Shown here in pieces: positions 1 to 64,000 of a stretch of DNA of 64,000 nt. The notes beneath the pieces were generated by a model. The model made no database searches. It was not told the DNA's origin and worked only from the letters and a program-made list of their open reading frames with translations. The first letter of the stretch is position 1. Every line of letters starts with the position of its first letter. The stretch is taken from NCBI GenBank assembly GCA_963770935.1, contig CAVYRJ010000008.1, forward strand, positions 160,001 through 224,000, written 5' to 3'. Source of the stretch: Candidatus Bathyarchaeota archaeon. GTDB taxonomy: Archaea > Thermoproteota > Bathyarchaeia > Bathyarchaeales > Bathycorpusculaceae. A program made the position numbers and the translations under genes.

Positions 1-1017
1 TACGACCGCACTGCTGTTTGTTTGAAAGGATAATCTGTTACCGTTAAAGAAGTCCAGACACGTAACAAGAGTCGTATCGTTAGTGTTTTCGGTGGCTTTG
101 TTAACGTGGATTAGCATTAAATTATTACTGACTGTATCCTGGAAATTGTAGTATTCAGATAAAGCTGCAGAGTCCGGTTGTGGGCTTGAAGTATAAATCG
201 CCGAGATTTCAGCACTATCCAAAGCGCGGTTGTAAACCTGTAAGCTATCAATAACTCCATTAAAAAGCCCTCCCCCTGCTGAATTAGATCCCATAAAGAA
301 ATTTTGGCCCGATTGTTTAATTTGGATTGACCTGTTTGCTGAGTTTTCAAGAATGCCATTAACATATATCTTTTGCATGTGGCCATCATATGTGCCTACA
401 ACGAAGTACCATTGATTGAAAACGGATTGGGTAGTAGAGAACAAAGCGTAGCTTGTCGAATTATCCCTCAACATAAATGCGAATTTTCTATCCTGGTAAC
501 TATGTTTTGAATGTACTTCAAGGCCATAATCATAAGAGTTGAAATATGTTTTTCCAACAAGGAAAGAAGAGGAAGCAATCCCATCCGCTCTTTGTTTAAT
601 CCACACCGCTACGGTAACACTTTCGTTCATTGTTAGACTTAATGAATTTGGGATTTTCACATAATTAGTAAAACCATCAAAATTAAGACCATAACCATAC
701 TTTGCACTAGTCCAAACACTACTATTATTGCCCACCAAAATGCCATTATTATGGTTGCTACTATCATCAATCACCACATTCTCTGAACCTTCGTCCAATT
801 TCCAGTATCCAGTAAGACTATCGTCCGAAGCTGCGCAATGTTGCGGCGGTGGATCAAAATAAATTGACTTTTCAAAGTTCAAATAACTATCATTACCAAA
901 ATTCCAACTATCATTGGAAGTATAAGTATCCAATCCTATAGCCGGGTTGGATACAGCTATCAAAAACAAAATTAGAACAAAATAGGTTAAAAGTCTGCTA
1001 TTAAATACAGTCGTCAT
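1..1017 (-). CDS. Secreted LamG/concanavalin A-like domain protein (3' end runs off the window)
   Basis: Manually translated from ATG at 1017, open to base 1: hydrophobic N-terminus, then GYWKLDEGSENVVIDDSSNHNNG, LNFDGFTNYV, WYFVVGTYDG, FNGVIDSLQVYNRAL, typical of LamG_3. Absent from the ORF track because the stop lies outside the window. Confidence 0.85.
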   Translation of the reverse strand, partial: MTTVFNSRLLTYFVLILFLIAVSNPAIGLDTYTSNDSWNFGNDSYLNFEKSIYFDPPPQHCAASDDSLTGYWKLDEGSENVVIDDSSNHNNGILVGNNSSVWTSAKYGYGLNFDGFTNYVKIPNSLSLTMNESVTVAVWIKQRADGIASSSFLVGKTYFNSYDYGLEVHSKHSYQDRKFAFMLRDNSTSYALFSTTQSVFNQWYFVVGTYDGHMQKIYVNGILENSANRSIQIKQSGQNFFMGSNSAGGGLFNGVIDSLQVYNRALDSAEISAIYTSSPQPDSAALSEYYNFQDTVSNNLMLIHVNKATENTNDTTLVTCLDFFNGNRLSFQTNSSAVV

Positions 1018-1107
1018 AATACTTTAAGCCTTAATGGTTTGGCAAGTAGCCGTAATAACGAAATTTTCGATAGCCTGACCATTTCCCAAGTGCTTTGCAC
1101 GTATCAT

Positions 1108-4100
1108 TTATTTGTATACGTTCAATGAAAATAACTCAGTTGTTTGCGAATATTCTTTGGCATAGTAAGACAAATATACTGTGGTCTTATCAACAAAAAG
1201 ATAAGAAGGAATACTAAAATCATTTCGACCGCTAACTAACGGTTTAATGTACGTTATTGTACCATTTTCACTAGTTGCAATCATATTAATTTTTGAGTTG
1301 TTATGGATATTGATAGAAATAGTAAAGCTGACGTCTGCTTTTGGAGTAACAATCTCTGGAAGAGTATTTTTTATCCCAATCAGTCTTCCCTCTAATTTGA
1401 AGTCATCCAGATAATAGGTAAGAGACTTTTGTGCGGGTAAATTGCCCAACAATACTTCAATTTTAGTAATTTGTTTCCAAGAAGGTGTACCCATCTTCGC
1501 CAGTGCACCAAGTTCAAAAGTTATTTCTTTCCAACCAGTAAAACTATCAATTATATTAGCGTAGTAGTAGTCTGTCCACGAATTTGTATGAAAAATCACA
1601 GGGATGACCATTGATGTATTTTCACCGTAGAAGAACAACTTAATGGACTCCCACTCGCTGAAATCTTGAAATTCACTAAAGGAATGCCAAAATGAAAGGC
1701 TTTGATTTCTAAATATATCGATTCTTAATGAGTCTTTACCATTAACGAAAACAGAATTATCATTTGTAAAATTGATGTCTCGTTTATCATTTAAACTCGA
1801 CCAGAAGTTGAGTTGATTTTCATCAGTTATACTCTTATTGAGTTCCCCAGAAGGTTGGACGTACGTTGAAATACTATTTTGGATTACCGTTGCGTTGGTT
1901 ATTGTTGCCCATGAGCTCTTGAAGTTGGAGGAGAATGCTACCGAGTTTTCTACTTCCGTTCTATCCAACAATTTAAACAATACCATTTTTTCGAAAACTT
2001 TTGCAATTACGAAGTTCGGTTCATAGTTTATCACTGAGAATAGAGAAAACTTATCGCTTGCTGATTTAAAATAATCGTATGCTGAATGCGACTGCCTAGG
2101 AATCAAGAAATAACGGATATTTGATTCTGTCAGCTTTTGTATTATTTCCGTAGAATTACTGGACGTTAGAATAGGCAAAATGGAGGAAACATCCTGAGGT
2201 TTAGTAAACTCCAATATTGTGCGATTAGCGAACAAAATGAGTTCATAACCGTAAAAAGTTAGTGTAGTGTAATCATCGGTAATATTTGTTTTGTAATAAT
2301 CAGCAACACCTAGAATACCATTTTCGTAATTTATATCAGGAGATCTATTGCCAACAGGGTTAGCGATAATGTTACTGAAGAAGGGAGTAAATGGAATTAG
2401 AAGCAGCATAGAACAAATAACTGGCACAATTACAATCCTCGCTTTTCCCTTGATGTGTATACTTCTTTTTCTTATTTTTTCCAATAACGACGAATTAACG
2501 TCTAACAAAAAGAATATTGCAAAAAGAACAGCTCCAATAGCCAAGTCCATAAGACTGGCAATTCCAAATTGGTAAAAAGGACCTGATAGCGATGGAGCGT
2601 TGTTTATGTTCAATTTGACTAGATAAAAATAGAGTGTTAAAGATGTGATAAACAAGACAAATCTGACGCCATAATGTTTTCTATTGAGTAGGGTCATTAG
2701 CGAATATATTCCAAACCCCATTGCAATTGATAAAAATGGTGCGAAATAATATAGACGCCGAAACTCAGAGCCTAAGAAAGAACACTGAAAAGTCCATGCC
2801 CAAAATAGAACTAATCCTATAGAAAAGATTACGAATAAAACCAGAGCTAACGATAGTTTTAATCTCATTTTTTTATAAACAAAAAAAATCCCAACCGATA
2901 TTGGGATAATATATAGTCCAGAAAGCAACAAATTTGTAAATAAGTTATCAAATCTTATGTAATTTAAGTACACAGGGGTAACAGAATCAGTTACTGGGCT
3001 CAGCAAAGCTTTCGCAGTGTTAAGATTAAAATTACTCGGTATCCATTCAGAATTTATAGCGCCGAACTGAGTTATATTTCTGTAGAAAAAAATTAGGATA
3101 GGCAAAACTGGTAAACTAAAATAAACGATGAAGAAGAAATGGTTCTTGCCCTTATTGCCGCTTGTGCTTTTAGTATCAAAAAAATGAAGAACCAAGAAGA
3201 TAATAACCGTGAAAAAACAAACGAGAGTTTCCCGCACAATGATTTGATTGAATTCTAGACCACTCAACAAATCCCAAGCGAATAAAAACATGAAGGGTAA
3301 TGTCGAAATTAAGGAGCACAGAAGAATAACCCAGAAAGTCCTTGTTTTTTGTGCCAATAAAAGACATATAGAAAAGAGAAAGGGAACAATAAAAATTGCC
3401 ATCGAGCTAGTAAGAAGTGCTAAAGATGCACTCATTCCGGCAAGCAAGAAATATAATTTTCTTGAAGTCCGTCCTCCTTTAATCAAAAAGAGAAGAGCTG
3501 TAAGTATATAAAAGATAAAATAAATATCGCGATATAAATTGAAGGTCACAAAAACCCCCATAACTACAGGCAAAGAGGCGAAAATAATCGCCGAAATTAG
3601 CGCTATTTCTTTTTTTAAGAATAATTCAGTTGCTAAACTGAAAACCGTTATTGTTGTTAGCAAGAAAATTATTACCGGTAAGATTATCAGGGTTTCTGAT
3701 CCCGCTCCCCATATTATCCAGGCGAACATAAGTGAAATTGCAGGGTCAGAAGTCATGAAAAGATCGTTCACATGATAGGGATCAGTCTGCAATCCACCGG
3801 ACGTAATTATTGATTTACTAAGGGGCAAGTAAAGTTTTATCGGGTCGTACTCTGAAAATAATGTCGAACTATAAATAATACTAGTAATAATGAAGGTCAA
3901 TAGCGCTAACAAAAAGAACAATAGAAGTATGTTAGTTTTGCTGATTCTAATTGAAAATCTTGTTTTCTTTTTGAATTTTTTGATTATAAATATTAGAAAA
4001 CCAAAAAATACCAGAAATACGCTCACTATAGTAAAAATTTGGAAAGACGGAACTATGGCTGAAGAAAAAAGCGCAATTAAAGTCATAGATGCAATGAATA

Positions 4101-4233
4101 TGAAATTCCAGAAAATTGCTCCTGCAAGCACAAGGTCCCAAGTAGAATCAATAATATTATACTTTTTCAGTACAATAAATAACACGAACATCCCAGGAAG
4201 AAATAACAATATAGGAAATTCAAACCAATACAT
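1108..4233 (-). CDS. Multi-TM GT-C fold (ArnT/PMT-like) glycosyltransferase with C-terminal carbohydrate-binding-like domain
   Basis: 1041 aa with many TM helices, EYDP..YLP loop, then a soluble beta-rich C-terminus (DSFTGWKEITF, YYLDDFKL); lies in a glycosyltransferase cluster. Confidence 0.65.
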   Translation of the reverse strand: MYWFEFPILLFLPGMFVLFIVLKKYNIIDSTWDLVLAGAIFWNFIFIASMTLIALFSSAIVPSFQIFTIVSVFLVFFGFLIFIIKKFKKKTRFSIRISKTNILLLFFLLALLTFIITSIIYSSTLFSEYDPIKLYLPLSKSIITSGGLQTDPYHVNDLFMTSDPAISLMFAWIIWGAGSETLIILPVIIFLLTTITVFSLATELFLKKEIALISAIIFASLPVVMGVFVTFNLYRDIYFIFYILTALLFLIKGGRTSRKLYFLLAGMSASLALLTSSMAIFIVPFLFSICLLLAQKTRTFWVILLCSLISTLPFMFLFAWDLLSGLEFNQIIVRETLVCFFTVIIFLVLHFFDTKSTSGNKGKNHFFFIVYFSLPVLPILIFFYRNITQFGAINSEWIPSNFNLNTAKALLSPVTDSVTPVYLNYIRFDNLFTNLLLSGLYIIPISVGIFFVYKKMRLKLSLALVLFVIFSIGLVLFWAWTFQCSFLGSEFRRLYYFAPFLSIAMGFGIYSLMTLLNRKHYGVRFVLFITSLTLYFYLVKLNINNAPSLSGPFYQFGIASLMDLAIGAVLFAIFFLLDVNSSLLEKIRKRSIHIKGKARIVIVPVICSMLLLIPFTPFFSNIIANPVGNRSPDINYENGILGVADYYKTNITDDYTTLTFYGYELILFANRTILEFTKPQDVSSILPILTSSNSTEIIQKLTESNIRYFLIPRQSHSAYDYFKSASDKFSLFSVINYEPNFVIAKVFEKMVLFKLLDRTEVENSVAFSSNFKSSWATITNATVIQNSISTYVQPSGELNKSITDENQLNFWSSLNDKRDINFTNDNSVFVNGKDSLRIDIFRNQSLSFWHSFSEFQDFSEWESIKLFFYGENTSMVIPVIFHTNSWTDYYYANIIDSFTGWKEITFELGALAKMGTPSWKQITKIEVLLGNLPAQKSLTYYLDDFKLEGRLIGIKNTLPEIVTPKADVSFTISINIHNNSKINMIATSENGTITYIKPLVSGRNDFSIPSYLFVDKTTVYLSYYAKEYSQTTELFSLNVYK

Positions 4234-4266
4234 TGAGGTTAAGCTCTATGGGTGCTACTTACTGAT

Positions 4267-5310
4267 TTATGGACGGTTAACTTTCATAACCAAGCCATCA
4301 TGGATCGCGTTAAAGTAAATTTTAAGGAGATTTGTACTTCTACGAATGAAAAGCAGAGAACCGGTTGTTAAGATCAAGTCCTGAACAGAGAGTATTATAA
4401 AAAGAATATAGCCTAATTTAGATGAGAATTTTTTCATAAATAGGAATCGATTTCGTGTTAAAAAGAAGATTTTGAAACCATTTATTTTCTTGACCGATTG
4501 CCCATCTTTGTGCCATATTTTAGAACGTGCGCATGCACACACAATCCAGCCCTTTCGTTTAGCCCTTACGCACCAATCCGTTTCCTCGTAGTAACAAAAA
4601 TAATTAACGTCGAGCAACCCAATGTCGCGAATTAGCTTTGATCGGACTAAAAGACAACTCCCTGGAACCTCGTCAAATTGCAAATATTCGGTTGACTTTA
4701 GGTATTCGGCATTTTTTAAAATCTCTGTTTTTCCGGTTCGCCAGTTGATCTTTTCTCCAATCGCCATTATGCTATTTGATGAATAATTGTAATTGATAGC
4801 TCCAACTATACCAATGTTTTCATCAGTTTTCATAGTTTTTATAAGTTCAAATAAGAAAGTCTTCTCGACAACTACATCATTGTTTAAAATAAGCGCAAAC
4901 TCTACTTTTAGAACATTTAGAGCATATTTGATTGCGATATTGCTTCCTTGAGCAAATCCGTAGTTCTTTTTATTTTCGATTAAATACATTGTCCGACTAT
5001 TCGATTGTAACTTCATTTTAATTAACGCTGTACGAGAATCAGACAAGCAACCAAGCTCAATTAATTGTATTCGTTCGCTCTGTGCAAGCGAGTCGGATGA
5101 AAATATTAATTCATTTTTAGCCCACTCTTTTATCATACTAACGGATTCATCTTCTGAAGAATTATCCACTACAATAACATCAAAATTGGAATATACCCCT
5201 TTATAAATAGACTCTAGGCACTGTATAGTATCCTTCCAACCATTCCAGTTCAAAATTATGATAGCAATTTTTGGATGATCTATGCTTGGACTACCTGGCA
5301 ATCTGTTCAA
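4267..5310 (-). CDS. GT2 family glycosyltransferase
   Basis: IIILNWNG, VVDNSS, NYGFAQGSN, ILNND, YYEETDWC motifs. Confidence 0.9.
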   Translation of the reverse strand: MNRLPGSPSIDHPKIAIIILNWNGWKDTIQCLESIYKGVYSNFDVIVVDNSSEDESVSMIKEWAKNELIFSSDSLAQSERIQLIELGCLSDSRTALIKMKLQSNSRTMYLIENKKNYGFAQGSNIAIKYALNVLKVEFALILNNDVVVEKTFLFELIKTMKTDENIGIVGAINYNYSSNSIMAIGEKINWRTGKTEILKNAEYLKSTEYLQFDEVPGSCLLVRSKLIRDIGLLDVNYFCYYEETDWCVRAKRKGWIVCACARSKIWHKDGQSVKKINGFKIFFLTRNRFLFMKKFSSKLGYILFIILSVQDLILTTGSLLFIRRSTNLLKIYFNAIHDGLVMKVNRP

Positions 5311-6373
5311 TCTCTGGTATTAGATTAGCTATTATTTTGTTCCAGTCGAATTCTTGCAATGCCAATTCCCTGGCATTCCTACCCATTTCTGCCAATTCTT
5401 TTTTAGGCAAATTGCTCAATCTAATCATCCCTTCTCTTAAAGTGTCAGGTTGGTTGTCTCTAACAACTATACCACACTTGTATTTTCTAATTAGGTCTGC
5501 AGCGTCGCCTACATCGCTTGCCAATATAGGTTTACCCATGGCACAATACTCTGAAAACTTCGTGGGTGAAGCAATTTCAGTAGAAATATGCTTAGGTCTC
5601 GGAAGAACAAAAGCGTCGCATGCTGAGTAGTAATCAATAATGGCTGTAAAAGGTACCCTTCCAACGAAGTGAACGTTTTTTCTTTTAGCACGCCTGAGAT
5701 CCCACTACTAAATAAGCGATATCTTTCTGCTTAATACCTCTCAGCAGCTTTTATGGAATTTTCGACCCCTTGGTATTTAGCAAAATTGCCAATGTATCCA
5801 AATACAAAATTGCCAAATGACTGCCTCAGTTCAACTGTTTTTTGATTTGACTTGGTCCGAAAATACTCAAGATCAACTCCATTGGTTAACATAAATTAAT
5901 TTTTTACTCGGAAATTCCTTTTCCTTTGAGAAACTGCATCATCCTTCTCGAAACACAGATTATTCTATCGGAGCAATGAATGTTAAGATGAGATGGGATT
6001 TTGTTTCTACTGTAAGCTACTATAAAAGATAAGCCTCTGTCAGATCTAGATTGCATTAATTCCTCGCATGGTCCCCCATGCATATCAAAAATGAGAGGCT
6101 TGCTAGTTAAGGTTCCCAATAAGCGAAAAAAAAGTACCGCCATGACCATTGCCGTAAACAAGATCATATTTTTTTGCAAGTAAAGATTTTAGATGCCTAA
6201 AATGGACTGTTAAAATTTTGCCTGAAGAGTAATGCCATGGGTAGGATACTAAATCAACAGTATGCCCAGCTGATTCAAGATTATCCCGGATTGATAAAAT
6301 TCGCCTCCAATCAGCAGAGGAATTATCTTCAAGATAGTCAGCTCTTTTTGGCTACTACACTCAATATATTCAT
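5291..6373 (-). CDS. GT4 family glycosyltransferase, broken by several frameshifts
   Basis: Fragments 5904-6179 (IFDMHG, DRIICVS) and 5291-5539 (GKPILASDVG, FDWNKI); ATG at 6373 (MNILSVV). Confidence 0.7.
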
Positions 6374-6588
6374 AAATTCAGAACTCATATTTTAGAAGAT
6401 CCTTTCACAGTCTTTACGCCGGTCGATAAATACTACTATTGAAAGTACTACTTTAAGGGCATTACATTGTTAGCTGTAATTATTTGCTATGTTGTTTATA
6501 AGTCCCAAATACCGGTGAGCCTATTTTTTCCCAAGTATATTCATGTTCAATAAATTCTCTAGCCCGAAATGATTGTTCTTTCACGTCT

Positions 6589-7614
6589 TCAGTTTTCAAA
6601 AAATGTATAAGTCGCTTTTAATGAATCCTCTGTCTTGCTGTAATCTAGAGTTATTCCAGAATTTGATCCTTTCACTATTAGATTGAGAGCTGGCAAGTCA
6701 GGTCCGATAAGTGGAATGCCCGATGCCATAGCTTCGAGCGTTGTTATGGGCTGTCCTTCATATATTGAAGCCATAAAATAAAAGTCCGATAACGCATAAA
6801 CAGAGGGAAGTTGTGAATCATCAACGTATCCTAGAAATAATACTTTTGAGAGACCAAGATGTGAAACGAGCTTTTTTGCATCGTTTAGCAGTTTACCATC
6901 TCCAGCTAGAACCAAGCATACATTGTCGAGTTCTTTTGTTAGTTTCGCGAACATTCTAATTAGCGTTAGAGGTCTTTTCTGATCAGTCATTCTTCCGATG
7001 TAGGTAAATACGATATCGTCTTCCGCAATCCCATAATAAGCTCTAAGACTTTTTTTAGGCGACGGTTTGAATTTAGACGTATCGACACCGTTCGGAATAT
7101 ATATTATTTTTTTACGTGGAACATCTATCTCTTCTAAACTATTACCTATATGCGGGGAGACAACTGAAAAATATGATGCATACGAGTTTATTGTCTTTAT
7201 ACAGGGTACTTCAATTTTCTCTCTTAAATTATAGTAAAGTTTATCATAAGTGCTAAATCCATTATTTTGCACTACCTTATTAAATTCGATGATAGATGTG
7301 TGCATAGTCACAAGACATTTGTTGAAAGGAAACTTCCCTATAAAGAACGGTTGATGTAGCCAAACCACGTCATAGTCACTCACGTCATCCTTAATTTTGC
7401 GAGAAACCTTTTGCCAAAAAGACAATAGAGAAAAAACTCCATAATTTTTTCCCAAAAATTCAAGCGGCACTCTAATCTCGGGACCAAATGGAGAGCAAAC
7501 GTCACAACATATTCCTTCTTTTCTTAAGTACTCAGCAACATTATTTACACAAACACCGATGCCCCCCTTGGGGGTTTTTGGATATAGCTCTGAGCCGCAA
7601 ATTAGCACATTCAT
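6589..7614 (-). CDS. GT4 family glycosyltransferase (C-terminus probably frameshifted, true end near 6480)
   Basis: IPNGVD, YIGR, EGQPITTLEAMASG; AREFIEHEYTWEKI continues in another frame. Confidence 0.88.
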   Translation of the reverse strand: MNVLICGSELYPKTPKGGIGVCVNNVAEYLRKEGICCDVCSPFGPEIRVPLEFLGKNYGVFSLLSFWQKVSRKIKDDVSDYDVVWLHQPFFIGKFPFNKCLVTMHTSIIEFNKVVQNNGFSTYDKLYYNLREKIEVPCIKTINSYASYFSVVSPHIGNSLEEIDVPRKKIIYIPNGVDTSKFKPSPKKSLRAYYGIAEDDIVFTYIGRMTDQKRPLTLIRMFAKLTKELDNVCLVLAGDGKLLNDAKKLVSHLGLSKVLFLGYVDDSQLPSVYALSDFYFMASIYEGQPITTLEAMASGIPLIGPDLPALNLIVKGSNSGITLDYSKTEDSLKATYTFFEN

Positions 7615-7653
7615 TTTTTGTTACTCATTTGAAATATTTGCATCTTTGGAGAG

Positions 7654-8451
7654 TCAATTTGGAATGAAATAAAGATGTGGCTGGTCGTAAAGAAAAGGAT
7701 CCTCACGAATAAGATCATAGCCATATGGCTTCATGAAATTGATAATTTCATTAACCGTGACACCCCGCTTAAGGTGAACTTCGATTATTAAGAATTTTAC
7801 TGACTTATTTGATAGTAAGTCATTCATTCCAGAAAGCACCAGCCTTTCGTGCCCTTGAACATCTACCTTCATTATATCAATATCAGATATTCCAAGATTG
7901 CATAGAAGATTGTCTAATGGCATGCCAATGACGGAATTACTCGTTCTATCCTTGGATATGAACATATTGGAACTTTCTCCGTCAAGGAAAACTTCCTCCC
8001 TTTGATCGTGAGCTGCTGCTCTTACAGGAATCACGTTCTGCATATGGTTTATTCTAATGTTCGCAAGCAGCGCAGAAAAATTGTTGCCTCCTGGTTCTAC
8101 AGCAACAATGGTTTTGGCAAGACTGCCTACGGTTAGAGTAAAGTCTCCTATGTTTGCTCCAACATCAACTACTGTTGGTAAATTGGTTGCGTCTATCTTC
8201 AAGTTCCGTCTATATGTTATATATGTTTTAAAAAATCCATATGTAAAGGACCTCAGAACTTCTCGATTGCTGACAAGCAATAGTCCTACAGGAGTTTTTA
8301 GTTCACCTCTAAACCCTACCATATAGAGAAAGGGCGCCAGAAAGGCAAATTTTAGACTATTGAAGTCTTCCATACTTTTGTGACAACGCCTAAAGCCAAA
8401 AAAGAGCAGGCTTGCATATGATTTAACAAGAGCAATGTAATCAGACGTCAT
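7654..8451 (-). CDS. FkbM family methyltransferase
   Basis: VDVGANIG, AVEP, IMKVDVQGHE motifs. Confidence 0.9.
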   Translation of the reverse strand: MTSDYIALVKSYASLLFFGFRRCHKSMEDFNSLKFAFLAPFLYMVGFRGELKTPVGLLLVSNREVLRSFTYGFFKTYITYRRNLKIDATNLPTVVDVGANIGDFTLTVGSLAKTIVAVEPGGNNFSALLANIRINHMQNVIPVRAAAHDQREEVFLDGESSNMFISKDRTSNSVIGMPLDNLLCNLGISDIDIMKVDVQGHERLVLSGMNDLLSNKSVKFLIIEVHLKRGVTVNEIINFMKPYGYDLIREDPFLYDQPHLYFIPN

Positions 8452-8507
8452 ATTGTACCTCTATCCTTTTTTATTATTTAAGTTTAACAGATTTCAAATA
8501 CATACCA

Positions 8508-9768
8508 TCAAGAGAGGGCACGGTTAGGAGAGAAAAGACTGTTTTGAATAGAATCGGGAAAACAATTATTTTGTAATAAACCCAGTTCTAGATCGCTACA
8601 GCAAACGTGTTTATATATTCTTTCAACCTGGCCAGCAATCTTTTCCCAGTTAAAGTTATCCATGCCATGTTTGATGAATTGCTCATTAAAAGAGACTTCA
8701 TTACCTCTTCTAAGTGCTTCCAAAATAGCTTTCGATATTTCAGCAGGAGAACCGTCGTTAATTATAGTTTTATTCGGATAGCCATCCAATATTTCAGGTA
8801 CCCCCCCAACGGACGTTGCAACAATATTTAATCGCGCTGCCATAGCTTCAAGAATCGTTAAAGGGAGAGCTTCAGACTTCGAGGGCAGTATGAACATATT
8901 TGAAGCTATGTATAATTCATGTATCTTCTCTTTTGGCGTCCAGCCAATAATCTTTGAATTTGCTCTAATTGGTTGCAAGGCTTTGGTCAGTTCTGAAGCT
9001 AAAGGCCCGTCCCCTACAAAAACGAAGAAGGCTTGATGATTCTTTTCAACTACTTGTTTGGCAGCCTCTGCAAGTTCACAAACACCTTTTACTTGTGAAA
9101 ACCTGCCCCTGAAAAGAATAACAGTCTTTTCGAGATCGATACCATACTTTTGTCTGTAAATGATTTTCTTTTGGATATTTGCACAAAAGACTGGGTAATC
9201 AACGCCGTTCGGAATAGAAAAGCACTTCTTCGATAAAATACCATACTTTTTAGCATAATCGGTTATATGTGGTGTCAACCCTATTACGGCGGCAAGATTA
9301 TTTAGTTCTCGCCTGAAGATTGTCCGATTGAAGATTTCCTCACCAAGTCTCGCTATTGTGTTACAACGGCTTAGAGCATCTAATCCATGGAGTGTCAAGA
9401 TTACAGGAACACCAAGCTTCTTTGCAGCACTTATTGTTCTCCATGTAAGATAGTAGTGATGACCATGACAATGCACTACATCAATTTGTTTTTCCTCTAT
9501 TACCTCTCGAATCATATCCGCTACATTTAATACAAAACCTTGATTGCCAACAGGTCGGTAAATGCTTTTCAACGGAAAGTATGCCTTAACCCTAACTACC
9601 TTTACACCCATCGGAGGAAATAACGGTTGATGGCAATTCTGATAAAGCGGAAGTTAAAATAGTAATCTGGTGACCTTTTTTTGCCAGTTCTTTCGAAAGG
9701 TTCTCTACATGATATTCTATGCCTCCGACATGTGGGGGATAGAAAGTGCTAGCCATTAGAATATTCAA
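8508..9768 (-). CDS. GT4 family glycosyltransferase (frameshift near 9610)
   Basis: N-terminus TTG-NILMASTFYPPHVGGIEYHV from 9768 in another frame; IPNGVD, KG, SEALPLTILEAMA in ORF 8508-9611. Confidence 0.85.
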
Positions 9769-9817
9769 ATTTAGTGATCAAGTCCAAAAATGAAAAAAAT
9801 GGCTTTCGACAAATGTT

Positions 9818-10782
9818 TTATTTTCTCATCAGACGCGATATCGCATACAGTGTAATGGCTGTTGACATCATGAAAAAGCCTATTAACATGAACGCTAAAG
9901 AGGCTAATGCAATGTTAGTGACTATTGAATGAGTGGCAACGTAAATATCCATCATCCAAACGCCAAACGCAATGCCTAATAATAAGTGATAGTTATTCCG
10001 GGTAAGCCAAGAAACATAAGTGGTCTATCTTCGACAACAAGTTTAACAATAGACATGACAAGACCGAATCCCGTGAGTGATTGGGTTTTCAGTTGAGGTT
10101 TCTACACCATGTGCTATTGTATTTGCAGGAGATCGGTACTTCACAAACCTTTAAGCCACTTTTGTCCACCGCTCGCAAAAGCTCCAAACTTGCACTCATG
10201 CCATTCTCAGACATAGACAAACGATCTAATGCTTGTTTGCTGTAGGCTCTAAAACCGCTCTGGGAGTCGCTTACATTTTTTTTGCCTGAGCAATTAGCGA
10301 GTTTTGTGATTACTTTTATGCCTATCTTTCTATAAAGCGGCATATCTGCAGTGCCATTTTTATCTATGAAACGACTGCCATAAACTACTTCGGCAACGCC
10401 TTCTTCAATGGGCTTAACGAAGCAGAGGAATCTCAGAGGCATCGTGTTGCCCATCAGAATCCAAAGTAACCAAAACATCAGCCCTCAACTCACGAGCCTT
10501 CTTAAACAGACTCTGTAGCGCTGCACCATAACCAAGATTTTGCTCATGACGAACAACCACTGCACCAAGGCGCTCAGCAATTTCACGAGTCATGTCAGAT
10601 GAACCATCATCACAAACAACCACAACATCTGCATGCTTCTGAGCTGACAAAACTACTCCTGCAATGCTTTTTTCTTCATTGAAAGCAGGGATACCAGCAA
10701 CTACCAACGGCTTTTGCAGATCTAAAAGACATGCCTTGCCCAAATCTAATTCGTTAACCAAAACCAAGTTCTGAGCCTTCAA
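9818..10782 (-). CDS. GT2 dolichol-phosphate mannosyltransferase-like protein with C-terminal TM helices, frameshifted
   Basis: IPAFNEE, DDGSSD, NLGYG, DSDGQH (10414-10782); GSRF, DSQSGFRAY (10089-10478); hydrophobic tail to about 9818. Confidence 0.8.
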
Positions 10783-10873
10783 GTTTTAGACAGGTTAAAC
10801 GCTAAGATACCTAGCAAAGGCACGATCTTCAGCCCATAATGAAGCTGAATGGTTACCCCAACTAACTGCTATG

Positions 10874-11164
10874 TTACTTATTTTTCGGGCTAAAGGTAAA
10901 CCAACAGTCCTCGACCAACTTGTCTGCCATGCTCTCTATCGTTGTCTGCAGTTTTTCTATTATGGCCGTCACTACTTTGGCCAGCTTTGTGCTCTTTATG
11001 CTTTTAACGTATCGAACGGTGAGGTCTATTATTCCGCGTTCAACCCGATTGAGAGATCTAAACCAAACGCCATGTCTCAAAGCAGTCTTCTTGGTTTCAG
11101 CTAATTCTTTTACTGATAAAGGACTGCTTGACTGTATGGTCAGCTTTGAACCCCTCTCCTTCAT
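10874..11164 (-). CDS. Hypothetical protein (probably frameshifted near its 3' end)
   Basis: 96 aa ORF, ALRHGVWFRSLNRVERGIIDL, protein-like composition, upstream of the GT operon. Confidence 0.55.
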   Translation of the reverse strand: MKERGSKLTIQSSSPLSVKELAETKKTALRHGVWFRSLNRVERGIIDLTVRYVKSIKSTKLAKVVTAIIEKLQTTIESMADKLVEDCWFTFSPKNK

Positions 11165-11338
11165 AAGAAGACGTTTTACTTCATAAGTGACTTAAAAGAC
11201 TTGTGAATCCTTACACATTAAATTAATAGCAAATTATTCCAAAAATTTTAGCAAATTAGAATAAAAAAATCAGCAATGATATTTTTGAGAATTTAACAAA
11301 AAAGAAAATATAGATTGGGAAAAATTTACGAATTTTTC

Positions 11339-11953
11339 CTAAAGTACCAGACGCCTACAACAGCTAACAGAACAATAATAACTACAGATGCGGCAAGTGC
11401 AGCCCACGCAATGGGCGAAAAACCACTCATCACCATCTGAAACTAAAGTGGCGCCCCCAATAGCAAACAGTGGGTCGTCAACGCTAGTAACTGTGATAGT
11501 AAAGGTTTTTGCATTTGGATCGACAATTGCGGCTAATTCAGTGTAGGTGTCGGTAACGGGATTATACTTGAAAATCGAGTAAGGAGGTTGAATCCCTTGA
11601 ACATCATTATCGGTGTAGGGTATTGTAATTTGTGCCTGGCTAAAATCAGCAGCGTTCACATTGAAAGTGACAATTACGAAATGAGTTAATGAAATCCCCG
11701 ATGGAATGTTAGATGTAGGTTGAGGATTTTCAGTGCGAATTTCAGTGGTTACAGTTCCAGTGGAGCCAGGTGTGCCTTGAATTTCATATTTGACCCCAAA
11801 GTCGTCAATTATGGTGCAAGTCCCGTCGGATGAAAACGCGACGTTGGTAGTTACTGCGCCATCATATCGTGATTGTGCAACAACAGAGGAAATGGATAAA
11901 GAAAGTAATAACAACGTAAGTATAGCAAATAATTTTACTTTTATATTATTCAT
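11339..11953 (-). CDS. Secreted/surface protein, PGF-pre-PGF-like domain (C-terminal anchor probably frameshifted)
   Basis: Signal peptide, T/S-rich beta content, ITIPYTD, IFKYN, TFTITV..FAIG ending. Confidence 0.55.
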   Translation of the reverse strand: MNNIKVKLFAILTLLLLSLSISSVVAQSRYDGAVTTNVAFSSDGTCTIIDDFGVKYEIQGTPGSTGTVTTEIRTENPQPTSNIPSGISLTHFVIVTFNVNAADFSQAQITIPYTDNDVQGIQPPYSIFKYNPVTDTYTELAAIVDPNAKTFTITVTSVDDPLFAIGGATLVSDGDEWFFAHCVGCTCRICSYYCSVSCCRRLVL

Positions 11954-12058
11954 TATTTTTTGCCCCTCAGATAGCGCTCAAATATCGTACGATTCACTTA
12001 AAAGCTTTACGAATCAGAAAACCATATTAAATGTCAGAAAAATCACCAAATATTAATG

Positions 12059-13942
12059 TTAAAAAGATACCTCAATACTCCCATTCAAAAGCACCAAAAA
12101 AACAAAAGCAAGAAACACTCCAAGCACCCATAAACGCCTGCCTTTACCCTCAACCCTAGAAGAAACCAACAGAATAACACTATACAGACCCAAACCAGAA
12201 AGAATCACCCAAGGCAGTATGAACAGAAACCGATTAAAAACAAAATCATTCGCAGCAAACAAAATAGACACACAAGCGACACAAATCCAAGAAACAAAGA
12301 AATTAGAAACATTAGACCTAATCCTCAACAAAACAATAAACCCAACAAAAGACAGAAAGACCAAAAGCCCACCAGAAAAAACCCCGCCTAAAGTAATATT
12401 CACTGCATGCCCCAACCCGCTCAAAAGATATGCGGGGTTAGGTAAACCTAAACCCGACTGAGCCGTGACAAATACAGATGCAGTAGACGAGGCAGGAGAT
12501 AATAGTTTACGCATCAAATCGCATAGTAAACCTACACCTATTGTAGCGACAACTAAAATGGCCTGCTTTTTAAACTGACTATACAACCCTCTATCATGGG
12601 TTGCCAAGCGCCATTGCATAAACAGAAACAGGCAAAGACTTAATGCAAAAACAAACCATGTCCAAGAATGCGAAAACAAAACAAGCACCGATACACTCAA
12701 CATAGCAAAGAAGCCTAAGATAGACCAAGAACCCAGAACCCTAAAGAACAAGAGCACATACACAAAAATCAGAATCAAAGCCATCATGTTGGCAAAATAA
12801 CCAGAGTATATTAAGCCTAAACTTTGAAAAGAAAATGGCACAAGTAAAACGCCTAAGACCCAAACCATCCTGTTTTTGCAAAAGAGACGTAACACTAACA
12901 AAGAAACGACTCCCAACAAAACGATTAGAAAAGCAGCTAAGAATTGAACGACATTAACGGTTGAAGTAAAGAAAGACAGGGTATAACATAAAACCAAGAG
13001 CAAAGCCCTATCGTTGCCCAAAGCAAATGATAATGCAGAATTAACATCAATGCTGCGCATATGGTTTATCCAATTATAGTAAACAGCAGAGTCAACGCTG
13101 ACCAACATCCCGGTTGGATTATTCCAAGGTAAAACGGTGAATAAAACAAACAAACACGAGATAATCGACGAAATCAAAACAGCCAAAACAACATATCTAT
13201 CACGGATAAATCCAAAACCACCATCACCACCTCTAAACAAACCTATCAAACTGCCAACAACCCTTTCAGCCCTAATCTTCGCAATTAACTTCGACCATCT
13301 ACCGGGTAAAACTCGAAAAACAAAAGCCCCAACACCACACACGACAAACAACAAATAAATGTAGGGCAAAAACGGATTGGGCAAACTTGAAAAAGACACC
13401 TCTACCCTACTCCAATGCGAACCTAAAGCCTCAGCATCCAAACCCAGAGCAGAAGGAACAGTAAACAAGACAAAACTTGCCATCTCAATAAACAAAACAA
13501 TCAGCAACCCTCCAAAGAGCATTCGCAAAAACAAGGCGCTCCGATGAATGCCGAACATATCAGGAGCAAACACGAAACAAAAGCTCAAAAGAAAGCCACT
13601 TATCAAAACTAAAGACTGGACGCTAACAAAGCCAAGAAACACTAAAAATACCCAAATTGCTATACTGCACAAGAGAACAAGTAGACCTACTCCTGATAAT
13701 TGTCGATGCCCTTTGACATTTCTTAATTTTAAATTAATACCTAACCATGTCAAGACGACAAAAGCAGCGATTCCCCAAACTGCAATATCCAAAGGACCGG
13801 ACAATATGCTTCCACTAACTGTCCGCTCAACCATTGCTCTATTGGATAAAATAAAATATTGAAGGCCGAAGCTGCTAGCTAAGTAAAACAATGCGTAGAC
13901 TAGGCATATGGCAAGGGAGAACTCTGCTGCCCAAAGCAGCAA
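12059..13942 (-). CDS. Large polytopic membrane protein, possibly GT-C-like
   Basis: 627 aa, many TM segments, VSVDSAVYYNW loop, GYFANM, HSWTW. Confidence 0.6.
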   Translation of the reverse strand: MLLWAAEFSLAICLVYALFYLASSFGLQYFILSNRAMVERTVSGSILSGPLDIAVWGIAAFVVLTWLGINLKLRNVKGHRQLSGVGLLVLLCSIAIWVFLVFLGFVSVQSLVLISGFLLSFCFVFAPDMFGIHRSALFLRMLFGGLLIVLFIEMASFVLFTVPSALGLDAEALGSHWSRVEVSFSSLPNPFLPYIYLLFVVCGVGAFVFRVLPGRWSKLIAKIRAERVVGSLIGLFRGGDGGFGFIRDRYVVLAVLISSIISCLFVLFTVLPWNNPTGMLVSVDSAVYYNWINHMRSIDVNSALSFALGNDRALLLVLCYTLSFFTSTVNVVQFLAAFLIVLLGVVSLLVLRLFCKNRMVWVLGVLLVPFSFQSLGLIYSGYFANMMALILIFVYVLLFFRVLGSWSILGFFAMLSVSVLVLFSHSWTWFVFALSLCLFLFMQWRLATHDRGLYSQFKKQAILVVATIGVGLLCDLMRKLLSPASSTASVFVTAQSGLGLPNPAYLLSGLGHAVNITLGGVFSGGLLVFLSFVGFIVLLRIRSNVSNFFVSWICVACVSILFAANDFVFNRFLFILPWVILSGLGLYSVILLVSSRVEGKGRRLWVLGVFLAFVFLVLLNGSIEVSF

Positions 13943-14056
13943 CTTTCTGGTCTACGCGTTTTGTCGGCAACATGCTGTTAACCATTTAGTAAGATACAAG
14001 TAGGTATAGTTTCCCGCTTAAAGCTTACTTAGTTATAATACATTTAGAACTGGATT

Positions 14057-14554
14057 TTAAGCAAGAAAACCTGCTAATTCAACTAACAAACCAATTATCA
14101 ACCCGCCGATTAGCAATCTTAAAGAGAAAGGTAATCGGTTCATACCAAAGAAATCTGAGGAAAATACAACACACAAACTCAAGAGTAAGATGCTAATTGG
14201 AACTATAGCTATCGTACCAACGAAGCCAAAAATAACCGCACATGCTCCAACTGCCATGCTACAGATGGCAACCAACAAACCTATGCCCACGTATGATCGG
14301 TAATAGCCTTTGACCATGTTTAACTCTAAATCGTAGCCTAACCGAGCCAGGATAATGAAGACTGCAATTGCCCAGACAGCTGTACCCAAAGAACCAGTCA
14401 AAATGTCTTGATCAAGGAAATTTAGAGTATTAGCTAAGTAGAATAATGTGTAGACTAAGCATATGGCAAGCGGCACCAACGTTGCCCAAAGCAAAAGATT
14501 TTTCTTGTTAAAGCGTTCTGACATCAACACAGTCAATACATCCGATTTAGTCAA
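14057..14554 (-). CDS. Membrane protein, truncated paralog of the N-terminus of 12059-13942
   Basis: LLWATLVPLAICLVYTLFYLA vs LLWAAEFSLAICLVYALFYLA; AVWAIA vs AVWGIA; LRLLIGGLII vs LRMLFGGLLI. Confidence 0.6.
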   Translation of the reverse strand: MTKSDVLTVLMSERFNKKNLLLWATLVPLAICLVYTLFYLANTLNFLDQDILTGSLGTAVWAIAVFIILARLGYDLELNMVKGYYRSYVGIGLLVAICSMAVGACAVIFGFVGTIAIVPISILLLSLCVVFSSDFFGMNRLPFSLRLLIGGLIIGLLVELAGFLA

Positions 14555-14746
14555 GTAGATACGAAATACCGCTTAAAGCTTACTGATTAAAAATTCATAA
14601 CTCAGATAACAAAAAACGATTTTATTGCAAAGCTCTTCTTAACCCTATGTTTTAGCATGTTATTTCTAAAACCAGAATATTTTCTTTTTAGAAACTTGAC
14701 ATAAAAGCTTGAGGTAATGGCTTTATGTCGAAGGGAATCGGCTTAA

Positions 14747-15016
14747 ATGAAGGATTTGACGAAAGTTGACTTTAGTTTTTATGTACTAGCTGCCGATATC
14801 GGTGCACTCTTACCCATAAATTATATTAACATTGTAATCTTAACTCAGGGAGGTGTAACCCTTTTTGAAAACAACCTATTCATTATCACAGCTGAAGCAG
14901 TCGGTACAATAGCTTTAACGGGATTAAACGTGACGTGGCTTCTAAATAAATTCAAGGTCCTCGCAAAGAAAAAGAAATACGGAATCTTGTTTGAAAATAA
15001 GAAGGACTTTTCATAA
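14747..15016 (+). CDS. Small hypothetical membrane protein
   Basis: 89 aa, ATG start, two hydrophobic stretches, basic tail. Confidence 0.4.
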   Translation: MKDLTKVDFSFYVLAADIGALLPINYINIVILTQGGVTLFENNLFIITAEAVGTIALTGLNVTWLLNKFKVLAKKKKYGILFENKKDFS

Positions 15017-15396
15017 TTTGCAGAGATAAAAACAAAGTGGACGATTTTAGCAAATAAATCCGCCTTGGGACTGTAATGAAGAAACGATAGAATAAGAATA
15101 ACGTCTTATTCGAAAAAATTTGCGTTTCTCTGCTCTCCTCAATTATGCCTGGATACGATGAACACAACATTGACCTGAAGAGTGTTTTGAAATTCGTTTT
15201 CTTATGCACTGGTCCTCCAATAAAGCAAGATAGGGCTGCCGTTACTGCTGTAAACATCAAGACCGCGGCTATAAGGGGTGTAATACGCTTGAACTTTCCA
15301 ATATTCGTGATTCTCATCATATCTCAATATACCATACACTGAACACATTAAACTTACATATTTTTTAACGCTAACACCAATTTAATAGTACATACA

Positions 15397-15981
15397 TTAT
15401 TTTTTCCAAACATCGTCTTCAGGAGCACCTTTTTGTTTTAAGGACAAAATTGCTCCGCAGTAAAGGCATTGTTGAACTATGTTTGATGGCTTAGGCGGTC
15501 CAAAATCTACTATCAGGTCTCCTAGGTAAATTGGTAGTTCAAATTCCCTTCTGCAAGCTGGACAAATCACTTTGCTAGGTTTAATTTTTAATCGATTTTT
15601 CTTTTCTGGCACCATGGATTGAAGGATTTTATCGTTAGGCTCTGTTTTACTAATGGTTTCTTGGGAATTGAGTGGTAAGGGCGTAGTGTTAGATGCACTT
15701 TCCGATTCTTTAACGCCCTCAATGATTTGTGATTTTTGTTCTTTTGGACATAGATCAGCATTACGCTTATCTCTTACAACAATCGTCAGAAAAATTATGG
15801 TCAAAGCGACTGCCATGGCTAAAGCCGCAAAAACAACAATGTCGTTAACGAACACTGGTGTAGGAAATAGATTGAAAACTTTAATGTTTGCAAAAAACAA
15901 TAAACCAATTACAATAATCGCCATAATTAAGAAGAGTATTTGCCCCTTTGAGAATTTCTGCAATTTTGTCAATTGTAACAC
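15397..15981 (-). CDS. Two-TM membrane protein with C-terminal zinc ribbon
   Basis: Two TM helices, then CPAC...CLYC. Confidence 0.6.
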   Translation of the reverse strand: MLQLTKLQKFSKGQILFLIMAIIVIGLLFFANIKVFNLFPTPVFVNDIVVFAALAMAVALTIIFLTIVVRDKRNADLCPKEQKSQIIEGVKESESASNTTPLPLNSQETISKTEPNDKILQSMVPEKKNRLKIKPSKVICPACRREFELPIYLGDLIVDFGPPKPSNIVQQCLYCGAILSLKQKGAPEDDVWKK

Positions 15982-16316
15982 TCGAATAAGCTATTGAAGA
16001 CTAATCAATAAGAATTTTGGCTTTCTTGATCTTAATCTCGAGAAGACATTAAAACACAAAAGACTCAAAATAAGCGTTAAAAAACACGCCGCATGTAACC
16101 CAAGACAATGGTTGACTAAATTTCCTCGTGAGAAAAATTGTTGTTGTTACTGCTGCTGCAACTGCTGCAACTTTTTTCCTGCCCATGTGTTGCAGCAACT
16201 ACAGAATTTAAACCGAATTAAATAACTTACCCTTAACCGAAAAGGCGACTTTTATCCACATAATACTTGAATCTTAATCAAAGCTCTCAACAGCATTTTT
16301 AACTGTCAAAATTCAC

Positions 16317-17598
16317 CTATTTTCCAGAATTTTCTTTGATTAGTTCTTCAAGGATTTCTTTGGCTCGATCTACGCGAACTTTGCGTTCCTTAACCATTCG
16401 CTCTGCAACAAAATCTATTTGTGCATTTTTGGCACCTGCTGTAACAGCGATGTTTCTTGCGTGAAGTGACATATGCCCTCGCTGAATACCTTCATTGGAT
16501 AAAGCTCTTAACGCACCTAGGTTTTGGGCTAAGCCTACTGCTGCCAGGACTTCACCAAACTCGTTAGCGGACTTGACATTGAGGATTTTCATTGCAATTC
16601 GGGCAATTGGATGAGTTTTTACTGCGCCACCAATTAAGCCCACAGCCATCGGCAACTCGATTAAGCCTTCTAAGTCTCCGTTTGCATTCTTTGTCCATTT
16701 CGATAAAGATGTGTATGGCCCATTAAATGCAGCGTAAGCGTGTGCTCCTGCCTCAATTGCTCGGTGGTCGTTGCCAGTCGCTAAAACCACAGCGATTATT
16801 CCGTTAAGGGCTCCCTTATTGTGTGTGGCTGCACGGTAGGGGTCAGCGGCTGCAAAAGCGGAGGCATAAGCAATTCCATCCACGACTTCCTCTCCACCCA
16901 ACGCTTCTTTGGGAACAGTGCACCAAGCTTTTGCAAGGCGCTTTACTGCTAGATTGGAGATTATTCTAAGGTAAACATGTCCACCTGTAAGTTGCTCAAT
17001 TTCTGGTGCAATTGCCTCCGCCATCGTGTTAACTGCATTCGCACCCATTGCATCTCGGCAATCAACAAACAAATGAACAATGAGCATTTGACCCATACTT
17101 GTTTCAATGACTCGGGCGTCTAAGTCTTTAGCTCCTCCGCCAAACGAATTAAGAACTGGGTCTTGGTCATTTGCTTTCTTAAGCAGATCTAATTTTGCGT
17201 CTAAAACTTGGTTCTCTAGCGGTTTTTGCGTCTTTGATTTTTACAACTTGGATTTGCCCAATCATTACTGGTGCCGTACTGCTTGTGTGAAATCCTCCAC
17301 CATCACGAACCATCTTAGCTGCGTAGCTGGCTGCTGCAATAACGCTTGGCTCTTCAGTTGCCATAGGGATAAGGTAGTCTTTGCCGTTGATTTGGAAGTT
17401 AACGCCAACGCCCATGGGCTCTGGGAAGACGCCGATGAAGTTTTCCACCATATGGTCCGCAACATCCATTGGCAAAGAACAAGTTTCCTGAAGTAAACAC
17501 GCCTCTTCCTCGGTTAAGCCCGCAAAATCCTTTATGATTGCAAGTCGCTCTTTTGGCGAGAGCTTGTAGAAACCTGAGATTACAGATGACTTAGCCAT
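16317..17598 (-). CDS. mvaA: Class II (bacterial-type) hydroxymethylglutaryl-CoA reductase, frameshift near 17200
   Basis: ENFIG, PMATEEPSVIAAAS in 17179-17598; DAMGANAVNT, RAATHNKG, GNDHRAIEAG, EGIQRGHMSLH in 16317-17096. Confidence 0.93.
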
Positions 17599-17674
17599 TC
17601 CTTACCACTGTGCAACTAGCTGTTTGGGTTTTCGCATTTAAACTTTAACCAAAGCTCAGCCCAAAGGATTGTGC

Positions 17675-18694
17675 TTACAGGGTAGTTTGACCGTTTGTTC
17701 GGGGCATTGCAATAGCGGAAACGCCTAAGCGCTTATTGATTTCCTTAGCTAACGCATCGCCGTTGCTTCGGAAGTTATCAGTGATAACCTGCTTTGCTTT
17801 GGAGCGCTTAACGTATTCGATTAACCCGTCAAAATCCGAGTGGTCACTGAGCGCCACCAAATGCTCTCTATCTCCGATTTGTCTGCAGGGCGAATGAAAC
17901 TCCCAACCGCTGACACAAATACGTGCATTCCGCAAACCCACATGTTGCCGCGAATTCATATGATAAAACGCTACGCAGGGTAGATTTCCATCTAAAAGTT
18001 CATGTCCGTCTTTATCAGTCGACAACGAGAGGCATCCAAGGCGCATCCCATGTTTCTCACAAACCTTCGTAACCTCAAAAACACGTTCAGGCATGACAAA
18101 AGGCACTTCAACGTCTGCTTTGCGCAGAATTTGCATAATTTCTTGAAGTTTGCCATGGTAACCAAACACATAAACTGAGCCGCCTCGAAGCCGTTTCTCA
18201 ATCATCGAAACCAAAAGTTCCCGCACATCAATGTCAAAATTGCGCCTACACGAAGGACTCCCATACGTCGCTTCAACAACCAAAACATCGCATTCGACAA
18301 CCGGTGTCCCATCCAGCCTAAAATCGCCAGTCCAAACAATACGTATACCCCCAGCATCCTCAACCAAAACCTGTGCAGCACCCAAAATGTGATCAGCTTT
18401 GAGGAGACTGATTTTCTCATCTTTGTACTTGAGAACTTTACCGTACTCGAGAGTTTTTATTGATGCCGAGCCTTTGAGCTTAAGCGATCCATTAAGGGTT
18501 TGCGTAAGATCTCTTGTGGCTTTAGTCATCAAAACCTTCTCACAACGCTTCAAGCTACTGCGCAAACCGTATAGGTGGTCTGCATGTGCATGGGTTACAA
18601 CCCTAAGAGGTCTTGATGCGTCGTGAGCGTCGCAGGCGACACTGTCACCTAGCAAAACAGCGCCACTCTTAGTTACCAGAGCCCTTTCAGCCAA
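17675..18694 (-). CDS. Metallo-beta-lactamase fold (beta-CASP-like) nuclease
   Basis: THAHADH, HILGAA, TGDF, EATYG, SDHSDF motifs. Confidence 0.85.
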   Translation of the reverse strand: MAERALVTKSGAVLLGDSVACDAHDASRPLRVVTHAHADHLYGLRSSLKRCEKVLMTKATRDLTQTLNGSLKLKGSASIKTLEYGKVLKYKDEKISLLKADHILGAAQVLVEDAGGIRIVWTGDFRLDGTPVVECDVLVVEATYGSPSCRRNFDIDVRELLVSMIEKRLRGGSVYVFGYHGKLQEIMQILRKADVEVPFVMPERVFEVTKVCEKHGMRLGCLSLSTDKDGHELLDGNLPCVAFYHMNSRQHVGLRNARICVSGWEFHSPCRQIGDREHLVALSDHSDFDGLIEYVKRSKAKQVITDNFRSNGDALAKEINKRLGVSAIAMPRTNGQTTL

Positions 18695-18712
18695 GCCTTA
18701 TCCGTCTGCCAT

Positions 18713-19111
18713 CTAAGTTTTTTCTGCCAGCCACTCAATTAATTGCTGTGGATTATCTGTCTCTATACTGACTCTTATTGGACCCAGCGGTGATTCGGCG
18801 GTTTCCTCCGAGAAAGAAACGTGCCCTGCAAAAGCTACCTGCTTGTTTAAACAAAAGGAAATCATGTTTCCACGGATTGATTTGAAGAACAATTTTCTGG
18901 ATGCATCACGGATCCGATCATTACTCAGTAGGTTACGGAGTTTAATGAGTGAATCTTGCCCCTTTGCTAAAGCGGTTAAGGTGCTGCCTTTGAGGGAGGG
19001 CTTAATTGATATGGCGGTATTGCTTAAAACGTTGTTCACTGCCGCTTTAACGTTGTCTTCGCTTTCAGTGGGGTAAATTTCCGTTTCCACAAAAACTCTT
19101 ACTTCAGCCAT
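18713..19111 (-). CDS. UPF0201/DUF54 putative RNA-binding protein
   Basis: PTESEDNVKAA, RIRDASR, LNKQVAFAG, SPLGPI. Confidence 0.85.
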   Translation of the reverse strand: MAEVRVFVETEIYPTESEDNVKAAVNNVLSNTAISIKPSLKGSTLTALAKGQDSLIKLRNLLSNDRIRDASRKLFFKSIRGNMISFCLNKQVAFAGHVSFSEETAESPLGPIRVSIETDNPQQLIEWLAEKT

Positions 19112-19665
19112 TTCTCCTCAACCCTCTTCAAAGACTCTTTCACTTTAGATTTAACCTGTTCGAAACTATTATCATTCACTATCATCTGTCCAGCCATCGC
19201 TATAACATTTCCCAACCCAACACTAAGCTCACGCATGTCGCGTTCATAGAAAACTTTCCATTCAGCGGTATCGTCGCTACGACGGCGGTTGGATAAGCGG
19301 TTAAAACGTGTTTCGGGAGAAGCATGAACTGCAAGGAGGCTGAATTTTGAAAAATGTTTTTTGAAAATGTCGGCTTCGTGGAGGCTTCTTAACCCGTCAA
19401 CTAGCACTTTGGGGCTGGTTTGTTCTTCAATTTTTGGAATGCATTTCTCGGCGATAACATAGTTCCCGCCTTCTTCTCGCAGTTGCAACATAACTTTTCC
19501 TACATTCTGAGGAGTCAATTCTAAACCTCGTTTAAGCGTTTCTTGCCTAATCACGTCGCCCATAACCACAATGTCGTAGCCCAGTTCGCGTGCTGTATCA
19601 ACGACAATTGATTTCCCTGAACCAGGCATCCCTGCTAAACCAATAACTAGTTTGTCAGCGGTCAC
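19099..19665 (-). CDS. UPF0200 P-loop kinase (dephospho-CoA-kinase-like)
   Basis: GMPGSGKS, MGDVIR, DGLRS, RDMRELSVG. Confidence 0.85.
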   Translation of the reverse strand: MTADKLVIGLAGMPGSGKSIVVDTARELGYDIVVMGDVIRQETLKRGLELTPQNVGKVMLQLREEGGNYVIAEKCIPKIEEQTSPKVLVDGLRSLHEADIFKKHFSKFSLLAVHASPETRFNRLSNRRRSDDTAEWKVFYERDMRELSVGLGNVIAMAGQMIVNDNSFEQVKSKVKESLKRVEEKWLK

Positions 19666-19964
19666 GTAACTTACCTTTTTGGTTCATATTAGCAAGCGTC
19701 TCCATTAAAAGAGTTTGTTTTTAAAATAGAGTTGCAAACTATTTCGTTTTCTTCTGACTATATAAATTAAAATGATTCCACTAAGACAATAAAGTCACTT
19801 GTCCACTATTTTAATGGTAACAAAAACCAGAGCTTATACAAATATCCAAAAAACATCTCTTGCCAGCACAGATTTTTTGTATTTTTCAATGCGATTAATT
19901 ATAAATCAAGTCTCCTGCGCTATTCTGTTAAGAACAAATATACTGTTTAGTTGTTGTTTGAGGA

Positions 19965-20711
19965 TTGAGGGTTATGGTCGAGAGCGAAACAAATAATGAA
20001 ACATCAGTGGAATTCAACGCTGCGGTTAAGCTAAAAAACGCAATTTCTTTTAAAAACGCAGGAAAATACGAAAGCGCCTTAATGTCAATCGAAGAAGCCA
20101 TAGCGCTTCAAGAAAATTATGTTGATGCTTGGATTATGAAAGGAGTAATCTTGGGTCAGTGGGGAAGATGCGCTGAATCCTTAAAATGCTACGACAAAAT
20201 ACTTGAGATTGATCCTCGCTGTGCAAACGCGTGGCATCTTAAGGCCGCCACATTTAGCATGCAGAATCGGTATGACCAAGCCGTCGATTGCGAGATTAAA
20301 GCAATTGAGATTGAGCCAGAAAACATGGATCTTTATTTGCGCTTGGCAGCGTTTTATCAAAAACTAAAAAAGTTTGAAGACGCCCAAAAATGCTACGAAG
20401 AATTACTAAAACAGAAACCTAACAACCCACAAATCCACTATCTAATCGGAATTTCCCACGGAAACAGGGGCGATTTCCAAAAAGCGCTAGATTCAATTGA
20501 CCGAGCTTTAGGGTTAAAGGCTGATTTTACTGAGGCTTTAATTGTTAAAGGGGTTCTTTTAGCGAAACTTGGCAGAGCAGATGAAGCTAAACTTTGCGCA
20601 GACAAAGTGTTGGAAATAAAAAATGAGTCAGAGAAGCCAAAGCCCGCTCAATCGAACTTGCCTAACTATTTCCAAAAAGATTTTTCATCTACCCAAACCT
20701 CAAAAAAGTAA
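19965..20711 (+). CDS. Tetratricopeptide repeat protein
   Basis: Several TPR-like repeats (AWIMKG, AWHLKA, IHYLIG, ALIVKG). Confidence 0.85.
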   Translation: MRVMVESETNNETSVEFNAAVKLKNAISFKNAGKYESALMSIEEAIALQENYVDAWIMKGVILGQWGRCAESLKCYDKILEIDPRCANAWHLKAATFSMQNRYDQAVDCEIKAIEIEPENMDLYLRLAAFYQKLKKFEDAQKCYEELLKQKPNNPQIHYLIGISHGNRGDFQKALDSIDRALGLKADFTEALIVKGVLLAKLGRADEAKLCADKVLEIKNESEKPKPAQSNLPNYFQKDFSSTQTSKK

Positions 20712-20831
20712 AAACCAAAATCGAATGGAAGAAAAGATAATGAACAAACGTGGGTGCATCTCCAGAAAGAAACGAATAATTTAAAAAGCATTTATGATGG
20801 TTATGTGTTAAAATTACTTGAAGGAACAATA

Positions 20832-21395
20832 ATGTCTGAGCAAATAAGAAGCTTCATCGCTTTCGATATTAAAAACGACAACGTTTTAAACAGGCTTGCT
20901 GCAGCGCAAAAACTGTTAATTCAAACAAACGCAGATCTAAAACTAGTAGAGCCAGCTAACATCCATATCACGTTGCGTTTTCTTGGCGGAATCAGCCCTG
21001 AAATGGTAGAGAAAGTCCACGCAGCAATGAAGAATGTTAAGTTTAATCCTTTCAACGTTGGACTCCGTGGGTTAGGAGTTTTTCCAACGCTCAACTATCC
21101 ACGGGTGGTTTGGGCAGGAATAACAGATGGAGCGGATCAACTCAAAAGCATCTTTGAGCAGCTTGAACCCCAAATCCACGAGTTAGGTTTCGCGCCAGAC
21201 CCCAACGGGTTTAGTCCACATTTAACTATCGCACGTGTCCGATCAGGGGCAAACAAGCAGCGGCTAGTGGACCTTGTCACAAAACAAGCAAATTACGATT
21301 TCGGCATTATAAGAGCAGATTGTTTAAGGCTTAAAAAAAGTCAAATTTCCCCCAGAGGTCCTATTTACTCAACGCTCAAAGAATATTGCCCCTAA
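20832..21395 (+). CDS. thpR: RNA 2',3'-cyclic phosphodiesterase (2H family)
   Basis: RSFIAF, HITLRFLG, PRVVWAG, PHLTIAR; ATG at 20832 is the likely start. Confidence 0.92.
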   Translation: MSEQIRSFIAFDIKNDNVLNRLAAAQKLLIQTNADLKLVEPANIHITLRFLGGISPEMVEKVHAAMKNVKFNPFNVGLRGLGVFPTLNYPRVVWAGITDGADQLKSIFEQLEPQIHELGFAPDPNGFSPHLTIARVRSGANKQRLVDLVTKQANYDFGIIRADCLRLKKSQISPRGPIYSTLKEYCP

Positions 21396-21405
21396 ATGAT
21401 AAGCC

Positions 21406-22827
21406 ATGGAAAACGAAATTAACTCCCTGATTAAACGGATTCTAAAAAAAATTACGCCGAAAAAAGAAGATTACGCAAAAGTTGAGGCTTTAACCAAAGC
21501 TTTAGAGAAGAAAATCACTTCAGCTTGTCAACAAGAAGGCATAGATGCAGTGGTACGTGTTGAAGGCTCAGTTGCCAAAGACACATGGCTTAGCGAGAAT
21601 CTTGACATAGACATTTTCATTCGCCTCCCCACTTCAATACCAAGAAAAAACTTTGACGATGTTGGTTTAAGAATCGCAAAAAAAGCAGCTGACGGAGCAA
21701 AGCAAGTTGAACGTTTCGCTGAGCACCCCTACCTTGAAATCTTCATAGACAATTACCGAGTCGACATTGTACCCTGCTATGATGCTAAGCCCGGCGAGTG
21801 GCAAAGCGCAACAGATCGAACACCCTACCACACGGACTACATAAAATCCCACTTGAGCAAGGAGTTGCTTGGTGAAGTTCGGCTCCTCAAAAAGTTCATG
21901 GCAGGCACAGGTGTTTATGGAGCGGAGATTAAAGTTGGCGGCTTTAGCGGGTACCTCTGCGAACTTTTAATAATGAAATATGGCTCCTTCATCCAAACCA
22001 TACGTGCCTTTGCAAAGTACAACCAAAGAGTAGTAATCGATATAGAAGGCTTTTATGCGGACCGAGAAAACGAAATCTCACTGCTTTTTCCTGAGCCTTT
22101 AGCAGTTGTTGACCCAATCGATAAAGGCAGAAATGTCGCTTCAGCAGTGCAACCCCAAAAACTTTACACCTTTATTGGGGCAGCAAGAGCATTCCTGAAA
22201 AATCCATCAGAAGCCTTCTTTTACCCACCTAAACCTGAGGTTTTATCTGCCGAAGCATTGACAAAGAAGCTTGGAAGCCAAGGTTCATCCACCGTGTTTC
22301 TTGTTATAGGCGAGTTAAATGCGGTCCCAGACGTGTTGTGGGGGCAACTGTACAGGTCCAAGCGTTCCCTGCGGACATTGCTGGAACTAAATGATTACAA
22401 AGTTCTAAAAGATGCAGTTTGGAGCAACGAGAAATCCATGAGCGTTTTTATCTTTGAGCTTGAACAGCAAGTTTTGCCCAACATAAAGAAGCATTTGGGT
22501 CCGCCCCTTGAACGGCAAGCCGAATGCGAGAAATATCTTGCCAAATATGCTGGGAATGAACGGGTGATTTCTGGACCCTACATTGAAGATGGACGCTGGA
22601 TGGTAGTGCTGACTCGCAAAACCACTGACGCAGCCGCGCTTCTTAAGGAGAAGTTGGCGGATGGAGGCAAAAACGCTGGCGTCGCCGATTTGATCGCAAA
22701 AGCTATCCAGAAAAACCTCAAAGTCCTCATTAATAGCGAAGTGCTGGAAGTTTATGAGACAAATAGAGATATTGCAGAGTTTTTGACCGAGTTTCTCTTG
22801 GGCAAACCCTTCTGGTTTAAAAACTAA
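21406..22827 (+). CDS. cca: Archaeal CCA-adding enzyme
   Basis: GSVAKDTWL..DIDIF, AEHPY, DRTPYH, GFSGYLCELL. Confidence 0.95.
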   Translation: MENEINSLIKRILKKITPKKEDYAKVEALTKALEKKITSACQQEGIDAVVRVEGSVAKDTWLSENLDIDIFIRLPTSIPRKNFDDVGLRIAKKAADGAKQVERFAEHPYLEIFIDNYRVDIVPCYDAKPGEWQSATDRTPYHTDYIKSHLSKELLGEVRLLKKFMAGTGVYGAEIKVGGFSGYLCELLIMKYGSFIQTIRAFAKYNQRVVIDIEGFYADRENEISLLFPEPLAVVDPIDKGRNVASAVQPQKLYTFIGAARAFLKNPSEAFFYPPKPEVLSAEALTKKLGSQGSSTVFLVIGELNAVPDVLWGQLYRSKRSLRTLLELNDYKVLKDAVWSNEKSMSVFIFELEQQVLPNIKKHLGPPLERQAECEKYLAKYAGNERVISGPYIEDGRWMVVLTRKTTDAAALLKEKLADGGKNAGVADLIAKAIQKNLKVLINSEVLEVYETNRDIAEFLTEFLLGKPFWFKN

Positions 22828-22860
22828 TAAAGCGGGGTTTTGCCGCTCGTTCAAAGCTTC

Positions 22861-24039
22861 TTATTGTGTTACGGAGTGGTACCAACTTATGATGTATTCG
22901 GGCAGGTTAAGTCCTCGCTCGCCGAGCCGTTCCGCAAGCTTCACTGGAAGCGGGCTTAGAACGTAGGCTGCTCTAGTGTAGAAGCGTCTTGGCGTAGATG
23001 GCTTAACTTCTTCGGGCAAAATAATCTTCAAGTCAGCTTTTTTGGCAAGCGTAGAGTCTTCATTGCCTGTTATAGCGAAAACGATTCCGCCGAATTTCTT
23101 AAGCACATCCGCCCAAATGATAACTGGCCGCGTTTCACCCGAGAACGACAACAAAATCTCTAAGTCACCAGCTCTTGGATGCGGCGTGTTGACACCTCGC
23201 GTAATGTAAACGTTATCTCCAAGAAAGCTCTTAATATGGAAAAGTCGGACGCCGGTCATTTTGGCGATTTCGTTTCCCGTGCCTTTTCCGCCCAAAAACA
23301 CGTTAGTTCTTTTTTCCATTACATCAACAAGCTGGGTGTAGGTTTCTGAGGTAATGTTGGCGTCTATCATATCGCCGACTTTTTCGAATTCTTCTTCGCA
23401 CAATCGGAAGACGTCTTTGACTTCGAGGTTGCGGAAAATGGCTTCAATCATGCTTGTTAAGAGTTCAAGAGTGCCAAGTTCAAAAATGTCTCCCATCATG
23501 CCAGTTTCGGCGTATTCTGCACCCGGCTTAAATTTGCCGCGTCCTTTAAGCTGAACAACATGGCCGTAATTGCTGGTGACTTCCGCTAACGGCGAACTTA
23601 AGGCAGATGTTAAAAGCCCCATAGAGAACTGGTTAGATTTCTTTTCTTCAATGTATTTAGCTAGGTCTTGTGCCATAACCAGCGGGTCATCGCTGTAGCC
23701 GCTTCCTGAATTCATCAAAAGCAAAGTTTTTTTGTAACGCCTCTCCAAACCCGGTGCAGCGTCATACATACTCTTTCCAGGAAAACCAGGGTCATCAGGT
23801 GTCAAAACAACTTTATTTCGCCATCCCACTTGGCTAAGAGCAATCTGACTCATCGCTGCATTAAGCGAATAAAGAGATCTGCCTGATCCTCCACAGATAA
23901 CGCAATCCGCAGCTTTCAAGTCTTCAAAGAGAGGTGCAAGTTCCTTCTTTTTTATGCGCATGATGTTTTCTTGGATTTTATTTACATAGCCAATGGAGCT
24001 GATTTTGCTTTTGATAGCAACGGCACCTTCAGTGCACAC
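22861..24039 (-). CDS. Tandem SIS-domain protein (6-phospho-3-hexuloisomerase-like)
   Basis: GSGRS, NSGSG, MGDIFE in domain 1; GKGTG, SFSGET, AITGNEDSTLA in domain 2. Confidence 0.7.
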   Translation of the reverse strand: MCTEGAVAIKSKISSIGYVNKIQENIMRIKKKELAPLFEDLKAADCVICGGSGRSLYSLNAAMSQIALSQVGWRNKVVLTPDDPGFPGKSMYDAAPGLERRYKKTLLLMNSGSGYSDDPLVMAQDLAKYIEEKKSNQFSMGLLTSALSSPLAEVTSNYGHVVQLKGRGKFKPGAEYAETGMMGDIFELGTLELLTSMIEAIFRNLEVKDVFRLCEEEFEKVGDMIDANITSETYTQLVDVMEKRTNVFLGGKGTGNEIAKMTGVRLFHIKSFLGDNVYITRGVNTPHPRAGDLEILLSFSGETRPVIIWADVLKKFGGIVFAITGNEDSTLAKKADLKIILPEEVKPSTPRRFYTRAAYVLSPLPVKLAERLGERGLNLPEYIISWYHSVTQ

Positions 24040-24214
24040 ACAATTCCAAGATTCTCTATATTATCCTTGCGCTTGCGGACTTAGATTTATGTGAATTATT
24101 CATAATTGCTCTTATATTTTAGTTTCAAAGACAAAAAAGCAAGGCTAAATGCATTTTTGAGTAAAGAAACTTTATATTGACAGAAAACATCAACGCAGAA
24201 AACAGTGAAAACCT

Positions 24215-24851
24215 ATGTCGTCTGAAAGCGGTGCTGAAAAATACCAGTTTCTAGTTAAGTTGGCTTTAGAGAATGGGGCTGCTGACGCAAAAATCATCCC
24301 TACAGACAAAGTCATCGTCGAAAACCGCGTCGTGCTCAAGTGCAAAGTAGGCTGCAACCACTACGGCAAAACCCTCGCCTGCCCACCTTACACACCCTAC
24401 AGCTGAGGAATTCCGCAAAATCGTTGGCGAATACAGCTACGCCATGTTCATGAAATTTACCTCAAACGCACAGGCTGAACCAGAAGTGCTGGCAAAGCTC
24501 ATGGTAGCTGAAACCGACCCCAGCGTCCCCAAAGAAATCAAAGAAAAAGCCGCAAAGTTCTGGCTGGACTGGAAAGATGACAAACGCAAAATGCTCCAAA
24601 AAGTCGTTGATTTAGAGAAAGCAGCCATGAACAAAGGCTACAGCTTAGCCATAGCGTTCGTTTCAGGTCATTGCCAACTATGCGAAAAATGCAACATCGA
24701 AACAAAGATTTGTGCGCACCCCAATTTGGCGCGTTGGTCCGAGGATGCAGTTGGCGTTAACGTGAAGAAAACCGCCGCTAATGCTGGAATAACGGTAACT
24801 TTCCCATTCGCCAATAAACCTGAATCTTTCGCCATACTCCTCATCGATTAG
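24215..24851 (+). CDS. DUF2284 Cys-rich metal-binding protein, frameshift near 24400
   Basis: LKCKVGCNHYGKTLACPP then GHCQLCEKC...CAHP..AR.SEDAVGVNV. Confidence 0.85.
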
Positions 24852-24903
24852 TCGGTTGCAAGATAGGGAAAAGCTAAATAATTTAACTGCACAAAAAGAA
24901 AGC

Positions 24904-25176
24904 ATGAAAATTCTTCTCGATGAGATGTATGCGGGTTTAAAAGAGTACTTTGAAACTTTAGGCTATGAAGTTTTAACGACCGAGGAAGCAGGTTTAAAGA
25001 TTGCTAAAGACCGAGATATAGTGGAGTACGCGGGCAAGAACAACTTGATTTTAGTTACGCAGTATAGGAAACCCGCTGAGCTTGCAGAGTTGCTTGGTGT
25101 TAAATGCGTTTATGTTTCCAATTTAATGATTGCCAAGCTGGTTGACCAGAGTATAAAAGAAAACTTTCCAAAATAG
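24904..25176 (+). CDS. DUF5615/Mut7-C PIN-like protein
   Basis: MKILLDEM, KDRDIVEYA, LILVT; ATG at 24904. Confidence 0.75.
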   Translation: MKILLDEMYAGLKEYFETLGYEVLTTEEAGLKIAKDRDIVEYAGKNNLILVTQYRKPAELAELLGVKCVYVSNLMIAKLVDQSIKENFPK

Positions 25177-25178
25177 CG

Positions 25179-25739
25179 CTAGATACTGATATGCCGCAGG
25201 TACTTATTCCACAAGTACGATGCAGCGTAACCCGCAACCGCACCCGTAACTGGACCCATAAACATGACCATTGCGTCGAGCATTTGGCTTCTTTGAACAA
25301 ATAAACTAACAAACGAGAATCCTTGCGAATTTATGTATTCTGGAAAGATGGCAAACGCAGAGTAGCTTGAAAGGGCAATTAGCAGGGTGCTTAAAGCCAT
25401 AGCAGCTATCAATCGGTTGCGGTTTACACCTTTAGGAGAAGCATCGATTTTAAAAATTAACAGGAAAATATCCACAAAGACGCCGAAGAGGAAAGCGAAG
25501 AAGAACGTGAATGGACCCAAGGCTGGGCTGACAAGTGCTGTTAAGAGACCTCCCACTGCGCCCACAGACATAGCGCCCACTCTTGGAATGAATAACCCGC
25601 TTAATGCAAGCAACACGGCCTGGACGACTATTATGAGGTAGTTTAGCGGGGGTGGCAAAAAAACATTGGTAACAAATATGATTGAGCCGAAGAGCGCAGT
25701 TAAGAATAGTCGTTTAGCCTTCTGCATCCAAGTACCCAC
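25179..25739 (-). CDS. Membrane protein, ECF S-component-like
   Basis: 186 aa with 5-6 TM helices. Confidence 0.5.
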   Translation of the reverse strand: MGTWMQKAKRLFLTALFGSIIFVTNVFLPPPLNYLIIVVQAVLLALSGLFIPRVGAMSVGAVGGLLTALVSPALGPFTFFFAFLFGVFVDIFLLIFKIDASPKGVNRNRLIAAMALSTLLIALSSYSAFAIFPEYINSQGFSFVSLFVQRSQMLDAMVMFMGPVTGAVAGYAASYLWNKYLRHISI

Positions 25740-25848
25740 TTAGAGTATAGGAATCTCACTTCCATTTAAAAAACCTTAATTTCCACAAAGAAAAACCCAT
25801 CAATTTTTCTTAGCTGCGAAAGGAAGATAAGCATAAGCGAAGGTTATT

Positions 25849-26238
25849 TTGGTTGAGTCGATTTTTATGAAATGTGACCGATGCGGATTAAACTTTGAGG
25901 AAAACTTGATTAATCATTTTCAAGGGAGCATGTTGTGCGAAGACTGTTGCTTTGAACTTATGAATCCGCCCAAAGTATGTGACCCTTTAGCAGTTTCATC
26001 CACTCTATCAGTTCGCAAGCAGTTGGGGCAAACTGGAACAGAGGGATTGACTGAGCTGCAAAAAAAGATATACACCACCGTTGCAGAGAGAGGAAAAATA
26101 AGCAGAGATGAATTAACAACCCGCTTGAAAATGACGCCTAAGGAGATGGAACGCGAGTTTGCTATCCTTCGACATTGTGAACTTCTGCGAGCATTCAAAG
26201 AGGGAGGCACAGTGTACTTCGCAAAATTTTCATCCTGA
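25849..26238 (+). CDS. Small zinc finger plus winged-helix protein
   Basis: CDRC...LCEDC, CDPLAV, LTELQKKIY, REFAILRHCEL; the start may be 25867. Confidence 0.7.
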   Translation: MVESIFMKCDRCGLNFEENLINHFQGSMLCEDCCFELMNPPKVCDPLAVSSTLSVRKQLGQTGTEGLTELQKKIYTTVAERGKISRDELTTRLKMTPKEMEREFAILRHCELLRAFKEGGTVYFAKFSS

Positions 26239-26369
26239 CTTAGGTTGCTTAGCACCCTATGATTGTGGTGCTTAAATTTTAATGGAAAGTTATAAATTGT
26301 CAAGCATCAATATTAGCAAACATTTAATATTTGACTTATAAATGTATAAGAGCAGGGAGCAAGGGAAAA

Positions 26370-27122
26370 TTGAGTACTCACGCAGAAGATTTGAAACTTC
26401 GCTTAATGACAATCGAGCTTTTAAGAACAGCGAAGTACAAGCGAAACATTACTTACAGGGAATTAGCCTCCAAAACAGGATTACCCGTTACCGTTCTTAG
26501 CCGTTACGCTAAAGGCCACGTATTACCGAACACAATAAGAGCCAAACAACTCTGGCGCGTCTTAACCAAACTCGTTGGCTTAGAAGCTGAACTCCGTAGC
26601 AGAATAAAATTCGACGACATCGGCTACTTTGACAACACCGAAATCGTCGGAGACTATAACATCCTTCAACAAGCAGCAAATCACGCCCTCGCCAACTTTG
26701 CCGGCAAACGCGTAACGAAAATCTTAACTGCAGCCGTCGACGGCATCCCCTTAGCCACCATGGTCGCCAACTCACTGGGGGTAAACCTCATCGTTGCCAA
26801 ACGCAACAAAGAAGTCGGTGTCAAAGCCTTCCTTGAAGAAACATACATTTTAGGCAGAGACTCAGGTGTAACCGTAACCCTCTACATTCCCAAAGAATCC
26901 ATCAAAAAACGCGACAGCGTCCTAGTTGTAGACGACATGATTAAGAGCGGTGAAACCCAAGAGGCGCTGGTGAACCTTGTCAAGAAGTCAAAAGCTGAGG
27001 TTTCAGGAATATTCTCGCTCATCGCAGTCGGCGAAGAATGGAAGAGACGTCTGAAGTCAGGCGAAGACTCCCCAGTAGAAGTTGTAACCCACCTAAAATC
27101 ACCCTTTGACGTTTCAGCATAA
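26370..27122 (+). CDS. HTH plus phosphoribosyltransferase (PurR/APRT-like) protein
   Basis: TYRELASKTGLPVTVLSRY HTH; VLVVDDMIKSGET PRPP loop; TTG start inferred at 26370. Confidence 0.85.
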   Translation: MSTHAEDLKLRLMTIELLRTAKYKRNITYRELASKTGLPVTVLSRYAKGHVLPNTIRAKQLWRVLTKLVGLEAELRSRIKFDDIGYFDNTEIVGDYNILQQAANHALANFAGKRVTKILTAAVDGIPLATMVANSLGVNLIVAKRNKEVGVKAFLEETYILGRDSGVTVTLYIPKESIKKRDSVLVVDDMIKSGETQEALVNLVKKSKAEVSGIFSLIAVGEEWKRRLKSGEDSPVEVVTHLKSPFDVSA

Positions 27123-27152
27123 GCAAATCATTGCTTACATTGGTGCATTAAC

Positions 27153-28175
27153 ATGCGCATGATTAAGTGGCAAAACGGAACAGTCATAACACCCGATCAA
27201 ACCAAACTGCCCCTCCAAGAAGTAACTTTAGAAATTAAAACCGTTGACCAAATGGCAGAGGCAATAAAAAACCTCCGCGTTCGAGGCGCGCCACTTTTGG
27301 GTGCAGCAGCAGGATTTGGCGTAGCTTTGGCAGCTTATAACTCTAAAGCTAAGACAAAGGAAAAATTGTTGGCTGAACTGGAAACCGCTGGCACAATCAT
27401 CAAACGGCAAAGACCAACAGCGGTGAACCTATTTTGGGGCGTTGACCGAGTCTTAAACAAAGCAAGAACTGTTTTAGGCAGCATTGAAGAAATAAAAGAA
27501 GCTGTGATTTTGGAAGCGCAAAAGATTGCGGATGAAGATGCTCAAAACAATCGTGCAATCGGCAAGAACGGCTCCGTACTAATCAAGGACTTGGACACCA
27601 TCCTCACTCACTGCAACGCTGGCGAATTATGCGCTGTTGAGTATGGAACTGCTTTGGGTGTGGTTCGAGCTGCTTGGGAGCAGGGCAAAAAAATCAATGT
27701 TATCGCCGACGAAACCCGACCACTATTGCAGGGTGCAAGGCTCACCGTTTACGAGCTTAAACGTGACGGAATACCAGTTACCTTGATTACTGATAACATG
27801 GCAGGCTACGTAATGAGCAAAGGCTTGGTGAACAAAGTCATTGTTGGCGCCGACCGCATTGTGCAGGACGCTGTTGTGAACAAGATTGGCACGTACAGTG
27901 TAGCGGTGTTGGCAAAGGAGCATAGAATACCCTTCTATGTTGCCGCGCCCTCGTCAACCTTCGATTTAGCCCACACAGCAAAAGACGTCATCATAGAAGA
28001 ACGCAAATCTGAAGAAGTAACACATGTAGGCTGCCAGCAAACCGCTCCCGACGGAGTAGCGGTGATGAATCCAGCGTTTGACATAACTCCATTAAAATAT
28101 GTGTCAGCGATAATCACGGAAAAACGCGTTTATTACAACAAGGATTTTGGGGAATTCAGAAAAGGAAAAGTATAG
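27153..28175 (+). CDS. mtnA: S-methyl-5-thioribose-1-phosphate isomerase
   Basis: VRGAP, RPTAVNL, THCNAG, ETRPLLQGARLT, NKIGTY, NPAFDITP. Confidence 0.88.
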   Translation: MRMIKWQNGTVITPDQTKLPLQEVTLEIKTVDQMAEAIKNLRVRGAPLLGAAAGFGVALAAYNSKAKTKEKLLAELETAGTIIKRQRPTAVNLFWGVDRVLNKARTVLGSIEEIKEAVILEAQKIADEDAQNNRAIGKNGSVLIKDLDTILTHCNAGELCAVEYGTALGVVRAAWEQGKKINVIADETRPLLQGARLTVYELKRDGIPVTLITDNMAGYVMSKGLVNKVIVGADRIVQDAVVNKIGTYSVAVLAKEHRIPFYVAAPSSTFDLAHTAKDVIIEERKSEEVTHVGCQQTAPDGVAVMNPAFDITPLKYVSAIITEKRVYYNKDFGEFRKGKV

Positions 28176-28203
28176 CATAAAACAGTGAAGTAGCGGTTAA
28201 GTA

Positions 28204-28764
28204 ATGACTGAACCTAAAAAGGCTGCACCGGTAGAATTCAGAACCAGCGGTGTCCTCGCCGAGAAAGGTGTCATCGTATCGGAGCAAAGCAACATCGACG
28301 CGCTTTCTTCTCGTGGCTACGGAATCTTGGAGAACAAAGTTTTTGCGCTGACTTTTTTCGAGGCACTATACCTTCTGGACAAGGGCATGCTTGAAATCAA
28401 AAACGAAAAAAACAAAACCGTTGATTTCCAGAGCCTACTACACTGTTATGAAGCCCAAAATGAAAACGCTTGGGCAAACTACCTTGTCTACCGTGACCTA
28501 CGCAGCCGTGGCTACGTTGTAAGAGAAGGATTCGGAGGCAGAATCGACTTCCGCATATACGAGCGAGGAACATACGGCAAAGACACCGCACCCTACTTAG
28601 TTTTAAACACTCAAGAAGGAAAACCACTCCCAGTCAACGACCTATCAACTGCATTGCAGCAGTGCCAGAGCCAAAAGAAAGAGTTGACCTTGGCAGTTAT
28701 GAATCGACGGGGTGAAATTGTCTATTATTCAGTGGGAGAACTGCATTTTCCTGCTCAAACTTGA
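28204..28764 (+). CDS. tRNA-intron endonuclease subunit, probably the non-catalytic structural subunit
   Basis: EALYLL, YLVYRDLRSRGYVVR.G, DFRIY; the catalytic Tyr/His are not evident. Confidence 0.8.
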   Translation: MTEPKKAAPVEFRTSGVLAEKGVIVSEQSNIDALSSRGYGILENKVFALTFFEALYLLDKGMLEIKNEKNKTVDFQSLLHCYEAQNENAWANYLVYRDLRSRGYVVREGFGGRIDFRIYERGTYGKDTAPYLVLNTQEGKPLPVNDLSTALQQCQSQKKELTLAVMNRRGEIVYYSVGELHFPAQT

Positions 28765-28789
28765 TTGTTCGATATTGTGAGGAGCAAGC

Positions 28790-29824
28790 TCACAGAGTTC
28801 GTTTGCTTTCTATTAGTTCCTTAATGGTTAACATTTCTATTTGAAGTTTATAATTCATCTGTGCACGTATTTTGCCTCTGACTGCATCGCTGCTAAAGCT
28901 GTATCCAACTATTACTCCGTTTCTGGCTTTATTCCTCGCCAACGCGGCTGCAAAGCTATCAATCATTATCATGCCGACGTCATCCGACCGTTTTATTTGA
29001 ACCGGCCGTCCTCCCCCCGTATATCCATCTATTCCCATAGCAGTGTCTCTAGAAGAAGGAGCTTTGCCATCCAATCTAGCAAGAACCCAATTGTTGAATT
29101 CGCTAGATGAAAATCTGCGCAGCCTTTGTTCGCTAACCCTTCTTTTCTTCAACACCAAAAACGCGCCTACAACCACGCCCACAACCACTATCACAGCAAC
29201 TGCCGCTACAACTAAAGAATCCCCCGCCCCTGATGTCACTTCCACTGCTTCACTGACTACTCCTGTTCCATCGCACGTAACACATTTTATGTATCCCGTT
29301 CCTTCACAGTCTAGGCAACTTGTGGCTCCAGAAACGGTTCCTGCTCCGTTACAGTAGGGGCACGTGATGTCTTCAATCCCAGAAAGAGTTAACTGAACAT
29401 GCATCAACAGTTGCATTGGTGTGTAAGTTCCCAAGTAGGGGATTACAACGGTAACGCTGATAACTTGACTAGCTGGGAAGGTAACCGACGTTGAATTACT
29501 GTGTCCTGCAAGCGACGCTGTAACTGTTCCCACAATATCAACAGTCTCTTTATTACTAAATGTCCCCGTGACAAAAGTTACACCACTACCTTGATAGGCT
29601 GATATAGATGTTTTTGTAACACTGGGAGTTAACAACCCTGACCCTTGGCAATGCTCGCAAATGGTTGTGCCTTCTGATACTACTGTACCAGTGCCTTGGC
29701 AGCTTGAGCACACTTTTTGTCCTGTTCCGTCGCACTTTGGGCATTCCACATCAGCTAATGCCAAACTTAGACACGAAAAAGAGAGCAGCCCAATTAAAAG
29801 AATTAATAAAAATTTTTTGTTCAT
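28790..29824 (-). CDS. Signal peptide + DnaJ-type CxxCxGxG zinc repeats + TM + Mrr-like PD-(D/E)xK domain
   Basis: Six CxxCxGxG motifs; TM LVVAAVAVIVVVGVVVGAFLVL followed by KKRR; DTAMGIDG...VQIKR...GVIVGYSFS. Confidence 0.7.
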   Translation of the reverse strand: MNKKFLLILLIGLLSFSCLSLALADVECPKCDGTGQKVCSSCQGTGTVVSEGTTICEHCQGSGLLTPSVTKTSISAYQGSGVTFVTGTFSNKETVDIVGTVTASLAGHSNSTSVTFPASQVISVTVVIPYLGTYTPMQLLMHVQLTLSGIEDITCPYCNGAGTVSGATSCLDCEGTGYIKCVTCDGTGVVSEAVEVTSGAGDSLVVAAVAVIVVVGVVVGAFLVLKKRRVSEQRLRRFSSSEFNNWVLARLDGKAPSSRDTAMGIDGYTGGGRPVQIKRSDDVGMIMIDSFAAALARNKARNGVIVGYSFSSDAVRGKIRAQMNYKLQIEMLTIKELIESKRTL

Positions 29825-30224
29825 GAGTCTTAACCTTCCAAGAGATACCCTACGCCTAATCGCTTGACTTTAGGCTGATAGTGGCTATTGCGCATTTACC
29901 TTAAATAAACTTCGGAGAAAACGCGTAACGCCTCCACTTTCACCATCTAATTTTGAGATATACACCATTCCTTTTTATATTTTTCAACTAATACTTCAGT
30001 GAGTAAAGCTGGGAACCGATTAACACCAATGGTTTGTATCTAGCAACATTATAACCGGCTACGGGGTGCGAAAAGAATTGCTCTATTGGTTTATCGCATC
30101 CATCTGGAACCCATCATGACATTTTCCGGAGTGTTACCTTAGCTGTTTACACAACAGTTGATATGTAGCCCGAGCCTTTCTTGAAGGAACCGCCCAAGCA
30201 CCAATATTTCAACTCAAAAGATGA

Positions 30225-30420
30225 CCTTCCAACACCACAACCAACCACAACCGATCCACAACCAGCCACAACCAACATCAAAAACAGCCCCCACAACAAC
30301 AACCACAACCAGACAAACCCCAAACCACAACCCAAACACAAAAACCAACCCAAAACACAACCAGCCAGCCCCACTTGTACACACAAAACACCCACAACAC
30401 AACAAAAGAAAAAGAAAAGA
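30225..30420. repeat. Low-complexity A/C-rich tract with imperfect CCACAA/CAAC units
   Basis: Visible directly: ccaacaccacaaccaaccacaaccgatccacaaccagccacaacc... Confidence 0.75.
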
Positions 30421-30644
30421 CGGAGAAAAACACAGCCTGCAAACATCGCAAAGCCAATTAAAAAAGCAACCTAATCAAAGCCTGGAATTTGCAAATGCTA
30501 ATGTTTTTCTATTAGGCAAAAATTATGCACACCTCTCTCTAATTTTGAAAAACCTCTCAGGTTTTGTGTAAACCCTTCTTTTTGGGTGCGAGAGTTTAAA
30601 AGAATAATTGCATCACTTAAGTTAGTTTAGGAGTTCAAATGTAA

Positions 30645-31919
30645 ATGCCAGCTTTCCAACCTGTCCGTGGAATGAGAGACTTAATTGGTGAAGAAGCACA
30701 AGCCTTCACATACATCATCAGCAACTCACGAGAAACCGCCTCTCTTTATGGTTACAAAGAAGTCATAACCCCCCATGTTGAGCCCCTTGAGCTGTTAAGT
30801 GCCAAGTCAGGTGAAGAAATCCGCCAGCGCATGTTCATTTTCAAGGACCTAGGCGACCGCCAAGTTGCACTACGTCCAGAGTTTACTGCTTCAATCGCAC
30901 GGTTAGCCACGACTCTGCTGAAAAACGACCCAAAACCGCTGCGATTGTTTTCTGTAGGCACTGTTTACCGCTATGATGAACCCCAACGTGGCAGGTACAG
31001 GGAATTCTGGCAATCAAACTTTGAATTAATGGGCTCTGCTAAACCTGAAGCAGACGCCGAGATAATTCTGCTCACCAATAGCATAATGAAGTCGCTGGGG
31101 TTGCAGAACTACGCATTCAAAATTGGCCACATAGGTGTGATTCGCGGGATCCTTAGCCAAGAGGGCATTGAAGAGAAAACCCAGAATTCCGTGCTGCAAC
31201 TTATGGATAAAAAAGAATACGACGCGGCACTCAAGCTTGTGGATTCAGACAAATGCAAGAGCATGCTTAATGGGTTGCTTCAAATCAGGGGCAACGATTG
31301 GCTTGACACCGTTGAGCAAATCCAAACCTACGTTGCAGACTACGAGAAAGCTAAAGCTGCGGCAGAAAACCTCGCGGAAGTGCTCAAACTCGTAACCGAA
31401 AGCGCAGACATATCCATCACTGTGGAACCCGCATTCGCCAGAGGACTGGAATACTACTCAGGCATGATTTTTGAAATATACATCACTGGGCTGGAGATTG
31501 CGTTGGGTGGCGGCGGAAGATACGACAGGCTAATCGAAGCATTCGGCGGCGAACCTACGCCCGCAGTAGGCTGCGCACATGGAATCGACAGAGTTGCAAT
31601 TGCTCTGCAAACACAGAAAACAGCCCACACCGCAAAAACGGCGAAGAAAGTTGTAGTTTTACCAATCACTGAAACGCTAAAATATGAAGCATTAAGAATT
31701 GCTCAGCAACTGCGTGCAGTTGGGGTAACGGTGGAGTTTGAGGTTATGGGCAGGAAAATGGCAAAAGCCCTCGAAGACGCAGACAAACGCAAATTGGATT
31801 TTGCAGTTATCGTTGGAGAACGTGAACTCAAAGAAGGCGCCGTGATGCTCAAGGATTTGGTGAATCGACAACAAAGCTCAGTTCCAATAGATAAACTGGT
31901 TGAAAAAATCAAAAACTAA
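30645..31919 (+). CDS. hisS: Histidyl-tRNA synthetase
   Basis: RGMRD, LRPEFT, YRYDEPQRGRYREF, RGLEYY, GGGRYD. Confidence 0.96.
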   Translation: MPAFQPVRGMRDLIGEEAQAFTYIISNSRETASLYGYKEVITPHVEPLELLSAKSGEEIRQRMFIFKDLGDRQVALRPEFTASIARLATTLLKNDPKPLRLFSVGTVYRYDEPQRGRYREFWQSNFELMGSAKPEADAEIILLTNSIMKSLGLQNYAFKIGHIGVIRGILSQEGIEEKTQNSVLQLMDKKEYDAALKLVDSDKCKSMLNGLLQIRGNDWLDTVEQIQTYVADYEKAKAAAENLAEVLKLVTESADISITVEPAFARGLEYYSGMIFEIYITGLEIALGGGGRYDRLIEAFGGEPTPAVGCAHGIDRVAIALQTQKTAHTAKTAKKVVVLPITETLKYEALRIAQQLRAVGVTVEFEVMGRKMAKALEDADKRKLDFAVIVGERELKEGAVMLKDLVNRQQSSVPIDKLVEKIKN

Positions 31920-31936
31920 AAAGAAAATAAATTGTT

Positions 31937-31960
31937 AAGCCTCAGAAAAGAGGCTTTTCT
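31937..31960. terminator. Hairpin between convergent hisS and glnA
   Basis: AAGCCTC-agaaaa-GAGGCTT perfect 7-bp stem followed by a T-rich run. Confidence 0.5.
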
Positions 31961-31962
31961 GT

Positions 31963-33327
31963 TTAGAGTCGTTTGATGTAGCGGTTGACTTCCCACTCAG
32001 TGACCTGTGTACGGTATAAGTCCCATTCGTGGCGTTTCTCTTTAAGGAAGTTCTCGAATGTTACTGGACCGAGGGTTTCACGCATCAAGTCGCTGGTCTC
32101 CAGTTCGTCGAGCGCTTCTTTGAGGTTCTCAGGCAAGGAGACTATGCCGCGTTCTTTGCGTTCTTCATAGGTCATGTGGTAAACATTGAGTTCAACTGGG
32201 TCGCCTGGGTCAATCTTGTTTTTTATGCCATCTAAGCCGGTTGCCAGTAGCACTGCGAATTGTAAATATGGGTTGCCTGCACCGTCTGGGCATCGGATTT
32301 CGCATCTTGCAGCGTTCTTTCTACCACCGAAGTTGGGTACACGGATGAGCGGGCTGCGGTTTTTGTGTGCCCATGCAAGGTAAACTGGAGCTTCGTACCC
32401 GGGGACTAAACGTTTGTAGCTGTTTGGCCACGAGTTGAGGACGGCCGCCATTTTACGTCCGTGTGCGAGTTGTCCACCGATGTAGTTTCTGGCTAGATCG
32501 GAGAGGTAGCCGTTTTTGGCGTCGTCTGCATAGAAGAGGTTTTGTGTGTTGTCTTTGTTCCAGAGGCTCATGTGACAGTGCATGCCGCTTCCGTTGATGC
32601 CTTGGAAGGGTTTAGGCATGTAAGTTGTAACGTAGCCTGCGCGCGCTGCAACAACTTTGCCGCACATTCTCATGGTTATAGCGCGGTCAGCGGTAACTAA
32701 TGCTTCCCCATATTTGAAGTCAATTTCGTTCTGTCCTAACGCGACTTCGTGGTGGCTAATTTCAATTTCTATGCCGAAAGCTTCAGCTGTATCTGCGATC
32801 TCTCGGCGAAGATCGTCGGTAAGGTCACTGGGGTGGAAATCGAAATATCCAGCTAGGTCAATTGGTGTTGGTAAACCGCCGGTTTCGCTTTCTTTGACTA
32901 TGAAGAACTCTAATTCAGGTGCACAGATGAAGGTGTAACCTGCTTTAGAGGCTTTTTCAACTGCTCGCTCTAAAATGTATCTTGGATCACCTTCGAAACG
33001 TTTGTTTTGCGGGGTGTAAACATCACAGATCAATCTGCAGGAGGATTTTTCTTTTGGCCTCCACGGTAAAATGGCGAACGTGGTTGGGTCAGGGTAAAGA
33101 ACCATGTCTGATTCTTCGATAGGTCTGTAGCCGGTGATTGATGAACCGTCGAAGGATTGGCCGTTTTCAAAGATGCTTTCGATGTTTTTGGAGCTTACGG
33201 CTAAGTTTTTGAGCATACCGTTTATGTCTGTGAATTGTAGTCTAACAAATTTGATGTCGTTTTCTTGGATTTGTTGGACTACTTTTGTAACTTGTTCTTT
33301 CCACGCGGGGTTTTTAAAATTTTTCAT
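31963..33327 (-). CDS. glnA: Glutamine synthetase type I
   Basis: FDGSSI, HHEVA.GQNEI, MPKP..GINGSGMH, YKRLVPGYEAP, NRSPLIR, NPYL. Confidence 0.96.
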   Translation of the reverse strand: MKNFKNPAWKEQVTKVVQQIQENDIKFVRLQFTDINGMLKNLAVSSKNIESIFENGQSFDGSSITGYRPIEESDMVLYPDPTTFAILPWRPKEKSSCRLICDVYTPQNKRFEGDPRYILERAVEKASKAGYTFICAPELEFFIVKESETGGLPTPIDLAGYFDFHPSDLTDDLRREIADTAEAFGIEIEISHHEVALGQNEIDFKYGEALVTADRAITMRMCGKVVAARAGYVTTYMPKPFQGINGSGMHCHMSLWNKDNTQNLFYADDAKNGYLSDLARNYIGGQLAHGRKMAAVLNSWPNSYKRLVPGYEAPVYLAWAHKNRSPLIRVPNFGGRKNAARCEIRCPDGAGNPYLQFAVLLATGLDGIKNKIDPGDPVELNVYHMTYEERKERGIVSLPENLKEALDELETSDLMRETLGPVTFENFLKEKRHEWDLYRTQVTEWEVNRYIKRL

Positions 33328-33546
33328 TTTCTAGTTTTCTCTCCTTGAAAGACTTGGCTTTTGCTCTCCATATGTTATGGAAATCAGATTAAACGTAAAC
33401 ATATTTAAGTTTATCGCTTCAAAGTTATCGATAAATGTCCAGTATCTTAACGAATTATTGAAATAGTGTTCCAAGCCTGTTTGCTTTCGGCGTGGAAAAA
33501 AATGCTCAAAACCCCTTCTCAACTAGTCAAATAATCAAAAAAACCT

Positions 33547-34053
33547 TCAATAGCGCTCTCTACGCAGAAAATCGCCCACATCAGAAACGTTTCTAACCGC
33601 AATTTGATTGTTCCCTTCGTCATCGTTCAGGTTTTCAACAATTCTGCCAAAACCTAAACATTCGCCAAACTCGTTAAGAACCAAAGCATTAGTATTTTTC
33701 TTACTTGCACCTTGAACACGCATAATGCTTTTCCCCAAAATATCTCTGCCACAAATAAAAAGCCAAGCCGCCTTCCTATCAACGACAACTCGGTTAGCAC
33801 CCATCTTGGCAAGCATAACGAGTAAATTAAAGCTTGGAAAAAACTTTCCTTCCTTAGCTTTCCCCAAATAAACTCCAACGTAAAAGAAATCCGGCCGAAC
33901 CAACAGCTTCAATACTGGATTCACAAGGTAATATCGTCCATTCTTCTCAACTATCAAATCCAAGTTCAAGGCAATTTGGACTCCTAATTGAACTGCAAAG
34001 TTTGTTATTGGTTTCGGGTTCAAGGCTTGGGACTCCGTTTTTTTAGTTTGCAA
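33547..34053 (-). CDS. NIP7-like PUA-domain ribosome biogenesis protein
   Basis: GVYLGK, AAWLFICGRD, ECLGFG, DVGDFLRRE; downstream of an RsmB-family gene. Confidence 0.8.
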   Translation of the reverse strand: MQTKKTESQALNPKPITNFAVQLGVQIALNLDLIVEKNGRYYLVNPVLKLLVRPDFFYVGVYLGKAKEGKFFPSFNLLVMLAKMGANRVVVDRKAAWLFICGRDILGKSIMRVQGASKKNTNALVLNEFGECLGFGRIVENLNDDEGNNQIAVRNVSDVGDFLRRERY

Positions 34054-34913
34054 ACGAAAAACCCTTGGGTTTCACCGGGCCATAGCCGTCTGCATCGCTT
34101 TATCGTTGGGTCTAGCTGTTTGCCGAATATGTTGGTTATTCCTTTTTCTCCATAGCAATAGGTTTCTTCAATTTGCAGGTTTAGATTTTTTATAGCCCAA
34201 TCGATGTTCAATTCGTCTTCTTCAGGTTCAAGCGAACATGTGGAATAAACAATTTCGCCCTCATCACTTACGCATTCAGCTGTTTTAGAGAGAATTTCCC
34301 GTTGAAGATCCGCATTGCGCTCCACATCTTTTAGGGTTCGGTTTTTAAACCAGTCCCGGTCTGATGCAAAGTTGCCCGAGCAAGGAGCATCCACTATTAT
34401 CCTATCAAACTTGACGTTTAAATTCGCCGCCTGCCTTGCATCCAACAAGTAAACTACTGTGTTGCTAACGTGGCAGCGTTCCAAATGGTTACTCAACGCA
34501 TTCAACCGCCTTTTATCCACATCCAAAGCTATGATGCCGCCAGTATTATCCATCAAATCTGCTAATTGCACAGTTTTGCCTCCAGGCGCCGCTGCTGCAT
34601 CGAGCACTTTTTTACCTTTTAAGTGAGTAAATAGTGAAACTGGGATTTGGGCGGCTGCTTCCTGTATTGAATATAAGCCTAGCAGGTATTCGGCGGTTGC
34701 ACCTGCGGAAACTTTCGAGTCAAGTACCCAATAACCTGAGTCGAGGAAAGGGATTTTTTGCAGGTGAACTCCTAAGTCTTCAAGTCTTGGGAGGAGTTTT
34801 TTTCCTTTTGCGTTAGTATTGTTGATACGGATGGTTTGTTTTAATGTTACCTCCCGGTATTCCCAACCCAGCCGTTTATAGCGGCTTGTAAAAAATTCTT
34901 TGCCCGACATCAA
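34020..34913 (-). CDS. RsmB/NOL1/NOP2 RNA m5C methyltransferase
   Basis: VLDAAAAPGGKT, DAPCSG, VYSTCSL, GFFVCKL. Confidence 0.92.
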   Translation of the reverse strand: MMSGKEFFTSRYKRLGWEYREVTLKQTIRINNTNAKGKKLLPRLEDLGVHLQKIPFLDSGYWVLDSKVSAGATAEYLLGLYSIQEAAAQIPVSLFTHLKGKKVLDAAAAPGGKTVQLADLMDNTGGIIALDVDKRRLNALSNHLERCHVSNTVVYLLDARQAANLNVKFDRIIVDAPCSGNFASDRDWFKNRTLKDVERNADLQREILSKTAECVSDEGEIVYSTCSLEPEEDELNIDWAIKNLNLQIEETYCYGEKGITNIFGKQLDPTIKRCRRLWPGETQGFFVCKLKKRSPKP

Positions 34914-35110
34914 GCAAAAATACTAAGCCACTGATAAAAACTTTTCAAAATAAATTCTTCTGTTCAGAATGCTTTGATTTCTATCAAGAAGCTCCATTTG
35001 ACCAGATAAAGCACTGATGGCAAAATTTTTGCCTATTCCAGTGGATCAAATTTTTTTACCAGAGGATAAAGTTCATTTCCAATAGATTTTGGAAAAAGTT
35101 TGGTTTAGCG

Positions 35111-37993
35111 TTATTCGATGTAGATTGCAGGTTGATAGGGCAGTGCCATCGCTGCACGGTTCTTGGGGTCAATGCGGTTATTATCGTCCTCGCTGAAAAC
35201 AGATACTTCTGCGTTGAAACGTTGCCTAAAAAAACCTGCTGTAGAAGCCAAAATCGACAGTTCGTCCATTGCTTTGATTTTTTGCATGTTGACTTTGCGT
35301 TCGCCAGAAACCTTTGTTAAAGATTTAATAATTCTTGGAACCATGCCTGCAATATTTTTCATATACGGCTTTAGATCTTTGTCCGCAGCGAAATCCTTCA
35401 TTAGCTCACTGATTTTTGTTTCGCCGGCAATTGTTTTTTCAAGGATTTTTAGGTAAACTTTCCATTTCGATGGTGCCGCAGTGTAGTAGCAGATGCGTTT
35501 TGGCGTTATCTTCGTAGCTTTTATGATGTTTGTTGTGTCGTTGATTATATCGGTGATTAGAGTTTCTTGTTCCTCAGCGGCAATATCAATCTTGCTTATG
35601 TCAAAGACTGGCCATTTTGCAACGCTTATGAATCCTTCTTCTCCAGTTTGGCTCCAAAGCTCCTCACAGAGAAAAGGCGCGAAAGGCGAAAGCATCTTTA
35701 ACCATACTTTCACCGCATCACTCAGAGCTTTGGCCTCTGTGTTGCCTTTCCGTTGAATATACCAGCGCAGATCATTCCAAGTCTCAAACAACGCAACCTG
35801 CAATGCAGTTCGGGTTTTAAGTTCATCTAAGTTTGCTGTGACTTCTTTTATTCGACATTGAAGCTTACTAGTAAGCCACCGTTCCAAGGCTGTGTTTTCT
35901 TGGTTTTTGGCAGAGGCAATTATGCCGCTTGCAAATCCAACTAAAGCTTCAAACTTGGTTTGGAGGTCACTTACGTTTTCAGCGCGCCAATCAGGATCAT
36001 CCATGCCCTCAGCACCCAACAACAAACCACATCTTGTTGCGTCGGCGCCATATTTTTCGACAGCTCCCTTCACGGTTATGAAATTGCCTTTGCTTTTGTG
36101 CATTCCTTGTCCTTCGATCATAAGCATGCCGTTAACGCCGATGGCTTTAGGCCAATGTTCTGGTGGAAAGAGCGCGGCATGATGGAAGATACAGAATGAG
36201 AGATGATTTGGTACGAGTTCTTTAGCGGAATTCCTCAAATCAAATGGGTACCAGTACAGGAATTCAGATCGCATTGCATTGAGCAAGGTAGCACTTAATC
36301 CAGTAGTGATTCCAAGTTCAGTTGCATCGCCTTTACCATAGAAAAGAAAATCGAAAACTTCAGGTGTCAACGCTTCAGCGTTAACGTTATTCTGTTTTAT
36401 GTGTTTGTTTACGGTATAGAATGCCATATAGACCGTTGAGTCACTTAATGTTTCGATTATCCAGCCTTTCCCCCAGGGCAGCGGGGTTCCAAAACCAGTT
36501 GTTCTTGCACAAGCCCACTCGCGAAGCCAATCTATAACTGTGTAGAAATTTTGCTTTGCTGAATTGGGATAAATTGTCATTTGAGCGACGACTTGTTTGG
36601 CTTTCTCCTTCCATTGTGGCTCTGAATAGTTTAGGAACCATTGATCAGAGAGGATTTTTACTAAACACTGCGTCATGCACCGGCAAACGACAGGTTCAGC
36701 TAAATCGTACATGGAATCTGCAGCGCCAAGTTTGCGGAAATCAGTTATCAATATGTCTTTGGCTTCGCGGACAGTTTTTCCTGCATATGGTCCGCAGTTT
36801 GCCTTCAGGATGCCACTATGGAATTCTTTTTTGTACAGTTCTTTTGTGGCTTGTTCACCTTTGGGGTCGTTTTGGTCTTTTATGCCCATTTTCTCGACTA
36901 TTTCAACTGCTGGAAACTCACCAAAGCCCTCGACTTTAATGATCGAAATTGGCTTAATTTGCAGTACTGCAGCTGGATCCATGTCGAACTGTGCAAGGAC
37001 TTCTGGTTTTTGCTGCAGATCGCGCAGTGCTAGCCAATCGTATGGTGCGTGGGCTGGAACGCTGTAAACAACGCCTGTGGCGGTTTTGGGGTCAACAAAC
37101 CAGCCGGGTAAAATTGGAAACTTTAGTTTTGTGATAGGATTCTCAAACCATTTGCCAATGAGTTCTTTGCCTTGGAAGTTGCGCTTTACTTCAACTTTTC
37201 TTTCCTGCTCTTTTAGCTTCTCTGATGCTTCTTGGCTAATTATCCAGTTTTCGCCATTAACGGTTGCTTCCACATAGGTAACGTCAGGGTTAATCCATAT
37301 GTTAGTTACACCATAGATTGTTTCAGGGCGGAAAGTTGCCGCGGGCAGAAACGTTTTTTCATCTAGCTTATACTTTATCAATGTATATTCTTCTGCGGTG
37401 ACGCCTTCGCCGCTTTGACGGTCATGGTCACCTGTGGGGCTCTTATCTTTGGGACACCAAACTACTGGGTGCGTACCACGTGTAACATAACCTTTTTCTT
37501 TAAGGTTCTTGTATTGCCACTCGATGAATTTTTGGTAAGTGGGCATCACTGTTGTGAATTCACGTCGCCAATCCACTGAGAAACCGATGCTTTTAGCGGC
37601 TAAGCGACCTTCGTTAGTGTAGTATTGAGCCATATAGATCGGGTCAACGAATTTCTTGAGTTCTTCTTCAGGCACCCCATCGACCTCTCTTAGGACTTTA
37701 ATATATGCTTCATCACCCCGAGCCACACGTTGGCTTGCTCCAAGCAGCGGTTGACCAGTCCAGTGCCAACCCCAAGGCCAAAGCACATTATAACCCTGCA
37801 TACGCTTAAACCGAGCATAAGCATCCACACGAGAAGCGGAGAAAGCATGCCCAACATGAAGTGGACCATTCATGTACGGATATGGAAAAGTCACCATCTT
37901 TTTCTGCCTGTTCGGATCAGGGTCAGCCTCGAAAACATGGGCGTTTTCCCATTTGGCTTGCCATTTCTGCTCGAATTGCTTGGTTTGGCTCAT
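35111..37993 (-). CDS. leuS: Leucyl-tRNA synthetase (archaeal type)
   Basis: FPYPYMNGPLHVGH, DHDRQSGEG, VPAHAPYD, ETLSDSTVY, GMHKSKGN. Confidence 0.95.
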   Translation of the reverse strand: MSQTKQFEQKWQAKWENAHVFEADPDPNRQKKMVTFPYPYMNGPLHVGHAFSASRVDAYARFKRMQGYNVLWPWGWHWTGQPLLGASQRVARGDEAYIKVLREVDGVPEEELKKFVDPIYMAQYYTNEGRLAAKSIGFSVDWRREFTTVMPTYQKFIEWQYKNLKEKGYVTRGTHPVVWCPKDKSPTGDHDRQSGEGVTAEEYTLIKYKLDEKTFLPAATFRPETIYGVTNIWINPDVTYVEATVNGENWIISQEASEKLKEQERKVEVKRNFQGKELIGKWFENPITKLKFPILPGWFVDPKTATGVVYSVPAHAPYDWLALRDLQQKPEVLAQFDMDPAAVLQIKPISIIKVEGFGEFPAVEIVEKMGIKDQNDPKGEQATKELYKKEFHSGILKANCGPYAGKTVREAKDILITDFRKLGAADSMYDLAEPVVCRCMTQCLVKILSDQWFLNYSEPQWKEKAKQVVAQMTIYPNSAKQNFYTVIDWLREWACARTTGFGTPLPWGKGWIIETLSDSTVYMAFYTVNKHIKQNNVNAEALTPEVFDFLFYGKGDATELGITTGLSATLLNAMRSEFLYWYPFDLRNSAKELVPNHLSFCIFHHAALFPPEHWPKAIGVNGMLMIEGQGMHKSKGNFITVKGAVEKYGADATRCGLLLGAEGMDDPDWRAENVSDLQTKFEALVGFASGIIASAKNQENTALERWLTSKLQCRIKEVTANLDELKTRTALQVALFETWNDLRWYIQRKGNTEAKALSDAVKVWLKMLSPFAPFLCEELWSQTGEEGFISVAKWPVFDISKIDIAAEEQETLITDIINDTTNIIKATKITPKRICYYTAAPSKWKVYLKILEKTIAGETKISELMKDFAADKDLKPYMKNIAGMVPRIIKSLTKVSGERKVNMQKIKAMDELSILASTAGFFRQRFNAEVSVFSEDDNNRIDPKNRAAMALPYQPAIYIE

Positions 37994-38100
37994 GAAACCT
38001 TCTGATTAAAGCTTTAGCTATTAAGAGTTTTTCTTGCGTGCATGGTCAAGTGACCTAAAAATACAAATACAAAGACAAACAAAAGGTGCATCGATCACAC

Positions 38101-39099
38101 ATGTCCACCGACGAGGAGTTAATGCAGGAAGTTCAGACCTTTCTAGTTGAGCGCTCAAAAAAGGCCATTTTCTTGGCGAGGGAAGCTATCTTTAAAGAAC
38201 AAATTAAGTACACGCCCCTCCTTGAAGCCCTCACTTATTTTATGCAGGAAGTATGGACAAATGCAGCTCCTCACCCAACTCTTTTGTCCTTAACCTGTGA
38301 AGCAGTCGGGGGAAACCCTGATGCAATAATTGAAATAAGTGCAGCAATGGTGCTGTTGACTGGTGCAGCAGATATCCACGATGACATTATCGACCAATCA
38401 ATAACAAAAGATTCTAAACCTACAGTTTACGGCAAATACGGCAAAGACATTGCAGTCATAGCAGGAGATGTATTGTGGTTCAAAGGCATAATGATGTTAA
38501 ACGAGGCGTGTGAATCGTTCCAAAAAAATAAAAGATATGAAATTCTTGAGATAGCAAAGCAATCCTTCTTTGATATTGGTAGTGCAGAAGCCAACGAAGC
38601 AAATCAAAGAAGAAACCTTGATCTGCAACCTCAGAAATCTCTAGAAATTATTAGAATGAAGGCTTCAGTTGCGGGGGCAGCGGCCAAGATTGGTGCTATT
38701 GTTGGAGGTGGAACCGAGGAAGAAGTTAAAAGCCTAGGCGACTTTGGAGATAACTTGGGATTTCTGATGACTATCCGTGACGAATTTGTAGATGTTTTTG
38801 AGGCAGATGAGTTGAAGAACAGGTTTACTAATGAGTGTTTGCCGCTTCCTATTTTGTACGCTTTCCAAAACATAGTCTTAAAAAGACAAATTTTGGATAT
38901 ACTTAAACAGGCAGACATTAAAGAATCTGATTCAGAAAAAATTGCGGAACTAGTCATTAACTCCCCTCAATTACATAAGCTTACAGGTATCATGAAATCA
39001 TCAATGAAAATAGCTACCGAGAGTTTAACAAATATGAAAAAGAACAAAAATATATTTAATCAATTATTGAAGTCTGCGCTACAAGATTTGCCTTCTTAA
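38101..39099 (+). CDS. Isoprenyl-diphosphate-synthase-fold protein with degenerate motifs (candidate ComQ-like peptide prenyltransferase 1)
   Basis: First Asp-rich motif HDDIID intact; no RRG after it; no N-terminal GKxxR; second motif reads IRDEFVD. The family is clear, the function is inferred. ATG at 38101 (GTG at 38086 is an alternative). Confidence 0.8.
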   Translation: MSTDEELMQEVQTFLVERSKKAIFLAREAIFKEQIKYTPLLEALTYFMQEVWTNAAPHPTLLSLTCEAVGGNPDAIIEISAAMVLLTGAADIHDDIIDQSITKDSKPTVYGKYGKDIAVIAGDVLWFKGIMMLNEACESFQKNKRYEILEIAKQSFFDIGSAEANEANQRRNLDLQPQKSLEIIRMKASVAGAAAKIGAIVGGGTEEEVKSLGDFGDNLGFLMTIRDEFVDVFEADELKNRFTNECLPLPILYAFQNIVLKRQILDILKQADIKESDSEKIAELVINSPQLHKLTGIMKSSMKIATESLTNMKKNKNIFNQLLKSALQDLPS

Positions 39100-39127
39100 A
39101 ATAAATAAAGAAAAAAAAGTTAAGAAT

Positions 39128-39169
39128 TTACCACCAGTACATTCTTACAGGTCTAATTGGTTTTTTCGT
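39128..39169 (-). CDS. Putative 13-aa precursor peptide (M/T)KKPIRPVRMYWW
   Basis: Minus strand reads CAGGAGGAAAGGAAT-ACG AAA AAA CCA ATT AGA CCT GTA AGA ATG TAC TGG TGG TAA: GGAGG 8 nt upstream, TATA-like TTTTAAAG near 39206-39213, T8 tract after the stop. The start codon is ACG rather than ATG. Confidence 0.6.
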   Translation of the reverse strand, partial: TKKPIRPVRMYWW

Positions 39170-39340
39170 ATTCCTTTCCTCCTGTATTGTTGTTGAACGT
39201 ATAAACTTTAAAAGGTTTGCGGTAACTAGCCTCTATGTCAAGACATTTATCAATATTAGCAATCTTGTTTATTACTACTCAAAGCTTATCTTAACCGAAA
39301 TCTCAAATACTTTCTAACTGAACTCGCACGATAGAATTTA

Positions 39341-40666
39341 GTGTTAATCATGGGTAAAACTGGAAAACTCACAATGGATTTGCGCCTAACTCTAGGAAGT
39401 GCCTTTTTAATCGTAAATGCGCTCGTTTGGTATAGTGTTGCAACTAATATTTTGCCATCTATAATAATGAAAGACTCACAAAGTCTATTGTTATGGAGTT
39501 TTCATTTTGTTGCACTAATTATTTCAATTTTTATCGGTATCCTGTTGACTAAAAAAATTGGCACCCGATTCTTGCTTTTGATATGGACGAGTATTGGAAT
39601 TTTTTCTCCTCTAACTTTGTTTGCTATCGATAGTGAAGGTATTCCGCCCTTAGCTATGGTACTTTTCGGTGTATCTCTTGGGTTGGGTATACCGAGTTGC
39701 ATGGCTTACTTTTCTAGATCTACTCAGGCTAACAATCGGGGAAAATTCGCCGGTTTGATAATGCTATTAATTGGCATATTTAGTGTTTTACTGATTGTAT
39801 TAAGTGCAAATAAAATAGAGCCAACAGCCATTATTTTGATGATCTGGCGAACATTTGGGCTGCTATTTTTTCTTGTCCCAAATATAAAGCAACCTATAAT
39901 ACCTGATAAGCACTCAGTATCATTTTCTTTTGTTCTGAAACAAAGGTCCTTCATCTTATACTTGATTCCATGGCTGATGTTTTCTTTAGTTGGTTATCTA
40001 AGTGTGCCTGTGCAGGAAAGCGTTTTAGCGCAACAAGAAATTAATATTCTCAGGCTTGCCGAAAGTATTATTGGAAGTGTTTTTTCCGTAATTACTGGAT
40101 TGCTGATAGGTGTTGTGGGCAGGAAACGTATTGCAATTATTGCATTTGTTTTGGTTGGGATCGAGTTTGCGATTTTAGGAATGTATCCAGACCAAATGGC
40201 AGGATGGATGATCTATACAGTACTTAACGGGGCAGCATGGGGAACGTTCTATGTTCTGTTTGTAATGTCAATTTGGGGAGATTTGAGCCAAAATACTTCG
40301 ATAGAAAAGTACTATGCCCTTGGAATCATTCCGTTCTTTATATCCAAGTATTTGTCGCTAGTGCTAGGAGAAAATGTAGCTGCTGCAGTTTCTGTAAACA
40401 CTTTATTTTCATTCACTGCGTTTTTCCTTTTTCTAGCTGTTTTGCCCTTGGTTTATGCGCCTGAGACTTTGCCTGAAAAAGTCATGAAGGATAGGGATCT
40501 TAAAAGTTACATCGAGAACGCAAAAAAGAAAGCCCAAAAAGATGCTGATAAAGCAGCTAATAACAAAGAGAAAAAATTGAAAAAAGTGTCCGAGGAGAAA
40601 ACTCAAGATGCCAAACCTGATAAGGCCTATGAAGAAGCAAAAAGACTTGCAGAAAAATACTACTAA
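39341..40666 (+). CDS. MFS-like 12-TM protein 1 with charged C-terminal tail
   Basis: About 12 TM helices, NRGKFAG, GRKRIA, APETLPEK, tail ending YEEAKRLAEKYY. Confidence 0.8.
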   Translation: MLIMGKTGKLTMDLRLTLGSAFLIVNALVWYSVATNILPSIIMKDSQSLLLWSFHFVALIISIFIGILLTKKIGTRFLLLIWTSIGIFSPLTLFAIDSEGIPPLAMVLFGVSLGLGIPSCMAYFSRSTQANNRGKFAGLIMLLIGIFSVLLIVLSANKIEPTAIILMIWRTFGLLFFLVPNIKQPIIPDKHSVSFSFVLKQRSFILYLIPWLMFSLVGYLSVPVQESVLAQQEINILRLAESIIGSVFSVITGLLIGVVGRKRIAIIAFVLVGIEFAILGMYPDQMAGWMIYTVLNGAAWGTFYVLFVMSIWGDLSQNTSIEKYYALGIIPFFISKYLSLVLGENVAAAVSVNTLFSFTAFFLFLAVLPLVYAPETLPEKVMKDRDLKSYIENAKKKAQKDADKAANNKEKKLKKVSEEKTQDAKPDKAYEEAKRLAEKYY

Positions 40667-40870
40667 AACGTGGATGATGATTTCACGGAGATTTGTTGGG
40701 GCAAAATAGAATTGAACATGTACCTGCGGCTGTTTGGATTTAATCAATAATCTTTCTTCTTAATGATGAATCCCCAGCTAAAGCTAAATAATCAAGTATT
40801 TTTGTTGTATTGCTGTTCTACTGTTGTTTTGTTGGATAACTATCTCAAAACCGAATGTTTTGGTGTGTAC

Positions 40871-40915
40871 TTATATATTACGAGTCACGACTTGTTTCAT
40901 AAGGGTAAGAGGTGA
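40871..40915 (+). promoter_or_regulatory. TATA box and Shine-Dalgarno of the peptide 2 gene
   Basis: TTATATA at 40871-40877; GAGGTGA at 40909-40915, 5 nt before ATG 40921. Confidence 0.6.
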
Positions 40916-40920
40916 AATAC

Positions 40921-40974
40921 ATGAAACAAAAACAAGCAATCCGAGCTAAACCCATAAATTGGGGTGGATGGTAA
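40921..40974 (+). CDS. Putative 17-aa precursor peptide MKQKQAIRAKPINWGGW
   Basis: ATG...TGG GGT GGA TGG TAA with a strong archaeal SD and TATA box; directly upstream of prenyltransferase 2; resembles peptide 1. Confidence 0.75.
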   Translation: MKQKQAIRAKPINWGGW

Positions 40975-41078
40975 AAAAATCCAGTGCTGAAAAGAAACTT
41001 TCTCACACCAAATTTTGATTTTGAATCTTAATTTTAAAATCTTAACTTACAAATAGTGAAGGTTCTGATTTTACCTGT

Positions 41079-42086
41079 ATGCCAACTAGCTCCCTTACCC
41101 AGAATGCGTTATGCATAATTCAAGGTAAGGGTCATTCTGCGATATCTCAAGCTTGCCAAAAAATATTCCAAAAACAATATGATAGAGGAATAATGCGTGA
41201 AGCATTACACTATTATGCGAAAATGGTTCTTCCAAATGTTCTGCCGATTTTTCCAGCTCTAGGTTACTTATCTAGCAAAGCCGTGGGCATGGTCCCCGAA
41301 AACTACAACTCGGTAGCAAGGGCTATGGTGCTTATAACATCCTCAGGAGATATCCACGATGACATCGTTGACAATTCAAGGAAAAAGTTTGGACGAAAAA
41401 CGGTTTTTGGCAAATTCGGGAAAGATATTGCTATTTTGGCAGGCGATGTATTGCTTATTCAGGGAACAGCAGACCTTCAAAGCGAATGCTACAACCTGTC
41501 AAGCAGGCACAGAAAGGCCATAGTGGATTTGGTTGCTGCCTCGATGTTCGAAATCGTGACAGCTGAAGCACTAGAGATTTCCTTGTGTGATAAAGTTAAT
41601 GCGTCTCCAGAGGAGTATTTTGAGGTCATCAGAATGAAAGGTAGTGTTGGAGAGCTTCATTGCAAAATCGGTGCAATAATCGGTGGCGGAAGTCAAGAAG
41701 CGATCGATGACTTAGGACATTATGGCAGGGTAATCGGGATCTTGTCGACTCTGAAAGAGGAATTTGTTGATATGACAATGTTGGAAGAGTTTAAGCACCG
41801 AATCAAGTACGAATTACCGCCATATCCCATGCTTTGTGCCATGAAGAATAAAGCTCTGAAAAAAAAAATTGTTGGCATCACCGAGGGGCCCAAGTTTTTA
41901 GAGAATGATTTGCAGGCAATTGAGGAAATGGTACTAGGTTCGATAGAAGTAAAAAGGCTCATAGCCGAATTTAGGGACTTAGGCAGAAAAGAATTGACTA
42001 CAAACTTGTTGTTAAAAGAAAATAAAAGAGCAAGTGAGTTGTCGTTTATACTTGAGGCTTTGACAGTTGAATTGTCGCTTGTTTAG
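41079..42086 (+). CDS. Isoprenyl-diphosphate-synthase-fold protein with degenerate motifs (candidate ComQ-like peptide prenyltransferase 2)
   Basis: DIHDDIVD, TVFGKFGKDIAILAGD, IRMKGSV, second motif LKEEFVD; paralog of 38101-39099. Confidence 0.8.
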   Translation: MPTSSLTQNALCIIQGKGHSAISQACQKIFQKQYDRGIMREALHYYAKMVLPNVLPIFPALGYLSSKAVGMVPENYNSVARAMVLITSSGDIHDDIVDNSRKKFGRKTVFGKFGKDIAILAGDVLLIQGTADLQSECYNLSSRHRKAIVDLVAASMFEIVTAEALEISLCDKVNASPEEYFEVIRMKGSVGELHCKIGAIIGGGSQEAIDDLGHYGRVIGILSTLKEEFVDMTMLEEFKHRIKYELPPYPMLCAMKNKALKKKIVGITEGPKFLENDLQAIEEMVLGSIEVKRLIAEFRDLGRKELTTNLLLKENKRASELSFILEALTVELSLV

Positions 42087-42165
42087 CTATTTATCTTGAA
42101 TATGGATTCAATCACTGATGTATTATTTCTTAATGTTTAATAATACTTACACTTATCGTTATCCT

Positions 42166-43536
42166 GTGCACCCAAAACGCTAAGAATAATCGGTAAAAAA
42201 ATATCGTCAATCTCAAAAGAAACGTTAGTAAGCACTTTTTTAGTAGCGAACGCTTTTGTTTGGTATCTTTGCGGATTCGGGTATTTGCAAGACATAACAA
42301 GTACGAATTTTAGCGGTAATTCACTACTATTAATGGTTAGCGGCAATTTCGTCAGCTTGGTTTTATCTGCCTTTGCTTCTTCCCTTTTAACAAGCAAATT
42401 CAAGCATAGATTAAATTTTCTCAAATATTGGAGTATTGCAGGTGCATCACTTTCAATCATTTTCGCTATCATAAACCTGCAAGAGCTTACAAATATAATA
42501 GCAATTGCAATCATAATTGGTTCGTACTTCGGTATAGGAATGCCCGTTTGCATGGGCTACTACGCAAATTCAACTAAGCCTCAAAACCGAGCAAAACTAA
42601 GTGGAATCATAATACTTTTTATAGGAATAGGTTATCCAGCTATCTCTATAATTGGAAACAATGCACCGCTCTTTTTAGCCGCCACTTTGGCGGTATGGCG
42701 AATCTCGAGTTTATTTCTTATTCGATATATTAAGCCCGCTGAGCAACAAGAAGAGTCAAAACAGAGGGTTACTTACCGGTCAATAATTACAAACAAGAGT
42801 TTTGTTCTCTATGCTCTCCCATGGCTAATGTTTTCTCTCATAAACGACCTGACAATGCAGTTGAATACTAGCTGACTTTAGTAGCAGTACATTTCCCCAG
42901 GCTTTTGGAAATAACTTTCTGCTTATAGAAATGGTCTTAGCTGGGGCTTCAGCAATTATTTGTGGGCTTTTAGCTGATAGGAAAGGTCGAAAACGATTGG
43001 CATTGATCGGCTTTGTACTTTTAGGCGTTGGGTATGCTTCTTTAGGGATTTTTACCGGCAACTACCTTGCAGCCTGGTTTTATGTATGTGTTGACGGTAT
43101 CGCGTGGGGTGCTTTTTCAATGTTGTTTTTAGTAACTCTCTGGGGGGATATTGCTCAGGGAAAAAGCGCTGAGAAATATTATGTTCTTGGAGTCCTTCCA
43201 TATTTGTTTTCAAACCTAGCTCGCGTTTTAGCTGGAACTTACATATCAGCTAATATGATAGAGGGAACGGCTTTCTCGTTTGCCAGCTTCTTTCTATTCA
43301 TTGCAATACTGCCTATAGCATTTGCTCCAGAGACCTTGTCTGAAAAAATAATAAAGAAACTAGACCTCAATAGCTATGTCAACCAAGCATTGGAGAAAGC
43401 AAAGAAAAAGAATGCAAAAAATGTGGAGCCAGGTCAAAGAGTTGTATCACAGAATGAAATGACAAGCAATGATGAAGCCGATGATACGTCAAAAGAGTAC
43501 GAAGAAGCAAAGAAGTTGGCGGAAAAATACTATTAA
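42166..43536 (+). CDS. MFS-like 12-TM protein 2 (frameshift near 42872; start uncertain)
   Basis: FLVANAFVWY upstream of ORF 42285 matches FLIVNALVWY of paralog 1; NRAKLSG, DRKGRKRLA, APETLSEK, ends YEEAKKLAEKYY. Confidence 0.75.
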
Positions 43537-43561
43537 GTCGGACGTTTGTTGATATGGTTTC

Positions 43562-44693
43562 ATGTTCTTTCACGTGATACTTACCAGTGACTGCAATTTG
43601 CAGTGCAAGTACTGTTTTGGCGAGAGCCTTGATGACTTTGACGAAGAATTCGGCGACGATATAGAAGTCGACTACGATTTGCCACGCAACCTCAGCTATG
43701 ATTTAGAGCCTCTGAACAAGTTCTGCCGACAAGACCCTAATTGTGTTTTGACCTTCTATGGTGGAGAACCCCTGCTGCAGATGGATAAACTTAGGCAAAT
43801 TATGAATAAAGTGACCCCTAAACATTATATGATGCAAACAAACGGTTTACTTCTTGACAAACTTGAACCAAAATATGTTAACCGTTTCCACACTATCCTT
43901 GTCTCGATTGATGGGCAAGAAGACCTGACGGATGCTTATCGAGGAGCAGGAACTTACCGGAAAGTCATCGAGAACCTAAAATTAATCAAGAAAAACGGAT
44001 TTAAGGGAGAATTAATTGCTCGCATGACCATAATGGAGCAAACCGACATAGAAAAACAAGTCAAATATCTCTTGAACAACCCGGATTTTTCGTTTACCTC
44101 GATTCATTGGCAACTTAACGCTGGTTTCTGGGGCAATGACTATCAAAGGCGCAACTTTGAGGAGTGGACCAAAACCAGCTACATTCCAGGGGTTGAAAGG
44201 CTGGTGCATTTTTGGGTTGACCAAATCCAAGATAAGGGCACTGTGCTTAAACTATACCCAATTTTGGGCATAGCAAACTCGCTTTTGCATGAAGAGAAAA
44301 AATGCCTGATGCGTTGCGGAGGCGGCTGGATAAACTACGCTATCCAAACTGACGGCTACATTATTCCTTGCCCAACCATGTGGGGGATGAAGGAATACTA
44401 TCTTGGGCATATAAAAGATGCCGACCCTCTAAAACTTGAGACGAATTTTCGTAGACGAGAAACCTTGTGTGGACTGCAAAAATCTGGATATTTGCGGGGG
44501 AAGATGCCTATACACTAATATAACCAAAAGATGGAGCGATGATGCTTACAATAAAGTTTGCAACACGGTGGAACAATTAATCAAAGCAGTAGAATGCGAA
44601 GTCCCACGCATCCGAAGGTTGATCAGTAAGGGAAAAGTTGGGATAGATGACTTTGATTATGTAAAATATAATGGTGCTGAAATCATACCTTAG
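43562..44693 (+). CDS. Radical SAM/SPASM enzyme (resembles the TIGR04084/AF0577 family), frameshift near 44440
   Basis: CNLQCKYC, FYGGEP, QTNG, SIDG; SPASM cysteines CGGG...DGYIIPCP then CVDCKNLDICGGRC in the next frame. Confidence 0.85.
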
Positions 44694-44854
44694 AGTTGTT
44701 TGTATACAACATTTTTTTTCTCTTTCCCATTGAATTGTTTATTCGATGTTTTGTCTGATTTCTGCCCGATGGATTTCTTTAGTGTCAATCTGAATGGAAT
44801 TGACGGGCTGGTCAAAATTTATTATGAGTCCTTTGGAATTGGTATTCGAATTCT

Positions 44855-45448
44855 TTATTTTGAAAGCAGGAAAAGTCCGACTTCACCGAAAAGGTTGGGC
44901 AAAACCGAAACCTCCTTGTCCTTAGAGATGAAAACCGCTTTTTCGATACATATCCCACTTTTTTTGCAATATTCTTTGAAGTCAGCGATGCTTAGAAAGT
45001 GTAAGTTAGGAGTATCATACCACTCATAAGGCAGAGATGGGGTAACTGGGACTTTTCCGCGGAAGAAAATCTGGAAGCGATCAGTGATATAGCAAAAATT
45101 TGGGAAACCAACGATTACTTTTTTGCCGACACGCAAGGCCTCTTTTATCGCAAAATCAGGTTTCTTGACTTGTTGTAATGTTTGGTTTAGGATAACGTAG
45201 TCTACGCTTTTGTCAGCGTATTCGGTTAATCCAGTGTCGATGTCTTGCTGGAACACGCTTAAGCCTGCTGCTACGCAGTTGTGGATGGCTTGTTCGCTGA
45301 GTTCCACGCCTTGTGCATGCACTTGCTTGTTGCGGATCAGCAAATTGAGAAGTTCGCCGTCGCCGCATCCCAAATCCAAAACGGATGCTCCGCTGCTAAT
45401 CCAGCTTGAAATGACTTTGTGCTCAATTACATGGGTTTGCTTTGTCAT
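44855..45448 (-). CDS. metW: Methionine biosynthesis protein MetW
   Basis: [31 protein letters not shown]; adjacent to metX. Confidence 0.92.
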
Positions 45449-46585
45449 GTACGACCGCCATTTTTGTTTCCATTGGATACAGCTGTCAAAAAGCCCCCGA
45501 TAAGTTGCGTTTCCTGCTCTGTTTCCAACAGGAAAGAGTCATGGCCATAAGTGCTGTTTATTTCGCAGTAGCTTGCCTCTACGCCTGCTAGTTTGCATGC
45601 TTTAACGATTTCTTGGCTTTGGTAGGCTGGGTAGAGCCAGTCAGACTTGAAAGCCAGAACGAGAACTTTTGCCTTTAATCCTTTAAAGACATTGCCTAAA
45701 GCATGGCCGTTGAGAACGTTAAAGTTGTCGATGGCTTTAGTGATGTAGAGATAACTGTTGGCATCGAACCGTTTGACAAAGTTGTCTCCTCTGTAGCGAA
45801 GGTACCCTTCGACTTCGAAGTCTGCGCTGAACTTGAAAGGTTCCTTATCAGCTCTGGTTTTTCTGCCAAACTTTTCAGTCATTGAAGTGTCGCTCATATA
45901 AGTAATGTGTCCAATCATTCGGGCAACGGCTAAACCTTTTGAGGGAGGTTTTGAACCGTAATATTCGCCATTTTTCCAGTCAGGATCTGACATCACAGCT
46001 TGTCGCCCAACCTCGTTGAATGCTATTTGCTGAGGGGTATGTTTCAGCGCCGTTGCAATTGGAATTGCTGAACATATCCATTCGGGATATGAAACCATCC
46101 ATTGCAGCACTTGCATTCCACCCATGGAACCGCCGATAACCGCCAATAACTTCTTGATACCCAAGTGATCAATGAGTTGTTTTTGTGCTTCAACCATGTC
46201 GCCGACGCTAACAAGTGGGAAACTTAGACCGTAAGGCTTTCCTGTTTTATGATCAATTGAAGATGGACCTGTCGAGCCCTTGCAGCCTCCGATAACGTTG
46301 CTGCATATTACAAAGTACTTGTCTGTGTCAATGCCTTTGCCTTGACCTATTAGGTTTCCCCACCAGCCATCGGGTCCAGCAGCATGGGCGTCTCCGCTGA
46401 GTGCATGAAGAACAAGAATTGCGTTTGATTTTTGCGCATTCAATTTGCCGTATGTTTCGTAGGCAAGCGTAATTGGACCTAATTTTTCACCCGATTCCAA
46501 CGTTAACTCATCAGGGGGTTGGGCGAAAGTATAAGTTTTGTGTTTGGCTGGTTTTTTCGTTGGTTATTAGCTTGTTTGCCTCCAT
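45445..46585 (-). CDS. metX: Homoserine O-acetyltransferase (N-terminal indel)
   Basis: [30 protein letters not shown]; [15 protein letters not shown] lies upstream of ORF 46500; ATG at 46585 is out of frame by one base. Confidence 0.92.
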
Positions 46586-46605
46586 AAAGAAAAAAGTTGT
46601 TTGTT

Positions 46606-47925
<1,320 letters not shown>

Positions 47926-48019
47926 TTAGCGGAACAATAAAATGCATAACGGCGTTATATGGGTTCTTGCAAGAAATATTCCAAAAAGAATATTAGCCCA
48001 TCAGACCAACTACTAAAAC

Positions 48020-48574
48020 ATGTTCCCGCCAATAGAAGACATCGCCAAACGCCGAAGACAACTAGGTCTAAAACAGTCACAGCTAGCCAAAATGGCAGAA
48101 GTCAGCCAATCCCTAATCGCCAAACTCGAAGCTGGAACCATCGACTCATCCTACACCAAAGTAAAAACAATTTTCGATGTGCTAGAACGCATAGAATTTA
48201 AAACCAAAGTTCAAGCAGAAAAACTAGTTCACAGCGAAGTTTTTAGTGTCCAAAAAAAGGACCCAATTTCCGAAGTGGTAAAAGTAATGAAGGAACATGG
48301 CTATTCACAAATCCCGGTTTTTGATGGAAAACAATCTGTGGGCAGCATCTCAGAGAAGACTATTTTGCGACAAATTCTTTCAGGAAAAGACTTGGAGCAA
48401 ATCTCCAAATTGCCAACTGAAGACATCATGGAGGAAGCGTTTCCACAGATAAATGAAGATGCACCGTTGTCATTGATTACTAGTCTTTTGCAGACTTACT
48501 CAGCTGTTTTAGTGTCTAAAAAAGGCGTTGTGATAGGCATCATTACGAAGGCAGACTTGCTGAGAATGCTTTAG
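48020..48574 (+). CDS. Cro/C1 HTH plus CBS-pair transcriptional regulator
   Basis: LKQSQLAKMAEVSQSLIAKLEAG; YSQIPV, VGSISE, GIITKADLL. Confidence 0.88.
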   Translation: MFPPIEDIAKRRRQLGLKQSQLAKMAEVSQSLIAKLEAGTIDSSYTKVKTIFDVLERIEFKTKVQAEKLVHSEVFSVQKKDPISEVVKVMKEHGYSQIPVFDGKQSVGSISEKTILRQILSGKDLEQISKLPTEDIMEEAFPQINEDAPLSLITSLLQTYSAVLVSKKGVVIGIITKADLLRML

Positions 48575-49172
48575 ATTACTATTCTTCGCAGCTAAACTAC
48601 TCATGGTGTTTAAGCATCTTATTGGTTCTATGATTGGCTCTGTTTTTTTTAATAAATGAGGGATGTGCACAATTATTTTTTTTCTTAGAGCGTTTGATTG
48701 GGTATGATTGTTTCTGGGCATCCAGAATTCAAAGGTGAAAACAAAAAAGTTGGAGCAAGAAGATGATGGAGAATTTGCCGGCTAAAGGTCGAAGGGTTGG
48801 TGGAGTATTTGTTGTTTGATGAAGAAAACCAGTTGAATTGATATAGTGCAGAGCTTGTTTTGGGTTGATTTTCTTTTTTGGGGCTTGTTGCGTCAGCAGG
48901 TTGCGTCTGGATTCGTCACAAAACGTCTTAGAACGTCACAGAAAGGCTATAAAAGGCGGGTTGTTCTAATTACTAGCCATGAACGGCTAGCTGCGCAAAT
49001 AAGCCTAAGGATATTTTTTGTTGGTTTTCTGTGTCTTTTAGAAACGACTGTTTTGTTTACAACAATGCTGAAATGGTTCACAGCTTAAAAAAACAAAAAG
49101 GAGTTAACTAGATTTAGAAATATGCCCCCCCTCAACAAATGAAAATCATTACGCCTTCTCAACAATTTGGTG

Positions 49173-49544
49173 TCAAATGTAGTATTCAGGTTTTGGACTT
49201 TCAGACTCTACATCATATTTATTGCAAAAAGTCGAGCAGAGTTTACAAAAATCAAAGGTTACCTCGCCAACACCTATCTCTTTAATCACAATTTTTCTTG
49301 CTGTTTCAATTGCCATGGCTTGAATTTTAGGCAAATATTGCTCGACATGGTCGATCCCTTTGTAGGCACGTTTTGAACTTAGGTATTGGCTTACAGCAGC
49401 TTGAGTGGTGCCTAGTTTTTTAGCTGCTTCTGTTTGTGTAAGATGATGTTTCTGTACTAGTTCTTTGGCAAGAATTGACCTATATATTGGTAGGATGTAT
49501 TTGCCAACAATTTCGCATTGGGGATCCATCTTTATCGATTGCAT
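49173..49544 (-). CDS. HTH transcriptional regulator (COG2522-like) with C-terminal CxxC
   Basis: PQCE, TQTEAAKKLGTTQAAVSQYL..KR, FCKLC; the start may be 49530. Confidence 0.8.
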   Translation of the reverse strand: MQSIKMDPQCEIVGKYILPIYRSILAKELVQKHHLTQTEAAKKLGTTQAAVSQYLSSKRAYKGIDHVEQYLPKIQAMAIETARKIVIKEIGVGEVTFDFCKLCSTFCNKYDVESESPKPEYYI

Positions 49545-49678
49545 ATAACACTCTTATACTAATAAATTCTTTCCGAAACATAGGTCGATTTTGCTTGCCT
49601 AAGCTTATGTCCAGATTGAGAACATCGAAGACGGCTATGCAGTTGTATCAAATGTAGTATTCAGGTTTTGGACTTTCA
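49173..49678. repeat. 31-bp perfect direct repeat (49173-49203 and 49648-49678)
   Basis: TCAAATGTAGTATTCAGGTTTTGGACTTTCA occurs at both positions. Confidence 0.9.
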
Positions 49679-49806
49679 AACTGCTTACTTTTGCCATAAG
49701 ATAATAATGGAAAATAACAAAATTTAACTAACAGAAACGGGTTCTTTTGGAGTAGCACCAATCAGAGAATAGTTGTAATTCTCAATTGTTTACGAGATGA
49801 ACCCGT

Positions 49807-50536
49807 TTGGAAAACAAAAAAGCATCAGAAGCAAACAATAATTGCCAAGTACGGGTTCTTAGGAATGGCCCATACCTTGTTTCTGGAAACACCCCTTTGC
49901 TTCCAGCGACAATAATATGCGATCATGAAGGCATACCTGCTGATTGGGAAATAGGCAATAAACTAAAAACTACACAAACATACATTTTATGCCGCTGCGG
50001 ACAATCCAAGAGCAAGCCTTTCTGCGATGGAACACATGCAAAAGTGAATTTTATCGGAACCGAAACTAGCGATAACGAACCCTTTGATTTAATGGCTAAA
50101 GAAATTGAAGGTCCCACATTAAAACTAAAAGACGCTGAAATTCTATGCGCTTCTGCCAGATTTTGCCACCGGGGAGGAGACATTTGGCAACAAATTCCCC
50201 TATCAGACGACCCCCAGCTAAAACAAAACGCCACGAGAAATGCATGCGATTGCCCTTCCGGTCGGCTTGTAATCATCGATAAGAAAAATGGACAAAACAA
50301 TTGAGCCGTTGTTTGATAAATCAATCGGGTTAATAGAGGACCCCGCAAAGGGGGTTGATGGTCCACTTTGGGTTCGCGGTGCAATCCCCATATATTCGTC
50401 CGAGGGCAAACTCTACGAGGTTAGGAACCGCGTGACTCTTTGTCGTTGCGGAAAATCAACCAACAAGCCGTTTTGCGATAGCAGCCATTATCCAGAAGAA
50501 GACCGTGAGGTGATTGAAAATGAGCAAAAATATTAA
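49807..50536 (+). CDS. Double CDGSH iron-sulfur protein with central ferredoxin-like domain, frameshift near 50290
   Basis: LCRCGQSKSKPFCDGTH, LCASARFC...CPSGRL, LCRCGKSTNKPFCDSSH. Confidence 0.88.
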
Positions 50537-50855
50537 ACAGAAATCCAAACAAACTAAAGGCGATGTTGACGACGATTTAAAATCTAAGGAGAAAGCGTTT
50601 GTTCTCTTCTATGCTTCATGGTGTCCCTATTCTCAGCGGTTCCTGCCGATTTTTGAAGAATACGCAAAGAGCAACCCAAAAGAATGCATAACCGTAATGA
50701 TAGATGACAAGCCAGATGTATGCGAAAAATACGAAATAGAATACTACCCAACAGTGCTTCTCTTAAAAAAAGGAGCAGTAAAGAAGAGGCTTGATGCCAC
50801 GCCAGGATTAGGGTTAACTAAAAAGCAACTTAAAGAACTTACAGCTAACCCATAA
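50514..50855 (+). CDS. Thioredoxin-fold protein with CxxS site
   Basis: FYASWCPYS, YEIEYYPTV; the start may be 50520. Confidence 0.85.
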   Translation: MKMSKNIKQKSKQTKGDVDDDLKSKEKAFVLFYASWCPYSQRFLPIFEEYAKSNPKECITVMIDDKPDVCEKYEIEYYPTVLLLKKGAVKKRLDATPGLGLTKKQLKELTANP

Positions 50856-50885
50856 AAGCCTTTTTCTGTTGTTTTTTTTCCGCAT

Positions 50886-51236
50886 TTAACGCTTTGTTGT
50901 CTCAGGCACGGAGGTTTTGGCATATATAATGTTGCTGATTGAGTTTTGGTCGTTTTTTAAATCGTAGTTTTCGCATGCCCCCACTTTATCACTTTTTTCC
51001 TTACTCTGTTTTAGCTTGCACACGTGAATCAGCCTAAAACTCAGCTTTCTCAAGTTTTCTCCTGAGCGGAACCAAACATTGTATTGTCCCTGTTTTTCCT
51101 TGCTAATAGCGACTATGTCAGTCTGGAAATCGCCTGTTTTGTGGACGTACTCCTTGATTGTGCTGGTTTGCGGCACTATTATTTTGAGTTTTATTGTGTC
51201 ATATTTACAATCCCAGCAAATATTCGTATTATTCAT
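50886..51236 (-). CDS. Hypothetical protein
   Basis: 116 aa ATG ORF with CWDC and two further Cys; no family recognised. Confidence 0.4.
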   Translation of the reverse strand: MNNTNICWDCKYDTIKLKIIVPQTSTIKEYVHKTGDFQTDIVAISKEKQGQYNVWFRSGENLRKLSFRLIHVCKLKQSKEKSDKVGACENYDLKNDQNSISNIIYAKTSVPETTKR

Positions 51237-51574
51237 GATACCTTACCGCTTTCTGGTTTAGGGCGATACCACAAATATCGTTTTTTGAAAAACTTAATTT
51301 ACTTACTTGTTAACCCTAGTTCACAAGTTAACACAAAGAAACGTGCTAACTTGTCAACTCGTCTTCGCTAAAACCAGTTCTCAACTTAACAAGAACGTAA
51401 AAACAACTTCCTAACATTTTTTCATTGTTTGGGCAGTAATTGCTGGTACTCGGTGTTGATGGCTACATGCTGTTTCAGATTAAAAGGTCACCCAATAAGA
51501 CAACTCTTTAATTGATGCCATATTTCTATTTAAATTGGTTAATCTTTTTTAGAAGCGCCTGTTTGTTTCTGGAT

Positions 51575-52819
51575 ATGACAACAGCGATGTTTTGGAGCCG
51601 AAAAATCCTTACCAACGGCTTAACAGTGCTGCTTTATCCGCGGCAATCATCAAACACTACCCAGTTATCCATCGCTGTAGAATATGGTTCTAACCATGAA
51701 TCTAAAGAGATTGCTGGAACAGCCCATTTCCTTGAACATATGCTTGCGGGAGGTTCAGATAAACGAATCAAGATGTCCAGAAGCATTGAGAATTCCGGCG
51801 GAATCTTGGATTTCTATACAGACCATGAGCACATGATGAGTAGGATTGATATTTTGCCGGGCGAATTAACCGAAGCGTCCGCCGTTATTTCAGAGTTGCT
51901 TTTTGGCACGGATTTTGAGGAAGAAAAATTCAGTCAAGAACGCAAAATAATACTCAACGAATTAGCCGAGGCACTTGATGACCCCATTGAGAGAATTGAA
52001 GAGTTACTCTTGAAGAGTTTGTTTAAAAAGCATCCAGTGAATCGCCCAGTTGGAGGCTTTCCGAAAACCGTGAAACAATTAACGTTAGACCAACTGATTA
52101 AGGCGCATAAAACGAATTATAATCCCCAAAACATGATTCTGATTTTGACGGGCAGTTTCTCCGAAGAGAACACTGAGGTTGTTTTAAAAAATTTCAGGGA
52201 TAGAAACTTTGAGAAAGCGTTTTCAAAAAAGGCATTTCCAGTTGAAGCTTCTAATCCTAAGCCGCTGGTTATCGAGAAAAGGGCAGGAATCGCTCAAACA
52301 TACCTGAATATGGGTGTACGAACTGTTAATTCAAGTCACCATGATTCGCCCACGTTAGATTTGATAAGTGCCCTACTTAGCGGGGGCACCAGTTCACGGT
52401 TATTCATCGAAATGCGAGAAAAGCACGCTTTAACCTATGACATCAACTCTGACCATAACAAGGGTGTGGATTTCGGCTACTTCAGCATCAAGTGTGCAGT
52501 TAAGGATAAAAATTTGGAAAAGGCTAAACGGGTAATTCTTAAAGAATTAACAAAGCTAAAAACTGAAAAAGTTCCATTGAATGAGCTTGAAAAGACTAAA
52601 AACTTGATTATGGGTGCAAGTCTCAGAGGAATGGATGATCCACAGGAGTGCTCCGAAATTATTGCTTACATGGAAATGCAATTCAAGAGTGGAAAAGCGT
52701 TGGTTGACCACCTTTCCAAAATTGAAGCAGTGACAACTGATAACATAATAGAAACAGCAAATGTGTATCTTCAAGAAGATTACTTATCAACAGTCGTTGT
52801 AAAACCAAAAATGACCTGA
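51575..52819 (+). CDS. M16 (pitrilysin) family zinc peptidase
   Basis: GTAHFLEHML, ERKIILNE, SSRLFIEMREKHALTY. Confidence 0.9.
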   Translation: MTTAMFWSRKILTNGLTVLLYPRQSSNTTQLSIAVEYGSNHESKEIAGTAHFLEHMLAGGSDKRIKMSRSIENSGGILDFYTDHEHMMSRIDILPGELTEASAVISELLFGTDFEEEKFSQERKIILNELAEALDDPIERIEELLLKSLFKKHPVNRPVGGFPKTVKQLTLDQLIKAHKTNYNPQNMILILTGSFSEENTEVVLKNFRDRNFEKAFSKKAFPVEASNPKPLVIEKRAGIAQTYLNMGVRTVNSSHHDSPTLDLISALLSGGTSSRLFIEMREKHALTYDINSDHNKGVDFGYFSIKCAVKDKNLEKAKRVILKELTKLKTEKVPLNELEKTKNLIMGASLRGMDDPQECSEIIAYMEMQFKSGKALVDHLSKIEAVTTDNIIETANVYLQEDYLSTVVVKPKMT

Positions 52820-53206
52820 TCCGGCAGAAAATCATGAAGGTTTCCTAAAATTGTTGGCAGGTGCCGTTTGACAGGCTCCTTGCCGCCGTAATTAGGATAC
52901 CAAGGAGATACCTTTGGGAGCCTTAGCCCATTTTACATAACAGGAAAACACAGCCTTAATTCAGCTGCAGATTAATCTGTCAAACGACTTGATGTTGCTC
53001 AGCAAATACCTAATTATTCAATTTAATAGAGAATAAGAATTAGTGGGAGCGCTCAAACAACCACAACCTGAAAACAAGTTATCGAGGCTTTCCTATCTTC
53101 CCGCAAAGACTAATGTGCTATAAAAAATGTTCAGATTATCTGTTGTTCATGTTTGTAACCACAAGTTTTCATATAGTATTGTTCCTATTAATGACAGGTT
53201 GATTAC

Positions 53207-53353
53207 GTGATTTCTTGTTATAGAGTTAACTGTCCAAAATGCGGTAAAGAATTGGTCAAAGCAGATAAAAAATTAGAGAACACTGTTTTTTATGTAGCAC
53301 GTTTTACGTGCGATTCGTGTGGCACGTGTTTCAAGTTTTCTTCGGAATTTTAA
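53207..53353 (+). CDS. 48-aa zinc-ribbon microprotein
   Basis: Manual translation MISCYRVNCPKCGKELVKADKKLENTVFYVARFTCDSCGTCFKFSSEF; GTG start with AGGTTGA upstream. Confidence 0.6.
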   Translation: MISCYRVNCPKCGKELVKADKKLENTVFYVARFTCDSCGTCFKFSSEF

Positions 53354-53751
53354 TTAATGGCTTGTAAGTCACATTTTTTCTGAGAACTATCAAGATAAAT
53401 ATTGCCCGAGTTCAATCGATAGCATCAAAAATAAGAGCAGTCTCTTGAAACTAAGCGGCGGCGATTTGTTTGGTAGTTCTCTTGACTACCTGTATAAGAT
53501 AGATCACTCGTGGCAAGTCAAATGCCCAAATAGTAGCGGAATAATGAAATCAAAAACAGGAATTTTGCTTTCATCACCAAATTAACAAAAAATATGCAAA
53601 AAATATCATAACTCTCCTCAAGGAACAAGGCGTTCCTCCAAAAGAATAGCTATAAAATATGCTCAAAAGAGCTACTAAGGGTTATGGACTAATTCAAGTG
53701 CTTTATATAAGGGTCCTACAGTTTCTCAGAGCAACATAGGAGCGCAAAGAC

Positions 53752-54066
53752 ATGCAATTGGAAGAGATGAAAAAAGAAATCGAAAACCTCGTAATCGCAA
53801 AAGGATTTTATAACAAGCCAGAAGACATTCCAAAAAAACTGCTTTTTGCCTTCATAGAACTAGGTGAAGCAAGCGATGCTTGGAAAAAAGGGTTGTCCCA
53901 AGAGAAAATCGCTGAAGAATTAATTGACGTAATCTTCTATGTCTTGGATGCAAGCCGCCTGGCATGTCCGAAGATTAATATGGATGAAGTTTTCAAGAAA
54001 AAATTAGAAAAAAACCTCAACCGACCCTTCCAGTATGGTGAGGGACACCGAAACAAACAGGCTTAA
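53752..54066 (+). CDS. MazG-like nucleotide pyrophosphohydrolase
   Basis: IELGEASDAWKK, AEELIDVIFY, KLEKNLNR. Confidence 0.85.
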   Translation: MQLEEMKKEIENLVIAKGFYNKPEDIPKKLLFAFIELGEASDAWKKGLSQEKIAEELIDVIFYVLDASRLACPKINMDEVFKKKLEKNLNRPFQYGEGHRNKQA

Positions 54067-54131
54067 ACAAGACAAAAATTTTTAACTAACGCTTTTATAT
54101 AAAACCAAGAATTAATGTCTGTTGAAACAAA

Positions 54132-54557
54132 GTGGAATTCACCTGCCCAAATAACGTGCACTTCGAGTGCAGCAAATGCGGATTATGTTGTGGCGACACA
54201 AAAGAAAAAACTCGGCGCATTCTCCTTCTGGAAACTGAAGCCAAGGAAATATCAAATGGAACTGGATTGCCCAAACAGGAATTCACAAGCCAAATCACGG
54301 GAAAAACGCCTTACTACTATGAAATGAAAAAAAACATTGAAGGCAAATGTTGCTTTTTGAAGGATAATCGATGCAGTATTTACGGTTTAAGACCTTTAAT
54401 CTGCCGGTTCTATCCTTTTGAACTAAAATTTGAGCTAGATAAAGACCAGCATATTTTTGATTTTACGTTTGAATGCCCTGGAATAAGTAAGGGCAAAATG
54501 ATGGCGAGAAAAGATTTTGAAGTTTTGTTTTTGCTGGCTAAAGAAAGGTTACCTTAA
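54132..54557 (+). CDS. YkgJ family CxxCxxCC cysteine-cluster protein
   Basis: FECSKCGLCC, CCFL, CSIYGLRPLICRFYPF, CPG. Confidence 0.88.
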   Translation: MEFTCPNNVHFECSKCGLCCGDTKEKTRRILLLETEAKEISNGTGLPKQEFTSQITGKTPYYYEMKKNIEGKCCFLKDNRCSIYGLRPLICRFYPFELKFELDKDQHIFDFTFECPGISKGKMMARKDFEVLFLLAKERLP

Positions 54558-55018
54558 AGTTGTCTCATAACATCTGATTGCTCTAAGGTGACTCCGCAAT
54601 AGTGGCACTTTAACAGTAACGGCTCCTCAGCCTTAAGGTAAAATTTTGAGACCACAGGTTCATCGCTATTGCTTATGCAACATGGGTTAACACATTTAAC
54701 GATGCCTTCCATAATTTGGGGCAACTTTACCTCCAGCTTTTCCACAACAACATAATCATGAATAATGTTTATTGATGCGTGAGGAGCAACTAGAGCAATC
54801 CTGTTAACTTCCTGTGAATCAAGCGCTTTTCCCTCTATTTTTACTATATCCTTAACTCCGAAACGTCTACTTGGAACGTTAATGGCTATCGTCATCACTT
54901 TTTTTTCTTTGCCAGTTATGCCTAAAATTTTTATTACATCTAAAGCGTACCCTCCGCGGATGTGGTCGATGACCGTCCCGTTTTTGATTTTGGATACTCT
55001 AAGCTCCTTGTTAGTCAT
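54554..55018 (-). CDS. pyrI: Aspartate carbamoyltransferase regulatory subunit
   Basis: IKNGTVIDHI, KDIVKIE, CVNPCCISN, CHYC. Confidence 0.95.
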   Translation of the reverse strand: MTNKELRVSKIKNGTVIDHIRGGYALDVIKILGITGKEKKVMTIAINVPSRRFGVKDIVKIEGKALDSQEVNRIALVAPHASINIIHDYVVVEKLEVKLPQIMEGIVKCVNPCCISNSDEPVVSKFYLKAEEPLLLKCHYCGVTLEQSDVMRQL

Positions 55019-55161
55019 ACAATTTCATCTCATCAAGCTATACCATAGCAACAATTAAGATTTTACTCAGAAAAGTCACAAAAAAAACCTTACGACTTTG
55101 AAAATCGCATGTCTGTTTCTTATCTTTTTTCCATCTAAAAAACAAGTATGAGGTTTTGGTA

Positions 55162-56725
55162 TCACTCTGAATGCGATCCCGCCTTAATTTTGTGAATTAC
55201 GCTGATTACCAGTTTTCCATGAGGGGTCTTCACTAAACCCATCCGCAAATGAATCGGCATCTTCTCCTGATTTTTCCTGACTTGAACTGTATGAAGATCC
55301 ACTTGCTCGGTTTTTTGGAGTTTATCCATGAGCTCTTTCTTTTCCAATTCTGGAATTTCCAGAACCTCCCAAAGGTTCATGTTCAGGAATTCGTCGCATG
55401 GATACCCGAACAACTCGCATGTGGCAAGGTTTGCATAGACAAATTCTCCTTTCAAGTTCGCCAAAAAGATGGCTTCGCTTAGATTATCTAAAATCATCGC
55501 CCTAAAGAGCAAGCCCTCTTCGATTTTTCGACGTTCCATAATTTCCCCAGTCAGTTTCTGGTTTGCTTGCGCGTACTCTGCCGTGCGCAGCGCTACAACC
55601 TCCTCAAGCCGCTGGTTGTAACTGTTCAACTCCTGCTCCAATTCCTTGCGTTTAGTGATGTTTTCAAAAATTGCAACGAAATAGTCTTTTTTTGGACCAT
55701 AAACTGAAATATTAAGCCAAATGTTAAGCGGCCTAAAGAAAAGCTCAAATCGTTCTGCTTTTCCAGTTTTTGCAACTCTGCCATAAATTTCAAATATTTC
55801 AGGGTTCGCTTCTTTTGTTCCCGGAATAGCCTCAGAAACCTTTCTGCCAACCACAGATTCACGTTTCAAACCAGTTAGTTTCTCAAAGGTCTCGTTAATT
55901 TCCAAGTACATAAAATCTGCAGGTTCATATTTTTCGTCGAAAATCATCTTGCAGTACGCATAGCCGTTAATCATGTTATCAAATAGGGACCTGTATTTTT
56001 CTTCGCTTTCTTTAAGTGCTTCTTCAGCTTGCTTTTTTTCATCAATGTTTACAACGTAGATTCTGATTCTCGGTCCAATAGGCATGTAAGAAAACTGTTG
56101 CAGGTACCAGTTCTTATCAAGATGTATTTCTCTTCCAAAAGAATACTCTGCTGCAATTTTACTTTTGAAGACGCGAGAAACATTTTCCCAATCCACGAAG
56201 AAAGGTTGGTTTAAACCTTTTTTTTCAAGGTTTGGGAAAATTTTGTTGGCGGCTGGATTTGTGTAAGTTATTTTTCCGTCAAAGTCAACTTCAACAATTG
56301 GGTTTGGATCGAAGGATGGGAATGATGCTAATCGGATGTATCTTTCTTCGACTAGTTTGCGGTCAGTTATGTCGTGTCCAGAAAATATTGTGCCTTTGAA
56401 CCTTGCCTTTTTCATCTTTAATGGGCAGGTTAACCCAATCTACAATGCGTTCTTGACCGCTTTTGGTCAAAACCTGTTTATCAGCGTGCCCTCTTCGATA
56501 AGTTCCATCCAGCAATTGATGAAAAGTAAGCCTCATCTCATCTCGGATTCTTTCAGGAATAAAAACGTCAAACCAGTTCTTGCCTACAACCTCGTTTTTT
56601 AAGTACTCCAGTAACTCGCAGCCTTTTTGGTTAATATCTGCAACTATTTCGTCGCTTCTAACAAAAACTGTTATTACATCTTCCAAGTTGAGGTCGATGT
56701 TTTCTATTTTCGTTTTTTCAGACAT
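55162..56725 (-). CDS. Multi-PAS domain protein without output domain, frameshift near 56390
   Basis: PAS signatures NQKGCELL..VVGKNWFD, DITDRK, NETFEKLTG..VVG, NITKRK, NLATCELFGY; coiled coil LEEVVALRT. Confidence 0.8.
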
Positions 56726-58902
56726 TAAAAATTCTCCTTTTCAATTAAAGGGTAACTGTTAGGAGTCTCGGAAAAGACGGCAGGCATGTACATTCGTTCT
56801 ATGTACTGTTGCATCATCCTGCATGCATTGAAAACTGGGTTAACGGTTTTGATTGCTTCTTTGGCGACTTGAATCCAGCGGTGTGGAATTCCTTTGCGGT
56901 CACGGTCGTAATATAGAGGCACTATATTATTTTCCAGCAGACTATATAATGATTCAGCGTCGGCTCTGTCTTCCTCCTCAGGATTCCCACCCTTAAAACC
57001 GTCAATTGCCCAACCATTCAAGCCGTTGAATGCTTCATCCCACCATCCATCGCGAACACTCAAGTTAATTACCCCATTCATTGAAGCTTTCATACCGCTT
57101 GTCCCACATGCTTCTTGCAAACGTCTAGGCGTATTTAGCCAAACATCAACCCCCCGGACTAAATCTCTGGCGAGGTTCATATCGTAGTCTTCCACGAAGA
57201 CTATTCTCCCTTGAAACCGCTTATCCAACGCCACATTGTAAACAACTTTGAGAAGTTCTTTTGACGCGTAATCGGCTGGATGAGATTTCCCGCCAAAAAT
57301 TATCTGCACAGGTCGTAGTGGGTCAGTGACTATTTTTCTGAGCCGTTCGCTATCAGATAAAATTAGGTAGGGACGCTTGTACTGGGTAAATCGACGTGTA
57401 AAAGCAATAGTTAAAGCATACGGGTCAAGTAAAGCGCCCATTGCAAGCACCTGCTGGGTAGAAATTCCATCTCTGACTAAACGCAATTGAGCGCGGTCTT
57501 GGATCGCGTTGATAAGCCGACTTTTCATTATTTGGTGCACATTCCAAAACTGCTCATCTGGAATATCGGGCGCACATTTCCAATACTGCTCATCATTCTC
57601 GCTTGGTAATGTTTCATTTTTAATCTGTTTTTTGCAAAGTTCTGAAATTTCTGCAGCTCGCCAACTCTGCGAGTGAACACCGTTAGTTATGCTTAAAATT
57701 GGAATTTCGTCTAAGACTTTTCCGGGGTAGAGAACGCTCCACATATTGCGAGCTACCTGACCGTGAAGTTTGCTTACGGCGTTGGCTTGACCAGCTAACC
57801 TCAGTGCAAAAGCCGTTAAACTAAATTTTTCTAGACCTAAACCTTCGTAAATTCCAAGTTTCAAGAAGCTCTCTCGGTCAATTCCTAAGGTTTCCCAAAA
57901 GTTTTGCGAGTAACGATCCATTAGTTGATATGGGAAAACGTGTTGACCTGCTGAAACAGGCGTGTGAGTCGTAAAAACAGAGGTTCTTCGCACTTTTTGC
58001 AAAGCTTCATTTAGGGGGGTTCCTTTGGCGCGTTCTTCTCTGAGTCTCTCAAGCATCATGAACGCAGTGTGGTCTTCATTTGCATGCCAGACGACTGGTT
58101 TTATATGCAGCTCCCGAAGGGTTCGCACTCCGCCTATGCCCAACACGATAAGTTGCCGAAGTCTCTCCTCTTGGTCGGCGGTATAGAGTCTTGCTGAAAG
58201 CCCCCTATCCTCTGCACGGTTATCACTGAGGTTTGTGTCGAGCAAATACAGGTTCACCCTTCCAACACGGACCTGCCAGACTTGGAGGAAAATTTGGTGG
58301 TCCCCGAGCGGAACAGGAATCAAAGGACCACAGCCCATGGGCCAAGCGCATGGTGAAATTGGTGCTTCGCTAAAATCTAGCTGTGTGTAGGCTTCTTCTT
58401 GCCAGCCTTCGGCAGAGACGTGTTGGCGGAAATAGCCTTGGGGATACATGAACCCTACGGCAACCAAAGGTAATCCACTGTCAGAGGATTGTTTACAGAT
58501 ATCACCTGCTAATACTCCTAAACCGCCCGCGTAGATGGGAAGAGAATTGTGGATAGCGTATTCAGCGGAAAAATATGCAATTTGCCCATCAAAGTTGTCG
58601 GGAACTTTTTTTCCGCACCAATCCTTCTTACTTAACATGTAATTATCAAATTTCAAAATCACTGAGTCGTATAGTTCAAGGAAAGCTGGGTCTCTTGCCG
58701 CAGCTTCTAGTTTGTCGGGGTTGATGTCACGGAGTTGTTTAACCGGGTTATGGCCACTTGCTCTCCAAAGTTCATAGTCAAGAGAACGAAAAACCTGTCG
58801 TCCATCTTCATCCCAACTCCACCAAAGGTTATTTGCAAGCTCAGCTAGTCTTCCAATCCGTTTGGGAACTAATTGAACAATTTCTCCTTCTGGAAATTCC
58901 AT
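56725..58902 (-). CDS. glgP: Alpha-glucan (glycogen) phosphorylase
   Basis: YAGGLGVLAGD, FTTHTP, RRFTQYKR, EACGTSGMK, DGWWDE. Confidence 0.93.
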   Translation of the reverse strand: MEFPEGEIVQLVPKRIGRLAELANNLWWSWDEDGRQVFRSLDYELWRASGHNPVKQLRDINPDKLEAAARDPAFLELYDSVILKFDNYMLSKKDWCGKKVPDNFDGQIAYFSAEYAIHNSLPIYAGGLGVLAGDICKQSSDSGLPLVAVGFMYPQGYFRQHVSAEGWQEEAYTQLDFSEAPISPCAWPMGCGPLIPVPLGDHQIFLQVWQVRVGRVNLYLLDTNLSDNRAEDRGLSARLYTADQEERLRQLIVLGIGGVRTLRELHIKPVVWHANEDHTAFMMLERLREERAKGTPLNEALQKVRRTSVFTTHTPVSAGQHVFPYQLMDRYSQNFWETLGIDRESFLKLGIYEGLGLEKFSLTAFALRLAGQANAVSKLHGQVARNMWSVLYPGKVLDEIPILSITNGVHSQSWRAAEISELCKKQIKNETLPSENDEQYWKCAPDIPDEQFWNVHQIMKSRLINAIQDRAQLRLVRDGISTQQVLAMGALLDPYALTIAFTRRFTQYKRPYLILSDSERLRKIVTDPLRPVQIIFGGKSHPADYASKELLKVVYNVALDKRFQGRIVFVEDYDMNLARDLVRGVDVWLNTPRRLQEACGTSGMKASMNGVINLSVRDGWWDEAFNGLNGWAIDGFKGGNPEEEDRADAESLYSLLENNIVPLYYDRDRKGIPHRWIQVAKEAIKTVNPVFNACRMMQQYIERMYMPAVFSETPNSYPLIEKENF

Positions 58903-59216
58903 TTAGCTCGTTCCTTTGGTTTTAGTTTTGGCTAACTCATTGTCTTCCCCATTTAGGGCTAAGCAAAACTTTAATCGGCAAAATTCTTGCATTGCAACTT
59001 TTTCATTAACCATTAAGTATTTTTTATTATTTATAGTTTAATATTGGCTAAAAAAACAACCCAGAATAATTATTACTCAAGAGGAGAAAGACAGACAATT
59101 GAGGCTTTAATTATTGGAGAAGAACTGTTATTCGCTAAGTGCTTAAGAAACGAAAAGAAAGCGTGGCTTCCAATGACTGCTTTTGAAGAGAATTATAAAA
59201 AAATCTATTTGCTCGC

Positions 59217-59486
59217 TCACTGAGTAGTAATGGTGCCTGGTGGAATTGTCTGAGGTTCGAATACTTGTACAGTTGGATTGACTTCAATACCTCCAATGCG
59301 AGGAGTTCTCAGATGCTCCAGCACTCTGTTCCATGTTAGCAATCTTATACCAGAATTGGAATAGAGTTCATGTCTGGCAGTTCTAGCTTTCTCATAGAGA
59401 ATTAATGCCCTTTCTGGCAAGATGTGCGATTGCAGAATCCTTCTTTCGTCTGTGCTTATTATTATTCCACCTAAACGACTTCTTTT
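59217..59486 (-). pseudogene. C-terminal fragment resembling a PD-(D/E)xK nuclease (DUF4263/Shedu-like)
   Basis: No ATG; reads LGGIIIST...GIRLLTWNRVLEHLR, similar by eye to the Shedu-family terminal strand and helix. Confidence 0.3.
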
Positions 59487-59642
59487 TCATCTGTAATATT
59501 GAAAGTATTTCGAAAATCCGTACTTCCTTTAGCTTCAAGATAAAAGCAGAAGTTTTCAGAGTAAATGATGCATAAAACGTGTAAAGATCATTTAGAGAAT
59601 GATTTACTAATAGGCTGAGGAATATTTTATTTCCATGGTTGC

Positions 59643-59768
59643 ATGCCGAGAATAAAGGTCGGCAGTCAGCAGAACATTGAGACGTTGATTAGTGAAGAGG
59701 CTCTTTTGTTTGCAAAATATCTGAGAAATGAACGGAAAGACTGGATTCCGAGACTATCACAAATATAG
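59643..59768 (+). pseudogene. C-terminal remnant resembling an archaeal stand-alone Cas1
   Basis: MPRIKVGSQQNIETLISEEALLFAKYLRNERKDWIPRLSQI, preceded by out-of-frame EEYFISMV; recalled similarity to bathyarchaeal Cas1 C-termini, not verified by search. Confidence 0.5.
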
Positions 59769-59843
59769 CTTAACCCTGATGCAACATTATTACTTCAAGA
59801 GTTACCTGCTTCTCAGCGCCTTCTGTATTTTTTTATAATCATG

Positions 59844-61496
59844 CTACAGGTTATCAACAACTGCAACTAATATTTTTTCGATTATTCCCCTTAGTTTTTC
59901 AATTTCCTCATTTGTAACTTCCCACTCTTTTTTACCATGAATAATATCATTCCGCTTGTTCCTTGTTGTTTTAAGCAATTTCCATTCATTTATAGACAGA
60001 GATATTCTTAGTTCTTCGGTTGTCGCTGAGAAAACTTCCATTATTGGGGGGTCATTCAGCATGTTGATTTTGTCTTTGATTATTTCACTTTTTTTTCCTG
60101 AAAAATTGAGGGATTGAAGCTTTTTTTGAATTAACTTGATTTCTAAATCGTTAAAATGCTTATGTTGAGCAGACCTTAATACTACGAGTTCAATAGCAGT
60201 CCAAAGGTCAAGCAATCTATCAATATTGTTACCCTCACCTACAGTTCTCGATACCCAATGTAATGCTAGAAGGACGTTTTTCTCAAATTGAGTCAGAGAA
60301 GAATACTCCTTAACGAAAATCTTCTCAAAAAGATTCTTTGTTGGCTTGAAGTATTCACTAGGGTCACTTTGAATCACTAGAAAATTGCCTAACAATTCTC
60401 GAGTATCAAAAATGCATGCGCTTTCTCTATTTATCTCTCTGCAGTAAGCCATTGGTGAAATGTTAATTCGAGAATAATGCTTAAAGAAATCATAAGTTGA
60501 AAAAATTTTCTGGTTTCCTTCATTTATCACTGTGAACGTCAAATCGTTCCGAAAAACCATCCAATTTATTGCTCTTTGAATTTTAGAATATCCTGATTTC
60601 AATGCATCAAAATGATTTGTAGATTTAACGACAACTCTTGCCCGTAAAAAGTTGGACCCCCAATCAGGTTCTCGTTGGCACATACGACTTTTTCGAATTA
60701 TTTGGTCATCCTTTGTATCAAAAATGGAGCGGAATTCCACTCCCGCAAATTGAAAAACCCCTTCAAGTATGAGATGCTTAATTGGAACGATTACCACAAA
60801 ATCTCTTTCTGTTAAATTTATTTTAACTTGAGGCGGTGCTTGAAATTTCAGTTCTGTTTTCTTTGTAATGAAGTAAAGTGAATCAAAAGGGTCAAATTGA
60901 ATAAACTCGAGGTTTACTTGCTCGGTGGTCAAACTTCTGGGCGCAGTTTCACATTCAAAATTAGCTATGTCATCGCCATGGGTTATCCTATTTATTAAAC
61001 CTTTGTAAATTGCTTGGTGAGTTGTATTATCATAGATTGTTAATGGGTCTCTAGTGTCAATAGATTCGAATTCTTCATTTGAACTAGGCTTTATAAAGAA
61101 GATTGCCTTCGCAGAAGGCACGCCTGGACCAGGAGATTGCACCAACGTGACAATAATATCGTTTGTCAGAATTCTATCGCCAATCTTAACGTAAACCGAC
61201 CTTAAAGGTGGGTTTGTTGGAGGTGCATTATTCCCATGCGGTAAATTGTCTGAGTACAAGAAAACATAATTACCATATCCATCAGACCCCCTCTTGAAGT
61301 GTTGGACATAGTCGAAAAAAATTGAATCGTTTTCCGATGATATCGCTTGATTATTGGAACCGTTAAGCAATTTTACTGTTGTGGTTAATTTTCCTTCCTT
61401 CATCTGGTGACTTATCTCAGTAATATGAAAACCGCTTTCAAGTAATCTTTTCAACTCATCGGTTGTTACACTAGAACTCATGTTACCGCACTTCAT
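59844..61496 (-). CDS. HEPN-domain protein (ApeA-like putative defence RNase)
   Basis: C-terminal LLDLWTAIE and RNDIIHG (RxxxxH) HEPN motifs; AT-rich. Confidence 0.7.
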   Translation of the reverse strand: MKCGNMSSSVTTDELKRLLESGFHITEISHQMKEGKLTTTVKLLNGSNNQAISSENDSIFFDYVQHFKRGSDGYGNYVFLYSDNLPHGNNAPPTNPPLRSVYVKIGDRILTNDIIVTLVQSPGPGVPSAKAIFFIKPSSNEEFESIDTRDPLTIYDNTTHQAIYKGLINRITHGDDIANFECETAPRSLTTEQVNLEFIQFDPFDSLYFITKKTELKFQAPPQVKINLTERDFVVIVPIKHLILEGVFQFAGVEFRSIFDTKDDQIIRKSRMCQREPDWGSNFLRARVVVKSTNHFDALKSGYSKIQRAINWMVFRNDLTFTVINEGNQKIFSTYDFFKHYSRINISPMAYCREINRESACIFDTRELLGNFLVIQSDPSEYFKPTKNLFEKIFVKEYSSLTQFEKNVLLALHWVSRTVGEGNNIDRLLDLWTAIELVVLRSAQHKHFNDLEIKLIQKKLQSLNFSGKKSEIIKDKINMLNDPPIMEVFSATTEELRISLSINEWKLLKTTRNKRNDIIHGKKEWEVTNEEIEKLRGIIEKILVAVVDNL

Positions 61497-61716
61497 TTTT
61501 CATAGTCGAAACTCATATTTATAATTAAGAGACTTGGAGCGTATGCTGGTCTTTTCATTTTGTGTGTTTGACAAACTCACAGGTAGACTGACAGGTTGAC
61601 AGAGAAATTGACTGACAGACATTAGGCACTCTTTGTTTTGTGTTGTTGTGTTGTGTCGTGTTGTGTTGTTGTGGGTGTGAGAAAGTGCAAATTTAAAGCA
61701 TTGGCGTTTGCTAATT

Positions 61717-62826
61717 TCATCTGCGTTTTATATGGTATTGTTCGATAACATCCTTTGCTTTTTCTCTTTTTTCGCGATGTGCTTCGAGGAATCGGTTAAG
61801 TTTTTCCGCCATGTCTTTCTTGCATTCGCCACAGAGCATTTCGCCTCCTCGGCATTTGCGTTCGCGTTCAGCAAGTTTGGCATTGTCTTCTTCAAAGAGG
61901 AAGAAGTAGTATTGGAATATACTACAGACTGTAGGGTCAGCGCCGCTTTTGCGCTGTTCTGCAGCGGTGCCTTTGCCTCCTGTGAAAGCGTTCCAGATTT
62001 TCTTTTTCACAACGTCGGGTGGATCCACTGTGAATATGCTTGTTTCTGGCATTGAGGCGCTCATTTTTCCACCTGCGGCTAAGCCTGGAAGGAAACGGCA
62101 ATGGATCTGTGCGGGTTTATAGTAGCCTAGTTTTTGGGCTATGTCGCGCGTTACTCGCCAGTAAGGATCTTGGTCGATGGCTGCTGGGATGAGCGCAGGA
62201 ACATTTTCGCCTGTTAGTTTTTTGTGTATGAAGCATGGTGCGGCTTGGATTGCTGGCCAGTAGACCCAACCGATGTTGGTGCTGTCTTGGAAGCCAAAGG
62301 TGCTGCGGGCAGTTGAGTATGTTATGCGTTTGGCGACTTCAAGGGTTATGTCATAGAGAAGGTCAATGTCTTTTGTGTCGTAGATTATGAACGTGTCTTG
62401 GGGCTTGAAGCCCAAAGCGATGAGGTCCAATGCGTTTTCGTAGGACCATTTTGCAGTGTCTTTAAGGTCTGCGTTGTCGCTGATTAGGTATTTTTCGTCA
62501 TCTGTTATTTGGAAATAGAGTCGCGTTTTGAATTTTTGTTGAATATGAAGGGTAAATATCCAAGGAACAATATGCCCGATGTGCACGGGGCCGCTGGGTC
62601 CTCTGCCAGTGTAGAGTACAAATTTGGTGCCTTTATCATACAAATCAAGCACGGTGTCTAGGTCGCGGTGGCTAAAGAATATCTTCCGTTCCAATTGTAA
62701 ATGGAGTTTGTCTGTGTGGTCTTCTACACGCTTGAGAAGTTCGGGTGTGAGTGGTTGGGTGCCGAATTCTTTTATGAGTCGTTCATAGTCAACTTTGCCT
62801 TTAACTTCCCACGGTGTAACTACCAT
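61717..62826 (-). CDS. trpS: Tryptophanyl-tRNA synthetase (archaeal type)
   Basis: VTPWEV, YTGRGPS, HIGH, IDQDPYWR, KMSAS, CGECK. Confidence 0.95.
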   Translation of the reverse strand: MVVTPWEVKGKVDYERLIKEFGTQPLTPELLKRVEDHTDKLHLQLERKIFFSHRDLDTVLDLYDKGTKFVLYTGRGPSGPVHIGHIVPWIFTLHIQQKFKTRLYFQITDDEKYLISDNADLKDTAKWSYENALDLIALGFKPQDTFIIYDTKDIDLLYDITLEVAKRITYSTARSTFGFQDSTNIGWVYWPAIQAAPCFIHKKLTGENVPALIPAAIDQDPYWRVTRDIAQKLGYYKPAQIHCRFLPGLAAGGKMSASMPETSIFTVDPPDVVKKKIWNAFTGGKGTAAEQRKSGADPTVCSIFQYYFFLFEEDNAKLAERERKCRGGEMLCGECKKDMAEKLNRFLEAHREKREKAKDVIEQYHIKRR

Positions 62827-63445
62827 TTCATTGTTGTTTTCTTCACCGTTAGATGCAACCGTAATGCTTCACCAGTGCCCTTTTATCAAGAAACAGCGAC
62901 TTGTCATATATGTTTTTCACTGAGGCAAATATTGTGTTATTTCCCAGAGCGAGCGTTAGTTCAATATTAAGAATGTCACTTGATCAATAGATTCGGCGGA
63001 ATTTTCCAAGAATTAGCCCAAAAAGGAAGAGTTAAGCGAATCAAGCCAAGCGCCAAATGGATAAGGCCTAAAAGGCAGGTGGGCAACGGCCTTCTCCTTA
63101 TTTAGCAGCCGGATTCGCTCAACTGTGTTGGCTATCCCTTGCATTCCATCTAACGGGTAACTTGTCTCAAAAATATAAAAGATTGTGGTTACATTGTGAA
63201 ACCACAACCGCTAAATCGCTGGATTTTTAGTTCAAGAATAAGGCATACAAAAACCATTAAACTCAAATTCAGACTTTAAACTTCAGATATTATGTTTTAT
63301 GCACATCAGTCATGGTAATCGATATTGGTTATTCAGATTTTAGAAAAATCATGTAACCTGAAGAGGTCTCTTGTTATTTGCTTTTTTTGGAAAAGCAATA
63401 TAGCTTAGAACAATAACCGTTCAATGTTTGGGATGAAAATCTGAG

Positions 63446-64000
63446 ATGTTGGTTGCTGGTGTTGACGAAGCTGGACGTGGATGTGTTATTGGACCCTTGG
63501 TGGTTGCTGGCGTCGCAATAAAAGCTGAGAATTTGCCTTTGTTAATTGAGTTAGGTGTGAAAGATTCAAAGCTTCTCACTGCAAAGAAACGTGAAGAAAT
63601 GTATCCAGAAATCGTAAAGATAACTGAAAACCAGCAACATCATAAAGGTTCTTCCATACCAAATCGACAAAGCTGTTTTGAGCTCCAGAACTCTCCACAA
63701 ACTGAACCGTCTTGAGGCACAGACTATGGCGAAAATAATTGAAGCCCTAAAACCCGACGAAGCATACGTTGACGCAGCGGACGTTTTGGAGCACAGGTTT
63801 GGAAATCACATACGTGAATGCCTCACCATCAAAACAAAAATCATAGCCCAACATAAAGCTGACAGAACTTTTCCAGTGGTTTCTGCGGCATCAATTATAG
63901 CTAAAGTTGAACGGGACAAGGAGATAGCTAACCTGAAAGTAGAATATGGCGATTTTGGCAGCGGATATTTAACTGATGATAAAACCATGGTTTTTCTTAA
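63446..64000 (+). CDS. rnhB: Ribonuclease HII (frameshift near 63630; runs off the window)
   Basis: GVDEAGRG, GVKDSK; HKAD..VSAASIIAKVERD and GSGY in the shifted frame. Confidence 0.92.

Follow-up and report, generated by a model that had tools for sequence, protein, structure and literature searches.

Gene content of the locus

The window, a stretch of 64,000 nucleotides from a Bathyarchaeia genome, contains a locus at positions 38101-44693 in which PT1, micro-ORF 1, MFS1, micro-ORF 2, PT2, MFS2 and a radical SAM/SPASM gene follow one another (Table 1). An earlier note on this DNA had described the region as two paralogous tandem cassettes of prenyltransferase, Trp-terminal micropeptide and MFS-like protein, followed by a radical SAM/SPASM gene. 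Every part that it listed was recovered here in the form of ORFs, profile matches and DNA signals. The paralogy of the two sets is borne out, with 34-37% identity between PT1 and PT2 and 34-42% between MFS2 and MFS1, but a recent tandem duplication is not, the copies being old paralogs that fall into different enzyme clades. Judged by sequence, two enzyme/peptide/MFS sets, paralogous and old, precede one radical SAM gene in the window.

Table 1. Genes and signals of the locus, in coordinates of the window.
Feature	Position	Strand	Evidence or context
PT1, divergent trans-isoprenyl-diphosphate-synthase-fold enzyme, 332 aa	38101..39099	+	PF00348 match
Micro-ORF 1, 13 codons, TKKPIRPVRMYWW, ACG in start position	39128..39169	-	convergent with PT1
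Promoter and ribosome-binding site of micro-ORF 1: BRE/TATA-like box 39206-39222, GGAGG 39178-39182	39178..39222	-	kept in 17-locus DNA alignment
MFS1, MFS-like membrane protein, charged C-terminal tail	39350..40666	+	PF07690, below cut-off
TATA-like box 40871-40879 and AGGTGA 40910-40915, 5' of micro-ORF 2	40871..40915	+	
Micro-ORF 2, 17 codons, ATG start, MKQKQAIRAKPINWGGW	40921..40974	+	upstream of PT2, same strand
PT2, PT1 paralog, 335 aa	41079..42086	+	PF00348 match
MFS2, MFS1 paralog, broken in the assembly	42144..43536	+	homology to MFS1
Radical SAM/SPASM gene, TIGR04084, split by +1 frameshift at ~44442	43562..44693	+	family profile match

The combination of enzyme, peptide and MFS protein as a module was correctly recognized, since an MFS gene is present in 77 of 80 loci; a radical SAM/SPASM gene was found in 47 and a PadR pair in 43 of the 80, and all three are partners typical of peptide pathways. 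MFS1 itself scores 30.7 bits against PF07690, under the cut-off of 33.4, and its homolog at another locus (L007) reaches 47.3 bits. Although the MFS-like and radical SAM genes are present as described, the reading frames of MFS2 and of the radical SAM gene are broken in this assembly. The MFS2 frame is interrupted by a +1 frameshift at ~42874, which leaves the segments 42285-42875 and 42931-43536, and has no ATG, GTG or TTG at the homologous start. In the contigs of relatives (run X1) there is one base fewer at 42874 and likewise at 44442/44443, and the radical SAM gene of relatives is intact and in frame. This gene is also more than the downstream neighbor that it had been taken for, being a conserved operon member that comes after the MFS gene, in the same orientation, in 47 of 80 loci. 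Its N-terminal part matches TIGR04084 with 239.1 bits (cut-off 225) and its C-terminal part with 1.2e-16, while the next-best NCBIfam matches are peptide maturases (PapB at 1.7e-26). Since the CxxxCxxC motif starts at residue 11, the TIGR04084 protein is devoid of an N-terminal recognition domain. The family is uncharacterized, and no relevant paper on TIGR04084 or AF0577 was found in the literature searched.

A synthase-fold enzyme with an altered substrate site

Both enzymes exceed the PF00348 cut-off of 27 bits (PT1 with 87.5 and PT2 with 70.8 bits), whereas the best NCBIfam equivalog for PT1 reaches 104.5 bits against a cut-off of 468, and all equivalog cut-offs lie far above. The AF2 model of PT1 (pLDDT 92.9) finds its best fold match in Foldseek in the GGPP synthase 1wy0 (TM 0.81), and the sequence of PT1 matches the GGPP synthase of its own genome with an E-value of just 1.1e-10 at 23% identity. 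When 28 family members were aligned with this genomic GGPP synthase (G000:C14, L003), the D-D-x-x-D of the FARM (D94, D95, D98) was present in 28/28, while in place of the K and R of region I every one of them has a gap, P or V. In the RRG motif the first R alone is kept, as K, and the second R is lost; region VII carries a six-residue deletion in 28/28, and the Thr of the KT motif is absent from the family. The second motif takes the form [DE][DE]xxD, with D (15/28) or E (9/28) in first position, E (19/28) or D (9/28) in second and D in last position in 26/28. The residue directly before it is R in 15 and K in 7 of the 28, while the column at -3, which holds the FQ-Gln in GGPP synthases, contains no Q in any of the 28 (the commonest six being T13, I6, A3, V3, G1 and S1).

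From the alignment, the family has retained the Mg/allylic-diphosphate site but not the IPP site, and the motif pattern is the one that a prenyltransferase would show after giving up IPP as a substrate. An assignment as chain-elongating trans-isoprenyl diphosphate synthase was rejected, given the missing IPP-binding residues of region I, RRG and region VII and the missed equivalog cut-off. Because the acidic second motif is kept and the Gln is absent, the chemistry could differ from that of known Trp prenyltransferases. It could also be supposed that the enzyme makes or remodels an isoprenoid, which the MFS protein would transport and the radical SAM enzyme modify, with the micro-ORF as a regulatory element (an arrest or Trp-sensing peptide, or an antisense transcript) that tunes the enzyme and MFS genes. 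The retained acidic SARM is compatible with this, as is the action of archaeal radical SAM enzymes on isoprenoid lipids, described in PMC11186832; the loss of the IPP-binding residues in 28/28 members argues against it, and the regulatory half of this proposal has to be measured against the micro-ORFs themselves.

The micro-ORF family and its linkage to the enzyme

A basic micro-ORF was detected automatically at a fixed place for 84 of 107 homologous enzyme genes and recognized by eye for ~12 of the remaining 23, leaving ~11 of the 107 with no micro-ORF found beside them, two of which run off the contig. In a minus-strand interval that reaches from 60 nt ahead of the enzyme stop to 200 nt past it, 53 of 78 loci contain the core motif compared with 0.36 expected (~150-fold, for one fixed place and strand) and 34 of 78 a stricter motif compared with 0.036. 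The expected values were derived from rates in the genome to which the window belongs, and the counts are no formal probabilities, because the motifs were chosen with the data in view and the loci share ancestry. In the 17-locus DNA alignment the BRE/TATA box, the Shine-Dalgarno (SD) site and a T-rich stretch after the stop are all kept; Arg codons interchange between AGA, AGG, CGA and CGC and Pro codons between CCA, CCT and CCG, while TGG is invariant. Orthologs of micro-ORF 1 occupy the same position in the loci of relatives. The SD and TATA signals attributed to both micro-ORFs are in place, but the first codon of micro-ORF 1 is ACG rather than ATG, GTG or TTG, and aligns in the DNA with the ATG of L033, L034 and L037. 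Micro-ORF 2, which ends in GGW, is the sole ORF of its kind in its own genome and has relatives upstream of PT2-clade genes at L015, L021, L023, L027 and L032. When 121 order-level and 101 genus-level genomes were searched with a pattern for the peptide-coding DNA, 11 places matched, of which 9 are micro-ORFs and 2 are not; all 9 are flanked by an enzyme gene on one side and an MFS gene on the other, and the reversed control pattern had no match in the same genomes.

By these comparisons the micro-ORFs are conserved genes, and both of those in the window are members of a conserved, unannotated family. That they are chance ORFs in AT-rich spacers is hardly credible: they are indeed very short, a loose filter for a basic tail with a late W finds 1.3 matches per kb anywhere in the loci, and micro-ORF 1 has no canonical start, but the comparative data (the enrichment, the coding-type substitutions and the conserved promoter and SD site) refute this explanation, and the reciprocal pattern search recovers micro-ORFs at enzyme/MFS loci only.

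Read from an M start, the peptides are 9-24 residues long (median 16), have no leader and carry a median net charge of +5. Their core is of the type [KR]-P-[ILVM]-R and is followed by a short aromatic tail, in which Trp is mostly last or next to last, and a conserved Arg lies 0-8 residues ahead of a Trp. Of 82 unique automatic tails, 20 have their last W in the final position and 44 in the penultimate one, 15 have a GW near the end, and 11 have no W in the last four residues, although some of those calls are spurious. Clear orthologs without W, whose tails have Tyr, Phe or Ile instead, exist at L031, L071, L083, L086, L088 and L104. Trp is usual in the tails but not universal. Homologous loci, which the earlier note had singled out as the place where its idea could fail, do contain short, conserved, basic ORFs in which Trp is the last or penultimate residue.

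A regulatory function would agree with several of these features. The micro-ORF mostly runs towards the enzyme gene, its stop falling between 31 nt inside and 53 nt past that of the enzyme, so that the two transcripts would overlap; relative to the MFS gene it is divergent. Pro/Arg-rich cores and consecutive Trp codons are reminiscent of leader and arrest peptides. However, the peptide sequence is kept through synonymous changes, no unusual RNA structure is predicted (folding of the RNA is unremarkable, z -0.76, and Rfam yields no match), and the peptide stays by the enzyme despite changes of strand and position that a cis-acting element would not tolerate. Together with the isoprenoid function of the enzyme that it entails, this explanation is considered unlikely.

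Three arrangements of peptide and enzyme were observed, with the peptide downstream in convergent orientation, upstream on the strand of the enzyme, or located behind a trypsin-like gene. In the tree, the peptide classes track the enzyme clades, with PT2 placed in a clade of 13 rows whose members have type-2 peptides, and the peptide is present in loci without the radical SAM gene. Taken from gene neighborhoods, the linkage of the peptide is to the enzyme. This bears on the suggestion that the peptide is a substrate of the radical SAM/SPASM enzyme only, which could introduce an Arg/Lys-Trp carbon-carbon cross-link, for example, with the prenyl-synthase-like protein as scaffold or lipid supplier. 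The position of the radical SAM/SPASM gene after the MFS gene, the peptide maturases among its next-best matches and the Arg that precedes a Trp all fit such a role, and radical SAM enzymes such as WprB link Trp to Arg or Lys (PMC11851443). Nonetheless it is distinctly unlikely, as micro-ORFs occur in at least 20 loci that have enzyme and MFS genes but no radical SAM gene in the DNA examined, the peptide is tied to the enzyme in every arrangement, and the invariance of the FARM speaks for a catalytic enzyme. The positive charge and aromatic tail, in turn, could be those of a cationic, membrane-active peptide rich in Trp, Arg and Pro that stays unmodified, for instance an antimicrobial; the near-constant MFS partner would then export it or confer immunity, and the enzyme would be linked for some other reason. 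Known Trp/Arg-rich antimicrobial peptides are similar in composition to the micropeptides. This is very unlikely, since both the near-constant pairing with a catalytically equipped enzyme and the match between peptide class and enzyme clade would be left unexplained.

Relation to prenylated-peptide systems and proposed pathway

According to PMC13290415, peptide prenylation by synthase-fold enzymes (ComQ, StheQ, PalQ, ChrPC) is so far bacterial only, and the limited collection of literature searched contained no archaeal case. In the characterized trans-IDS-like peptide prenyltransferases the target is always a Trp at or near the C-terminus, and a conserved Gln just upstream of the SARM, common to known Trp prenyltransferases and canonical synthases, positions the indole (PMC13290415). 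ComQ and StheQ prenylate a peptide Trp that lies close to the C-terminus, either in second position or a few residues away (PMC10853753; 10.64898/2026.08.29.745113).

The ComQ/ComX system of Bacillus (IPR033965) and StheQ/StheX of Chloroflexi share with the archaeal loci the trans-IDS fold, an intact FARM and an adjoining short Trp peptide. However, the second motif of StheQ is an N-D-x-x-D pseudo-SARM that binds no metal, whereas that of the archaeal enzyme is acidic; ComQ-like Trp prenyltransferases have the upstream Gln, which the archaeal enzyme has not; and the best sequence and fold matches of the latter are archaeal GGPP synthases rather than ComQ-like proteins. StheX has at least 69 residues, in contrast to the leaderless archaeal precursors, and the long cleaved leader and the ComP/ComA pair of the ComQ system are both missing, the partners being MFS, radical SAM/SPASM and PadR proteins. 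Membership in the ComQ family was rejected, as the fold, the FARM and the adjoining Trp peptide fit but the pseudo-SARM, Gln, leader and ComP/ComA do not. The remark in the earlier note that a ComP/ComA-like pair is absent proved accurate, no histidine kinase or response regulator being found among the neighbors. A quorum-sensing role gained no support.

PalQ of Paenibacillus alvei modifies a strictly C-terminal Trp and prefers GW/GGW ends (PMC13290415), a likeness to the end of micro-ORF 2 and to the tails with a GW. In contrast to the archaeal proteins, PalQ belongs to a separate cluster of the terpene-synthase-like superfamily and PalX is a long NHLP-type precursor encoded beside a histidine kinase (PMC10853753). 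The IPPS-fold indole prenyltransferase Ord1 (PDB 9v4g-9v4j) has the same fold as PT1 and ranks fifth in Foldseek (E 5.1e-11, TM 0.71/0.77, 23% identity; 7.2e-28 in a profile search), but it is a poorer match than 1wy0, acts on free tryptophan and relies on the Gln before the SARM (PMC13290415). Canonical archaeal GGPP synthases (1wy0 and the genome's own copy) have PF00348, fold and FARM in common with the archaeal enzyme, but possess the basic residues of regions I and VII and the KT Thr. PqqE, the streptide enzyme StrB and WprB resemble the locus in having a radical SAM/SPASM enzyme in an operon near a tiny precursor with Arg/Lys and Trp; TIGR04084 differs from them in its missing recognition domain and is not found in many peptide-bearing loci. 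The order of the genes, with a putative ribosomal precursor beside putative tailoring enzymes, fits the RiPP type of arrangement, although almost all RiPPs have a leader.

The chances are about even that the locus is a RiPP-like module of Bathyarchaeia in which the enzyme prenylates the aromatic tail of the peptide. The very short, strongly basic precursor would be expressed from a promoter and a Shine-Dalgarno site of its own, and the enzyme would then transfer the prenyl group of a prenyl diphosphate to the aromatic tail, most likely to Trp, in parallel to bacterial ComQ, StheQ and PalQ. In many lineages the TIGR04084 radical SAM/SPASM enzyme would probably add a second modification such as a cross-link, the MFS protein may export or flip the cationic lipopeptide, and the PadR pair may regulate the module in other families. 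A complex prediction for the enzyme lends weak support to the pairing, with 0.44 compared with 0.02 for the best of 3 controls, although the partner was a 34-residue stop-to-stop reading that contains micro-ORF 1 and not the real peptide, and a custom alignment was used. The mark is reached by 58 of 80 solved complexes and by 2 of 110 mismatched pairs, but at values of 0.60 or less by only 7 of the 80 and by both mismatches; runs agreed in at least 90% of contacts with a partner pLDDT of at least 48, and no contacts were given.

Somewhat short of even odds is the fuller proposal of an archaeal lipopeptide class, in which an enzyme of archaeal GGPP-synthase lineage, arisen independently of ComQ, would attach a prenyl group to the C-terminal Trp of a cationic micropeptide of ~10-20 residues that has no leader. 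The peptide would also be cross-linked by the radical SAM/SPASM enzyme in many lineages and exported by the MFS protein, and its precursor genes would be among the smallest known and use a near-cognate ACG start in several species. Bathyarchaeia are abundant and uncultured inhabitants of sediment and soil, whose cell biology and interactions are almost unknown. From its genes, the module looks like a candidate archaeal counterpart of the bacterial prenylated-peptide systems. A whole family of functional micro-ORFs would have been overlooked by gene callers, and ACG may act as a start codon in these archaea. If the proposal is true, the enzyme and its 13-17-residue peptide would provide a first handle on an archaeal lipopeptide, be it a signal, an antimicrobial or a membrane component, and would extend the known peptide prenyltransferases by a new branch with possible use in peptide lipidation.

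Layout of the duplicated module

The module lies on contig C8 of its genome, G000 (1.98 Mb in 18 contigs), the window being G000:C8:160001-224000, and relatives in named records are nearly all Bathyarchaeia MAGs. The two divergent prenyl-diphosphate-synthase-fold paralogs, PT1 and PT2, are 34-37% identical to each other. Both match Pfam polyprenyl_synt (PF00348; PT1 87.5-88.1 bits, PT2 70.8-71.2 bits; cut-off 27) and stay below all NCBIfam equivalog cut-offs, the top one being IdsA (104.5 bits vs 468); a protein-atlas search matched solely Bathyarchaeota polyprenyl-synthetase clusters. The sole further PF00348 gene in G000, on contig C14, scores far above PT1 and PT2 (214.1 bits, E 1.4e-63) and has as neighbour what is presumably, by the look of its sequence, an IPP isomerase, so that it is taken to be the housekeeping GGPP synthase (GGPPS).

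Features of the module and its flanks
Feature	Position	Strand	Remark
Leucyl-tRNA synthetase gene (LeuRS)	35111-37993	minus	left flank of module
PT1	38101-39099	plus	
Micro-ORF 1	39128-39169	minus	reads TKKPIRPVRMYWW
MFS1 (MFS-like)	39350-40666	plus	
Micro-ORF 2	40921-40974	plus	reads MKQKQAIRAKPINWGGW
PT2	41079-42086	plus	
MFS2 (MFS-like paralog)	about 42144-43536	plus	spread over two frames
Radical SAM/SPASM gene (rSAM)	43562-44693	plus	TIGR04084 match
Minus-strand block	from 44855	minus	right flank

The rSAM gene matches TIGR04084 with 239.1 bits (cut-off 225), its final 85 codons lying in another frame. Indeed, single extra bases at 42874 and 44442/44443 break MFS2 and the rSAM gene, respectively. 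A search for sequencing runs matched no RNA run and two DNA runs from soil, at low shares (0.08 and 0.05). Since contigs of relatives from the soil run X1 are without exactly these bases, and similar frame breaks occur in further loci of one MAG series (L034, L036, L062, L064), the breaks are likely an assembly error; the contigs derive from relatives and not from the window strain, so that the two soil runs cannot decide whether the frameshifts are real. In MFS2 (42144-42290), ATG, GTG and TTG are absent at the start position of the closest ortholog (L023, with ATG): the homologous codons read CTA AGA ATA ATC, and an ACG one codon further upstream has no obvious SD. Because this start is missing beside the frame breaks, cassette 2 may be decaying.

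Conservation and placement of the Trp-tailed micro-ORFs

Micro-ORF 2 (17 codons) has AGGTGA five bases 5' of its ATG and, further upstream, a TATA-like box at 40871; for micro-ORF 1 (13 codons), GGAGG lies eight bases and a TTTTAAAG box ~41 bases upstream. On re-reading, the coordinates that the earlier note had assigned to both proved exact; it had overlooked that the first codon of micro-ORF 1 is ACG (39167-39169, minus), the frame having no canonical start except an ATG four codons 5' of the stop. In the corresponding spacer, on the same strand and in the same frame, the three closest genomes carry an orthologous 13-codon ORF that shares the SD and the ACG. Within the nine-enzyme clade around PT1, L033, L034 and L037 have ATG in the start column, and the window, L035, L036, L038, L039 and L040 have ACG (six species). 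ATG and ACG loci are intermingled on the enzyme tree, and the ORF, SD site and peptide motif are retained in both, from which we infer that ACG would be used as a weak start for micro-ORF 1 in these archaea. An upstream GTG start in L035 was rejected as too near the TATA box.

Homologs of PT1 occur in 27 of 41 related genomes (E 1e-20 or better). From a species-representative collection, tblastn confirmed 245 of 260 pattern-matched stretches, the best 80 of which form the set L033-L112. A motif scan was restricted to the opposite strand, over the interval -60 to +200 nt relative to the enzyme stop, in 78 of these loci (in the other two the enzyme gene runs off the contig). The core motif (basic residue, [PV], aliphatic, R/G, 1-8 residues, W, 0-3 residues, stop) was present in 53 of 78 loci vs 0.36 expected, and the stricter form [KR]-P-[ILVM]-R...W in 34 of 78 vs 0.036, both at the rate of the window's own genome, these ratios being descriptive since the motifs were formulated with the data already in view and the loci are related. 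The Trp-tailed micro-ORFs first noticed beside the two window enzymes are confirmed and extend to homologous loci. A loose filter matches 1.3 times per kb anywhere in the loci, so that place and strand matter.

In a MAFFT alignment of 17 loci the ACCGCAAA-TTTTAAAG box, the stretch of the likely transcript start, the SD site and the start column are all conserved. Arg codons vary (AGA, AGG, CGA, CGC), as do Pro codons (CCA, CCT, CCG), Ile, Leu and Val swap, TGG is invariant, and a T-rich run follows the stop; judged from this alignment, the codon changes are of a coding type. Rfam matched no family in region 37900-44900 at E up to 1, the predicted fold of the micro-ORF 1 transcript is ordinary compared with shuffled sequences (z -0.76), and Pfam and NCBIfam hold no family for three 20-23-residue micro-peptides (L007, L067, L084). 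A reading of the micro-ORFs as trp attenuators was rejected, since most of them oppose the enzyme strand.

Of 107 enzyme genes, 84 were automatically assigned a micro-ORF, convergent downstream or upstream on the same strand, a few of these calls being spurious. Among the 23 genes missed, approximately 12 have a peptide recognised by eye, leaving ~11 of the 107 with no micro-ORF found automatically or by eye, two of them cut by contig ends. The peptides that start with M have 9-24 residues (median 16) and a median net charge of +5. W lies within the last four residues in 71 of 82 unique tails; it is the final residue in 20 and the penultimate one in 44. Orthologs without Trp, with Tyr, Phe or Ile in their tails, occur in L031, L071, L083, L086, L088 and L104; either Trp need not be the acceptor in every case, or more weight lies on the conserved P-[IVM]-R core.

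The peptide accompanies the enzyme in three arrangements. In the commonest, the PT1 type, the micro-ORF is convergent and just downstream of the enzyme; in the PT2 type, seen in the window as well as L015, L021, L023, L027 and L032, it precedes the enzyme in the same orientation; and in the third (L013, L067, L070, L097, L105, L111) it lies behind a secreted trypsin-family gene (PF00089) divergent from the enzyme. Micro-ORFs of this trypsin-type clade have ~20 codons and end WW, with the MFS gene next, and it is conceivable that the trypsin-family protein acts as a dedicated protease trimming the basic N-terminal part of the peptide. Two loci, L015 and L027, have one peptide upstream of the enzyme and one convergent downstream, and L072 has two tandem micro-ORFs at offsets +25 and +283 after the enzyme. 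Head-to-tail pairs of enzyme paralogs, ~100 nt or less apart, are seen in L007/L030 (genome G030), L066 and G151, the convergent micro-ORF lying beside the second paralog only; such paralogs could possibly form a heterodimer.

The linkage was also approached from the peptide side, with a degenerate DNA pattern for K-P-x-R-P-x-R...W searched in 121 order genomes and 101 genus genomes, the genus-level set being required because the order-level search sampled few genomes of the relevant subclass and is uninformative alone. The pattern occurs in 11 distinct places, of which nine are stop-terminated micro-ORFs, all nine flanked by an enzyme gene on one side and an MFS gene on the other; the remaining two are not micro-ORFs, and enzyme and MFS genes are absent nearby. 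A backward-read control pattern gave zero matches. G000 itself holds no additional copy of either peptide type.

Enzyme motifs, phylogeny and operon partners

The AF2 model of the enzyme (pLDDT 92.9) has an all-helical synthase fold. Its top PDB matches are GGPPS 1wy0 (TM 0.81) and long-chain synthases, with the indole prenyltransferase Ord1 fifth, and a sequence profile search agrees. The fold is non-discriminating, since synthases and Ord1 are both among the matches. The motifs of 28 family members were therefore aligned with the GGPPS of G000. FARM, the first aspartate-rich motif, is invariant in 28/28, while region I K and R, which bind IPP in synthases, are replaced by gap, Pro or Val in all 28. 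Likewise in every sequence, the first position of RRG alone stays basic (K), the KT motif has lost its Thr by deletion and region VII carries a six-residue deletion. The second motif (SARM) remains acidic, [DE][DE]xxD, and a Gln three residues before it is absent in 28/28. From established knowledge of the synthases, we take this pattern to keep the Mg/allylic-diphosphate site and to remove the IPP site, which points to an enzyme that would use a prenyl donor and a non-IPP acceptor.

A complex prediction weakly favours pairing of enzyme and peptide, scoring 0.44 vs 0.02 for the best of 3 controls, with a 34-residue stop-to-stop reading as partner and not the true peptide. Contact agreement between runs was at least 90% and partner pLDDT at least 48. 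The mark was reached by 58/80 solved complexes and 2/110 mismatched pairs; scores of 0.60 or under comprise only 7/80 solved complexes, yet both mismatches.

On the enzyme tree (quick maximum-likelihood, SH-aLRT support only) peptide classes track enzyme clades. PT1 falls in a starred clade of 9 rows and PT2 in a starred clade of 13 rows, together with type-2 peptides; given these separate clades with their own peptide classes, the two cassettes of the window are, by the tree, old paralogs. The two-cassette order recurs in genome G012 (L035). A class-level draw gave 26 of 151 genomes with a match at E 1e-40 or better, a threshold of our choice, mostly in the window's order, and distribution of the module within the class is patchy. 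Matches at E 1e-21 to 1e-27 mix true family members with probable canonical synthases, and the weaker matches may be ordinary synthases. Contigs labelled Baldrarchaeota, Nanoarchaeia, Caldiserica and Anaerolineales (L056, L072, L089 and L102) carry the same module, and their enzymes nest within Bathyarchaeia clades; these are probably mis-binned contigs rather than transfers. At L071 (3593-5489), from Bathyarchaeota archaeon BA2, the match to the enzyme is fragmented (3593-4018, 4001-4177, 4500-5489) beside a micro-ORF with a W-less tail, and the fragments may represent an incomplete additional copy, or a broken gene adjoining a full one.

Partner genes were counted by tblastn over the 80 loci. 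A homolog of MFS1 is present in 77/80, the remaining three loci being too short. The N-terminal part of the rSAM gene is found in 47/80 and the C-terminal part in 42/80, immediately 3' of the MFS gene, in the same orientation and in a single frame. PadR genes, assigned by Pfam, occur in 43/80 loci, most often as two divergently oriented genes immediately 5' of the enzyme, LeuRS in 20/80 and trypsin in 5/80. Loci without rSAM retain PadR, enzyme, peptide and MFS, followed by unrelated genes, so that the core of the module is enzyme, peptide and MFS; rSAM often belongs to the operon, and outside the window's own family the neighbour is usually the PadR pair. G000 has a divergent PadR pair at G000:C15:18444-19277, away from the enzyme genes and 48%/34% identical to the module-flanking pair of other families. 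In two genus members a membrane acyltransferase lies directly upstream of the enzyme, replacing LeuRS or PadR (L008, 2631-3728, PF01757, 1.9e-39; L025, 2510-3586).

Relation to ComQ-type systems

ComQ has a FARM and lacks a SARM (PMC10853753), and in StheQ one Mg is bound at the FARM, the N-D-x-x-D pseudo-SARM binding none (preprint 10.64898/2026.08.29.745113). A 2026 review has all characterised trans-IDS-like peptide prenyltransferases targeting Trp and sharing a Gln before the SARM, with PalQ requiring a C-terminal Trp and preferring GW or GGW (PMC13290415). Like these bacterial systems, the archaeal module pairs an enzyme of synthase fold with a neighbouring short peptide whose Trp is terminal or nearly so, and the peptide of micro-ORF 2 closes with GGW, in line with the preference of PalQ. 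Unlike ComQ-type enzymes, the archaeal enzyme combines an acidic second motif with the lack of a Gln before it, and unlike ComQ its closest relatives are archaeal GGPPS; in contrast to ComQ/ComX, the precursors are leaderless and a two-component partner is absent. No published description of an archaeal enzyme/peptide/MFS system was found in a literature search of limited coverage.

Of the ComQ/ComX-like system proposed in the earlier note, the outline of a synthase-fold enzyme with a Trp-tailed peptide thus holds, while membership of the ComQ family is contradicted by motifs, leader and partner, and the signalling role is unsupported. The uncharacterised TIGR04084 rSAM/SPASM protein may add a cross-link to the peptide, by analogy with WprB, an rSAM enzyme reported to join Trp to Arg (PMC11851443). 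A ComQ/ComX-like mechanism is the best available reading of the module, evenly balanced between right and wrong. Given the acidic second motif, the missing Gln, the GGPPS kinship, the leaderless precursors and the lack of a two-component partner, the archaeal system is best read from its sequences as an independently derived analogue of ComQ-type systems and not as a member of their family.

Follow-up and report, generated by a model that had tools for sequence, protein, structure and literature searches.

A conserved ACG codon at the start position of a tryptophan-tailed mini-peptide gene next to a prenyltransferase-like gene in Bathyarchaeia

Some enzymes resembling isoprenyl diphosphate synthases (IDS), namely ComQ, PalQ and StheQ, prenylate a Trp near the C-terminus of a peptide encoded next to them (PMC13290415; PMC10853753; 10.64898/2026.08.29.745113). 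In ComQ-type enzymes a pseudo-SARM, NDxxx, is described in place of DDxxD (10.64898/2026.08.29.745113), and StheQ is reported to carry an Asn/Asp pseudo-SARM with a Gln one helical turn earlier, its StheX peptide being 69 residues long. PalQ is presented as specific for a C-terminal Trp, with a preference for GW or GGW ends (PMC10853753, sections 6 and 11; PMC13290415); a conserved Gln beside its SARM contacts the indole NH (PMC10853753, section 11) and, according to the PalQ paper, residues placed after the Trp abolish its activity. Ord1 uses free tryptophan as substrate, as stated in a review. We found no published description of the Trp-tailed cassette reported below, and the homolog lists behind the PalQ and StheQ papers could hold archaeal members.

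The locus described here belongs to an uncultured Bathyarchaeia archaeon (assembly GCA_963770935.1, contig CAVYRJ010000008.1). A stretch of 64,000 nucleotides of this contig (positions 160,001 to 224,000), called the window, was analysed, and all coordinates refer to it. PT1 (38086..39099, plus strand) is a trans-isoprenyl-diphosphate-synthase-like protein (PF00348 at 87.5 bits) and a candidate peptide prenyltransferase. MFS1 (39341..40666, plus strand) is a major-facilitator transporter with a weak MFS_1 match (30.7 bits, cut-off 33.4) and a putative exporter. Peptide gene 1 (39128..39169, minus strand) is convergent with PT1, with 28 nt between the stop codons, and divergent from MFS1, as a preliminary description of this DNA had it. 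This genuine gene for a lysine-rich, Trp-tailed peptide is a 13-codon frame with ACG (39169-39167) where the start codon is expected, followed by 12 codons and the stop codon TAA (39130-39128). The minus strand reads ...ACAGGAGGAAAGGAAT ACG AAA AAA CCA ATT AGA CCT GTA AGA ATG TAC TGG TGG TAA ATTCTTAACTTTTTTTTC, and the product would be (M/T)KKPIRPVRMYWW, with Met or Thr depending on how the ACG is read; the peptide entered in the adjacency test below was TKKPIRPVRMYWW. No in-frame ATG, GTG or TTG occurs between the upstream stop and the ACG in the window, and none is shared across the orthologs as an alternative start. The only in-frame ATG would give just MYWW, as had been remarked.

The gene is surrounded by its own signals, all on the minus strand. 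A Shine-Dalgarno (SD) sequence GGAGG (39178..39182) precedes the ACG by 8 nt, a BRE/TATA-like promoter element ACCGCAAACCTTTTAAAG (39206..39223), with the TATA core TTTTAAAG at 39213-39206, lies about 35 nt 5' of the ACG, and a T8 run (39111..39118) follows the stop. The preliminary description had placed GGAGG, a TATA-like sequence and the T8 run in these positions; all three are there, and they are conserved in the orthologs. The SD context ACAGGAGG(A)AAGGA is kept clade-wide among orthologs. In two of the loci (L004 and L038) the spacer behind the SD sequence carries a 1-nt indel that disrupts the frame upstream of the peptide gene, so that the region 5' of the gene is non-coding. Of 62 family promoters, 55 have a TATA-like hexamer upstream, in a count without a control. 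In the ortholog alignments an inverted-repeat box GTTCAACA followed by ATACAG (39182..39198) separates the TATA element from the SD sequence and is probably an operator plus transcription start region. Boxes of the form TGTn(1-3)ACA/TGTACA were found in 50 of the 62 family promoters, compared to 182 of 5000 random 43-nt windows; the window's own copy, CGTTCAACA, does not match this pattern. The T8 run is probably an archaeal oligo-T terminator: T-runs also follow the stop in orthologs, and 23 of the 62 family members have a run of T5 or longer at most 40 nt from the stop.

PT1 homologs were detected in 27 of 41 related genomes, and tblastn confirmed 203 stretches with PT1 homologs in genome contigs; among the best 80 of these 203 the titles name almost only Bathyarchaeota or Bathyarchaeia. 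At 65 of 76 related loci a K/R-rich ORF that has Trp among its last four residues was found, convergent and just 3' of the prenyltransferase gene, compared to 8 for the same type of ORF downstream on the same strand, 5 upstream on the opposite strand and 18 upstream on the same strand, which puts the signal above chance; Trp within the last four residues, a feature common to all the peptides, was also a search criterion. An MFS1 homolog lies downstream of the prenyltransferase gene, on the same strand, at 72 of the 76 loci. The three genes, coding for an IDS-like prenyltransferase, a convergent mini-peptide and an MFS transporter, form a cassette that represents a large family in Bathyarchaeia. 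The family ORFs comprise about 12 to 27 codons from the start codon, which is ATG, TTG or GTG in most of them. Trp is the last residue of the window's own peptides (WW*, GGW*), and many family members end one to three residues after it (WWM, GWA, YWG, WCPS). Several apparent non-canonical starts elsewhere in the family were rejected. The 'ACG' of L098 is an artefact, since it is the codon after it, TTG, that lines up with the L099 ATG; the GTG starts of L061 and L076 are probably ATG starts four codons further on; and 9 of the 15 'non-canonical' rows in the 76-locus count are second, noise ORFs or, in L091, a genuine gene that begins with ATG and whose SD sequence escaped the search pattern.

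The window holds a second, paralogous cassette. Peptide gene 2 (MKQKQAIRAKPINWGGW, ATG start; 40921..40974, plus strand) lies upstream of PT2 (41079..42086, plus strand), an IDS-like enzyme 35-37% identical to PT1. The proposed kinship of the two peptides holds; the C-terminus is WW in peptide 1 and WGGW in peptide 2, and upstream same-strand peptides like peptide 2 occur at four other loci (L021, L023, L015 and L027). In this second cassette the MFS2 gene is split and the radical SAM gene is frameshifted, so that there is some decay, or long-read indel error, near peptide gene 1. The ORFs of at least 150 aa overlapping the 34-46.6 kb region (33547-46500) code for LeuRS, PT1, MFS1, PT2, MFS2, the radical SAM protein, MetW, an alpha/beta hydrolase and two others, one at 33547-34053 and one a SAM-methyltransferase-like protein, judged by eye from its sequence. 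No ComP/ComA-type histidine kinase or response regulator was recognised among these ORFs.

Among the family loci, ACG in start position is restricted to the window's own prenyltransferase clade. It stands at the exact ATG position in 6 of the 9 genome-locus rows of this clade (the window's own, L038, L039, L040, L041 and L043; clade support 100/100) and in 3 of 5 metagenome contigs (L118, L119 and L120), aligned with the ATG of L036, L037, L042, L116 and L117 and with GGAGG 7-8 nt 5' of it. The comparison with related genomes thus returned both codons at the same site, and the proposed minus-strand gene with ACG in the place of its start was borne out. On the tree the three genomic ATG rows (L036, L037 and L042) are interleaved with the ACG rows, with a minimum of three changes. 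A test of a single origin (monophyly) of the ACG rows, a group defined only once the tree was known, gave p-AU 0.052; repeated toggling between ACG and ATG is unproven because a single origin is not firmly rejected.

A base-call error had been one of three explanations offered for the ACG. Sequencing or assembly error in this metagenome-assembled genome, the true base giving ATG, would suit the long-read-style contig names of the nearest related records and the frame breaks in the nearby genes. However, the codon recurs in 5 other genome loci (two projects are involved) and in the 3 metagenome contigs, and three 151-nt contigs from public runs (X1, X2 and X5, two studies) agree with the window at 39167-39169. 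The base to be checked was the C at 39168, and it is C in all three contigs, whose sole difference from the window is 39120 T>G, one of the runs being possibly the window's source sample. An error is therefore excluded as far as independent assemblies can exclude it, and we give it a negligible probability. In the search of public runs, no run contained half of the sampled words; the sole RNA-library contig (X3) matches 38830-39029, which is part of PT1 only, and peptide gene 1 lies outside it.

The orthologous loci also preserve the frame, together with the SD sequence, the TATA element and the T-run, and the peptide retains its KP(I/L)RPIR core and W-rich tail; the preliminary description had singled out the frame and the terminal WW as the features to compare. 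Coding constraint was sampled in the six core codons PxRPxR only. Pairwise differences in all 8 rows amount to 38/7/91 at the first, second and third codon positions (66 synonymous, 35 non-synonymous), and in the ACG rows alone to 16/4/31 (18 synonymous, 17 non-synonymous). Most replacements are conservative (I/L/V, R/K); one, in L038, is R-to-G. Third-position and synonymous changes dominate, which points to selection on the peptide. This periodicity argues against a non-coding stretch, such as a conserved promoter/operator or a small RNA serving the divergent MFS1, which the conserved non-coding boxes of the intergenic region and the shortness of the ORF might suggest. Family members with ATG, TTG or GTG behind an SD sequence and with T-runs after the stop also speak against it, as do the lack of any Rfam match at E up to 1 in 38950-39400 and the non-significant RNA fold of the 82-nt putative peptide transcript (z -0.75), and we regard a non-coding function as very improbable.

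The same data bear on the second of the earlier explanations, an inactivating mutation. The change from ATG to ACG may have silenced the peptide gene, in losses that are recent or have recurred, with another substrate, e.g. of the peptide 2 type, keeping PT1 and MFS1 in place. The nearly equal numbers of synonymous and non-synonymous differences among the ACG rows would be expected in such non-producer alleles, and many of these genomes have a second prenyltransferase-peptide cassette; the split MFS2 and frameshifted radical SAM gene of the adjoining cassette point in the same direction, as does the very low efficiency of ACG as a start in E. coli, about 0.1-1% of AUG in the reporter work cited (10.1101/063800). 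However, ACG persists in lineages whose prenyltransferases are mutually only 51-58% identical, with frame, SD sequence, promoter and terminator all kept. None of the 9 ACG alleles (7 distinct sequences, a small sample) contains a stop or frameshift; third-position differences and conservative replacements prevail in the gene while its 3' flanks are hardly alignable, and the ACG genomes have intact copies of the PT1 and MFS1 orthologs. A private mutation is disfavoured by the codon-level constraint kept in these distant lineages, and we consider silencing quite unlikely. A non-canonical start is, to judge from these comparisons, the best supported of the three explanations.

How an ACG might be read as a start was considered with the tRNAs of the genome. 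Aragorn, run without intron search, listed 27 tRNAs, including two tRNA(CAU), one of which has archaeal initiator features such as A1:U72, and an ordinary elongator tRNA-Thr(CGU). As the initiator tRNA(CAU) is normal and tRNA-Thr(CGU) is a normal elongator, a special ACG initiator tRNA was rejected. General use of ACG is not apparent either: genome-wide, frames of at least 100 codons followed GGAGG at a distance of 6-9 nt in 6 of 77 cases for ACG, compared to 40 of 145 for ATG, with no enrichment, in a scan that is crude since GGAGG is a poor gene-start marker in this genome. ACG is unlisted as a start in NCBI code table 11 and in every other NCBI table, and no archaeal precedent for ACG initiation was found in the literature. 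We know of no C-to-U editing of mRNA start codons in archaea; an edited transcript, in which ACG becomes AUG, would account for ACG alone, and no other near-cognate codon, replacing ATG, but a T-to-C transition in the DNA explains the choice of codon equally well, and we hold editing to be scarcely probable. Its precedent is the chloroplast, where some start codons are described as created by ACG-to-AUG editing, in a paper whose reference list also has titles on ACG initiation (PMC9845219). In E. coli the product initiated at ACG is reported to carry mostly an N-terminal Met (10.1101/063800). ACG appears in a further report (10.64898/2026.09.13.751334) solely as a codon for Thr, which is irrelevant to initiation.

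Chain-elongating trans-isoprenyl diphosphate synthases bind isopentenyl diphosphate (IPP) through the residues GKRxR, RRG after the FARM, and FQxxDDxxD. PT1 has AAPHP for GKRxR, KDS for RRG and MTIRDEFVD for FQxxDDxxD and thus is without GKRxR, RRG and the Gln of FQ, all of which the canonical synthase of this genome (L003) and 1wy0 possess. The FARM of PT1 is DDIID, and all 12 family members aligned share DIHDDI(I/V)D. The FQ position is occupied by Thr in PT1 and by Thr, Ser, Gly, Ile or Ala over the 12 aligned sequences. The SARM reads RDEFVD in PT1 and KEEFVD in PT2, and none of the 12 sequences has Asn at the pseudo-SARM position. The best NCBIfam synthase model gave 104.5 bits against a cut-off of 468, and PT1 is far under every NCBIfam synthase cut-off. 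As far as can be read from these residues, PT1 keeps the allylic-diphosphate (FARM) site and has lost the IPP-binding residues; metal binding by the SARM, DEFVD, is still conceivable.

Prenyl transfer by PT1 to the indole of Trp is proposed by analogy. PT1 is without the Asn of ComQ and StheQ and the Gln of PalQ, and Trp prenylation therefore rests on the gene neighbourhood and on this analogy. The peptide might instead be translated without being a prenylation substrate; it might, e.g., be a membrane peptide, regulate MFS1 or itself be transported as cargo, with PT1 making or transferring a prenyl group for another purpose. The missing Asn and Gln would agree with this, and among PDB sequences PT1 is as near to a true GGPP synthase (1wy0, E 7e-21) as to Ord1 (9v4h, E 7e-17). 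However, the IPP-binding residues are missing family-wide while the genome retains a separate canonical synthase, prenyltransferase and peptide genes are near-obligate neighbours, and the tryptophan, common feature and search criterion alike, sits where ComQ, PalQ and StheQ act. We therefore view a peptide that is not a substrate as unlikely.

The reading that we moderately favour is that the ACG is a conserved near-cognate start, read by the ordinary initiator Met-tRNA, for a low-level leaderless precursor that is prenylated on Trp by PT1 and exported by MFS1. The mini-gene is equipped with a separate BRE/TATA promoter, an operator-like box, a GGAGG-bearing leader of some 16 nt, 13 codons and a probable oligo-T terminator. 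On a 30S subunit positioned by the SD sequence, the initiator Met-tRNA (anticodon CAU) would read ACG as a near-cognate codon and yield MKKPIRPVRMYWW at a lower rate than from the AUG allele. Because ACG and ATG alternate at one site within the clade, the start codon may be an evolutionary setting for the amount of peptide. PT1 would then prenylate a C-terminal Trp of the leaderless peptide, and MFS1 would export the resulting cationic lipopeptide, with a possible role as signal or membrane-active agent. More tentatively, and with some doubt, we suggest that ACG is native and maintained in this Bathyarchaeia clade, alternating with ATG as a heritable setting of peptide amount, and that the cassettes encode the first family of Trp-prenylated ribosomal peptides in Archaea, with leaderless cationic precursors of 12-25 residues, an independently derived IDS-like prenyltransferase and a dedicated MFS exporter.

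If the ACG initiates, it would be a natural, conserved archaeal ACG start found in no genetic-code table and invisible to gene callers, and small archaeal genes might be overlooked on two counts, size and start codon. If these peptides are prenylated, Archaea would join Firmicutes and Chloroflexi as groups in which ribosomal peptides are prenylated on Trp, and an archaeal lineage that ranks among the most abundant in sediment and soil would have its own equivalent of the lipopeptide signals or antimicrobials of the ComX/PalX type. A minimal, leader-free precursor would be attractive for enzymatic peptide lipidation. As the peptides can be synthesised and the enzyme expressed, the cassette may also offer a testable handle on signalling or antagonism between uncultured Bathyarchaeia cells.

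Compared to the described systems, PT1 shares PF00348, the FARM and a similar length with canonical archaeal IdsA/GGPP synthases, from which it differs by its score, far below the equivalog cut-off, by the missing GKRxR, RRG and FQ Gln and by a SARM of the type DExxD. StheQ of the StheQ-StheX pair of Sphaerobacter and Ord1 (PDB 9V4G-J) are, like PT1 on the present proposal, IDS-fold Trp prenyltransferases outside the Firmicutes, and Ord1 is among the best PDB matches to PT1, although 1wy0, an archaeal GGPP synthase, matches slightly better. Like PalQ-PalX of Paenibacillus alvei, the window combines an IDS-like enzyme with Trp-ended peptides. However, the nitrile-hydratase-type leader of PalX and its neighbouring histidine kinase have no counterpart here, the Gln beside the SARM of PalQ is replaced in the PT1 family, and PalQ is described as inactive on peptides extended beyond the Trp, whereas many family peptides carry such extensions.

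ComQ-ComX, of the comQXPA quorum-sensing system of Bacillus, resembles the cassette in the IDS fold, the intact first Asp-rich motif and the adjoining small gene with a Trp near the C-terminus. The archaeal host, the strongly cationic peptides and precursors with no leader to be cleaved set the cassette apart; as the family ORFs are so short, a leader of the ComX, PalX or StheX type is absent. The peptide gene is convergent instead of being part of an operon, an MFS transporter takes the place of the ComP/ComA partner, and DEFVD stands in PT1 where ComQ has NDxxx. As for the start codon, near-cognate ACG initiation in eukaryotic and viral mRNAs and in E. coli reporters, and start creation by editing in chloroplasts, likewise involve ACG in the place of AUG and a Met start; unlike in those cases, the ACG described here is a conserved, native archaeal codon behind an SD sequence.

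Peptide gene 1, read on the minus strand, is a 13-codon frame opening with ACG (ACG AAA AAA CCA ATT AGA CCT GTA AGA ATG TAC TGG TGG TAA, 39169-39128). It is preceded by a BRE/TATA-like element, ACCGCAAACCTTTTAAAG (39223-39206), by a box, GTTCAACA, followed by ATACAG, and by the Shine-Dalgarno (SD) sequence GGAGG (39182-39178), separated from ACG by 8 nt; the stop is followed by ATTCTTAAC and a T8 run (39118-39111). No ATG, GTG or TTG occurs in frame from the upstream in-frame stop to the ACG. The frame is convergent with the prenyltransferase-like ORF PT1 (337 aa, 38086-39099, plus strand), 28 nt separating both stop codons, and divergent from the transporter-like ORF MFS1 (441 aa, 39341-40666, plus strand). 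All coordinates and features in the preliminary description proved correct. Contigs from the public runs X1 and X2 carry a T>G difference at 39120 (plus strand), which falls in the 3' untranslated part, two nucleotides ahead of the T8 run. Peptide 2, MKQKQAIRAKPINWGGW, lies at 40921-40974 on the plus strand, just 5' of the paralogous enzyme gene PT2.

PT1 and PT2 match the Pfam polyprenyl synthetase family PF00348 (87.5 and 70.8 bits) and stay far under all NCBIfam synthase cut-offs (best, IdsA, 104.5 bits vs 468), and the ORFs following them give weak MFS_1 matches. A 200-nt contig from the metatranscriptomic run X3, the only one placed from an RNA library, matches the 3' portion of PT1 without difference (38830-39029), which hints that PT1 of this organism is transcribed in some sample, DNA carry-over being possible. 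Both MFS proteins have a long K/E-rich C-terminal tail ending in YEEAK(R/K)LAEKYY (40540-40666 and 43420-43536), which is conserved and cytoplasmic. In the second cassette, MFS2 is in two frames (42285-42875 and 42931-43536), and a TIGR04084 radical SAM/SPASM gene (43562-44693) is frameshifted around 44433-44518; these breaks reflect either gene decay or long-read assembly indel errors. No kinase was found among the ORFs of at least 150 aa overlapping 34-46.6 kb (33547-46500). The cassette adjoins a leucyl-tRNA synthetase gene (within the region 35111-38086), an antisense frame of which (ending in AWFGS) recurs 5' of the enzyme gene in the relatives L036, L037, L038 and L063. The cassette therefore occupies a stable chromosomal site and is no obvious mobile island, despite a G+C content of 0.37-0.39 vs 0.42-0.45 in the flanks.

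The source genome comprises 1.98 Mb in 18 contigs, and its closest relatives in one named collection are Candidatus Bathyarchaeota/Bathyarchaeia MAGs, three of which are, as identical sequences show, the same-genus genomes G010, G012 and G023 of the related set. PT1 homologs were found in 27/41 related genomes searched, the source genome counted. Among the genome contigs, 302 stretches fitted the patterns and 203 were confirmed by tblastn, of which the best 80 were used. Seventy-six loci in which 260 nt or more flank the enzyme gene on either side were scanned stop-to-stop for ORFs whose last four residues include Trp, whose last 20 include three or more K/R, and which end on the opposite strand between -20 and +250 nt from the enzyme stop. 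Such a convergent ORF (for example MKKPIRPIRGYWW, MKNNKPIRLAGSWI, MKARKKPVRSHGWSWWW, MRVKPIRAKVWG and MKKKRKVIRGMYWWG) was present in 65 of the 76 loci and absent from 11. The filters were picked after the first examples had been seen; applied identically to control positions, they returned 8 ORFs downstream on the same strand, and 5 and 18 upstream on the opposite and same strand, respectively. An MFS1 homolog lies 3' on the enzyme strand in 72/76 loci that extend 900 nt or more downstream, four shorter ones being left out. Variants of the arrangement include a single enzyme gene with a tandem pair of peptide genes after it, MKRTKPIRPIRMYWA and MKREKPIRPIRKYWT (L074, 901-1218, minus strand), and tandem enzyme paralogs with just one convergent peptide gene behind them, which encodes MSDMTTKRKKKEAKLKPPRLFSW or a shorter form (G030:C13:75581-77633, L007/L030). 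The contig label of L074 is Nanoarchaeia, and the cassette contigs L085 and L105 bear the labels Caldiserica and Anaerolineales, respectively; these assignments could be due to mis-binning or to gene transfer.

The peptide promoters of the family share the order BRE/TATA element (CGCAAAsCTTTTAAG-like), inverted-repeat box, ATACAG, purine-rich SD and start codon. The box (TGTnnAACA or TGTACA) was found in 50/62 promoters vs 182/5000 random windows and looks like a putative operator for a regulator. It lies between the TATA element and the SD (39182-39198, minus strand, in the window; likewise in the promoters of L036-L115), and some loci have a second copy 5' of the TATA element. Since position, peptide type and promoter plan are common to the family, the ORF of the window is an ordinary member save for its first codon.

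A simple script, with three corrections by eye, gave approximately 46 ATG, approximately 6 TTG, 3-5 GTG and 6 ACG starts for the convergent peptides. In L098, the 'ACG' call was an artefact, because the codon aligned with the ATG of L099 is a TTG; L061 and L076, called as GTG, probably start at an ATG further along. Of 15 rows scored as non-canonical, six were the ACG genes and nine were secondary ORFs or a regex miss. Several peptide genes open with TTG preceded by a good SD (L013, L021 at 1363-1410, L022, L045, L050, L051 and L056), so weak starts are common in the family outside the ACG clade as well. All six ACG loci (the window's own, L038, L039, L040, L041 and L043; L040 and L041 are near-identical and count as one lineage) group in a single clade of nine rows in the enzyme tree (support 100/100). 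The other rows, L036, L037 and L042, have ATG exactly at the aligned site (ACAGGAGG(A)AAGGAnn-ACG/ATG-AA(A/C)-AAA-CC). In L038, the frame upstream is shifted by a 1-nt indel within the SD spacer, so nothing 5' of this site is coding, and no other in-frame start candidate is common to the aligned clade loci.

A metagenome scan with a pattern open to ACG or ATG returned five contigs, three with ACG (TKKPIRPIRMAWW once and TKKPLKPIRSYWW twice, in L119 and L120) and two with ATG (MKKPSRPIRSYWD and MKKPLRPIRSFWE); as ACAGGAGG was obligatory in the pattern, these counts are uninformative on SD strength. L119 may represent the same population as L043, since their flanks are the same; those of L120 differ. 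In two studies, 151-nt contigs (runs X1, X2 and X5, one of them possibly the source sample) cover positions 39167-39169 without difference. The base-call error considered previously is excluded by this agreement and by the same codon in other loci and metagenome contigs.

Within the core PxRPxR (six codons), pairwise comparison of eight rows gave 38/7/91 differences at codon positions 1/2/3, with 66 synonymous vs 35 non-synonymous codon differences. The five ACG rows alone gave 16/4/31 and 18 vs 17, the replacements being I/L/V, R/K and one R/G. The enzymes of the ACG lineages share only 51-58% identity with PT1, the 3' flanks are barely alignable, and neither a stop nor a frameshift occurs in the nine ACG alleles. 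The enzyme tree requires at least three ATG/ACG changes; a tree joining the ACG rows, a group named after the tree had been seen, was not clearly rejected (p-AU 0.052). Under a single origin with long retention or under repeated switching, a functional ACG allele fits better than a dead one.

A dedicated ACG initiator tRNA is not the explanation, because the initiator tRNA encoded in the genome is of the standard archaeal type, with a CAU anticodon, A1:U72 and an anticodon stem containing three G:C pairs, and the tRNA-Thr(CGU) is a normal elongator. In archaea, the SD is described as positioning the 30S subunit, after which aIF1, aIF1A and aIF2 probe codon-anticodon pairing in the P site (PMC7531240). 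ACG would be read there as a near-cognate with one central mismatch to the initiator anticodon, and translation would start with Met at reduced efficiency. E. coli reporters are reported to place ACG in a group initiating at ~0.1-1% of AUG, with N-termini mostly Met and some Thr (10.1101/063800). ACG is a start in no NCBI genetic code table, no archaeal precedent was found in the literature searched, and general use of ACG was not indicated by a crude scan of the whole genome. We infer that peptide gene 1 is translated from ACG.

PT1 retains the first Asp-rich motif (DIHDDIID) and has AAPHP for GKRxR, KDS for RRG and MTIRDEFVD for FQxxDDxxD, all three canonical in the genome's own synthase (L003) and in the best PDB match, 1wy0. 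The residues lost bind isopentenyl diphosphate in this enzyme family. PT1 has probably given up chain elongation and kept the allylic donor site. The conserved MFS partner suggests that the peptide is exported, and its strong positive charge and putative lipidated Trp tail suggest a signal or a membrane-active compound.

No description of archaeal peptide prenylation was found in the literature searched, nor a paper joining 'Bathyarchae' with peptide prenylation or RiPP prenyltransferases, although supplementary homolog networks could list archaeal homologs; a 2026 review of peptide prenylation names archaea only for lipobox lipidation. The known enzymes of this fold that are described as prenylating a Trp close to the C-terminal end of an adjacent peptide are ComQ, PalQ and StheQ (PMC13290415; PMC10853753; 10.64898/2026.08.29.745113), PalQ favouring GW/GGW ends (PMC10853753; PMC13290415). 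In contrast to these, the archaeal enzymes are without the hallmark Asn and Gln, and are by sequence as near to true GGPP synthases as they are to Ord1. For these two reasons, we read them as acting like ComQ and PalQ, presumably by Trp prenylation, without membership of that group. In our reading, the locus would represent a known kind of chemistry, prenylation of Trp in a ribosomal peptide by an IDS-like enzyme, combined with an unusual, conserved ACG start.

Follow-up and report, generated by a model that had tools for sequence, protein, structure and literature searches.

Layout of the window and its two peptide genes

The window considered here, a 64,000-nucleotide stretch of a Candidatus Bathyarchaeota genome (G000), carries after leuS two adjacent cassettes made up of the enzyme gene PT1, the transporter gene MFS1, a type A peptide gene, the enzyme gene PT2, the transporter gene MFS2 and a radical SAM gene. 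PT2 (41079..42086, plus strand) encodes, based on fold and motifs, a trans-IDS-fold prenyltransferase-like protein that is the predicted cognate enzyme of the type A peptide, and PT1 (38086..39099, plus strand), the paralogous enzyme of the second cassette, is 38% identical to it. MFS1 (39341..40666, plus strand) is intact and divergent from a type B peptide gene; MFS2 (42198..43536, plus strand, start approximate) lies in two frames with a break near 42875-42900 and shows 63-78% identity to the intact MFS of locus L073.

The type A gene occupies positions 40921..40974 of the plus strand, from an ATG at 40921 to a TAA ending at 40974, and its 17-residue product, MKQKQAIRAKPINWGGW, consists of a 12-residue basic leader, MKQKQAIRAKPI, which ends in K-P-I, followed by a predicted five-residue core, NWGGW, as delimited by translation and by the comparison of paired cores described below. 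An earlier, sequence-only reading of the locus had proposed this ORF as an unannotated gene with a TATA box, a strong Shine-Dalgarno (SD) sequence and an ATG, about 100 bp upstream of the second prenyltransferase, and these elements are indeed where it had placed them: TTATATA at 40871..40877 (plus strand), within a conserved CTTATATATTACGAG element whose recurrence as a 15-mer points to the promoter of the type A operon; GAGGTGA at 40909..40915 (plus strand), five nucleotides before the ATG and conserved in alignment A2; and a gap of 104 nt to the PT2 ATG at 41079. In the whole of G000, GAGGTGA precedes ATG-initiated ORFs of 10-25 residues only three times. Translation also bears out the reported Trp residues at positions -4 and -1 of the peptide. 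The description of the peptide as nearly leaderless does not hold, in view of the 12-residue leader that precedes the core.

The six loci closest to PT2 in the enzyme tree, and also L149, encode a peptide ending in NWGGW at this position, and the five core codons differ from those of these seven loci by 14 changes, all synonymous and at third positions, with the lack of non-synonymous changes being partly by construction, because the rows compared were chosen by their WGGW ending. The NWGGW ending shared by the six nearest relatives is supported by the tree independently of that choice. The original proposal had been tied to codon-level conservation in related loci, and such conservation was found; given also the conserved SD and TATA elements, the relatives with the same ending, and the family-wide enrichment over controls, the ORF is almost certainly a real gene. 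Sequence comparison shows that, although overlooked by gene callers, it is kept in many uncultured archaea next to the genes for a remodelled isoprenoid enzyme and a transporter. Because the PT2 subclade lacks a type B peptide, the type A peptide is the only partner of PT2.

The sequence-only reading did not include the type B gene of the window (39128..39169, minus strand), which is convergent with PT1 and encodes the precursor (T/M)KKPIR followed by PVRMYWW from an ACG start. Upstream of it, on the minus strand, are an SD sequence, GGAGG (39178..39182), an operator-like element, GTTCAACA-n3-ATACA (39183..39199), and a TATA-like element (39206..39214); the operator-like element thus lies between the TATA element and the start of the gene, and is common to PadR, pilin and pilus-ATPase promoters. 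In the enzyme tree, PT1 groups with enzymes whose peptides resemble this minus-strand ORF. The ACG start is found in the window and in L143, L127, L156, L032 and L114, with ATG at the same place in L025 and L100; besides the window, 5 of 123 type B genes start with ACG, four of them in close relatives and one in another subclade. We considered a one-off error and ruled it out, as the ACG recurs in the four close relatives. Behind a strong SD, it looks like a lineage-conserved near-cognate start, which could dampen expression.

Distribution of the cassette and the shared peptide core

Synteny in Bathyarchaeia, which the sequence-only reading had named as a check, is extensive: of 301 genomes sampled from the order, 190 carry the cassette, namely a trans-IDS-like enzyme without IPP-binding residues, a basic peptide of 10-22 residues and an MFS transporter, and the named records with PT2 homologues are Bathyarchaeia. 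We examined 189 loci (30, together with 80 further listed matches and a named-record set of 79; 77 weaker matches were left out), which reduce to 156 distinct enzyme genes, and applied a fixed ORF filter of 8-26 residues, at least three Lys or Arg, and Trp in the last three residues. At the type B position, which is downstream, convergent and on the opposite strand, an ORF passing the filter lies at 93 of 148 evaluable PT genes, compared to 13/1113 for other long ORFs of the same genomes and to an empty control window on the same strand downstream (0/148). The type A position (upstream, same strand, in most cases after a protease gene) gave 35/151, some of which are chance matches, compared to 27/1113 for other ORFs and to a nearly empty control window on the opposite strand upstream (1/151). 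An MFS homologue is near 144 of 149 evaluable PT genes; the counts are overstated, because kin are not independent.

In most genomes of several families the cassette occupies fixed chromosomal places, leuS-rSAM or PadR-MinD, and across 151 loci the recurring neighbours are MFS, rSAM, PadR, leuS, amidohydrolase, protease, MinD and TrmB genes. A histidine kinase of the ComP/PalP type is not a recurring neighbour in these 151 loci, with one PAS-kinase cluster occurring in 9 loci only. The radical SAM gene (TIGR04084) was considered as a member of the pathway and not assigned to it, as it follows 74 of 151 loci, with MinD/TrmB taking its place in other families. Tandem duplications of the enzyme gene that share a single downstream peptide are seen in L050, L066, L117 and L128.

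With a looser score and hand curation, by which three type A and one type B candidates were dropped as false and eight loci were corrected, the set comprises 123 distinct type B and 25 distinct type A peptides of 9-22 residues, with Lys and Arg together making up 33% of their residues and Trp 8%. Each of the 25 type A peptides has a Trp among its last three residues. Among type B peptides, 102 of 123 carry Trp in the last five residues and 21 have none, which rules out Trp as an invariant residue of the family; seven have no aromatic residue in the last six, and their enzymes keep the same catalytic residues. Commoner than Trp is a hydrophobic residue followed by Arg, 2-8 (mostly 4-5) residues from the end, seen in 118 of 123. 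Peptides with a basic leader and P-x-R and without an aromatic core residue were noted in L139, L110, L140, L172, L053, L061, L209 and L244. An enzyme clade that had seemed to be peptide-less (L045, L060, L125, L133, L180, L184) turned out not to be so, as its type A peptides lie behind the protease gene in a divergent operon. This protease-peptide-MFS operon is divergent from the enzyme gene, its peptides end in WW, and the conserved TATA element faces the enzyme gene.

Fifteen loci carry both a type A and a type B peptide, and it is in these pairs that the limits of the core can be read. Counting from the C-terminus, the number of identical pairs is 15, 15, 15, 13, 13, 0, 0, 1 and 0 of 15, and in the last four residues 58 of 60 positions are identical, where shuffled partners reach 29.9 on average and 47 at most. 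When the type A peptide is compared with its own partner and with the B peptide of the nearest tree neighbour, its own partner matches better (63 vs 44 of 65; ten wins, three ties and no losses in 13 pairs). The shared stretch follows Arg in type B and typically K-P-x in type A, and in L081 and L082 its length changes from five to four in both peptides together. Paired cores are encoded by different codons, and selection therefore acts on the peptide. Because paired peptides match only in their last four to five residues, the likely mature product of the gene in the window is NWGGW, and these five residues would probably carry a lipid tag and act as a signal, a type of peptide hitherto reported from bacteria alone. 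Peptide endings also cluster by enzyme clade (FastTree, 146 proteins), an observation that alone proves little because kin share labels; taken with the paired cores, the alignments indicate that peptide and enzyme vary together.

A sample of 401 genomes of the phylum gave matches in 54, among them 19 of the 32 from a family outside the class (f27), where a convergent peptide is found in 17 of 19 loci, always with Trp and mostly of the form MKxYNPTP(I/V)R(L/I/F)W..., followed by MFS, MinD and TrmB genes. Neighbouring protein clusters are labelled Verstraetearchaeota and Nezhaarchaeales, and we infer f27 to be Methanomethylicia. Within f27 (L214-L230) the peptide is nearly constant, and tandem duplicates are seen in L215, L221, L223, L224 and L226. 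No peptide was detected in four related enzyme loci of f42. In a paralogous group, clade II (80 metagenome loci), 60 of 63 evaluable loci have at the type B position an ORF of 40-120 residues whose last six residues include Trp, compared to a background of 341/3473, and one protein of the wider clade II group is labelled Thorarchaeota. None of 18 long clade II precursors matched a Pfam or NCBIfam family below E 0.012. A geranylgeranyl-reductase-like gene is present in 40 of the 80 loci, which suggests a reduced (phytanyl-type) tag. Clade II is the strongest support for Trp as the acceptor of the family. Helical precursors of 60-120 residues ending in Trp were noted at L235:4085-4348(-), L236:4055-4312(-), L239:2571-2864(+), L237:2776-2997(+) and in L248-L327, and in some, L303 and L313, the C-terminus is made up of GGW repeats.

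The enzyme, the protease and the operator

The predicted model of PT2 (pLDDT 94.4) has a trans-IDS fold, with a TM score of 0.80 to the IdsA/GGPP synthase 1wy0, its best structural and profile match, and with Ord1 (PDB 9v4g), an enzyme of the same all-alpha fold, at rank 31 and, in a separate comparison, at E 6e-19. PF00348 is the only Pfam match. The FARM of PT2, DDIVD, is intact, and its SARM, EEFVD, is without the upstream Gln; across the family, the FARM DDxxD is conserved at 100%, and DDxxD, K103, E166, K187 and D231 are each conserved at 95-100%. GKxxR, the His before the FARM and the second Arg of RRG, which in trans-IDS enzymes are IPP ligands, are replaced when PT2 is compared with 1wy0 and with the intact synthase present elsewhere in G000 (C14:58271-59368). 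PT2 scores about 100 bits against profiles of chain-elongating synthases, with cut-offs of 468-500. Because the ligands of Mg and of the allylic diphosphate are kept and those of IPP are replaced, the enzyme can hold a diphosphate donor and probably not IPP.

A Gln three residues before the SARM is absent from the family, the position being occupied by Thr, Ile, Ser or Ala in clade I and by Arg in 76% of clade II. Clade I has a new, invariant Asp three residues before the FARM, present in 96-100% of the enzymes in the Trp, the Tyr/Phe and the non-aromatic peptide classes alike. This Asp may either take over the N-H contact of the missing Gln or interact with the Arg conserved in the peptides; clade II enzymes keep the region I Arg and have Gly in place of this Asp. 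A search for a single active-site residue that would separate Trp from Trp-less classes gave no clean candidate; E163H, D123N and a bulkier side chain at position 90 occur more often in the Trp-less clades, which are made up of kin. Prediction of a complex between a clade II enzyme and its 81-residue precursor scored 0.40, 0.04 and 0.02, with controls not folded, and carries no weight here. PT2 quite likely prenylates the peptide covalently, and we consider it likely, with somewhat less confidence, that Trp17 is the residue modified. The sequence-only reading had noted that the modified Trp of ComX lies 3-4 residues from the C-terminus, which corresponds to the Trp at -4; sister loci carry Phe there (xFGGW) and keep the terminal G-W, as in PalX, which makes W17 a better candidate acceptor than W14.

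Of 25 genes for an S1 protease (PF00089), 24 have a Trp-ending type A peptide gene immediately after them, and the exception, L180, also has a peptide. The protease starts with a hydrophobic signal peptide, followed by a conserved mature ITGN start, and its alignment to urokinase, although with weak E-values, gives Gly189, Val216 and probably Thr226. An S1 protease with Gly189 and Val216 is elastase-like and favours small aliphatic residues at P1. The residues that precede type A cores are I, V, A, M, T and G, so that such an enzyme fits cutting after P-[I/V/A/M/T/G], and this agreement played no part in defining the cores. As the protease appears to be secreted, processing would take place outside the cell. 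Six protease queries found no trace of it in G000, a genome 91% complete.

The TATA 15-mer of the window, allowing up to two mismatches, heads the homologous operons of 29 of 189 loci, lying before the protease gene in the intact ones and directly before the peptide in L149, L077, L078 and L081. Because the element precedes the protease gene in intact operons, we infer that the one at 40871 is the operon promoter and that G000 has lost the first gene. A scan for sigma-70 promoters, a model unsuited to archaeal ones, gave what is expected by chance (10 vs 10.0).

Between the TATA element and the start of type B genes lies an operator of the form TGT-x-S-x-ACA-n3-ATACA, found in 96 of 120 type B promoters compared to a mean of 0.55 in base shuffles; it has no match in the type A promoter of the window. 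PadR ORFs are present in 60 of 151 loci, and a PadR pair precedes the enzyme gene in many. In G000, where PadR is unlinked to the cassette, 9 of the 25 best matrix matches fall at four close PadR homologues, each with the operator upstream (C15:18444-19400, C8:51822-52295, C10:52160-52588 and C14:43532-43909). One of these four paralogues has a divergent partner PadR, as is seen beside the enzyme in other families. Other best matches in this genome lie between a type IV pilus ATPase gene (PF00437, PilB3_C) and a gene for an ATP-grasp acyl-CoA synthetase subunit (C8:147256-149916, L330), before an archaeal pilin gene (C14:16928-17212, L333), and at the type B gene of the window, and the placements at the pilus ATPase/ACS pair and at the pilin recur across the genus. 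The exact pattern occurs 80 times in 26 genomes of the genus, compared to 8 for the reversed control. Of the 73 exact matches outside G000, 66 could be classified: 20 at PadR genes, 10 at peptide/MFS genes, which are there by construction, 8 in the intergenic region between pilus ATPase and ACS-beta genes, 5 at pilins and 23 elsewhere. A shared operator of this kind suggests an autoregulated PadR regulon with pili as its output, in which PadR would be a candidate for binding the operator or the peptide, based on their co-location.

A putative peptide signal and competing explanations

The reading that we favour, with a probability of roughly 0.58, is that the 17-residue peptide is the precursor of a prenylated pheromone that serves as a signal. 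PT2 would transfer a prenyl chain, from a diphosphate donor made by a housekeeping synthase, to the C-terminal Trp17, and the chain would probably be long, because the residues at -5 and -4 before the FARM are small. The MFS transporter would then export the lipopeptide, and the basic leader would be cut after K-P-I to leave NWGGW(prenyl), by the co-encoded, secreted elastase-like protease in relatives and by another protease, or not at all, in the window. The signal would be read inside the cell or at the membrane, with PadR as the best candidate receptor, and would act on a regulon of the PadR family, with the type B peptide gene, the PadR genes themselves and type IV pilus genes among its members.

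Such a scheme has counterparts in bacteria. PalQ/PalX of Paenibacillus alvei pairs a trans-IDS-like enzyme with a precursor that ends in Trp, and ComQ/ComX of Bacillus pairs an IDS-derived enzyme with a precursor which, as described, is processed to a short Trp peptide; the long helical leaders and terminal Trp of clade II precursors are reminiscent of PalX, and the many co-varying enzyme-peptide alleles, which resemble pherotypes, together with a putative output on pili or DNA-uptake-type machinery, of ComQXPA. Both bacterial systems are characterised by prenylation of Trp at C3, in which a pyrroloindoline is formed. There are also differences. PalQ is described as acting on a C-terminal Trp with a preference for GW and GGW ends (PMC10853753, PMC13290415), whereas the archaeal Trp is often at -2 or internal, positions that PalQ is said to reject, and indole recognition is attributed to a Gln, Q197 in PalQ and Q216 in Ord1 (PMC10853753, PMC12510300, PMC13290415), which the archaeal enzymes lack. 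In place of the NHLP leader of PalX, absent from the 17-residue peptide, clade I precursors have some 8-15 basic residues, and in place of the PalP kinase the archaeal cassette has an MFS transporter, an S1 protease and PadR. Compared to ComX, the archaeal precursor is much shorter, many loci have two precursor genes for the same core, and some cores are Trp-less; compared to ComQ, the archaeal SARM is still acidic, (D/E)(E/D)xxD; ComP and ComA are absent, and a dedicated transporter and protease are encoded in archaeal cassettes. Ord1 is described as carrying out no isoprene condensation with IPP and as acting on free indole via Y215, Q216 and D219 (PMC12510300), whereas the archaeal enzymes have peptide partners. 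IdsA/GGPP synthase shares with the cassette enzyme the intact FARM, and differs in the IPP-diphosphate ligands and the Q-x-x-DDxxD SARM that the latter has lost.

Because the cassette departs from these systems in the Gln, the leader type and the kinase, we do not file the cassette, whose hosts are archaea, with PalQ/PalX or ComQ/ComX. As far as its parts can be read, it is a system that would work like ComX and PalX and is a member of neither. The earlier idea of a ComX-like substrate thus survives in part: the peptide is a probable substrate of the adjacent prenyltransferase-like enzyme, with ComX-like logic, but the Gln before the SARM and a linked ComP/PalP-like kinase are absent, and Trp is missing from 21 of the 123 type B peptides. 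We found no published description of the cassette in the literature searched, which covered few subscription journals and no supplements, and the supplements of ComQ-like genome-mining studies could list its proteins. A count published in 2025 gives three described instances of true quorum sensing in archaea, one with a known molecule, and one validated signal gene, and its passages on them mention no peptide signal (PMC12240190).

Alternative explanations were weighed against this reading. It is unlikely, to our judgement, that the prenyl acceptor is the conserved Arg, a Lys or a newly formed N-terminus, with the C-terminal residues setting specificity only, even if several observations fit: the hydrophobic-Arg motif extends to Trp-less type B peptides and to 16 of 17 f27 peptides, the invariant Asp of clade I is Gly in clade II, whose precursors lack that motif, and the indole-binding Gln is missing. 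Type A peptides, however, have K-P-x rather than Arg at this place and share with type B only the Trp-containing core, all 25 of them have Trp in the last three residues and clade II precursors end in it, cleavage by a secreted protease would come too late to create an N-terminus for a cytoplasmic enzyme, and all characterised trans-IDS-like prenyltransferases target Trp, as stated in a review. Were the acceptor not Trp, this would be new chemistry for the trans-IDS fold.

We also assign a low probability to an unmodified pheromone or regulator, similar to Phr or XIP, with the IDS-fold protein acting as receptor or as a peptide-gated enzyme for the synthesis of a small terpenoid or the prenylation of some small molecule, and with the MFS moving either the peptide or that product. 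Cores of 4-6 residues after a basic leader, together with an extracellular protease, resemble Phr-type processing, and Trp-less cores do exist; the trans-IDS fold can, moreover, prenylate free indole, as described for Ord1. The leader, on the other hand, lacks a hydrophobic Sec region, the enzyme retains every donor-binding residue, and the long helical precursors, terminal Trp and geranylgeranyl reductase of clade II fit a modified substrate better.

Quite unlikely, in turn, is a prenylated cationic antimicrobial or membrane-active lipopeptide that carries no signal, with the MFS as its exporter or immunity protein. The composition of the peptides and their high allelic diversity would agree with it, and prenylation by PalQ is described as raising the activity of antimicrobial peptides (PMC13290415); but the cassette sits at fixed chromosomal places in the majority of genomes of several families, the basic residues belong to the variable leader and not to the shared core, and the operator is common to regulators and pili. 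Lastly, a chance or untranslated relic ORF beside an ordinary prenyl-diphosphate synthase is very improbable, since its 17 codons, the frameshifted MFS beside it and the lost protease are outweighed by synonymous-only divergence, in-frame indels, conserved SD and TATA elements, family-wide enrichment and the loss of the IPP ligands of PT2.

If the prenylated-pheromone reading is correct, these enzymes would be peptide prenyltransferases that recognise very small tags and may modify residues other than Trp, and the cassette would supply every part of the system, from precursor and enzyme through transporter and protease to operator and candidate output, with more than 120 natural peptide-enzyme pairs in a host group among the most abundant archaea of sediments. 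All steps except signalling itself are open to testing without culture. A wider proposal, to which we hold only tentatively and think rather doubtful as a whole, is that of a widespread archaeal peptide-signalling circuit, in which a separately evolved, Gln-less IDS-fold enzyme would prenylate cores of 4-6 residues, with a non-Trp acceptor in certain lineages, followed by MFS export, a co-evolving, secreted elastase-like protease and a PadR regulon leading to type IV pili with no histidine kinase, across Bathyarchaeia and other Thermoproteota and with paralogues reaching Thorarchaeota.

In the window itself we lean towards two signalling channels with different cores. The PT2-side copy may rely on MFS1 and another protease, or be mis-assembled, or be decaying, the latter because the protease is untraced in the genome and MFS2 is frameshifted; the MFS2 break may in turn be an assembly error or mark a pseudogene. 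DNA reads from three runs (shares 0.05-0.07) covered short pieces, with the ACG start and the MFS2 break outside their coverage. The radical SAM gene (TIGR04084, 43562-44693) is split by a frameshift as MFS2 is, through assembly error or decay. Elsewhere in the genome, on the minus strand of contig C9 near 67109, a very acidic ORF of 22 residues with three Trp follows a GAGGTGA SD and is unrelated to the peptide family.
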